DNA from: Pirellula staleyi DSM 6068
GTDB lineage: Bacteria > Planctomycetota > Planctomycetia > Pirellulales > Pirellulaceae
DNA length: 32,000 bases
Assembly: GCA_000025185.1 (NCBI GenBank)
Contig: CP001848.1
Coordinates: 1,260,001-1,292,000 of the forward strand
Direction of reading: 5' to 3'
The notes under the pieces: model-generated
What the model saw: only the letters and a program-made list of their open reading frames with translations
Database searches by the model: none
What the model was told of the DNA's origin: nothing
Shown here: positions 1-32,000 of the stretch, piece by piece
Position numbering within the stretch: the stretch's first letter is position 1
How the letters are laid out: the number at the start of each line of letters is the position of its first letter
Made by a program: the position numbers and the translations under genes

Positions 1-512
1 CGCATAAGCTGGCGATCAACACCGTGCTGCCACTCGCCCAGGAAGTGCACCTGGCGACCGAGCGCGAAACGCGCGACGCGCGGCTGTCGCGCGAGAACAA
101 ATCGCTCGCCAGTGTCTTGCCACTTTCGCTCGCCGAATGGCGCGCCGAACTCTCCCCCGGCGAGATGATCGAGCGCCGCACCGCAGGGAGCGACGGACCT
201 TCGCTCCTCGTCCATTCGCAAGCGATCGAGGGACGCAATCTCTACGCCCCACTGTTCATCGATCTGCACCCCGCGCGGCGCAACATGCCTGTCACCTGGC
301 GACGACTCACCGTGGCGGAAAATCTCACGATCGTGCGCCGCGATGCTGCAACCGGCTATCGCGCCCAGGTCGGTCCCTGGCAATGGCTCGTCTATCGTTC
401 GCTCGGCATCCAAGCGAATCGAACGCTGCTGGGACAGAACTACGCCACCGAATTTGTCTGCTGCCGATTTTGCCCCAACGGGTCGACCGAAGATATCCTC
501 GAGGTCCAGTGA
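1..512 (+). CDS. hypothetical protein, C-terminal fragment (gene continues beyond the left edge)
   Basis: Frame 3 is open from nt 3 to TGA 510-512. The listed 24..512 ORF is only its first in-window start. No family motif recognised. Confidence 0.5.
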   Translation, partial: HKLAINTVLPLAQEVHLATERETRDARLSRENKSLASVLPLSLAEWRAELSPGEMIERRTAGSDGPSLLVHSQAIEGRNLYAPLFIDLHPARRNMPVTWRRLTVAENLTIVRRDAATGYRAQVGPWQWLVYRSLGIQANRTLLGQNYATEFVCCRFCPNGSTEDILEVQ

Positions 513-573
513 TCGAGGCGAGCTTTTCGCCCGTCGCGCAAGACCCATCACCTCCACTCGCTAGTCACCTCCG

Positions 574-1308
574 ATGCCTCTCTCTGCTGACGAGCGCACG
601 CTCCTCGAGCGCAACCTGCTGCAGGTGCAAGCGCGCATCGCCAGCGCCTGCGAGCGTGCCGGGCGAGCGCCGCGCGACGTGCGCCTCGTCGCCGTCACCA
701 AGTATGTTTCGGCCGAAATTGCCGCCGAAATCGCATCGCTGGGGCAGATCGATCTCGGTGAAAGTCGCCCGCAGCAAATCTGGGAGAAACAGCCGATCTT
801 GGCGAGCGACCCGCGTCTTGCCGCGCAGCCGATCCGGTGGCACATGATCGGCCCTTTGCAGCGGAACAAGATTCGCCGCACGCTGCCGCTGGTCGATCTG
901 CTCCACTCGGGCGAGAGCCTGAAGCTGCTTGAAAGCCTCGACGAAGAAGCAGCCAAAGCGGGGCTCACGTCGCACGTTCTGCTGGAAGTGAATCTCTCGG
1001 GAGATACCACCAAGCATGGCTTTCGCGCCGACGAACTCCCCGCGCTCCTGCCGCAACTAACAGCGCTCACGCATCTGCGAATCGATGGGCTGATGACGAT
1101 GGCCGCGCTCGAGGGAACACTCGACGACGCGCAGCGCCTGTTTGCGCAGCTGCGAGCCGTGCGCGACAAGCTCCGCGAGCAATCAGCCGGCGCACTCGAG
1201 CTCCCCGAACTCTCGATGGGGATGAGCGACGATTTCGAGCGCGCGATTCTCGAAGGGGCCACGCTGGTCCGGGTCGGCAGCGCGCTGGTCGAGGGACTCG
1301 GCGCGTGA
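574..1308 (+). CDS. yggS: YggS-family pyridoxal-phosphate homeostasis protein (alanine racemase N-terminal fold)
   Basis: 244 aa from ATG 574. Motifs VRLVAVTKY (PLP lysine), WHMIGPLQRNK, IDGLMTMA and LSMGMSDDFE...GATLVRVGSAL are typical of COG0325/YggS. Confidence 0.9.
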   Translation: MPLSADERTLLERNLLQVQARIASACERAGRAPRDVRLVAVTKYVSAEIAAEIASLGQIDLGESRPQQIWEKQPILASDPRLAAQPIRWHMIGPLQRNKIRRTLPLVDLLHSGESLKLLESLDEEAAKAGLTSHVLLEVNLSGDTTKHGFRADELPALLPQLTALTHLRIDGLMTMAALEGTLDDAQRLFAQLRAVRDKLREQSAGALELPELSMGMSDDFERAILEGATLVRVGSALVEGLGA

Positions 1309-1613
1309 TCGAACTTTCGCAAACCACCGACGGCGTGCTCGTGGGGGTGAAAGCGCAAGCCGCTGCGAAGAAAAACAGCCTGCGCGGCGAACATGCGGGG
1401 CTGCTGAAAATCAGCGTCACCACCGCCCCCGAAAAAGGGAAAGCCAACGACGCGATTGCCGACCTGCTCGCCGCAGCCCTTGCTGTGCGGCGCAGCGCGG
1501 TGCAGATCGTCGCCGGTCACACGCAGCCGCTGAAAAAATTCCTGATCAGCGGCGCTTCGCTCGACGAAGTGCGCGAGAAAATCGCCCGCGCCCTCGAAAA
1601 CGCCCAGCCATAG
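1305..1613 (+). CDS. yggU: DUF167 (YggU-like) protein
   Basis: 102 aa. GTG 1305 overlaps the yggS stop (GTGA). The core LKISVTTAPEKGKANDAIADLLA..L.V....VQIVAGHTQPLKKF matches the DUF167 pattern, and yggS-yggU is a common pairing. Confidence 0.8.
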   Translation: MIELSQTTDGVLVGVKAQAAAKKNSLRGEHAGLLKISVTTAPEKGKANDAIADLLAAALAVRRSAVQIVAGHTQPLKKFLISGASLDEVREKIARALENAQP

Positions 1614-1626
1614 CACCTACAAAACC

Positions 1627-1745
1627 TCGACTACGGCTCGAGCTTTGCCGTGTGGCACTGGACTTTGCTGGGTGGCTACTAACTGGCTTGTCCAGCAGTG
1701 AGAAACGCCGCCTGGATCGATGGAGGTCGACTACGGCTCGAGCTT
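1627..1745. repeat. exact 19-bp direct repeats flanking an 81-bp segment that holds a disrupted copy of the hairpin repeat
   Basis: TCGACTACGGCTCGAGCTT occurs at 1627-1645 and 1727-1745 (19/19). Between them, GTGGCACTG (1652-1660) and CTGGCTTGTCCAGCAGTG (1683-1700) are the two halves of the family core (minus orientation), split by 22 nt. The right repeat contains the stop codon of the minus-strand gene 1731..2636. Confidence 0.7.
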
Positions 1746-2636
1746 CGTCTCAGGGGCGATGCCACCGACATCGGGCTCGACCGGCGCGCTCTCCGAATCG
1801 GGTGGCAGTGGTGGAGGCATCATTTTCTCGAGCGGCTCTTCCATCTCGATCACCGGTGGAAGCGTCGCGCCGGAAGCATCGCCGAGCTTATCTCCCAAGG
1901 CTCGATCGATCAGCTTGCGAAGCTCGGCAGCGATGTCGACCGGGGGTGGATCTTGCTCCACTTCCGCCTTGTCGGACAGCTCTTTGCACTTGGCAATGAA
2001 GCCTCGCAGCTCTTCGTCGGTCAAGAAGTCCTTGAGCTTCTTCTGCTCGTTCCCCTCGTCGATGGTGATCAGCGCGAGCACTTCCTCGAGCTCCTCTTGC
2101 GAGATCTTCTTATCGATCACCCCTTGCGCAACGCGGCGCACTTCGAGGCTCGCTGCTGCTTTTTCTTCGTCCGAGAGACCCGAGTTCTTGATGTACTTTT
2201 CTTCGGCTGCGAGCACCATCAGCGTGGTGAGAAGTGGCGAGTTCTGCAGCTCATTGGCCACCTTTTCGAAATCTTGCAGCGTGATATCGCCGCGCTTGAA
2301 GCCGTCGACCACGCGATCGACCTGCTGCATGATCGCTTGTCGATCTTCGACCGGAAGTTCCGAGTCGTCGACAATTTGCTTGATCACCGAACGTGCAAAA
2401 TCGGCACCCAAGGTGTTGATGTTGGCCGTCACATACCACAGCACTCCGGCACACAGCAGCGCCGCCACCAGCAGCAGCATGGCAAAGGCAGCGAGCCAGC
2501 AACCACAGCCGCAACCCTTCTTGGGTGGCTCTTGGGGAGGATAGCCAGGAGACCCGGTGGAGTGTTCGCTACCGTAGTTGGGTGGATAGTTGGAACTCCC
2601 CGGATAGGGTGCGAAGCTCTGGCTCCCTTGCGACAT
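1731..2636 (-). CDS. hypothetical single-pass membrane protein (Pro/Gly/Tyr-rich N-terminus, acidic coiled C-terminal part)
   Basis: 301 aa from ATG 2636, with GAAGGA 9 nt upstream. It has one clear TM helix (WLAAFAMLLLVAALLCAGVLWYV). The overlapping plus-strand ORF 1698..2846 translates to R/L/H-rich antisense-type sequence. Confidence 0.65.
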   Translation of the reverse strand: MSQGSQSFAPYPGSSNYPPNYGSEHSTGSPGYPPQEPPKKGCGCGCWLAAFAMLLLVAALLCAGVLWYVTANINTLGADFARSVIKQIVDDSELPVEDRQAIMQQVDRVVDGFKRGDITLQDFEKVANELQNSPLLTTLMVLAAEEKYIKNSGLSDEEKAAASLEVRRVAQGVIDKKISQEELEEVLALITIDEGNEQKKLKDFLTDEELRGFIAKCKELSDKAEVEQDPPPVDIAAELRKLIDRALGDKLGDASGATLPPVIEMEEPLEKMMPPPLPPDSESAPVEPDVGGIAPETKLEP

Positions 2637-2823
2637 ATGCTCGATCCTTCATGCGCCATGCGAAAAGCGTGGAGACTTGCCTTACCGCCGTACGATGCGG
2701 TGGTCGGGAAATTGTACCGTGCCGCAGCCCTAGCTGCACGCCAGGGTGAGACTGGCTCCCCAGAAGCCCGGGAGCGACTGCCTGTGGCAGCACGACTCCT
2801 CTTGATTGGCGTCACCCCCAATG

Positions 2824-2930
2824 CTGTCAGGTACGCACGTAACTGACGCAACTTCGTCGAGCGATCCATGTCAGACTGTAAGGATCAGGCTGCAATCCAG
2901 TGTGCCACTGGGCTCTGCCCAGTGAGCACT
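2824..2930 (+). repeat. diverged copy of the composite repeat unit seen at 9841-9944
   Basis: Same order of parts as at 9841-9944. TGTCAGGT..CTGAC matches CGTCAGGT..CCTGAC. The arm CTTCGTCGAGCGATCCATGTCAG matches GTTCGTTGAGCAATCAATGTCAG. A related hairpin CACTGGG-CTCTG-CCCAGTG lies at 2906-2924. Confidence 0.4.
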
Positions 2931-3033
2931 GAAATTGGGCTCTATGTTTTAAGCCGATTTCGCCCAAAACATCGCCTTCTAACTTCTGCACCGGCAAGAT
3001 ACCGGTGGCACACAAATCAATGCCAGGAAAAAC

Positions 3034-3108
3034 GGGGTGGCACTGCTGGCTTGTCCAGCAGTGTGAGTCGTAGCTAAGGGATGACATTAACCGATAGACG
3101 AAGCACTA
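3034..3108 (-). mobile_element. REP/MITE-like element copy (arm plus perfect hairpin core), minus orientation
   Basis: The reverse complement reads TAGTGCTTCGTCTATCGGTTAATGTCATCCCTTAGCTACGACTCACACTGCTGGACAAGCCAGCAGTGCCACCCC. It differs from 9624-9696 at about 6 positions including one indel. The hairpin stems are 3041-3049 and 3055-3063. The first 3 nt (TAG) are the stop codon of the 3106..4209 gene. Confidence 0.75.
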
Positions 3109-4209
3109 CTTGCTGCTAGGTGGTGGCAGTGGGGCCTCGATTTTGGCGAAGCGTGCGAAGGCCTGCTCGATCACCTCGGCCTTGAGTACTCCTCGATGCA
3201 CATACAGCCCGTAGCGCAGCGCCAGCGGCGTGTCGCGCTCGATGGTTCGCGGCGCATCGAAGGTGAGGGATGTTCCCATCCAGCCGTCGCCACGAACATG
3301 AAAATAGGTGGGGTGGTTGGGGTTCGACGGGTGATCAAGCAGCGTGATGCCAGCGGTCTCGTCGTCGGTGATCGGCCCGGCGTAATCGACCCAGCGCGCC
3401 CGCTGCCACAGCACCTCGGCTTCTCCCCGCTTCCCCTCGCTGCTGAGAATCCGGCCACCACCATCGAGCACACCGATCGACTTGGCCATTCGGACTCCGA
3501 GCAGGCCAAACGGCGTTTTCCCAAGCGTCACCGGGTCGGCTGTCGGCTGCAGCACCAGGTCGATCACCAGCAGCCACTCGCGCTCATCGAGCGGATAGAC
3601 CCGCACGATCCGCTGCTCGCGGAGTAGCGTTTTCCCCTCCGCGCCGCTCCACAAAAAGAATGCTTCAACAAGCGCCCCCTCGTCGCGCAGTCGCTGGGCC
3701 GACGGTGCTTGATTGGCCTTCGAAATATCGGCCGCATCGTCGTAGCGCACCATCCGCTCGAGCTTGATCTGGCCGCTCTCTTTCCCCCGATCACTCCAGA
3801 AACTGACCCCGCCCACATCGTGGTGCGAGATCCAAACCGAATTGTGGTGGCTGTGGCCGTGGGGATCGTGCGGATGCCCCAGCCGCGTCAGCGAGTCCCC
3901 CGTGGGGCCGATGATTGGAAACAGAAAGGGGCGGCGCAGCTCGGCGCCAAAATGGAGCTGCGTCAGCTCGCGGCGCTCGTGCGCAATCGAAACCCGGTCA
4001 TCCGGCAGCGGCGTGATCGCCGTCGCTGGCAATGGCCTCGCCGCTGGCAGCTGTTCATCGGTCGCGCGCTCGGCTGTCGAACCCTTGGTAGCGGACCGCG
4101 CTCCCTCGAATGGCTGAGCTTTCGGTTGCTCCTGAGCCACAACGGCTGAACTGCCGAGCAGCACGAACATCACAGCCACCGCTCGAGCACCAAGCCAGCT
4201 TCGCATCAT
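3106..4209 (-). CDS. secreted DUF6807 / PmoA-like family protein
   Basis: The ORF runs 3106..4296. I place the start at ATG-ATG 4209/4206, which gives MMRSWLGARAVAVMFVLLGSSAVVAQ (signal peptide). The motif PFLFPIIGPTGDSLTRLGHPHDPHGHSHHNSVWISHHDVGGVSFWSD resembles the DUF6807 His-rich core as I remember it. Confidence 0.65.
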   Translation of the reverse strand: MMRSWLGARAVAVMFVLLGSSAVVAQEQPKAQPFEGARSATKGSTAERATDEQLPAARPLPATAITPLPDDRVSIAHERRELTQLHFGAELRRPFLFPIIGPTGDSLTRLGHPHDPHGHSHHNSVWISHHDVGGVSFWSDRGKESGQIKLERMVRYDDAADISKANQAPSAQRLRDEGALVEAFFLWSGAEGKTLLREQRIVRVYPLDEREWLLVIDLVLQPTADPVTLGKTPFGLLGVRMAKSIGVLDGGGRILSSEGKRGEAEVLWQRARWVDYAGPITDDETAGITLLDHPSNPNHPTYFHVRGDGWMGTSLTFDAPRTIERDTPLALRYGLYVHRGVLKAEVIEQAFARFAKIEAPLPPPSSK

Positions 4210-4494
4210 CGCCTCGCCCCTCGAGTATTTCAGCTCTTCACGCACGATTCGTTTATCCAGCCAGCGATCGACAGCCTGATCGATGCCACGCCGCACTGCG
4301 ACGCGGGATGATGCTTGTCGGCCAGGAGCTCGGCGAGGGCTTCCATGGTGATTAGTCCTCGAGCAATAGCGCTGCTAACAACACCTCAACACAGAAAGAG
4401 CAATCCCGGGCCAGCACGCTGAGCTGGCGTATCGCGCTCCTGTCCGGCAATAAGAGAGGCTCGAGACAGGAGGAGAGTGAGCGCGAGCGAAGAA

Positions 4495-4989
4495 CTACAG
4501 GAGTCCCTCGAGGTAGTCGAATTTGAGCGTCAGGATTTCGAGCTGGTAGGAGCCTTTCGGCGCGGGGACATCCACAACGTCGCCGATCTTCTTCCCCACG
4601 AGCGCCTGACCGAGCGGGCTGGTGATCAAAATCCGGCCAGCGTTGTAGTCCTCTTCACCGGCACCGACGAGGGTGAATTCTTCTTCCTCATCCATGTCGA
4701 TATCTTTGACCAGCACGGTGGTGCCGAACGACACCTGATCGCGGGGCATGGTCGAAGGATCGATGATCGATGCTTTCGACAGCTTGTTACGGATCAAGTT
4801 GATCTTGGCCTGGAGCAAGCCCTGAGCTTCGCGCTGAGCATGATACTCGGCGTTTTCCTTCAGATCCCCCTCGGCCCGCGCGTCGGCGATTTTTTGCGTA
4901 ATGTCGGGCATATCGACATTTTCCATGCGATCGAGTTCCGCCTTGAGCTTGGCATAGCCCTCGCGCGTCATCGGTATGTAATCATCCAT
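4495..4989 (-). CDS. greA: transcription elongation factor GreA
   Basis: [22 protein letters not shown]....I..A...[24 protein letters not shown]......IIDP is the classic GreA N-terminal coiled coil plus C-terminal domain. ATG 4989 has GGAGAG about 10 nt upstream. The longer 5019 start adds an atypical extension. Confidence 0.9.
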
Positions 4990-5030
4990 CGGGGAGGCAC
5001 TCTCCACAAAACGCGGCAAAACTTGAGACT

Positions 5031-5065
5031 ACAAACGAAAACGCGGCCTTCACGGGAAAGCCGCG
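5031..5065 (-). terminator. intrinsic terminator about 40 nt upstream of the greA start codon
   Basis: The minus-strand RNA is CGCGGCUUUC-CCGU-GAAGGCCGCG (10-bp stem with one G.U, tetraloop) followed by UUUUCGUUUGU. It lies 170 nt downstream of the 5236 stop and about 40 nt upstream of the greA ATG. Confidence 0.65.
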
Positions 5066-5235
5066 CTTGATTGGATTCTTTCGGTTGCGCGATGACCTCG
5101 GCAGCAGGCTCGCAAGCCTCCCGCCCGATGTGCACCACGCTTAACTATTGTGACCCATCGCAGGTCGGCTGGCAAGCATCGCTGACCGGCAGCCCAAGGA
5201 GCTTACCGAGCGATCGCACGCAACCTCACTGCGAC

Positions 5236-6102
5236 TTACTGAGCTGCTTTTTCGCCGGGCGAAACAGTTTCGGTCTTCGGCGAGCTGCTGCCAGCGGCCT
5301 TCGCCCGATCGGTCGCTTCCTTGGTGATTGCCAAAGCAGCTTCGAGTTCGCCAGGGGTGAAGTAAGGATCGACGGTGCCGTTGATGTGCTTGGCGCCGAT
5401 CTTCTGTTCGAGCTCGCCCCACGACAGGCCATTGGCCAGGTGCCAGGCAGCTGCTTGAGCAGGCTTCTGAGGAATCTCGCCACGGCCAAGCATCTTCACC
5501 ATTTCGATCACTTCGGGATTGCTCACGACGCTATCGAGGGGACGAATGTCGTAGGCAACGCGTGGGTTGGGGTCCTTCTTACCGTGCTCGAGGCAAACCG
5601 CCACGATCGGGAGCTTTTGAACCTTTTCGGGTCCGACGTTGAAGAAGCCACCGCCACCACCCTGGCCGCCGAAGCCGCCACCACCTTGACCACCAAAGCC
5701 ACCGCCACCCTGGCCGCCGAAGCCGCCACCGAAACCTTGGTTCTGACCACCACCAAGGCCACCCTGACCACCGCCAAAGCCACCTTGGCCGCCGATTCCA
5801 CCACCACCAAAGCCACCGAGCTGAGCATTCACGGGGACACCCGCAAAGGCATCAGGAAGCTTGATCGACAGGGGCTTCTTCGTATTGTTCTTGATCGTCA
5901 CCGTGCCGGTGGTCGAATCTTTAGGAATCAATTTCACTTCGATATCGCCACGCTTAATGGCTTCGAACATCTCCACTTCTTCGGAGTCCGCTGCTTTGGC
6001 CTTGGTTTCGGCCAGCACGAGCGAGCTTCCAGCCAAGCTAAACGCCAGGCCCAGACTGAGGAGCGAAACCCACGAAAACAGCCGCGAGGTTGTAACACTC
6101 AT
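5236..6102 (-). CDS. secreted hypothetical protein with a central 59-aa Gly/Phe/Gln low-complexity tract
   Basis: ATG 6102 gives MSVTTSRLFSWVSLLSLGLAFSLAGSSLVLA (signal peptide). The flanking ordered parts look conserved (KLPDAFAGVPV...; VAVCLEHGKKDPNP...AQAAAWHLANGLSWGEL). The 6120 start is a TTG. Confidence 0.7.
   Translation of the reverse strand: MSVTTSRLFSWVSLLSLGLAFSLAGSSLVLAETKAKAADSEEVEMFEAIKRGDIEVKLIPKDSTTGTVTIKNNTKKPLSIKLPDAFAGVPVNAQLGGFGGGGIGGQGGFGGGQGGLGGGQNQGFGGGFGGQGGGGFGGQGGGGFGGQGGGGGFFNVGPEKVQKLPIVAVCLEHGKKDPNPRVAYDIRPLDSVVSNPEVIEMVKMLGRGEIPQKPAQAAAWHLANGLSWGELEQKIGAKHINGTVDPYFTPGELEAALAITKEATDRAKAAGSSSPKTETVSPGEKAAQ
5641..5817 (-). repeat. coding low-complexity tandem repeat (GGFGGQ-type)
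   Basis: Encodes GGFGGGGIGGQGGFGGGQGGLGGGQNQGFGGGFGGQGGGGFGGQGGGGFGGQGGGGGFF. At the DNA level, CCGCCACC(AC)CCTGGCCGCCGAAGCCGCCACC recurs at 5651-5683 and 5702-5730. Confidence 0.85.
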
Positions 6103-7064
6103 TCCACGATTCTCCAGCAAGACTTCATCTGTTCCGTAAGAAATTTCTCAGCCTGTTTGGTGCGCCACCAGCGAGGTTCTAGCCTGCTTTTTTCGAGGCT
6201 GCCGTCGCGAGCGACGGACTCCAGATTCTTACTCTCGCGAAGATTCGTTTTCCGCAGAAAACGCCTCTTTGATTTCCACATCCGAACGAATATCAGCGAG
6301 ACGAGCGAAGCTGGACATCAGCGTGTGAGAAAAGCGTGCAGCCAGAGCCACAAAGCGCAAGATCGACTCTCGCGCCCGATGAACACGCGATTCAGAATAG
6401 TCGGATGCTCGGGAAAAAACAAACTGAAAAGATAGGAAGTTCAGGCAAACCGAGAATTCGCAAGGGGGAGGCTCGCTACAGCCTGAACGGCTTTAGGGGC
6501 CGGCTCAACACCCTTAGAAAATCCTTGACACCCTCCCCCGGCCCGGCCGGACGTAAAACGTTCCGCCAATGGGCATCCTCTCGCGCTGCAAAATCGCCAG
6601 CCGACCTACCCCCTTCGTCCCCCCAACTGCCACGGTGCGACGACTTTAGCAACACGTTTTCCACCGCCGAATCCCCCGCGACCCCCGATTTGGGGCATAC
6701 GTGCGGTTCTCCTACTTCCGTAGAAAATGCAGGTTTATGGGAGATGACACCCCGCTGTTCTTGATTTTTACGAATTTTTCGCACTTCTGTGGCATTTTCT
6801 ACTTGAAAAGGTTTCCGCATCGTACGAAAACTAAGTTCGAGCGATGCGGATCAACGCACGTACGGTCGTACTGGCCGCGATGTGCCTGGTTAGGGCGCTC
6901 AAACACCACGCGATCGCCCAGCCGCTTTGCTCCACTGGTCCCCGCAGCTGCTCTCCCCACTGCCTACCAGGGTTTACCTCTCTCGCCCAAGAATTCGTCC
7001 CGCTTCGGGCTCTTGTTGGCTCGAAGCTCTCTTTTGTTTGCTCGTTGATGGGGAGACTTGTGGA

Positions 7065-8090
7065 ATGTGCTACGCACAAAAACGCGAGGGTCGCAGGAGC
7101 GCTGCTCTTCGGCCAAATAGCCGCTTGGCTTTCACCCTGGTAGAACTTTTGGTGGTCATCGCCATCATCGGAGTGCTTGTGGCACTCTTGCTACCAGCTG
7201 TGCAAGCTGCTCGCGAAGCGGCTCGTCGTATGAGTTGTTCGAACAATCTGAAGCAGGTCACGCTCTCGCTACATAACTTTGAAAGCAGTTACGGAATTCT
7301 TCCCGCCGGCGAATTCAAAAATCCTTCCACCGGCACGCTGACCTACCTCTCGCCCCACGCTCTCTTGTCGAACTATTTCGAACAAGGAGCCTACTTCTCG
7401 AAGCTCGACTTGAATGTCGGCCCGTTCACACAACCCAATTACGACGCTACCCGCTTACAACCTAAAACCCTGCTCTGCCCCAGCGATCCACATCCGGGCA
7501 AGAACATGGACATGGGATGGACCAACTATCACGTTAATGCTGGCTCTTGGGTTCAAGCTACCCAAAACTGGGATGGTTCGTTTGGTCCTCATAATGATTA
7601 TGCAGGTGGTAAGCGGACCGGTGAGCTCGCTTTCTCGGCCATCACCGATGGTTTGAGTAACACAGCCGCCTTTGCGGAAGTGGTGAATGGTGCTGGTGAT
7701 TCGGGAGCACCCAAGACCCGCTTTGATTGTTATGAGTTTGGTGCTTCCCCCACGGGAACGATGGCGCAAATGCGGACCGCCTTGGCCGCCAAAGACTGGA
7801 AGACCGCCACGATTCCTTGGAGTGGTGGCTGGCGTTATCGCGGCTATCCATGGTCGGAAGGTTCGATGTGGCGCTCATGGTACAACCACCTCACGCCACC
7901 CAACAGCGTTTGCTGGCTCCCCGATGGCGACTTCTACAAAATCATCTCCCCCGCATCGAGCTACCACCCGGGTGGAGCGATGGTGTCGATGTGCGATGGT
8001 AGCGTCCGTTTCGTCAGCGAAACGGTGAACGGCGACATCTGGACCGCCGCTGGCACGCGCAACGGTGGCGAATCGATCGCGCTCCCTTAG
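7065..8090 (+). CDS. DUF1559 / H-X9-DG prepilin-type N-terminal cleavage-methylation domain protein (paralog 1)
   Basis: 341 aa from ATG 7065, with GGGGAGA about 10 nt upstream. The N-terminus [37 protein letters not shown] is a type IV pilin-like signal. The C-terminal [17 protein letters not shown] is the H-X9-DG motif. Confidence 0.88.
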   Translation: MCYAQKREGRRSAALRPNSRLAFTLVELLVVIAIIGVLVALLLPAVQAAREAARRMSCSNNLKQVTLSLHNFESSYGILPAGEFKNPSTGTLTYLSPHALLSNYFEQGAYFSKLDLNVGPFTQPNYDATRLQPKTLLCPSDPHPGKNMDMGWTNYHVNAGSWVQATQNWDGSFGPHNDYAGGKRTGELAFSAITDGLSNTAAFAEVVNGAGDSGAPKTRFDCYEFGASPTGTMAQMRTALAAKDWKTATIPWSGGWRYRGYPWSEGSMWRSWYNHLTPPNSVCWLPDGDFYKIISPASSYHPGGAMVSMCDGSVRFVSETVNGDIWTAAGTRNGGESIALP

Positions 8091-8186
8091 TCGCACAGTC
8101 CTTCCGTCGCATGGACCGTCGCTGAATTCAGCGTCAATCGACCAATTGCTCAGGAGCTGTCGAGCTTCTGAGAGGCAGCGTCCCCT

Positions 8187-8216
8187 CGGTGAGCAGCGCC
8201 TGGCTGCTGCTCACCG
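8187..8216 (+). other. GC-rich hairpin between the two DUF1559 genes (no U tract)
   Basis: CGGTGAGCAGC-(8 nt)-GCTGCTCACCG forms an 11-bp stem. It is followed by CGAGCGC, so it is not a canonical intrinsic terminator. Confidence 0.3.
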
Positions 8217-8319
8217 CGAGCGCATGCCGCACGCCTTGGTTCATCTTGCTGCGCGCCCTCAGATTCCGTGATCGCTGGGCGCAGGCTGCTTTCTATCTGC
8301 TCGGGGGAGCTTAGTGCTG

Positions 8320-9339
8320 ATGAATGCTGCCATCTATCCCATCTCGGGTCGTCGCCGCGCTCTTGCGATCGATCAGCGCCGCGCTTTCACACTCGTCGAG
8401 CTGCTGGTGGTGATCGCGATTATCGGGGTGCTTGTCGCCCTGCTTTTGCCCGCCGTTCAAGCGGCCCGCGAAGCAGCCCGGCGAATGAGTTGTGCGAACA
8501 ATCTCAAACAACTCACGTTGGCGATGCATAACTTCGAAAGCAGTCATGGCTCGCTCCCCGGTGGGGAGCATGAAGCGTTCTCGGGCGCGAATGCCTATTT
8601 TTCACCCCATGCCATGATGTCGCAGTTTTATGAGCAAGGGAACTTTTATAGTAAGCTGAATTTGAATCTCAGCCCTTATGATGCGGTGAACTATAATGCA
8701 GCGATGCTGCAACCGAAAACCTTAATATGTCCGAGCGATCCGCGCCCTGGAAAGAATGAACCTTTAGGATGGACCAATTATCATTGTAATAGTGGTGGCT
8801 GGGTTGTCACGAATCAATGGGATGGTGTGTTTGGTCCCATGGCCGATGTAGGAGGTGGCAAGAAGACAGGTCCACTCCGTTTTGCAGATGTCACCGACGG
8901 ACTAAGTAACACCAGTGCCTTCGCGGAAGTGGTGAATGGGGCTGCTTCGTCGGGCTCGAAGCCAAGCCGCTTTGATTGTTATGAGTTCGGGGCAAGTCCC
9001 ACCGGAACTGCGACCGCGATTCGGACCGCTTTCGCCACCAAAGATTGGAAAACATCGACGATTCCTTGGAGCGGCAGCTGGCGCTATCGCGGCTATCCCT
9101 GGACCGAAGGGACGCATTGGCGAAGCTGGTACAACCACGTCATGCCACCCAACAGCGTCTGCTGGCTCCCCGATGGAGACTTCTGGAAACTCGTCAGCCC
9201 GTCGTCGAGCTATCACCCTGCCGGTGTGAACGCCAGCATGTGCGATGGGAGCGTGCGGTTTGTTGCCGATTCGATCAACGGCGACGTTTGGACCGCCACT
9301 GGCACCCGCAACGGGAAAGAAGCACTCGCGCTTCCCTAG
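8320..9339 (+). CDS. DUF1559 / H-X9-DG prepilin-type N-terminal cleavage-methylation domain protein (paralog 2)
   Basis: ATG 8320 has GGGGGAG 10 nt upstream (alternative GTG 8314). It has the same N-terminal 36 aa as paralog 1 and the H-X9-DG motif [17 protein letters not shown]. By eye it is roughly 70% identical to paralog 1. Confidence 0.88.
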
Positions 9340-9458
9340 CCGGTTGCTCGATCCCAGCGGAGCGTTTGCACTTTATACGAAGCACTATTTTTTATCCCTT
9401 CACGCTCGAGCATCGGCGGCTGATGCCAACGAGCGTGAACTGCTGAGGAACTTGAAGA

Positions 9459-9626
9459 ATGATTCGCAACTGGTTTACTTGTTCGTTGCTTGCCACCGCC
9501 CTGCTGTCGGTGATGATGAGTGGCTGTGGCTCAGAAACAGTCACCAAGACCGAGGATCCTGCCACAATCGAGCAGAAGCGCCAGGAACATCAGCAGATGT
9601 CGCAGCGCGAACGGATGGGCCCCTAG
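9459..9626 (+). CDS. putative small lipoprotein (55 aa); below the 60-aa cutoff of the ORF track
   Basis: My translation is MIRNWFTCSLLATALLSVMMSGCGSETVTKTEDPATIEQKRQEHQQMSQRERMGP*. It has a basic n-region, a hydrophobic core and an MSGC lipobox-like site. GAGGAA lies 8 nt upstream of the ATG. The TAG stop is at 9624-9626. Confidence 0.45.
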   Translation: MIRNWFTCSLLATALLSVMMSGCGSETVTKTEDPATIEQKRQEHQQMSQRERMGP

Positions 9627-9732
9627 TGTTTCGTCTATCGGTTAATGTCATCCTCAGCTGCGATTCACACTGCTGGACAAGCCAGCAGTGCCACCCAGAG
9701 ACACATGACATTGATCGATAGACTTACTACTA
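9624..9732 (+). mobile_element. MITE-like element: 28-bp imperfect terminal inverted repeats around the perfect hairpin core
   Basis: The left arm 9624-9651 is TAGTGTTTCGTCTATCGGTTAATGTCAT. The reverse complement of the right arm 9705-9732 is TAGTAGTAAGTCTATCGATCAATGTCAT (22/28 match). The core CACTGCTGG-ACAAG-CCAGCAGTG is at 9668-9690, followed by CCACCC. Confidence 0.7.
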
Positions 9733-9804
9733 GTCTGTCGATCGCTAACCATCGCTGGTTCTATGCCCCGGTTGGATTGCCGCTGGGGTCGGATCGCGAG
9801 GCTT

Positions 9805-9873
9805 CGAAACCATAAGGTGCACAGCGCTGGCGAAGTCCTCGTCCGTCAGGTTCCCCACGGACACCTGACCTAC
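9805..9873 (+). repeat. 69-bp direct repeat, copy A
   Basis: CGAAACCATAAGGTGCACAGCGCTGGCGAAGTCCTCGTCCGTCAGGTTCCCCACGGACACCTGACCTAC matches copy B at 65/69. It contains GTCAGGT-(11 nt)-ACCTGAC, which can form a hairpin. Confidence 0.85.
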
Positions 9874-9944
9874 TAGTTCGTTGAGCAATCAATGTCAGCG
9901 TAATTCGAGTCTCACACTGCTGGACAAGCCAGCAGTGCCGCCCC
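9874..9944 (+). repeat. REP/MITE-like element copy (arm variant plus perfect hairpin core)
   Basis: The arm TAGTTCGTTGAGCAATCAATGTCAG starts at 9874. The perfect core CACTGCTGGACAAGCCAGCAGTG is at 9915-9937, followed by CCGCCCC. Confidence 0.7.
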
Positions 9945-9946
9945 AA

Positions 9947-10015
9947 CGAAACCATAACGTGCACACTGCTGGCGAAGTCCTTGTCCGTCAGGTTCCCCAC
10001 GGACACCTGACCTAC
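9947..10015 (+). repeat. 69-bp direct repeat, copy B (142 bp downstream of copy A)
   Basis: There are 4 mismatches to copy A over 69 nt. It is followed at 10016-10044 by an inverted, truncated arm-like end that overlaps the stop of the 10042..11595 gene. Confidence 0.85.
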
Positions 10016-10041
10016 AGGGCGGTCGAGCAATCGACGAAGTG

Positions 10042-11595
10042 CTACTTCTCGGAAGTGGTGCGAAGTTTCAGCACGGCCAAAATCGGCAGATGGTCGGAAG
10101 CGATCGGTTCTTCGAGGACCTTCACTTCCACCACTTCCCACGCATCATCGGGGCGGCAGAGAACGAAATCGATTTGCCGCTCTGGTTTATCGGTGGGGAT
10201 GGTTGGCGTTTCGGTTTCGCCGGCGATTTTCCAGTGAGCGCCGAGTTTCTTCAGCGTCTCGGTCTCGCGTGTGGCGTTGAGATCGCCCCCCAAAATCGTA
10301 GCGACGGTTTGCTCTTTTACGAGCTTTTCGGTGAGCCACGCAACACTCGCCAAACGCTCGTCTTCTTTACCGCGATAGTCGAAATGCGTGGCGGCGACGC
10401 GTAAGGTTGGCGCGCGTCCTGGGAGGCTGATCTCGGCCACGAGTACACCGCGCTGCTCGCCACCGTCGAGTGACGGAAGCAGATGATTATCGTGACGCTC
10501 GATCTTATAGCGCGACAAAATCGCGTTCCCATAACCGCCCCCTTGGAGCGCCAGGTTGCTCCCAAAACAGAACTCCATCTTGGTGAGTTCGGCGAGCACT
10601 TTCGGCTGATCGACTTTGCCACTCCGCGCGACGTTCTGGTCCACTTCCTGCAGCAGCACGAGGTCGGGATTTACCGAGGTGATGATCTTGGCGAGTCGTG
10701 GTAGATCGAGTTTGCGGTCGTTCCCTTCGCCGTGATGAATGTTGTACGAAAGGACGCGCAGCGTGATTGGCGCGACCGCCTGGCTCGGGAGTTTTGCGAC
10801 GATAATCTTACGCTCTTTGCGGCTGATTCCGAGCAGATTTCCATCCACCGGGTCGATGGCGATCCCTTGTCCAGTGAAGGGGCAGCCCAGGATTTCGACC
10901 AGCTTCAGCTCGTCTCCTGCGGCCGGGATCGCGAGGCTGAAGAGGACCCCGTCGTCGTGCCCAGTCACAAACAGCCGATCGCCGATGAAGAGCCCGCCGG
11001 AAACGCTCATGCTTCCCAGGTGGCTGATCATGGCGGCGGGATAGCGATAGCGTCGAAGCTCGGTCCAGTCGTCGTTGTAGGTGACGAGAAAGGTCTCGTG
11101 GTTGGCTTTGCCATACTTGGCGAAATTGCACCACCACTGGCCGGCGTGACGCACGACCCAGGTGAGGCTGCCACCAGCGTCCCCCAGGTCGCGCAGTGTC
11201 GAGAGTTCCATCGTCGCGGGATCGAGCGCTTTGATCTCGCTTTTCTCGGGCATCAGCGGATAGTTGCTGTGGGCCAGCAGCAGTTTGCCTTCATGAAAAA
11301 AGCCGCTGTTCAGATGCATCGCTTCACCACTGCTGGTGGCGACTCGCTCGGCCGTTTTGCGATCGTATTTCCCGACGCTGCTGCTGGTGATGGCGTAGTA
11401 GAACTTGTCGTCGGCGGCCACTGCTTGGTGCGCTTCGGCGGCCGCAATTTCGGCGATTTTCGGGCAGTTTTGCGTGGTTTTGGGGGGCTCGGCAGCAGCG
11501 CGCGAGACCAGCAGGCTGCTGGCCGAAAGACCAACGAGGAGTGCCAGCGCAAAGGTGGTCCAGCGATCGTCACAGCGGCGCGCGGCAAAGAACAT
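10042..11595 (-). CDS. secreted two-domain protein: unknown N-terminal domain plus C-terminal endonuclease/exonuclease/phosphatase (EEP) domain
   Basis: ATG 11595 gives MFFAARRCDDRWTTFALALLVGLSASSLLVSRAAA (signal-like). The C-terminal half (LRVLSYNIHHG...DLVLLQEVD...GNAILSRY...ATHFDY...GGDLNA...SDHLPILAVL) carries the EEP catalytic motifs. Confidence 0.8.
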   Translation of the reverse strand: MFFAARRCDDRWTTFALALLVGLSASSLLVSRAAAEPPKTTQNCPKIAEIAAAEAHQAVAADDKFYYAITSSSVGKYDRKTAERVATSSGEAMHLNSGFFHEGKLLLAHSNYPLMPEKSEIKALDPATMELSTLRDLGDAGGSLTWVVRHAGQWWCNFAKYGKANHETFLVTYNDDWTELRRYRYPAAMISHLGSMSVSGGLFIGDRLFVTGHDDGVLFSLAIPAAGDELKLVEILGCPFTGQGIAIDPVDGNLLGISRKERKIIVAKLPSQAVAPITLRVLSYNIHHGEGNDRKLDLPRLAKIITSVNPDLVLLQEVDQNVARSGKVDQPKVLAELTKMEFCFGSNLALQGGGYGNAILSRYKIERHDNHLLPSLDGGEQRGVLVAEISLPGRAPTLRVAATHFDYRGKEDERLASVAWLTEKLVKEQTVATILGGDLNATRETETLKKLGAHWKIAGETETPTIPTDKPERQIDFVLCRPDDAWEVVEVKVLEEPIASDHLPILAVLKLRTTSEK

Positions 11596-11673
11596 AAAGC
11601 ACCTTCGGAGCAGAGTGCGCAAGAACGTCAGCGTGCAGCCGGAGGCGAAGAGAGCGTCTGCTGTGCGAAGCAA

Positions 11674-12054
11674 TTACGACGAACGACCAGCAGCCGATCG
11701 CATCGCTTCCACCACTTCCGGCAGCGGATATTCTAGCAACGAAAGCCCCTCGGTTTGAGCCAATTCGCACAATCTTAGCCACCCGCGCGTGACGAGCGTT
11801 TCGCGGCTGGCAACATACGCCGGGTCGAGCTGCCGTTTGTCGAACAGCGAGTCGTCGACCACTGCCGGAAACTTCTCGTGCACGATGAACTGCGCGAGCG
11901 GCTTGTTGCAGAGAATGTGCCGCTCTTTGGTGGTGTGCAGCGTTTCGGGATCGATCATCCCGATGACATAGCGGAGGTAGAGATCGCTCTCAAAGATATG
12001 CTCAACATCGCCGCCGCAGATGTCGCACAGATAACCTTCTTCGCACTTTGCCAT
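11674..12054 (-). CDS. hypothetical protein with an N-terminal CxxC motif
   Basis: 126 aa from ATG 12054 (MAKCEEGYLCDICGG...). The longer TTG 12075 start is possible. No family recognised. It has the same orientation as the flanking genes, and its codon usage looks like theirs. Confidence 0.55.
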   Translation of the reverse strand: MAKCEEGYLCDICGGDVEHIFESDLYLRYVIGMIDPETLHTTKERHILCNKPLAQFIVHEKFPAVVDDSLFDKRQLDPAYVASRETLVTRGWLRLCELAQTEGLSLLEYPLPEVVEAMRSAAGRSS

Positions 12055-12085
12055 AACAGAGGGACCGTCTAACAATCTCAGATTT

Positions 12086-12200
12086 ATGGGTGGTTCTGCT
12101 CGGCATAGCTCGACACAGTTTTAGCCTCTTCAAGCTGCTCACTGCTGGACAAGCCAGCAGTGCCACCCCATTTTGAAGGACATGGGTGACTCTGCTCGGC
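12086..12200. repeat. 19-bp direct repeats (17/19) flanking a 77-bp segment with a perfect hairpin core
   Basis: ATGGGTGGTTCTGCTCGGC is at 12086-12104 and ATGGGTGACTCTGCTCGGC at 12182-12200. The core CACTGCTGGACAAGCCAGCAGTG at 12140-12162 is followed by CCACCCC. Confidence 0.7.
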
Positions 12201-12266
12201 GGAGTTCAGCACAAAGAGGCGTCGTGCGCTTGCGGTTCGGCAGTTTGGAGCCTGCCCTACGTTCGA

Positions 12267-12719
12267 TTAAGCCTTGCCGCACTCGAGGCAGCGACCTTTC
12301 AGGAAGATCTCGGTCACTTCGCCCAGGAGTGGTTCTTTCGCTCCACCTTTGGTCTTTACGATCTTCACTTCCACGCCGTTGAGGCAGGTGACTTTGCCGC
12401 AATCGACGCACATGAAGTGGGGATGCTGTCCCGCTTCGTGATGATCGCCGCGACGAAGCTCAAAACGCCAGCTGTGATCCCCAACCTCCAGCCGCGTGAG
12501 GATATTGGCGTCGGCCAACTCGACCAGGCAGCGATAGATGGTCGATTTGTCGAATCCTTCGGGGACGAGCACTTCTGCCACATCGGAGTGGCTCAGTGGT
12601 TTGCCAGCGACCGCCACATGCTGCAGCACAGCCACGCGCGACGTGGTGCTCCGGAGCCCTGCGCCACGCAGCATCTCGCGGGCTTCTTTAACGGTAAGTT
12701 CGGAGGTTGCTGCGTTCAT
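12267..12719 (-). CDS. Fur-family metalloregulator (Fur, Zur or PerR type not resolved)
   Basis: 150 aa. The N-terminal winged helix reads LRGAGLRSTTSRVAVLQHV....PLSHSDV. The HHEAGQHPHFMCVDCGKV and CLECG motifs give two CxxC pairs for the structural metal site. Confidence 0.85.
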   Translation of the reverse strand: MNAATSELTVKEAREMLRGAGLRSTTSRVAVLQHVAVAGKPLSHSDVAEVLVPEGFDKSTIYRCLVELADANILTRLEVGDHSWRFELRRGDHHEAGQHPHFMCVDCGKVTCLNGVEVKIVKTKGGAKEPLLGEVTEIFLKGRCLECGKA

Positions 12720-12828
12720 AATAAGTAATTAGATAGTCGAGGCCGATCGAGCGGCGATGGCGAATTTAGTAAAGGAACCGTGCAATCTTCTCAGGCGAGC
12801 CAGGCTTTTCCGATGATTCAGAGCTCGC

Positions 12829-13245
12829 TTAACAATAGGAATTCCGTTCCACGGCGTGATCGATACCGGCTTCGATAAGTTGCACGACATGCTGATCGGC
12901 GAGTTGATAGTAGATATGTTTTCCATCGCGACGCTGCGACACCAAGCGCTCGCTCCGGAGCAACTTGAGGCGCTGCGAAATCGCGGGGAGACTATCTCCC
13001 GTTTCGGTGGCGAGCTGGCTGACACACTGTTCGCCAGCCGCCAGCAGCGCGAGAAGATGCAGCCGAGCGGGATCGCCGAGGGCTCGAAAAATAGCAGCCG
13101 CCCGCTGCAGCGCCCCTTTGTCGACCGCGCGGGGCGAAGCGGTGGCCGGCAGGTGATCGTCGAGCTCGCACAGCGGCACGAGCGCTTCGGTCGAGGCGAG
13201 GCTCTCGGCCAGCCGACCGTCGTTCATCTCCGCCGTTGTCGACAT
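12829..13245 (-). CDS. ArsR/SmtB-family metalloregulatory transcription factor
   Basis: FRALGDPARLHLLALLAAGEQCVSQLATETGDSLPAISQRLKLLRSERLVSQRRDGKHIYYQL is the canonical ArsR HTH. ATG 13245 has AAGGTGG upstream. The alternative ATG 13293 adds 16 aa. Confidence 0.85.
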   Translation of the reverse strand: MSTTAEMNDGRLAESLASTEALVPLCELDDHLPATASPRAVDKGALQRAAAIFRALGDPARLHLLALLAAGEQCVSQLATETGDSLPAISQRLKLLRSERLVSQRRDGKHIYYQLADQHVVQLIEAGIDHAVERNSYC

Positions 13246-13323
13246 CGGTCCACCTTGCCGCCGCTCAACACCACGCAGTTCACCGCCACCCATCCCACTA
13301 CACTATTGCACTTGGAAAGCAAA

Positions 13324-13336
13324 TGCAACAGTTGCA
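13324..13336. promoter_or_regulatory. perfect 6-1-6 palindrome upstream of the ArsR-family gene; candidate autoregulatory operator
   Basis: TGCAAC-A-GTTGCA lies 79-91 nt upstream of ATG 13245, with a further TTGCA half-site at about 13303. ArsR/SmtB repressors typically bind inverted repeats in their own promoters. Confidence 0.35.
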
Positions 13337-13441
13337 CGCTTCTTTAAGCGTTGAGCTGCGAAGATAGGCAACCGCGCGGCGGTGTGTCAAGCATGCCGAG
13401 GGGAAGGAGGTCGAATCTTCGGGTTGAATCTTGAAGTTCGT

Positions 13442-14074
13442 TTAGCGGCGGAGGATGCCGAAGGCCGAGTTCGAGCCGACCCCCCGTTTGAATGCCAGAT
13501 GGATGTAGAACATGGCCAGGGCTTCGATCGAGCCGGCCATGTCGAGTCCACCGGCATCGAGCGGCTCAAAACCAATGTCGGTAATGAGTTGCGCCAAGAT
13601 GATTTTGGCCGCTTCATCGTCGCCGCAGTAGAACATCGTCGCTTTTTGGGTCCCGAACATCGGGTCGCGCATCGTTTTTACACCGGCGCTGTTAAACGCT
13701 TTGACGACAATAGCCCCCGGTGCCCAAGCGGCAATTTGCTGGGCTGCACTTCCCGCCGCAGGGACTTCGATGCCACTGAAATCCGACTTCAGCGGATTGC
13801 TGCAGTCGATGAGCAGACGCCCCGACAGATCTCCAAGCGTCGCCAAGGTTTGCTCAATCGCCGGCCATGGAACCGCCAGCAGAATGGCATCGGCACCGGC
13901 AATCGCTTCGTGCGGCAGATCGGCGCAGCTGTTGGCCCCACCAGCTTGCAGCAGCTTTTGCACCTTCTCCGAGGCTGGATCGCGGCTGCCGAACACCACG
14001 CTATGCCCTGCCGTGGACCATTTCACACCCAACGTTCCACCAACACCACCAGTACCAAGCACAGCGAGACGCAT
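13442..14074 (-). CDS. NADPH-dependent F420 reductase-like / NAD(P)-binding oxidoreductase
   Basis: ATG 14074 gives MRLAVLGTGGVGGTLGVKWSTAGHSVVFGSRDP (Rossmann GxGxxG). The overall layout (ADAILLAVPW.....L..L......L.GRLLIDCSNPL) resembles the NpdG/FNO family. Confidence 0.7.
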   Translation of the reverse strand: MRLAVLGTGGVGGTLGVKWSTAGHSVVFGSRDPASEKVQKLLQAGGANSCADLPHEAIAGADAILLAVPWPAIEQTLATLGDLSGRLLIDCSNPLKSDFSGIEVPAAGSAAQQIAAWAPGAIVVKAFNSAGVKTMRDPMFGTQKATMFYCGDDEAAKIILAQLITDIGFEPLDAGGLDMAGSIEALAMFYIHLAFKRGVGSNSAFGILRR

Positions 14075-14184
14075 CGTGGGGGATTCTCCGATCGAAGGTG
14101 AAATATGGGCAAGGTTTAGGGAGGGGAGCTTGGGGTCAAAACATCCACTCAAAAGATGGTTTTTAGAGGCTTTCCGCGATCAGT

Positions 14185-14198
14185 TGCGGTCGACCGCA
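14185..14198. promoter_or_regulatory. perfect 14-bp palindrome in the divergent region between the reductase-like gene and the transporter
   Basis: TGCGGTCGACCGCA is flanked by GATC on both sides. Three TTACGT motifs follow at 14310, 14358 and 14380, before ATG 14402. Confidence 0.3.
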
Positions 14199-14401
14199 GA
14201 TCAACGAGCCAAAAGGGGTTGGGAGCAGAAAAAAACCTCAGCAAGTGTGCGGCTTAGAGCACCCCTCTCCCCGTTTTAGGGGAAATCAAAACGCCAATAG
14301 GTAATACACTTACGTTTTCGCGACTACATCCATCTTGCCGCAAGCTACGGTTGCTCATTACGTTAAGCCTGCCAGCTAGTTACGTCACGTTTTTGTAGAC
14401 G

Positions 14402-16048
14402 ATGAGGTGCTCCTTGACTCTTTCGCGACCCAGCTCGTTGCAGCTGATTCGGACGATTCTATCCGGTCTAGCTATCGTCGCCTGCATGGCCTCCACCAGT
14501 TATAGCCAAGAGGCAACGCCTCCGGAAACGGCTCCTGCGGAAGCGACAGCTCCTGAAGCTGTTGCGGAAGAGCCAGCAGCAGCTGCGCCAGCGGCTGAGG
14601 CCCCCGCCGACGATCATAAAGCGGGGGACCATAAGGAAGGGGATCACGCCCACGATGAAGCCCACGGCGATCATCACGGCGACGATCATGGAGATCACCA
14701 CGGTGAAGCGGCTGCGATGGCGGCAGGCATGCCACTCTGGACACTCCTCCCCTTCGCGCTCCTGCTCCTCTCGATCGCTGTGTTTCCACTAGTGAACCAT
14801 CACTGGTGGGATCATAACGAGAACAAAGCCATTATCGTGGGTATCCTGGCCATTCCCGTGGCCATCTATCTCTTCGCTGTGTGGGGCGCACCGGGTGTGC
14901 ATGAATTGCAGCATAAAGGAAAAGAATATATCTCCTTTATGATCCTGCTCGGCGCTTTGTATGTCATTAGTGGTGGCATTTTGGTAAAGGGTTCGCTCGA
15001 CGGAACTCCGATCTTTAATACGCTGCTGCTGCTGCTCGGTGGTTTGATTGCCAGCTTTATTGGAACCACCGGCGCCAGCGTGCTTTTGATTCGTCCACTC
15101 CTTCGCGCTAATGCTCCCCGCGTGAAGAAAGCCCACATTGTGGTCTTCTTCATCTTTATTGTCTCCAACTGCGGTGGTCTGCTGACACCCCTGGGCGATC
15201 CACCTTTGTTCCTCGGCTACTTGTCGGGTGTCCCTTTCACCTGGACCTTCCAGCTCTGGAACGAGTGGCTTGTGGTGAACGGTCTGCTCCTGGTGGTGTT
15301 CCACATTTGGGATCAGCTCGTCTTCAACAAAGAAGAATTGCAACGTCCCGGTTCGCAGCTCGAAGAAGTGCAAAAGCACGAGCCTCTCGCGGTGCTCGGC
15401 CTGCACAACTTCATTTTCCTTGCCGTGGTGGTGGGTGTGATCTACAGCGCTGGTGCAGGGATTCTCAACGGTGGCAAGCCTTGGCCGTGGGGTATTCAGG
15501 AAATCCTGATGCTTGGCGCTGCACTGGTTTCCTACTTCCTGACCGCACCCAAATATCGCGAATCCAACAAGTTCACCTTCGCTCCGATCATCGAAGTTGC
15601 CGTGCTGTTTGTCGGCATCTTCATCACCATGATCCCCGCGCTACTGGTGCTCAACGCCAACGGTTCGAAGCTCGGCCTCGAGCATCCTTGGCAGTTCTTC
15701 TGGGCCACCGGTTTGCTCTCGAGCGTACTTGACAATGCTCCGACCTATTTGACCTTTGCGGCCACTGCCTGCGGTGTCGAAGGGATCAAGCTCGAAGGGG
15801 CCTATTTGGCTGAATACCTTGGCGATGGATCCAATCAGGAACGTGCGGGCATCCTTGCGGCGATCAGCTGCGGAGCGGTGTTCATGGGCGCGAATACTTA
15901 TATTGGTAACGGCCCGAACTTTATGGTGAAGGCCATCGCCGAAGAGAACGGCGTGAAGATGCCCTCGTTCTTTGGTTATATGGCCTACTCGGGTGCTGTG
16001 CTGATCCCGATCTTCATCATCATCACGCTGATGTCGTTCCGGAACTAA
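14402..16048 (+). CDS. ion-transporter superfamily permease (ArsB/NhaD/CitMHS-like, usually annotated sodium:proton antiporter) with a His-rich N-terminal extension
   Basis: 548 aa and polytopic. Motifs TGASVLLIRPLLRAN, NCGGLLTPLGDPPLFLGY, LSSVLDNAPTYLTF and GANTYIGNGPNFMVK are present. An N-terminal signal-like segment is followed by DDHKAGDHKEGDHAHDEAHGDHHGDDHGDHHGE. Confidence 0.75.
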   Translation: MRCSLTLSRPSSLQLIRTILSGLAIVACMASTSYSQEATPPETAPAEATAPEAVAEEPAAAAPAAEAPADDHKAGDHKEGDHAHDEAHGDHHGDDHGDHHGEAAAMAAGMPLWTLLPFALLLLSIAVFPLVNHHWWDHNENKAIIVGILAIPVAIYLFAVWGAPGVHELQHKGKEYISFMILLGALYVISGGILVKGSLDGTPIFNTLLLLLGGLIASFIGTTGASVLLIRPLLRANAPRVKKAHIVVFFIFIVSNCGGLLTPLGDPPLFLGYLSGVPFTWTFQLWNEWLVVNGLLLVVFHIWDQLVFNKEELQRPGSQLEEVQKHEPLAVLGLHNFIFLAVVVGVIYSAGAGILNGGKPWPWGIQEILMLGAALVSYFLTAPKYRESNKFTFAPIIEVAVLFVGIFITMIPALLVLNANGSKLGLEHPWQFFWATGLLSSVLDNAPTYLTFAATACGVEGIKLEGAYLAEYLGDGSNQERAGILAAISCGAVFMGANTYIGNGPNFMVKAIAEENGVKMPSFFGYMAYSGAVLIPIFIIITLMSFRN

Positions 16049-16106
16049 ATATTGAGATCGATCTCCAGCGAATAGCGGTCGATCATAGTCTCAACTTAAG
16101 AAACCT

Positions 16107-16148
16107 GAAGAGCCACCGTTAAAGACTTGCTGTCTTCGGTGGCTCTTC
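16107..16148. terminator. long hairpin between convergent genes, spanning the stop codon of the redoxin gene
   Basis: GAAGAGCCACCG (16107-16118) pairs with CGGTGGCTCTTC (16137-16148) in a 12-bp stem, and AAGAC/GTCTT forms an inner stem. The minus-strand version is followed by AGGUUUCUU. There is no clean U tract. Confidence 0.4.
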
Positions 16149-16757
16149 GCTTAATGCAGCCTCAATTGCAGCTCGCATATCAAGTTCTAGACCGTCGATG
16201 TATCCGGTCCAAAGCGCCTTGATCTTCCCATCCTTACCAATCAGCACGGTGGTGGGGTACCCAAAGCCTTGTAGCGACGCTGCTTTGGCCAGCGAACTTC
16301 GAAAGGCGTAATCGGGGTCGCGATAGGTGGGAAAGGTCGCCCGCTGCTCGCGCAGGAAGAGGCTGGTCGACTCTTCCATCATTCGATCATCGCCATCCCC
16401 GCCACTGCACGACACACTCACCAGACGAAAGTCGTCGCGCTTGCCAAAATGCTGCTGGAGCTCCACCAGGTGCGGGAATTCCACCACGCAGGGGCCGCAC
16501 CAGGGTCCCCAAAAGTTCACGAGCGAGACTTTCCCGGCGTAATCGGCTGGCACCAGCGGCTGATCGGTTCCGGTCAATGGCTCGAGCTGCACCACGTCGA
16601 TCGCCGTGCCGACACTCGGATGCTTCACCCCGTCGGTGAGCTCGAACATCGAGTCCCCCGACTGACTACAGCCCCACCAATAAGCTGTCCCGGCGAGTGC
16701 CGCTACCGCCAAAAGGCGTCGCGAAATTTGACCCGGGCGAGGGGATGTGGCGGGCAT
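16119..16757 (-). CDS. TlpA-family thiol:disulfide oxidoreductase (thioredoxin fold)
   Basis: VSLVNFWGPWCGPCVVEFPHL carries the WCGPC active site. The N-terminal segment LLAVAALAGTAYWWGC looks like a signal or lipoprotein anchor. Confidence 0.85.
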   Translation of the reverse strand: MPATSPRPGQISRRLLAVAALAGTAYWWGCSQSGDSMFELTDGVKHPSVGTAIDVVQLEPLTGTDQPLVPADYAGKVSLVNFWGPWCGPCVVEFPHLVELQQHFGKRDDFRLVSVSCSGGDGDDRMMEESTSLFLREQRATFPTYRDPDYAFRSSLAKAASLQGFGYPTTVLIGKDGKIKALWTGYIDGLELDMRAAIEAALSEEPPKTASL

Positions 16758-16952
16758 GTAAGCATCCTAAAGTGTGAGTTGGTAAAGTTTTACGTAGAGA
16801 ACCCCGGAGCCGACAAGCGTCTACGCCAGCGCCCAGGCGGCACTACCCGAATTTCCCTGCTGCACCATAATGCCTGAGACGGAAGTGTTTCGACACCCCG
16901 CTGGCAGTCAAGTTTTTTCGCTCCCCCGCCCCCTCTGCTCGGAGTGCTGCTG

Positions 16953-17771
16953 ATGTTTACCGCTGCGCTCCTGGCCCAGACGAGCCCGCAAGCGCTCGAA
17001 GCGCCGCTGCGGCTCGGGACGCTCTGCGCGCTTATCGTAATTCTCTATCTTGCCGAGCTTCTCGTTCCGCTCCGGCCTCCGACGGCCCAAACACCCTGGC
17101 GCATGGGACGAAATCTGCTCCTCATGCTCCTCAGCACGCTGGCCGTTCGGCTGATCGTTCCGATTTCCTTGATCGCTGCCGCCACCTGGGCTGAAACCCG
17201 CCAAATCGGCCTGTTTCACTTGGTCGCTTGGCCACAGTCGCTGGAACTGGCGCTCACCGTCGTGCTGCTCGATCTGGCGATGTACGCTCAGCATGTGGCA
17301 TCGCACTATGTGCCGATCCTGTGGCGACTTCATAGTGTCCATCACTGCGACGCCGAAATGGACTTCAGCACCGGTGTGCGGTTCCATCCGGGCGAGATCC
17401 TGTTTTCGCTCGGTGTGAAACTCGGCCTGGTGCTGCTGCTCGGCGCCTCAGCCTGGAGCGTGTTGGTGTTCGAGCTTTTGCTCAGCAGCAGTGCGCTGGC
17501 GACGCATGCCCGGATCGCACTGCCACAAAGCATCGATCGCAGCTTGCGGTGGATCATCGTCACGCCGAAGATGCACGAGATCCATCATTCGCAGGAAATC
17601 GCCGAGACGAATTCGAACTATGGTTTCTTCCTGGCGATCTGGGATCGGCTCTTTCGGACCTACATCACAACCCCCGCCGAGCCCTTGGTGATCGGACTCA
17701 AAACCACAGCTACCAAAATGCCCCACGAGAGCCTGTGGCGGCTCCTCCTTTGGCCAATTATTCGTGAATAA
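16953..17771 (+). CDS. fatty acid hydroxylase / sterol desaturase family membrane protein
   Basis: The His boxes HVASH, HSVHH and HEIHHS plus the NYGFFLAIWDRLFRTY tail are present. ATG 16953 has GGAG 8 nt upstream (alternative GTG 16944). Confidence 0.8.
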   Translation: MFTAALLAQTSPQALEAPLRLGTLCALIVILYLAELLVPLRPPTAQTPWRMGRNLLLMLLSTLAVRLIVPISLIAAATWAETRQIGLFHLVAWPQSLELALTVVLLDLAMYAQHVASHYVPILWRLHSVHHCDAEMDFSTGVRFHPGEILFSLGVKLGLVLLLGASAWSVLVFELLLSSSALATHARIALPQSIDRSLRWIIVTPKMHEIHHSQEIAETNSNYGFFLAIWDRLFRTYITTPAEPLVIGLKTTATKMPHESLWRLLLWPIIRE

Positions 17772-17854
17772 CGACTCCAGAGTTCGTAATGAATTACTGA
17801 ACTGTTGATCGCGACTGATTTACGATTTTCTGACGACTTACTGAAGACCTTTTC

Positions 17855-18544
17855 ATGAAAACGGTGGCGATTTTTTCTGGCGGACTCGACTCGACCGTCC
17901 TCGCGCACGAGCTGCTTGCCGCGGGTGACGAGGTCCTGCTGCTTTCGATCGATTACGGACAGCGTCATCGCAAAGAGCTCGTATTTGCCGAGAATTTCGC
18001 GAAAAAACAGGGGCTCGTCTGGAAGCTGGCCGACCTCAAGTCGATCGCAGGACTGCTGGGTGGGAACAGTCAAACGTCGAGTGCTGTGGCTGTTCCCCAC
18101 GGTCACTATGCCGAAGAGAATATGAAGCTCACGGTCGTTCCGAATCGGAACATGATCATGCTCGCGGTCGCGGGTGGCTGGGCGGTGAGCGAGAAGGCTG
18201 ATCGGCTCGCCTATGGAGCCCATGCGGGGGATCATACGATCTATCCCGATTGTCGTCCCGAGTTCGTCCGCGCGATGGCCGCTGCGCTCGAACTTTGCGA
18301 CTGGCATAAGCTGGCGATGTTCACGCCGTTTGTGTCGCGGAGTAAAGCCGACATCGTTCGCCGCGGCGCCGAGCTGGGGGTCGATTTTGCCGCCACTTGG
18401 AGTTGCTATGAAGGGGGCGAAATTCACTGCGGCCAGTGCGGCACCTGCTACGAGCGGCGCGAAGCGTTCGAGCGCGCGGGAGTCGCCGACCCCACTCACT
18501 ACGCTGTGCGTGCAAAGTATGCCGAGCCTCCTAACTTCTCCTAA
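17855..18544 (+). CDS. queC: 7-cyano-7-deazaguanine synthase QueC
   Basis: Motifs FSGGLDSTV (PP-loop), [15 protein letters not shown] and the Zn-binding WSCY....[10 protein letters not shown] are present. Confidence 0.92.
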
Positions 18545-18561
18545 GTTTGAAATCAGCCTCC

Positions 18562-19764
18562 GTGATCTACCTCGACCACAACGCCACCACCCCGATCGCA
18601 CCTGAAGTGCTCGAAGCGATGACGCGCGCGGCGCGCGATTTCCCCGGCAATCCGGCCAGTCAGCATCAACTGGGACAGCGGGCCCGGCGACAACTCGAGC
18701 GCTGCCGCGAGGAAATTGCCGAGGCTTTTGGGGCCGACGTCACCAGCCTGCGGGGCGATCAATTGCTCTTTACCAGCGGCGGTACTGAGGCCAATAACCT
18801 GGCGCTATTGGGACTCGGTATTGCCGACCCAGCGATCTATAAGATTACCCAAGATCGGCTGCTGGTCTCGGCGATTGAACATCCCAGCATTCGAGCTGCT
18901 GCTTTGCATCTCAAAACCTTGGGGGCCGATCTACAAATTATTCCTGTCGATGAGACTTGTAAGATCAAACTCGAGCAGGTGGCAAGTTTGCTCGCCGACA
19001 AGTCTCATCTGAAGCCTCGACTGGTGAGTGTGATGCTCGCCAGTAACGAAACCGGGGCGCTGCAGCCAATGGCCGATTTAGCGTGCAAATGCCGGGAATT
19101 CGGCGTTCTGTTGCATACCGATGCGGTGCAAGCAGCGGGCAAGATTGACGTTTCTTTGAAGCAGCTGGGGGTCGATGCGCTGTCGATCACGCCACATAAG
19201 TTTTATGGTCCGCTGGGGATTGGGGCGCTCCTTGTGCGCGAGGGTGTGAAGCTCGCGCCTCAACTCTTTGGTGGGTTCCAGCAAACGAGTTTAAGACCAG
19301 GTACCGAATCGGTGATGCTGGCGGAAGGTTTCCGCGCTGCAGTGGCGCTCTATCGGCAGGAAGCGGCCGATCGACTGGAACACCTGCGTTCGCTACGCGA
19401 CCAGCTCGCGCGGCTGTTATGCGACGGCGATCAAGCAGCGGTGGTGCACTGCGCAGGAACGCCGCAGTTGCCTCAGACCTTATCGATCGCATTTCCTGGG
19501 GTCGATCGGCAGAAACTGGTGATTGCGGTGGATATGCAGGGAGTGGCGATTTCGAGCGGCAGCGCGTGTGCCAGTGGCTCGAGCGAGCCCTCGCCAACCC
19601 TGCTGGCGATGGGGCTTTCGCAGGAGCTGGTGGAGAGCACCGTGAGGCTTTCGGTCGGACGCTCGACGACCCCTGCCGAAATCAAGGAAGCGGCCCGCCG
19701 TATCCTGTTTTCTGTCAATAACTTGCGCGTGGGGCGATCAGCGGGACAATTCTCGGAAAAATAG
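18562..19764 (+). CDS. cysteine desulfurase (class V aminotransferase, NifS/IscS-like)
   Basis: Motifs (V/M)IYLDHNATTP, FTSGGTEANN, SITPHKFYGPLGIGAL (PLP lysine) and SSGSACASG (catalytic Cys loop) are present. The start is either GTG 18562 or TTG 18547. Confidence 0.88.
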   Translation: MIYLDHNATTPIAPEVLEAMTRAARDFPGNPASQHQLGQRARRQLERCREEIAEAFGADVTSLRGDQLLFTSGGTEANNLALLGLGIADPAIYKITQDRLLVSAIEHPSIRAAALHLKTLGADLQIIPVDETCKIKLEQVASLLADKSHLKPRLVSVMLASNETGALQPMADLACKCREFGVLLHTDAVQAAGKIDVSLKQLGVDALSITPHKFYGPLGIGALLVREGVKLAPQLFGGFQQTSLRPGTESVMLAEGFRAAVALYRQEAADRLEHLRSLRDQLARLLCDGDQAAVVHCAGTPQLPQTLSIAFPGVDRQKLVIAVDMQGVAISSGSACASGSSEPSPTLLAMGLSQELVESTVRLSVGRSTTPAEIKEAARRILFSVNNLRVGRSAGQFSEK

Positions 19765-19876
19765 CCCGCTTCTGCTCGCGATTTCGCCCCCGATTTGGTA
19801 CACTTTTGCCCACTGGAGAAGCCTTGCTACAAATGCGTTTTGTAGCGATCGCACGCAGTAGCGCAAGTGGCGAAAC

Positions 19877-21154
19877 TTGGCTGCGGACGACCGGCCTGGC
19901 CCCTGCTCGACGAGCCCTCGCTGGCTCGCAGCGACAGCGGCCTCTGGTGGATTGCGAGTGACTAGTCGCGTGGTGACGAGTGTTTTCACGGTTCCGCCCA
20001 CTGAGCTTCTCGGCTCACCAGCGACACGCCCCGCGTGGATCGCCGGCAGCGAGAACGCGCTCGTGCAGATTGCGGCCGAAGTGGTTCTGCAGCACGATGA
20101 TCGTCGGCGCTGGATGAACCCGCTCGTTTTTTGCGGCAGCAGCGGCGCTGGTAAAACCTCGCTCGTGCAAATCCTGGCCGATGAAAAACGTCGCCTCGCC
20201 CCCAAGTCGAATGTGCTGCACGAAGTTGCCACCGATTTCGCACGCAGCTATGCCCACGCCGTCGACACCGACTCGATCGCCGACTTCCGCGCCAAACATA
20301 CCCGCTGCGATCTGCTGGTGCTCGACGACCTGCATCGACTCGCCGGTAAAGCAGCTGCACAGCAAGAGCTGATCGCCGTCATCGATGCGATGATTCGCCG
20401 CGGCGCACTGGTGCTCCTCACCCTTAAAAACCTTCCGGCAGCAACGCGCGGTTTGCTTCCGATGCTCGCCAGCCGCATCAGTCAGGGCCTCACGCTTTCG
20501 CTCGCACTTCCGGGGGTCGAAGCCCGCGATGCTTTGCTGCGTGTGATTGCAGCGCAGCAAGGTTTGCTCCTCCCCGAGGAATTAGCCGAACAACTTGCCA
20601 TGGCGATTGCGGCCCGCCCCGCCGGTTCGCTAAGCGCCACGCAGCTGCGCCATTTCGTGATTGAACTAGCGCGCTGGTTTGCCGATCAGCCTGCCTCGCG
20701 CGCTGCCGAAGTCGATGTCGAAACTCCTCGCGCACCTCGGGGACGTCCTGCCAAACTTCCCCCGCTGGAAGCTGCGAGCAATCCGCCTGCCGCAACATCC
20801 GCCGCCGATTTCATCGCGCAGCTCCTCTCGCTTCGCACCGCCGATCTCAAAACCACACTGCGGCAAGTGACGCAGCTGGTCGCGCGGCACTATCAACTTT
20901 CGCCAGCCGATTTGCGTGGCCAATCGCGTCAGCAAAGTTTGGTGCAAGGTCGCAGCCTCGCCATGTTCATCGCGCGTTCGCTCACCGAGGCAAGCTTTGC
21001 CGATGTCGGTAAGTTTTTTGGTAATCGCGATCACACCACCGTGCTTCACGCCTGCCGCAAGATCCAATCGCAGCTCGAAAAAGATGTGACCCTCAAGTCA
21101 CTCGTCGACGAGATCTCGGTCGCTTGTCTCGCTAGTGAAACGAGGCACGCATGA
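19877..21154 (+). CDS. dnaA: chromosomal replication initiator DnaA (short N-terminus)
   Basis: Walker A is GSSGAGKTS, Walker B is LLVLDDLH, and box VII is LASRISQGLTLSL. Domain IV reads RGQSRQQSLVQGRSLAMFIARSLTEASFADVGKFFGNRDHTTVLHACRKI. An in-frame TAG at 19859-19861 caps the N-terminus. The start is TTG 19877 or an internal GTG. Confidence 0.85.
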   Translation: MAADDRPGPCSTSPRWLAATAASGGLRVTSRVVTSVFTVPPTELLGSPATRPAWIAGSENALVQIAAEVVLQHDDRRRWMNPLVFCGSSGAGKTSLVQILADEKRRLAPKSNVLHEVATDFARSYAHAVDTDSIADFRAKHTRCDLLVLDDLHRLAGKAAAQQELIAVIDAMIRRGALVLLTLKNLPAATRGLLPMLASRISQGLTLSLALPGVEARDALLRVIAAQQGLLLPEELAEQLAMAIAARPAGSLSATQLRHFVIELARWFADQPASRAAEVDVETPRAPRGRPAKLPPLEAASNPPAATSAADFIAQLLSLRTADLKTTLRQVTQLVARHYQLSPADLRGQSRQQSLVQGRSLAMFIARSLTEASFADVGKFFGNRDHTTVLHACRKIQSQLEKDVTLKSLVDEISVACLASETRHA

Positions 21155-21631
21155 GCACCGCTGCTCTGAAGAATCGATCGCGTCGAGTTTGCCTGACGCA
21201 CAGCTTCGGCCGCTCAGCCAAACTGCGCGATCTAGCAAAACCATGCACGAAACCAGCGTTTTTCGCTTCCGTGAAGCTCGAGCAACTAGCCAGCTTACAA
21301 GCTCGCGTGGATAACTCGTCGCAGAATGTCGCTAGCCTCTCGAGCTACCGACAGCTAGCGACACTCCCCTCGGCGAGCCACTTGTCGCTCTCCCCATTTC
21401 GACAGGCTAGCGCCACGCTAGCGACTCCTCGGCGACGAGTTATCAACGGCCAAAAACTCCCTTGCCAGCGATCGCAAGTCTCGAGCACTCTTCGCACTTC
21501 GCGATTGTCGCTCGCAGCTATCGACAACCACAGCCTTCGCATTCCTACTACTACTGAATTTTCTTTTACTTACTAAGACAGCAGAGAGCAAAGCAGATTT
21601 GCACTCGCGACATTGAAAAGGTTCTGCCCCG
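21155..21631. promoter_or_regulatory. dnaA-dnaN spacer; candidate oriC or part of it
   Basis: 478 bp with no convincing gene. It has cGTGGATAA at 21306-21314 (8/9 to the E. coli-type DnaA box) and TTATCAACg at 21440-21448 (7/9). GCTAGC occurs four times (21331, 21354, 21406, 21417). A stretch of roughly 60% A+T lies at 21541-21600. Confidence 0.4.
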
Positions 21632-22750
21632 ATGAAGATCGTTTGCCAGCGAGACAAGTTGGTCTCCGCATTTCAGACAGCTGCGATGTTTGCACCAGCT
21701 CGAAGCCCTAAGGCAATCTTGCAGAATGTGCGCCTGGACGTGACTAACGAAGGTTGCACGATGATGGCGACCGATATGGATATGGGGGTGCGTGTCAATT
21801 TGGAGGGGGTGGAAGTGGAGTCGACCGGAACCGCGCTCCTTCCCGTGCTTCACTTTGGGGCAATCCTCCGCGAGTCGAGCGATGCCACGCTGAAGATCGA
21901 AACCACCAGCCGGGGCACCATGGTCCGTGGCGACCGGAGCGAGTTTCGCTTGCAGAGCGAAGATCCCGAAGAGTTTCCGATTGTCGCTCTCTTCGAAGAG
22001 ACCAAGTACCACAACATTTCGGCTGCACTGCTGAAGCAAGTAATCACGCGCACCGAGTTCGCCACCGACATGGAGAGCAGCCGCTACGCCCTGGGGGGTG
22101 TGCTCATCGAACTGCACGGCGACAAGTTGATTGCCGTCGGGACCGATGGTCGCCGCCTGGCGAAGATGGAAGGCCCTGCAGAGGCTGTCAACGGTCACAC
22201 CACCGGCGACAACACCACCATCATTCGCACCCCCTCGATGCGCCTCTTTGGCCGCGCGATCAGCGAAAACGATAACACCGTGCAACTCGCCGCACGTAGT
22301 AGCGACGTTCTCCTCAAGACCGAACGAGCCACGTTCTACTCGCGGCTGGTCGAAGGACGCTTTCCACGCTGGCGCGACGTCTTCCCACGACGTCAGGATG
22401 CCATCAAGATCGATCTCACGGTCGGCCCCTTCTTCTCGGTGCTGCGGCAAGCTGCCGTGGTGACGAGCCAAGATAGCCGCGGTATCGACTTCACCTTTGC
22501 CGACGGAACTCTCACCCTCTCGGCGGTCACCAGCGACGCCGGTCAATCGCGTGTCGAGATGCCGATCAGCTACACCGGCTCGGCCATCACCGTCACGCTC
22601 GATCATCGCTTTGTGGCCGACTTCCTGAAGGTCCTTTCTCCCGAGCAAACGATTGTGCTCGAGATCGAAAGTGCCGAATCAGCAGCGGTCTTCACAGCCG
22701 ACGACAGCGCTTATGGCTATGTCGTGATGCCCCTGTCGCGTGATCGCTAG
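21632..22750 (+). CDS. dnaN: DNA polymerase III beta sliding clamp
   Basis: 372 aa. The N-terminus reads MKIVCQRDKLVSAFQTAAMFAPARSPKAILQNVRLD.....MMATDMDMGV. It has the three-domain length and sits directly after dnaA. Confidence 0.92.
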   Translation: MKIVCQRDKLVSAFQTAAMFAPARSPKAILQNVRLDVTNEGCTMMATDMDMGVRVNLEGVEVESTGTALLPVLHFGAILRESSDATLKIETTSRGTMVRGDRSEFRLQSEDPEEFPIVALFEETKYHNISAALLKQVITRTEFATDMESSRYALGGVLIELHGDKLIAVGTDGRRLAKMEGPAEAVNGHTTGDNTTIIRTPSMRLFGRAISENDNTVQLAARSSDVLLKTERATFYSRLVEGRFPRWRDVFPRRQDAIKIDLTVGPFFSVLRQAAVVTSQDSRGIDFTFADGTLTLSAVTSDAGQSRVEMPISYTGSAITVTLDHRFVADFLKVLSPEQTIVLEIESAESAAVFTADDSAYGYVVMPLSRDR

Positions 22751-22792
22751 TTTCGTAAAATTCCCCGTTTTGACCCCCAGGAAGCCGCTGCA

Positions 22793-23191
22793 TTGAGCAA
22801 TCCCCCGTCGTCGAGCGATCCTCTCGAGCACGACCCCAACGAAGGTCGCTACTTGAAAGAGGACTACGAGCGCAAACGGATTTTCGTCCGGGCTCCCAAA
22901 GCGATGGGAGATGTGATGAGCCAGCTCCTCGCTCGACGAGGCTATGCCCGCATGATCACCGCCACTAGCGAACAAGAGGCATGGGAATTGGTGGCTGGCG
23001 AAAAAATGGCAACTGTCACCAAACTCGGGTCCTGCCGTCGTGGCGTCCTCGAAATTGTGGTGGCCAGCAGCATGGTGCTCCAGGAACTCACGTTCCTCAA
23101 AGCAGACTTATTATCGCGACTGCAACAGGCACTCCCCGATGCCAAAATTCGCGATCTGAAATTCAAAGTCGGCAAGATTGTCCATGGATAG
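22793..23191 (+). CDS. DUF721 domain protein (DciA-like helicase operator candidate)
   Basis: The pattern MSQLLARRGYARM......WELVAGEKMATVTKLGSCRRGVLEIVVASSMVLQELTFLKADLLSRL matches DUF721. The start is TTG 22793 with AGGAAG 9 nt upstream. It occupies the slot between dnaN and gyrB. Confidence 0.65.
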   Translation: MSNPPSSSDPLEHDPNEGRYLKEDYERKRIFVRAPKAMGDVMSQLLARRGYARMITATSEQEAWELVAGEKMATVTKLGSCRRGVLEIVVASSMVLQELTFLKADLLSRLQQALPDAKIRDLKFKVGKIVHG

Positions 23192-23225
23192 GCCAACGCT
23201 TCGAGCGTGACGATCCAGACAATCA

Positions 23226-23237
23226 TTATCCAGATAA
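23226..23237. promoter_or_regulatory. palindromic DnaA-box-like site in the AT-rich gyrB upstream region
   Basis: In TTATCCAGATAA, the first 9 nt match TTATCCACA at 8/9, and the sequence is its own near inverse. The surrounding 23221-23270 is clearly AT-rich compared with the rest of the window. Confidence 0.25.
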
Positions 23238-23277
23238 CTTTAAACGCATAAATTGTTTCAAATCAGGATGCATGATC

Positions 23278-23316
23278 GGGTCTCAGTAGCAAAACAATCA
23301 CTTGAGACCCTTTTGT
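23278..23316 (+). terminator. hairpin plus T tract downstream of the DUF721 gene
   Basis: GGGTCTCA-(17 nt)-TGAGACCC is followed by TTTTGTGG. The loop is long for an intrinsic terminator. Confidence 0.35.
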
Positions 23317-23334
23317 GGTTGGATATGTTCATAA

Positions 23335-25842
<2,508 letters not shown>

Positions 25843-25887
25843 CGCGCCGCTGTGCAATCCGTAGCACGCTTACCCGAAAATCCTCTG

Positions 25888-25922
25888 AGCCTGTCCGACA
25901 AACCATCGGGCAGGCTTTTTTT
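25888..25922 (+). terminator. intrinsic terminator of gyrB (possibly bidirectional)
   Basis: AGCCTGTCCGA-CAAACCA-TCGGGCAGGCT forms an 11-bp stem with one G.U, followed by TTTTTTT. The T tract runs into the TAA stop (25921-25923) of the convergent gene. Confidence 0.78.
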
Positions 25923-27228
25923 ACGGGCTATGCGCCAAGAACCACGACCCGCCGACGTTCTCGAAATGGAAGTCGCTGTCGTACCACTTCTTGCCAAAGT
26001 TCATGCGGAGAACATAAGTGGCTTGATTACCATTCACTGTCGACTTCACGACCTCATAAGGTGGTAGTTTTTTGAGACCCGGGACTAATAAAGCCAGCCC
26101 AGCACTGTTGTGAAACATGCTGTATTGAATCAACCCCTCGGGATCGCGCAATTGTTTGCCCAAGTTGCGAAGTCCACCCGCAAAGTTGTTGGAGTCGTGA
26201 GCTTTATTGATCATCGGCACAATTTGATCGGCATTGAGTTGCATGAACACCTTGGAAGACTTCAGCCAAGTATCCGTGGGATGGATACTCGTGGGATCGC
26301 AGATATCGAAGGCAGCGAGCCCCGCCTTCTCCTCTTTGGCCAGCGGGGTGAGGCAGGCGATAAAGGCGTCGGCATTAAACGTCGTCCGGGCATTGTTCAT
26401 GGCGGCGATCACCTCTTCCGGCGACGCGAAGGTCCGCTGGATGGAACCTCGATCGGAGAGTGGATGCTGGGGATCGCTATCGATCATCCAGGTGCCACCG
26501 ATTTTCGAGAAGTAGATCGGAAATCCCTTGCCGGTTTTCAAGGAATAACGTTCAGCCGCTGCAAAATCTCCCTCCACGCGAAAATTGCGGATGTCGGAAG
26601 TCGTTTTCACTTCTGCCCCGGGAGCAAGCTGTTGAAGCAGGTTCTTGTTCATGACATCGAGATCGACCAAGAATTGCTTGGGCTGAGCAATCCGCCGGCC
26701 AATGGTGACGAGAAAGCGCATCCGCTGCATGTCACCTTCCATCATCGTTAGACCCATGAAGACTTTTTGTGCATCATCGAGGTAGATAGAGTGGCGTGCA
26801 AGAATCTCAGAAATCGTCGCTTGGGAACGAGGTAGTAACTTGGTCACCCCCTGCATCGCAAACGCAATCATTCCCGTTTCATACTCGAGTCCGGTGGTGG
26901 TGAAGCAGCTCATATAGCTGTCGAAGTTGGCGTCGCGCGTGGCCTCGAGTGAAGCGGCATACACAGCTTCGGGCGACTCGAACAACGGTGGCTGCGGCAT
27001 GACGGCCGGTGATGGTCGATAGACCCACGGCAAACCGGCTCCGCTCGCCACAGGTGCCGGGGGTGGTGGAGGAGCATTTGGCGCAACAAATCCTGGCGGC
27101 GGTGGCGGCGCCGTATAGCCGGCTGATTGGGCCGGAGAAGTAGCGACGGGGGACCCCGAAGGTCCACAGCCCAGCACAATCGCAGTTGCTATAAATACGA
27201 TGGCTGGCACGGAAATTCGGTGCTTCAT
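25921..27228 (-). CDS. lipoprotein of unknown function with a Pro-rich linker and two copies of a roughly 170-aa module
   Basis: ATG 27228 gives MKHRISVPAIVFIATAIVLGCG (lipobox LGC). The modules start FESPEAVYAASLEATRDANFDSYMSCFT and FASPEEVIAAMNNARTTFNADAFIACLT. They end PIYFSKIGGTWMID and FHFENVGGSWFLA. Confidence 0.7.
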   Translation of the reverse strand: MKHRISVPAIVFIATAIVLGCGPSGSPVATSPAQSAGYTAPPPPPGFVAPNAPPPPPAPVASGAGLPWVYRPSPAVMPQPPLFESPEAVYAASLEATRDANFDSYMSCFTTTGLEYETGMIAFAMQGVTKLLPRSQATISEILARHSIYLDDAQKVFMGLTMMEGDMQRMRFLVTIGRRIAQPKQFLVDLDVMNKNLLQQLAPGAEVKTTSDIRNFRVEGDFAAAERYSLKTGKGFPIYFSKIGGTWMIDSDPQHPLSDRGSIQRTFASPEEVIAAMNNARTTFNADAFIACLTPLAKEEKAGLAAFDICDPTSIHPTDTWLKSSKVFMQLNADQIVPMINKAHDSNNFAGGLRNLGKQLRDPEGLIQYSMFHNSAGLALLVPGLKKLPPYEVVKSTVNGNQATYVLRMNFGKKWYDSDFHFENVGGSWFLAHSP

Positions 27229-27307
27229 CGACAAGCGTCCCGCAAGTTCATCGAAGGGTTAAGCGAGCTTCTCAAGGAGGAGATCACTCGCTGAGCAATC
27301 GCAGTCG

Positions 27308-29437
27308 CTACTCTTTGAGCAAAAACGCGCGAATATCATCCATTTTGTCACGTGGAATCTCATGCCCACCTTCAAACTTGATGACTTCAACAGGAAAGGC
27401 TTTCATTTTGAGATTTGTAATGAGCGTGTCTACTTTCGCCTCGTCAACCACAGCATCCTCAGTCCCCTGCACAAACAAAATGGGGAGATGGGGAGTAAAT
27501 GGTGAGGGTTCTCGTTCGAGCAAGGGAGGTGCCGAGAAAATCACCACGCGATCAAAATAGGGCTGAACCGAGCTACAAAGCACATTCAAAGCAATCGTTC
27601 CACCCTGAGAGAATCCGCCTAACGCAACCTGCTTTTGGGGATATTTTATTTTGAGCTCGCTGGCGATTCTTTTGAAGTCCATTACTGTGTTGCGAAAGCG
27701 TCTTTCAACTGCTTCCTCGTCATCTCCCACATAGCTATATCGTCCCTCACCAAGCTTAAACCGACCTTGTGGTAGGACGACGGCAATGGACTTGTCTGCG
27801 GCAATCAACTCGGCAACTTCTGCTAGGTCCTCTTTGTTCGCTCCTAAACCATGTAGCAGCAAGAAGATGACATCTGCTTCTTCCAGGGGTTTTCCCAGGA
27901 AATTGAGATCGTACCCCCGCCAGGTGAGATAAGGACCTTCATCCATAGGCTCAGACGTTTCACCTTCTGCGCGGTGAGAAGGGTCAAAGGAGACCTGCCA
28001 GCCGTCCTCTGATTTCCGACAATATACTTCCATGCCATACTCGTCGGGAATTCCTGGGGCGAAGTTGATATGGAGCGTAGCTCGATCATCTTGCAACGTA
28101 ACTGCCTCGATTTTTGGTTCTGGTGATTGCTCAATATAGTATTGCCCCTCTTGATCCTTTTGCCCAAGAACAGAGCGGAGCCGCTTGATGAAAGTGATTG
28201 GATCTTTGATCGACTTTCCGAGTTTTACTGTTGCGTCGTAGAAAGGCTGTTTAGTTGGGTCGCCAATTGCACTAATCATTGATGCTACAATCTCGATCGA
28301 TAGTCCAGCCTCACGTGCTGCAGCCAATAGTTCTTTCTTTTGGTCATCAGTCGCCGCAGGAAGCATCAATGCTTGTTGAAGTTGCATCGCTGCTCGGCCG
28401 ATTTCAAAATATCTACCTTCCTGCGTGGCGCAGGCTAAACCAGAACTGGCGTCGTTCTCATAAGCGCCTGCCTTCAGCGCGCGATATGCCTTTTCTGGAC
28501 GGTCAAAGTAGCGTGGTGTTAGCTCTAGCGGTGGTTGGACGGTTGCCCCTTCCAACGGAGATGCACCTATTGGGTAGCCATCGATGAGCCATCGCCTGTC
28601 GCGCTTCACGAAGTATATCGGTGTCAGTGGCTTTTGTAGAAAGCCATTGACTTGAAAGTATCCATGAGCTTGCTCCCCTTGGATAGCGATGTCGAGCAGC
28701 ACATAGTCGTTTGTTGGGTTACGAGAATCGCCTTCTTTTTCTAGCTGCTTTCGCATTTCCCTGAGAAAAGTCTGATACGTCGTCGTCCAATCCTTGAGAT
28801 ACTTTGATGGGTCGGCAATCTTGGAACCAAGTTGCTGTGTCACCTGTTGCATCGAAGGTTTTGACTCAGCTTCACTTACGATCTGCTGGGATTGCTGGAT
28901 AACAGCAAGTATCTGGTGCTGTTCGACAAATTCCACAAACGGTGCTCGAAAAGGTGGTGGCAGTTGCTCTGAAAATCCCGAAGCGACCAGCATGGTGGCT
29001 CCAACCTCATGATCGAGCCCCTCCTTGGTAAAGCAACTGATCAAGGACTCAACGTCTCCGCCATTACGGGCCAACTCGGCTAGGTTGAAAGTGCTTTCGG
29101 GAGAATCGAAAGATTGCTTATCAGGATTATCAGTTGGCGTAGATGAAGGTTTTTCGACCGGCAATTGCTCCGAGGGGCTGGTAGGTTCGGAAGTCGCTAA
29201 TTGTTTTTCTTGTGTTGAACTTGGAATTGCAGTTGGCGTAGACGGAGGCGGTGCATCTTGTACCGGTGAAGGAGGAATATCACTAAGGGGTTGTAACGCT
29301 GGTGTGCTGGTGGTGGGAGAGTCGGAACCGCAACCAGCGAAGAGCGATAAAGCGAATACATAGATCGCTGGAAAAAATATTCGGGGAAAATTGGTTCCCA
29401 AAAGAGAGCCGCCCAAATGAGAGACAAGTTGTGACAT
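27308..29437 (-). CDS. lipoprotein: Pro/Ser/Thr-rich linker, two copies of the same module, and a C-terminal alpha/beta-hydrolase (phospholipase/carboxylesterase-type) domain
   Basis: The signal ends with the ...ALSLFAGCG lipobox (ATG 29437 or GTG 29452). The modules start FDSPESTFNLAELARNGGDVESLISCFT and FDRPEKAYRALKAGAYENDASSGLACAT. The esterase part has LLLHGLGAN, the GFSQGG nucleophile elbow, FVQGTEDAVV and GGHEI. Confidence 0.75.
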   Translation of the reverse strand: MSQLVSHLGGSLLGTNFPRIFFPAIYVFALSLFAGCGSDSPTTSTPALQPLSDIPPSPVQDAPPPSTPTAIPSSTQEKQLATSEPTSPSEQLPVEKPSSTPTDNPDKQSFDSPESTFNLAELARNGGDVESLISCFTKEGLDHEVGATMLVASGFSEQLPPPFRAPFVEFVEQHQILAVIQQSQQIVSEAESKPSMQQVTQQLGSKIADPSKYLKDWTTTYQTFLREMRKQLEKEGDSRNPTNDYVLLDIAIQGEQAHGYFQVNGFLQKPLTPIYFVKRDRRWLIDGYPIGASPLEGATVQPPLELTPRYFDRPEKAYRALKAGAYENDASSGLACATQEGRYFEIGRAAMQLQQALMLPAATDDQKKELLAAAREAGLSIEIVASMISAIGDPTKQPFYDATVKLGKSIKDPITFIKRLRSVLGQKDQEGQYYIEQSPEPKIEAVTLQDDRATLHINFAPGIPDEYGMEVYCRKSEDGWQVSFDPSHRAEGETSEPMDEGPYLTWRGYDLNFLGKPLEEADVIFLLLHGLGANKEDLAEVAELIAADKSIAVVLPQGRFKLGEGRYSYVGDDEEAVERRFRNTVMDFKRIASELKIKYPQKQVALGGFSQGGTIALNVLCSSVQPYFDRVVIFSAPPLLEREPSPFTPHLPILFVQGTEDAVVDEAKVDTLITNLKMKAFPVEVIKFEGGHEIPRDKMDDIRAFLLKE

Positions 29438-29633
29438 AGCGAGAAGTCTCACGAGGTCTGCAAAGGGTAGAAAGATAGCTAGAAAGAGGAGTCCGCTATT
29501 GTGGTGATGAGGGGCCTAACTGTCAAACCTTTTCTCGCGATTCGGATTCATCCTCTGACGATCAGTTACGCATCCCCTGCTATGGCGGTTGACATAGTGT
29601 TAATCCCTTTCGCCTTTGGAAACGCAGAAGCTA

Positions 29634-30566
29634 ATGACCACACCGATACAAGTTGTGATTACGGGTGGGAGTGGTTTTTTGGGAGTGTCACTGGCCCGTC
29701 ATTTAAGCGCGAAGGGTTATAAGGTCACGATTGTTTCCCGCTCGCGTCCCAAAGTTGTTGGGAACTGGACCTGGCAAGTGTGGGATGGGCGAACAGTGGG
29801 TGATTGGAAGAGCACCTTATGTGGCGCAGCGGCAGTAGTGAATCTAACAGGTCGATCGGTCGATTGTCGTAAAACTCCCAATCATCAAGATGAGATTATA
29901 AGATCGCGCGTTGAATCAGTTCGCGCGATTGGCCAGGCGCTTCGGGAGGTGGATCAACCCCCTCCGGTTTGGGTTCAAATGAGCACCGCTCATTGCTATG
30001 GCGATCCACCTCAAGTGCGCTGCGATGAGCGCTCGGCCTGGGGGATTGGACTAGCTCCCCTGGTGGCCCAAGCGTGGGAAAGTGCGCTCGCGGAGAACCT
30101 CTTGCCCCAGCAGCGCTGGGTGGCGCTGCGAACCAGTTTTGTGATTGGCCGCGACCTCGGCGCTGGCCATGGAGCGCTGGCCCGATTAATTCCGCTGGTC
30201 CGGTGGGGTCTCGGTGGGACGATCGGCCGGGGGACGCAAGGGATGAGCTGGATTCACTAGCACGACATGAATCGCATTTTCGAGCAGGCGATCGAGAATG
30301 ACGCGATGCGGGGAGCCTATATCGCCTCGAGCCCCCATCCCGTTTCGCAGCGCGAGTTCATGCAGGCGATGCGACGAGCTGTGAAGATGCCGATCGGCTT
30401 ACCAGCGACCGAGTGGATGGTGCGGCTGGGGGCCCGCTGGCTCCTCAACACCGACCCCGATTTGGCCCTTTACGGCCGCTATGTTGTCCCTCGGCGATTG
30501 CTCGACGAGGGGTTTACGTTTGAATATCCCGAGCTGTCGCCAGCCCTCAGCCATCTATTGAAGTAG
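29634..30566 (+). pseudogene. SDR39U1 / YfcH-like epimerase-family gene (TIGR01777-type, DUF1731 C-terminus) interrupted by one in-frame TAG
   Basis: [17 protein letters not shown] is the Rossmann motif. ORFs 29616..30260 and 30267..30566 are in the same frame and are separated only by TAG 30258-30260. The stop falls within the conserved ...[16 protein letters not shown]... segment. The combined length of about 309 aa fits the family. Confidence 0.7.
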
Positions 30567-30593
30567 GTGCCTGGCGATCGAGATATCAAGATA

Positions 30594-31910
30594 TCAAGCA
30601 GTCACTTCGGCGCCGAAGCCGGTTTTGCGGTTGTAGAGTTTTTCTTTGGTAGCCCACAAGCCGGCGGAAGGTGTGGGGATGAAGAAGAATTCTTCGCCAT
30701 CAATCGTGTTGAAACCCTCTTGTAAGGTATCGACAGGATAGCGCTTTAAGGTCTCATTGATATCGGCATAGCCAAAGTTGACTTGAGCCAAATCGTCGGG
30801 ACCCAAATGGCCCGGCGCATAAGTAATGCGGAAGCGACCTTCGCTACTGCCGTGGATCAAGTGGGCAGTGGCGTGGGCGAGATCTTGCATATCAGCGTTT
30901 TGTTTATAGAGCTCGCGGACTTTGGGTGTGCCGCAATAGCCATACTTGCGAATCAGTGCGTCGACATCTTTCTGTTCGCCAAAACGTTTCAGACCGGGCG
31001 CAATGACAACGAGTTCGCCATCGTCGGCCAAGGCCATGCGGGTGCGATAGACACTCTTATTAGCAACCCACGTGCTAAAGAACTCGTCCCCTTGCATCAC
31101 GCAGACGACTTTTTTGAGCGGCTTATCGAGGACCGTAATGTTTTGCTCGCGCGATTGACGTGCGGCGGCGAGATAGGTCTCGAGATCGTCTCCCACGAAC
31201 ACACCGGTGTGGGTGAGGTGGCCGGATGGGTCGCGAGCGAGGGTGACTTGAACGTAGAAGTCGGGCAAGTGGCCGAGGTAGTCTTCTTCGGCTTTGTTGA
31301 AGCACTGACGCACGGGGGTGAGGAGGTTGCCGAGGTTGTTTTCGATACCACAGCTGGCGGCGGCCATGTGTGAGGTGCAGATGAGGTCTTTGCCGGCGAC
31401 GCCGATGAAGTAGTTCTTGTTGTGGTTGGCAAACCCGAGGACTTCGTGCGGCACAACGTGGCCGATGTTGATGATGAGATCCCACTTTTCTTTCATCAGC
31501 ATGCTGTTGAGCCAAATGGGCATCGCCCAATCGGCAGCACCGGCGGTGGTCTCTTCGACGTACTCTGCCGAGAGCTCGCCGACTTTCACACAGCCATCGC
31601 GCCAGTCGTGCGCGTGGATGCGCTCGTTGGGGATGCTGCCGAACATCTGTGCGTTTTGCTCGGGGGTGTGCGGTTCGTGCTGACCGAGCGTCGGGATCAC
31701 GTGCACATCAGCTTCGTCTTTGAAGTGGTTGTAGAACGCCTCGGTGATCCAGCCGCTGCCGGAGTGCATGCGTGTGATATCGGGCGGCAAGAGGAGTACG
31801 CGGCGGGGGCTTTTGCAGATTCGCTCGCGCGCTTCCTGACAAGCACGCTCGACAAGTTCCAGGACACGAGCACGCGAAATCGACGGAGCGGATTCAGTAA
31901 ACCAAGGCAT
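30594..31910 (-). CDS. LarA-like (DUF2088, nickel-pincer-dependent racemase/epimerase family) protein
   Basis: 438 aa. RRVLLLPPDITRMHS matches the LarA DxTR motif, TLGQHEPHTPEQ matches the LarA GxH motif, and IINIGHVVPHEVLGFANHNKNYFIG matches the LarA His/Lys region. The assignment is from memory of the LarA motifs. Confidence 0.65.
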   Translation of the reverse strand: MPWFTESAPSISRARVLELVERACQEARERICKSPRRVLLLPPDITRMHSGSGWITEAFYNHFKDEADVHVIPTLGQHEPHTPEQNAQMFGSIPNERIHAHDWRDGCVKVGELSAEYVEETTAGAADWAMPIWLNSMLMKEKWDLIINIGHVVPHEVLGFANHNKNYFIGVAGKDLICTSHMAAASCGIENNLGNLLTPVRQCFNKAEEDYLGHLPDFYVQVTLARDPSGHLTHTGVFVGDDLETYLAAARQSREQNITVLDKPLKKVVCVMQGDEFFSTWVANKSVYRTRMALADDGELVVIAPGLKRFGEQKDVDALIRKYGYCGTPKVRELYKQNADMQDLAHATAHLIHGSSEGRFRITYAPGHLGPDDLAQVNFGYADINETLKRYPVDTLQEGFNTIDGEEFFFIPTPSAGLWATKEKLYNRKTGFGAEVTA

Positions 31911-32000
31911 GGCGATTGTCTGTTATGAGTGAATAATTAGGAAAGGAATCGTGCAAAGTTGTGTAAAACAGGGTCCTGAATTGCTGCAGAACAGTTCAGG

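Follow-up and report, generated by a model that had tools for sequence, protein, structure and literature searches.

The described systems closest to the DNA treated here are built from REPs, or repetitive extragenic palindromes, the partners of domesticated RAYT transposases (TnpA_REP, HUH/Y1). In the REP and BIME elements of E. coli (PDB 4ER8; Corneloup et al. 2021, PMC8266576), an extragenic hairpin is joined to an unpaired 5' foot. The canonical tag in the foot of REPs is GT[AG]G, and a GTGC tag is also found in Table S1 of PMC6006769. The RAYTs studied so far cut at CT dinucleotides on either side of the REP, and little is understood as yet, in the words of that work, of how such repeats spread (PMC8266576). 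The REPINs of Pseudomonas fluorescens, in the account of Bertels and Rainey (2011) as relayed by PMC3733652, are non-autonomous, REP-built elements of about 100 bp that form one long hairpin and are thought to be mobilised by a single-copy RAYT. REP units have also been found fused to unrelated stem-loops in hundreds of copies, and TIR repeats and TIRtrons are associated with Y1 transposases and have long inverted repeats (Di Nocera et al. 2013, PMC3733652).

Planctomycete REPs have a published precedent as well. Table S1 of Quentin et al. 2018 (PMC6006769) gives sequences of the form GGTGC-CACTGCTGG-CTTGT/CTTGC-CCAGCAGTG as the REPs of the RAYT subclass 2.2 gene ADY58460.1, under the genome code PbraA01. 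A GG(G)TGC foot is also present in the acidobacterial entries of that table. The ADY58460.1 REPs appear there as bare units beside one gene; the table holds no arms, CTAG ends, insertion polymorphism or phylum-wide spread. We take the code PbraA01 to denote Planctomyces/Rubinisphaera brasiliensis.

The segment described here lies in a 32-kb stretch of Pirellula staleyi DNA, which we call the window, and is probably a 107-bp non-autonomous mobile element with a single REP as its functional core and, we infer, a RAYT acting in trans as its mover. Its REP shares with those of ADY58460.1 the perfect 9-bp stem, the 5-nt loop and, in related genomes (contigs L110 and L111), a position beside RAYT genes; the window copies are one foot base apart from them (GGGTGG versus GGGTGC). 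Like the REPINs as they are summarised in PMC3733652, the element is about 100 bp long, non-autonomous, REP-built and able to form one long hairpin, and several relatives in other genomes (L014, L056, L058 and L064) hold two inverted REPs in REPIN fashion. However, the REPs of a REPIN, in the same summary, form the ends of the stem, whereas in the elements here the tip is occupied by one REP or by two and the base is formed by unrelated inverted arms that end in CTAG; the window copy has one REP. With the E. coli system the locus shares the extragenic hairpin and the unpaired foot, the clustering of REPs in both orientations (2897-3066 and 9624-10044) and, possibly, the use of CT as the cleavage dinucleotide of TnpA_REP. 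It differs in having a GGGTGS foot instead of GTAG and a stem without a bulge. Conserved loop bases are a property also of the perfect-palindrome group 3 REPs (PMC8266576). Further, the REP is near-invariant across a phylum, whereas the REPs of E. coli and Pseudomonas are lineage-specific. The inverted repeats of a TIRtron bracket the transposase gene itself, whereas the REPs that bracket RAYT genes here lack CTAG arms.

One further comparison concerns the ends of the element. The Correia element of Neisseria is an intergenic MITE of about 100-150 bp with a TA/CTAG target and terminal inverted repeats that start with TAGTG. Its target duplication contains TA. The element here shares all these properties, and the resemblance in sequence amounts to a few terminal bases. 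We know of no identified transposase, REP hairpin or RAYT link for Correia elements.

Results

The preliminary description of this DNA, made from the sequence of the window, had proposed a 109-bp element with 28-bp inverted arms. The arms were found at the positions given for them, with 22 of 28 positions matching in inverted orientation, but the net insertion measures 107 bp and is bounded by CTAGT (Table 1). It is small and has no coding capacity. A repeat search delimited the arms as 9623-9651 and 9705-9733, 29 nt that are 79% complementary, and also returned the perfect 9-bp stem. The hairpin CACTGCTGG-ACAAG-CCAGCAGTG occupies 9668-9690 and is followed by CCACCC at 9691-9696, as had been reported; on the opposite strand the same unit reads as a GGGTGG foot plus hairpin. 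The 110-nt segment folds into paired arms with a central hairpin, at -22.7 kcal/mol as DNA (z -5.1) and -47.3 kcal/mol as RNA (z -6.9), and 0/200 shuffles were as stable in either calculation. A covariance model of the REP found no second unit within 9623-9733, and the window element holds one REP. Rfam gave no match over the whole window at gathering thresholds and only chance-level matches (E > 2) for 9550-10100 at E <= 10; the comparison with Rfam that had been suggested earlier thus matched no family. Neither an intrinsic terminator nor a T-tract was found at the 107-bp element.

Table 1. Coordinates of the insertion, its parts and related sequences in the window
Feature	Position	Strand	Remarks
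Left CTAG	9623-9626	+	Target/junction sequence; the empty-site allele has a single CTAGT here
Left arm, TAGTGTTTCGTCTATCGGTTAATGTCAT	9624-9651	+	Recurs at 3081-3108(-) with 27/28 identity
Right arm	9705-9732	+	Inverted copy of the left arm, 22/28
Right CTAG	9730-9733	+	
REP unit	9668-9696	+	9-bp stem, ACAAG loop, CCACCC tail; covariance model 48.5 bits, E 2.9e-9
Net insertion, 107 bp	9625-9731	+	Gap versus related strains; coordinates written for a cut after CT (CT^AG)
Arm + spacer + REP module, second copy	3035-3108	-	TAG stop of the DUF6807 gene at its start; arm 27/28
Arm-like + REP module, third copy, CTAGTTCGTTGAGCAATCAATGTCA ... REP ... CCGCCC	9869-9943	+	Looser, 75%
Fourth exact REP, without either arm	12140-12168	+	Antisense to FUR
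Short-stem REP variant	2986-3016	+	Tail-to-tail with the 3041 copy; covariance model 20.7 bits, E 0.006
REP-like variant, CACTGGG-CAGAG-CCCAGTG-GCACAC	2897-2927	-	Weak match: 13.5 bits, E 0.25
Decayed REP with two small insertions	1667-1703	-	Intergenic; 15 bits, E 0.11
Arm-like sequence, TAGCACTTCGTCGATTGCTCGACC	10020-10044	-	TAG stop of the Exo_endo_phos gene at its start; sequence reading

The left CTAG contains the TAG (9624-9626) that is the stop codon of a 55-aa lipoprotein-like ORF (9459-9626). The exact 55-aa protein is encoded on eight other contigs, one of them from NCBI assembly GCA_002483025.1 (L121) and the others from Logan assemblies; over 20 kb, the identity between L121 and the window is 98.2-98.4% (about 98.3% overall). 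Seven of the eight (L121, L122, L123, L124, L126, L127 and L128) carry the empty site CCCCTAGTCTGTC, and their alignment reads ...GGGCCCCTAGTCTGTCGATCG... at this point. The window and L125 carry the filled site, with 107 extra bases and CTAGT at both 9623-9627 and 9730-9734. The intergenic region is accordingly 415 nt long in the window versus 308 nt in L121, with a clean 107-bp gap in the alignment, and any point within the duplicated CTAGT may be taken as the junction. Presence and absence are precise at CTAG: this sequence is single at the empty site and found at both ends of the filled one, either as a true duplication or because the element inserted next to a target that it requires. Both alleles have the same stop codon in the lipoprotein gene. 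The presence/absence polymorphism that had been proposed as a check was thus found, with seven empty contigs against two filled sequences. Recombination between 68-nt repeats best accounts for a 142-bp indel nearby. The empty site of this species also begins CTAGTCTGTC, which resembles the start of an arm; it seems that new copies insert at the ends of older ones, in the manner of BIME-like clusters.

Elsewhere in the window, the exact 23-mer of the hairpin occurs at 3041-3063(-), 9915(+) and 12140(+) in addition to 9668(+), which agrees with the three further copies noted earlier; 100 shuffles of the sequence gave 0 occurrences. Together with three variant or decayed units, which the covariance model scored lower, the four exact REPs make seven in 32 kb, and all are intergenic by the gene calls of the related contig L121. 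Within the window, the complete 107-bp unit occurs once. Its recurring part is the left arm, the spacer and the hairpin, about 74 nt, and the right arm is absent at the other window copies. The 3035-3108(-) module and the 12140 REP were found in every strain sampled, and the module at 9869-9943 is part of the polymorphic unit of 142 bp. As a separate observation, the 12140 REP is flanked by 32-nt direct repeats that resemble decayed reverse REPs, and the arm-like sequence at 10020-10044(-) is followed by what reads as a decayed REP inside repeat B.

Three of three arms in the window start at TAG stop codons. In other genomes, 9 of 30 terminal TAGs close a reading frame of 80 codons or more, versus 22% for other CTAGs, which is not a significant difference. 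A protein look-up with the exact DUF6807 protein, in its two candidate starts, returned no record.

The conserved unit of the wider family is 29 nt long and consists of a hairpin and a tail, CACTGCTGG-RCRAG-CCAGCAGTG-SCACCC. A scan of species-representative genomes with CACTGCTGGNNNNNCCAGCAGTGCC, a query that selects the commonest stem, gave at least 120 loci, and the core was found in more than 70 assemblies (about 71 by accession prefixes, among the matches listed). Among these listed matches, the hosts are nearly all Planctomycetota (Pirellulales, Thermoguttaceae, Planctomycetaceae, Lacipirellulaceae, Isosphaeraceae and Phycisphaeraceae), with a few in Desulfobacterota (Desulfomonilaceae, and assemblies labelled Thermodesulfobacteriota or 'delta proteobacterium'). 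The core is therefore not restricted to the Pirellulales to which the preliminary description had pointed. The arm sequence TTCGTCTATCGGTTAATGTC had 0 matches in JGI metagenomes. In 198 oriented units from the 120 loci listed, conservation starts at the stem and ends sharply after the tail. Alignment of the copies, proposed earlier as the way to set the ends of the element, thus yielded a sharp 29-nt REP; the 109-bp element is not the conserved repeated unit. Each position of the tail SCACCC (a GGGTGS foot on the other strand) is 83-99% conserved over the 198 units. The window copies have GGGTGG, which contains GTGG, and most of the family has GTGC, which is non-canonical. Among the units listed, the loops are ACAAG (109), GCAAG (57), ACGAG (17), GCGAG (10) and ACCAG (6), and the commonest tails are GCACCC (134) and CCACCC (33).

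Second copies at the same loci have other complementary stems and an unchanged loop and tail; examples are CACGGTTGG/CCAACCGTG, CACGGGTGG/CCACCCGTG, CACTGGCTG/CAGCCAGTG and CCCCGATAG/CTATCGGGG. Over 61 distinct units, six of the nine base pairs are changed on both sides (52 cells), with loop and tail fixed; the 98% of cells that are paired are so by construction, as the scanner required pairing. By our calculation, chance would give about 0.03 combinations of hairpin, loop and tail in 1.75 Mb, the length of the sequence scanned, and the variants lie far above that figure. Covariation of the stem with a fixed loop and tail is, as far as sequence comparison can tell, the signature of a hairpin recognised by its shape, its loop and the flanking single strand. 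A pattern match in a Bacteroidales assembly (L041) lacked the loop and tail and was treated as a chance hairpin.

A full-text literature search did not find the core sequence, and the one match was that in supplementary Table S1 of PMC6006769. The family consensus is the exact reverse complement of the ADY58460.1 REPs in that table. Judged by this identity, the REP core is a catalogued REP type and its family has been described already, contrary to the earlier impression that no formal description existed. We also considered the planctomycete Y1 proteins of class 3, whose REPs have a CnGA foot (PMC6006769), and rejected them; their foot and hairpin differ, and the protein flanked by our REPs matches REP_Tyr_transpos.

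Relatives with arms and CTAG ends occur in other genomes. CTAG is enriched about 20-fold at 21-30 nt beyond the REP tail (22/189 units versus 1.15 expected). Complete 124-bp elements of the form CTAG-TGGTCTGTCCA...GGGTGC-REP-spacer-REP-GCACCC...TGGACAGACCA-CTAG are present as REP doublets in one assembly, where they occupy three separate sites (L014, L056 and L097) and have perfect 15-bp terminal inverted repeats, CTAGTGGTCTGTCCA, and similar elements were found at L058, L064 and L040. At L014, two abutting elements share one CTAG, and the second has a 'double-foot' core, GGGGTGGCAG-TTCAA-CTGCCACCCC. A search of about 1 Mb of loci for long CTAG-terminated inverted-repeat pairs 0.06-4 kb apart found none but the short elements. 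These full-length relatives at three sites, together with the filled and empty alleles in strains about 98% identical, bear out the proposal that the segment is a non-autonomous mobile element.

RAYT genes bracketed by the core are present in related genomes. The protein encoded at L110 is 199 aa long and has HVH and Y...NP motifs. It matches NCBIfam REP_Tyr_transpos at E 1.8e-21 (76.6 bits, just short of the cutoff of 80) and, with 24.1 bits against a cutoff of 23, Pfam Y1_Tnp. A reverse REP (GGGTGC plus hairpin) lies 24 nt before its ATG and a forward REP (hairpin plus CCACCC) 14 nt after its stop. L111, from an AT-rich planctomycete, has a RAYT 51-53% identical to that of L110 and a like arrangement, with REPs at 22 nt and 13 nt. 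Both loci are intact REPtrons, that is, RAYT genes bracketed by their REPs, and RAYT remnants lie beside REPs at L053, L063 and L086. The sole PDB relative is E. coli TnpA_REP (4ER8).

The L110 and L111 RAYTs were used as queries in a metagenome scan, which gave 80 loci. A REP was found upstream (within 200 nt, opposite strand) at 28/72, at a modal distance of 24-25 nt, and downstream (within 250 nt, same strand) at 28/56, at a modal distance of 15-19 nt; 19/50 had a REP on both sides. The REP-bearing RAYTs are mostly at least about 58% identical to the queries. Beside more distant RAYTs, weaker model matches occur at the same positions, which suggests, at the level of sequence, that enzyme and repeat co-diverge. 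The REP type is thus associated with RAYTs, as had been surmised from the hairpin, and RAYT genes flanked by it were found in L110, L111 and the metagenomic loci; tblastn found none in the window or in about 40 kb of DNA from this species. CTAG arms are missing from the REPs that flank RAYT genes on both sides, and CTAG is not enriched beside them. Because these REPs lack such arms, the armed element is not simply a REPtron from which the RAYT was deleted. The REPtron was likewise rejected as its autonomous parent, as CTAG is not enriched beside the bracketing REPs.

Discussion

The segment is a genuine mobile, REP-based, MITE-like element, and what must be inferred is its mobilising enzyme, either a RAYT acting at CT^AG or a DDE transposase. 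In single-stranded DNA, the arms would pair, the REP would stand at the tip and the two CTAGs would lie opposite one another at the base. A RAYT acting in trans could then bind the hairpin, loop and foot and cut after the CT of each CTAG, which would release AG...CT and reseal CT to AG. At this locus, the insertion would have entered the CTAG that overlaps the TAG stop of the small lipoprotein gene and preserved that stop; an effect on mRNA 3'-end stability, if any, would be a by-product. We lean slightly toward a RAYT as the mover. The REP core is conserved while the sequences of the arms drift, and a junction placed after CT makes both cuts CT^AG. On the other side, the published guide rule would predict from a GTGG/GTGC foot a cleavage at CC/GC, not CT. 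To our knowledge, RAYT-catalysed insertion has been demonstrated for no REP. Further, terminal inverted repeats and a duplicated CTAG or TA are the classical signature of DDE enzymes, not of HUH enzymes.

That signature is the starting point of the main competing explanation, in which the segment is a classical MITE whose terminal inverted repeats are recognised by a DDE transposase, and the REP is carried along as a passenger or is left over from a REP insertion. An enzyme of the IS630/Tc1 kind would target the TA within CTAG and duplicate that TA, and one of the IS5 kind would duplicate CTAG; IS630 targets CTAG. The terminal inverted repeats themselves, CTAG(T) at both ends and single at the empty site, and the perfect 15-bp termini of the 124-bp relatives all fit such an enzyme, as do the abutting L014 element, with the same termini around a different core, and the REPs adjacent to RAYT genes, which are without CTAG arms. 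Yet the interior is always a REP, a REP doublet or the 'double-foot' derivative across distant genomes whose arms drift, a regularity that one would not expect if the ends alone mattered, although it was seen in loci that were themselves chosen via the REP, and the distance from CTAG to REP is fixed. The absence from about 1 Mb of loci of any long, transposase-encoding element with such termini counts weakly in the same direction. We regard a DDE transposase as rather unlikely, and the remaining probability, beyond those given to the RAYT and the DDE enzyme, goes to precise deletion or to unknown mechanisms.

Were the element instead ancestral and immobile, the 'empty' alleles would be slippage deletions between the two CTAGT repeats. 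A 5-nt direct repeat does flank the segment, and recombination between repeats is the best account of the indel next to it. Such deletions, however, would need to stop precisely where a 28-bp inverted repeat stops on either side, and the empty allele is present in seven of nine contigs; related CTAG-ended elements occupy several unrelated sites in other genomes, and a precise loss at the element ends would look like transposase-mediated excision as well. We consider this history very improbable. More improbable still is that the segment is a locally duplicated regulatory hairpin of the host, acting for example in termination or in the stabilisation of mRNA, as a small RNA or as a site where a protein binds. 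Its place directly 3' of a stop codon and its very stable RNA fold would suit such a role, and an influence of REPs on mRNA stability and on termination is stated in PMC6006769. It is nevertheless unlikely that the segment primarily serves the host, because the segment has no terminator signature (neither a T-tract nor a terminator-like match, nor an Rfam family), because the orientation of the copies relative to genes is inconsistent, one of them being antisense to FUR, and because it is absent from most strains, seven of which have the lipoprotein gene functioning without it. The motif is also dispersed across a phylum and brackets transposase genes.

To return to movement by a RAYT, we suggest tentatively, as a possibility that we hold to be less than probable, that the armed elements form a new class of RAYT-mobilised MITE. 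In these, the REP would be the handle, and the arms would juxtapose two CT^AG sites and allow precise targeting of CTAG, often where it overlaps a TAG stop. The architecture is modestly unusual. In the two papers that deal with planctomycete REPs, we found no description of the spread over Planctomycetota into Desulfobacterota, of a CTAG-bounded armed form with the REP at its tip or of a junction-resolved polymorphism.

Conclusions

Natural REP insertions resolved to the junction are scarce. This locus provides a clean pair of filled and empty alleles in strains about 98% identical, with a defined CTAG target and defined ends, and it reduces the question of RAYT mobility and cut site to a simple oligonucleotide experiment. 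If the element is indeed a RAYT-mobilised MITE, these alleles would be one of the rare natural records of REP transposition that are resolved to the junction. In the annotation of Planctomycetota assemblies, many contig breaks and intergenic hairpins are accounted for by the 29-nt motif. That one REP is nearly unchanged throughout a phylum, with a transposase diverged to about 50% identity, bears on the choice between vertical inheritance and repeated transfer. On the same reading of the element, a near-invariant REP served by RAYTs about 50% identical, from Planctomycetota to Desulfobacterota, would represent an unusually ancient or often transferred partnership.

Repeats 3' of the lipoprotein gene and around other REPs

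3' of the small lipoprotein ORF lies a 142-bp tandem unit, in which a 68-nt “B” repeat is combined with the REP (a 29-nt hairpin unit) at 9915 and an arm-like segment. The B repeat itself includes a decayed REP, interrupted by 7 nt. This unit is polymorphic among contigs carrying the same lipoprotein: exactly 142 bp are missing in L122 and L128 (intergenic region, 166 nt) and present in L121 (308 nt). Recombination between B repeats is the likely origin of this polymorphism. Further, the contig ends of L123, L126 and L127, three independent assemblies, all fall inside the REP, at the equivalent of window positions 9915-9940, and that of L125 falls within the 107-bp CTAG-bounded element. Short-read assemblies are fragmented by these repeats.

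Tandem and direct repeats in the window
Feature	First segment	Second segment	Distance apart	Identity	Setting
142-bp tandem unit	9805-9946	9947-10032
32-nt direct repeats	12086-12117	12182-12213	96 nt	~75%	either side of armless REP at 12140
19-nt direct repeats, AAGCTCGAGCCGTAGTCGA (as read on - strand)	1627-1645	1727-1745	100 nt	perfect

The 32-nt repeats, which start ATGGGTGG/ATGGGTGA, look like decayed REPs in reverse orientation. The 19-nt repeats enclose a decayed REP at 1667-1703.

In L014, a locus from an assembly with 124-bp REP-doublet elements, a pair of CTAG-bounded elements abuts at 2439-2681 with one CTAG in common. The left element has the same termini, but its core is a “double-foot” palindrome, GGGGTGGCAG-TTCAA-CTGCCACCCC, in place of REP hairpins.

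Neighbouring genes

Upstream of the lipoprotein ORF is an adjacent pair of paralogous DUF1559/N-methyl (prepilin-like) genes (7604-8017 versus 8853-9266; DNA identity, 72-76%). A GC-rich repeat with a period of 24 nt (CCACCNCC/GCCGCC-type; 5630-5830) falls within what is called as a minus-strand gene in L121; the gene has no Pfam match, and its product is probably a Gly-rich repeat protein. By correspondence with L129, another of the contigs compared, dnaA is the ORF at 19877-21154 and dnaN that at 21632-22750, which places the window beside the probable replication origin.

REPs possibly outside Planctomycetota

Among the matches listed, this REP also occurs, its loop and tail correct, in L011, L084, L088, L095, L101, L104, L112 and L120, whose assemblies carry the label Thermodesulfobacteriota, Desulfomonilaceae or “delta proteobacterium”; megabase contigs hold some of these loci. 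Their presence suggests either that bins are mislabelled or that the REP-RAYT system has been transferred past Planctomycetota.
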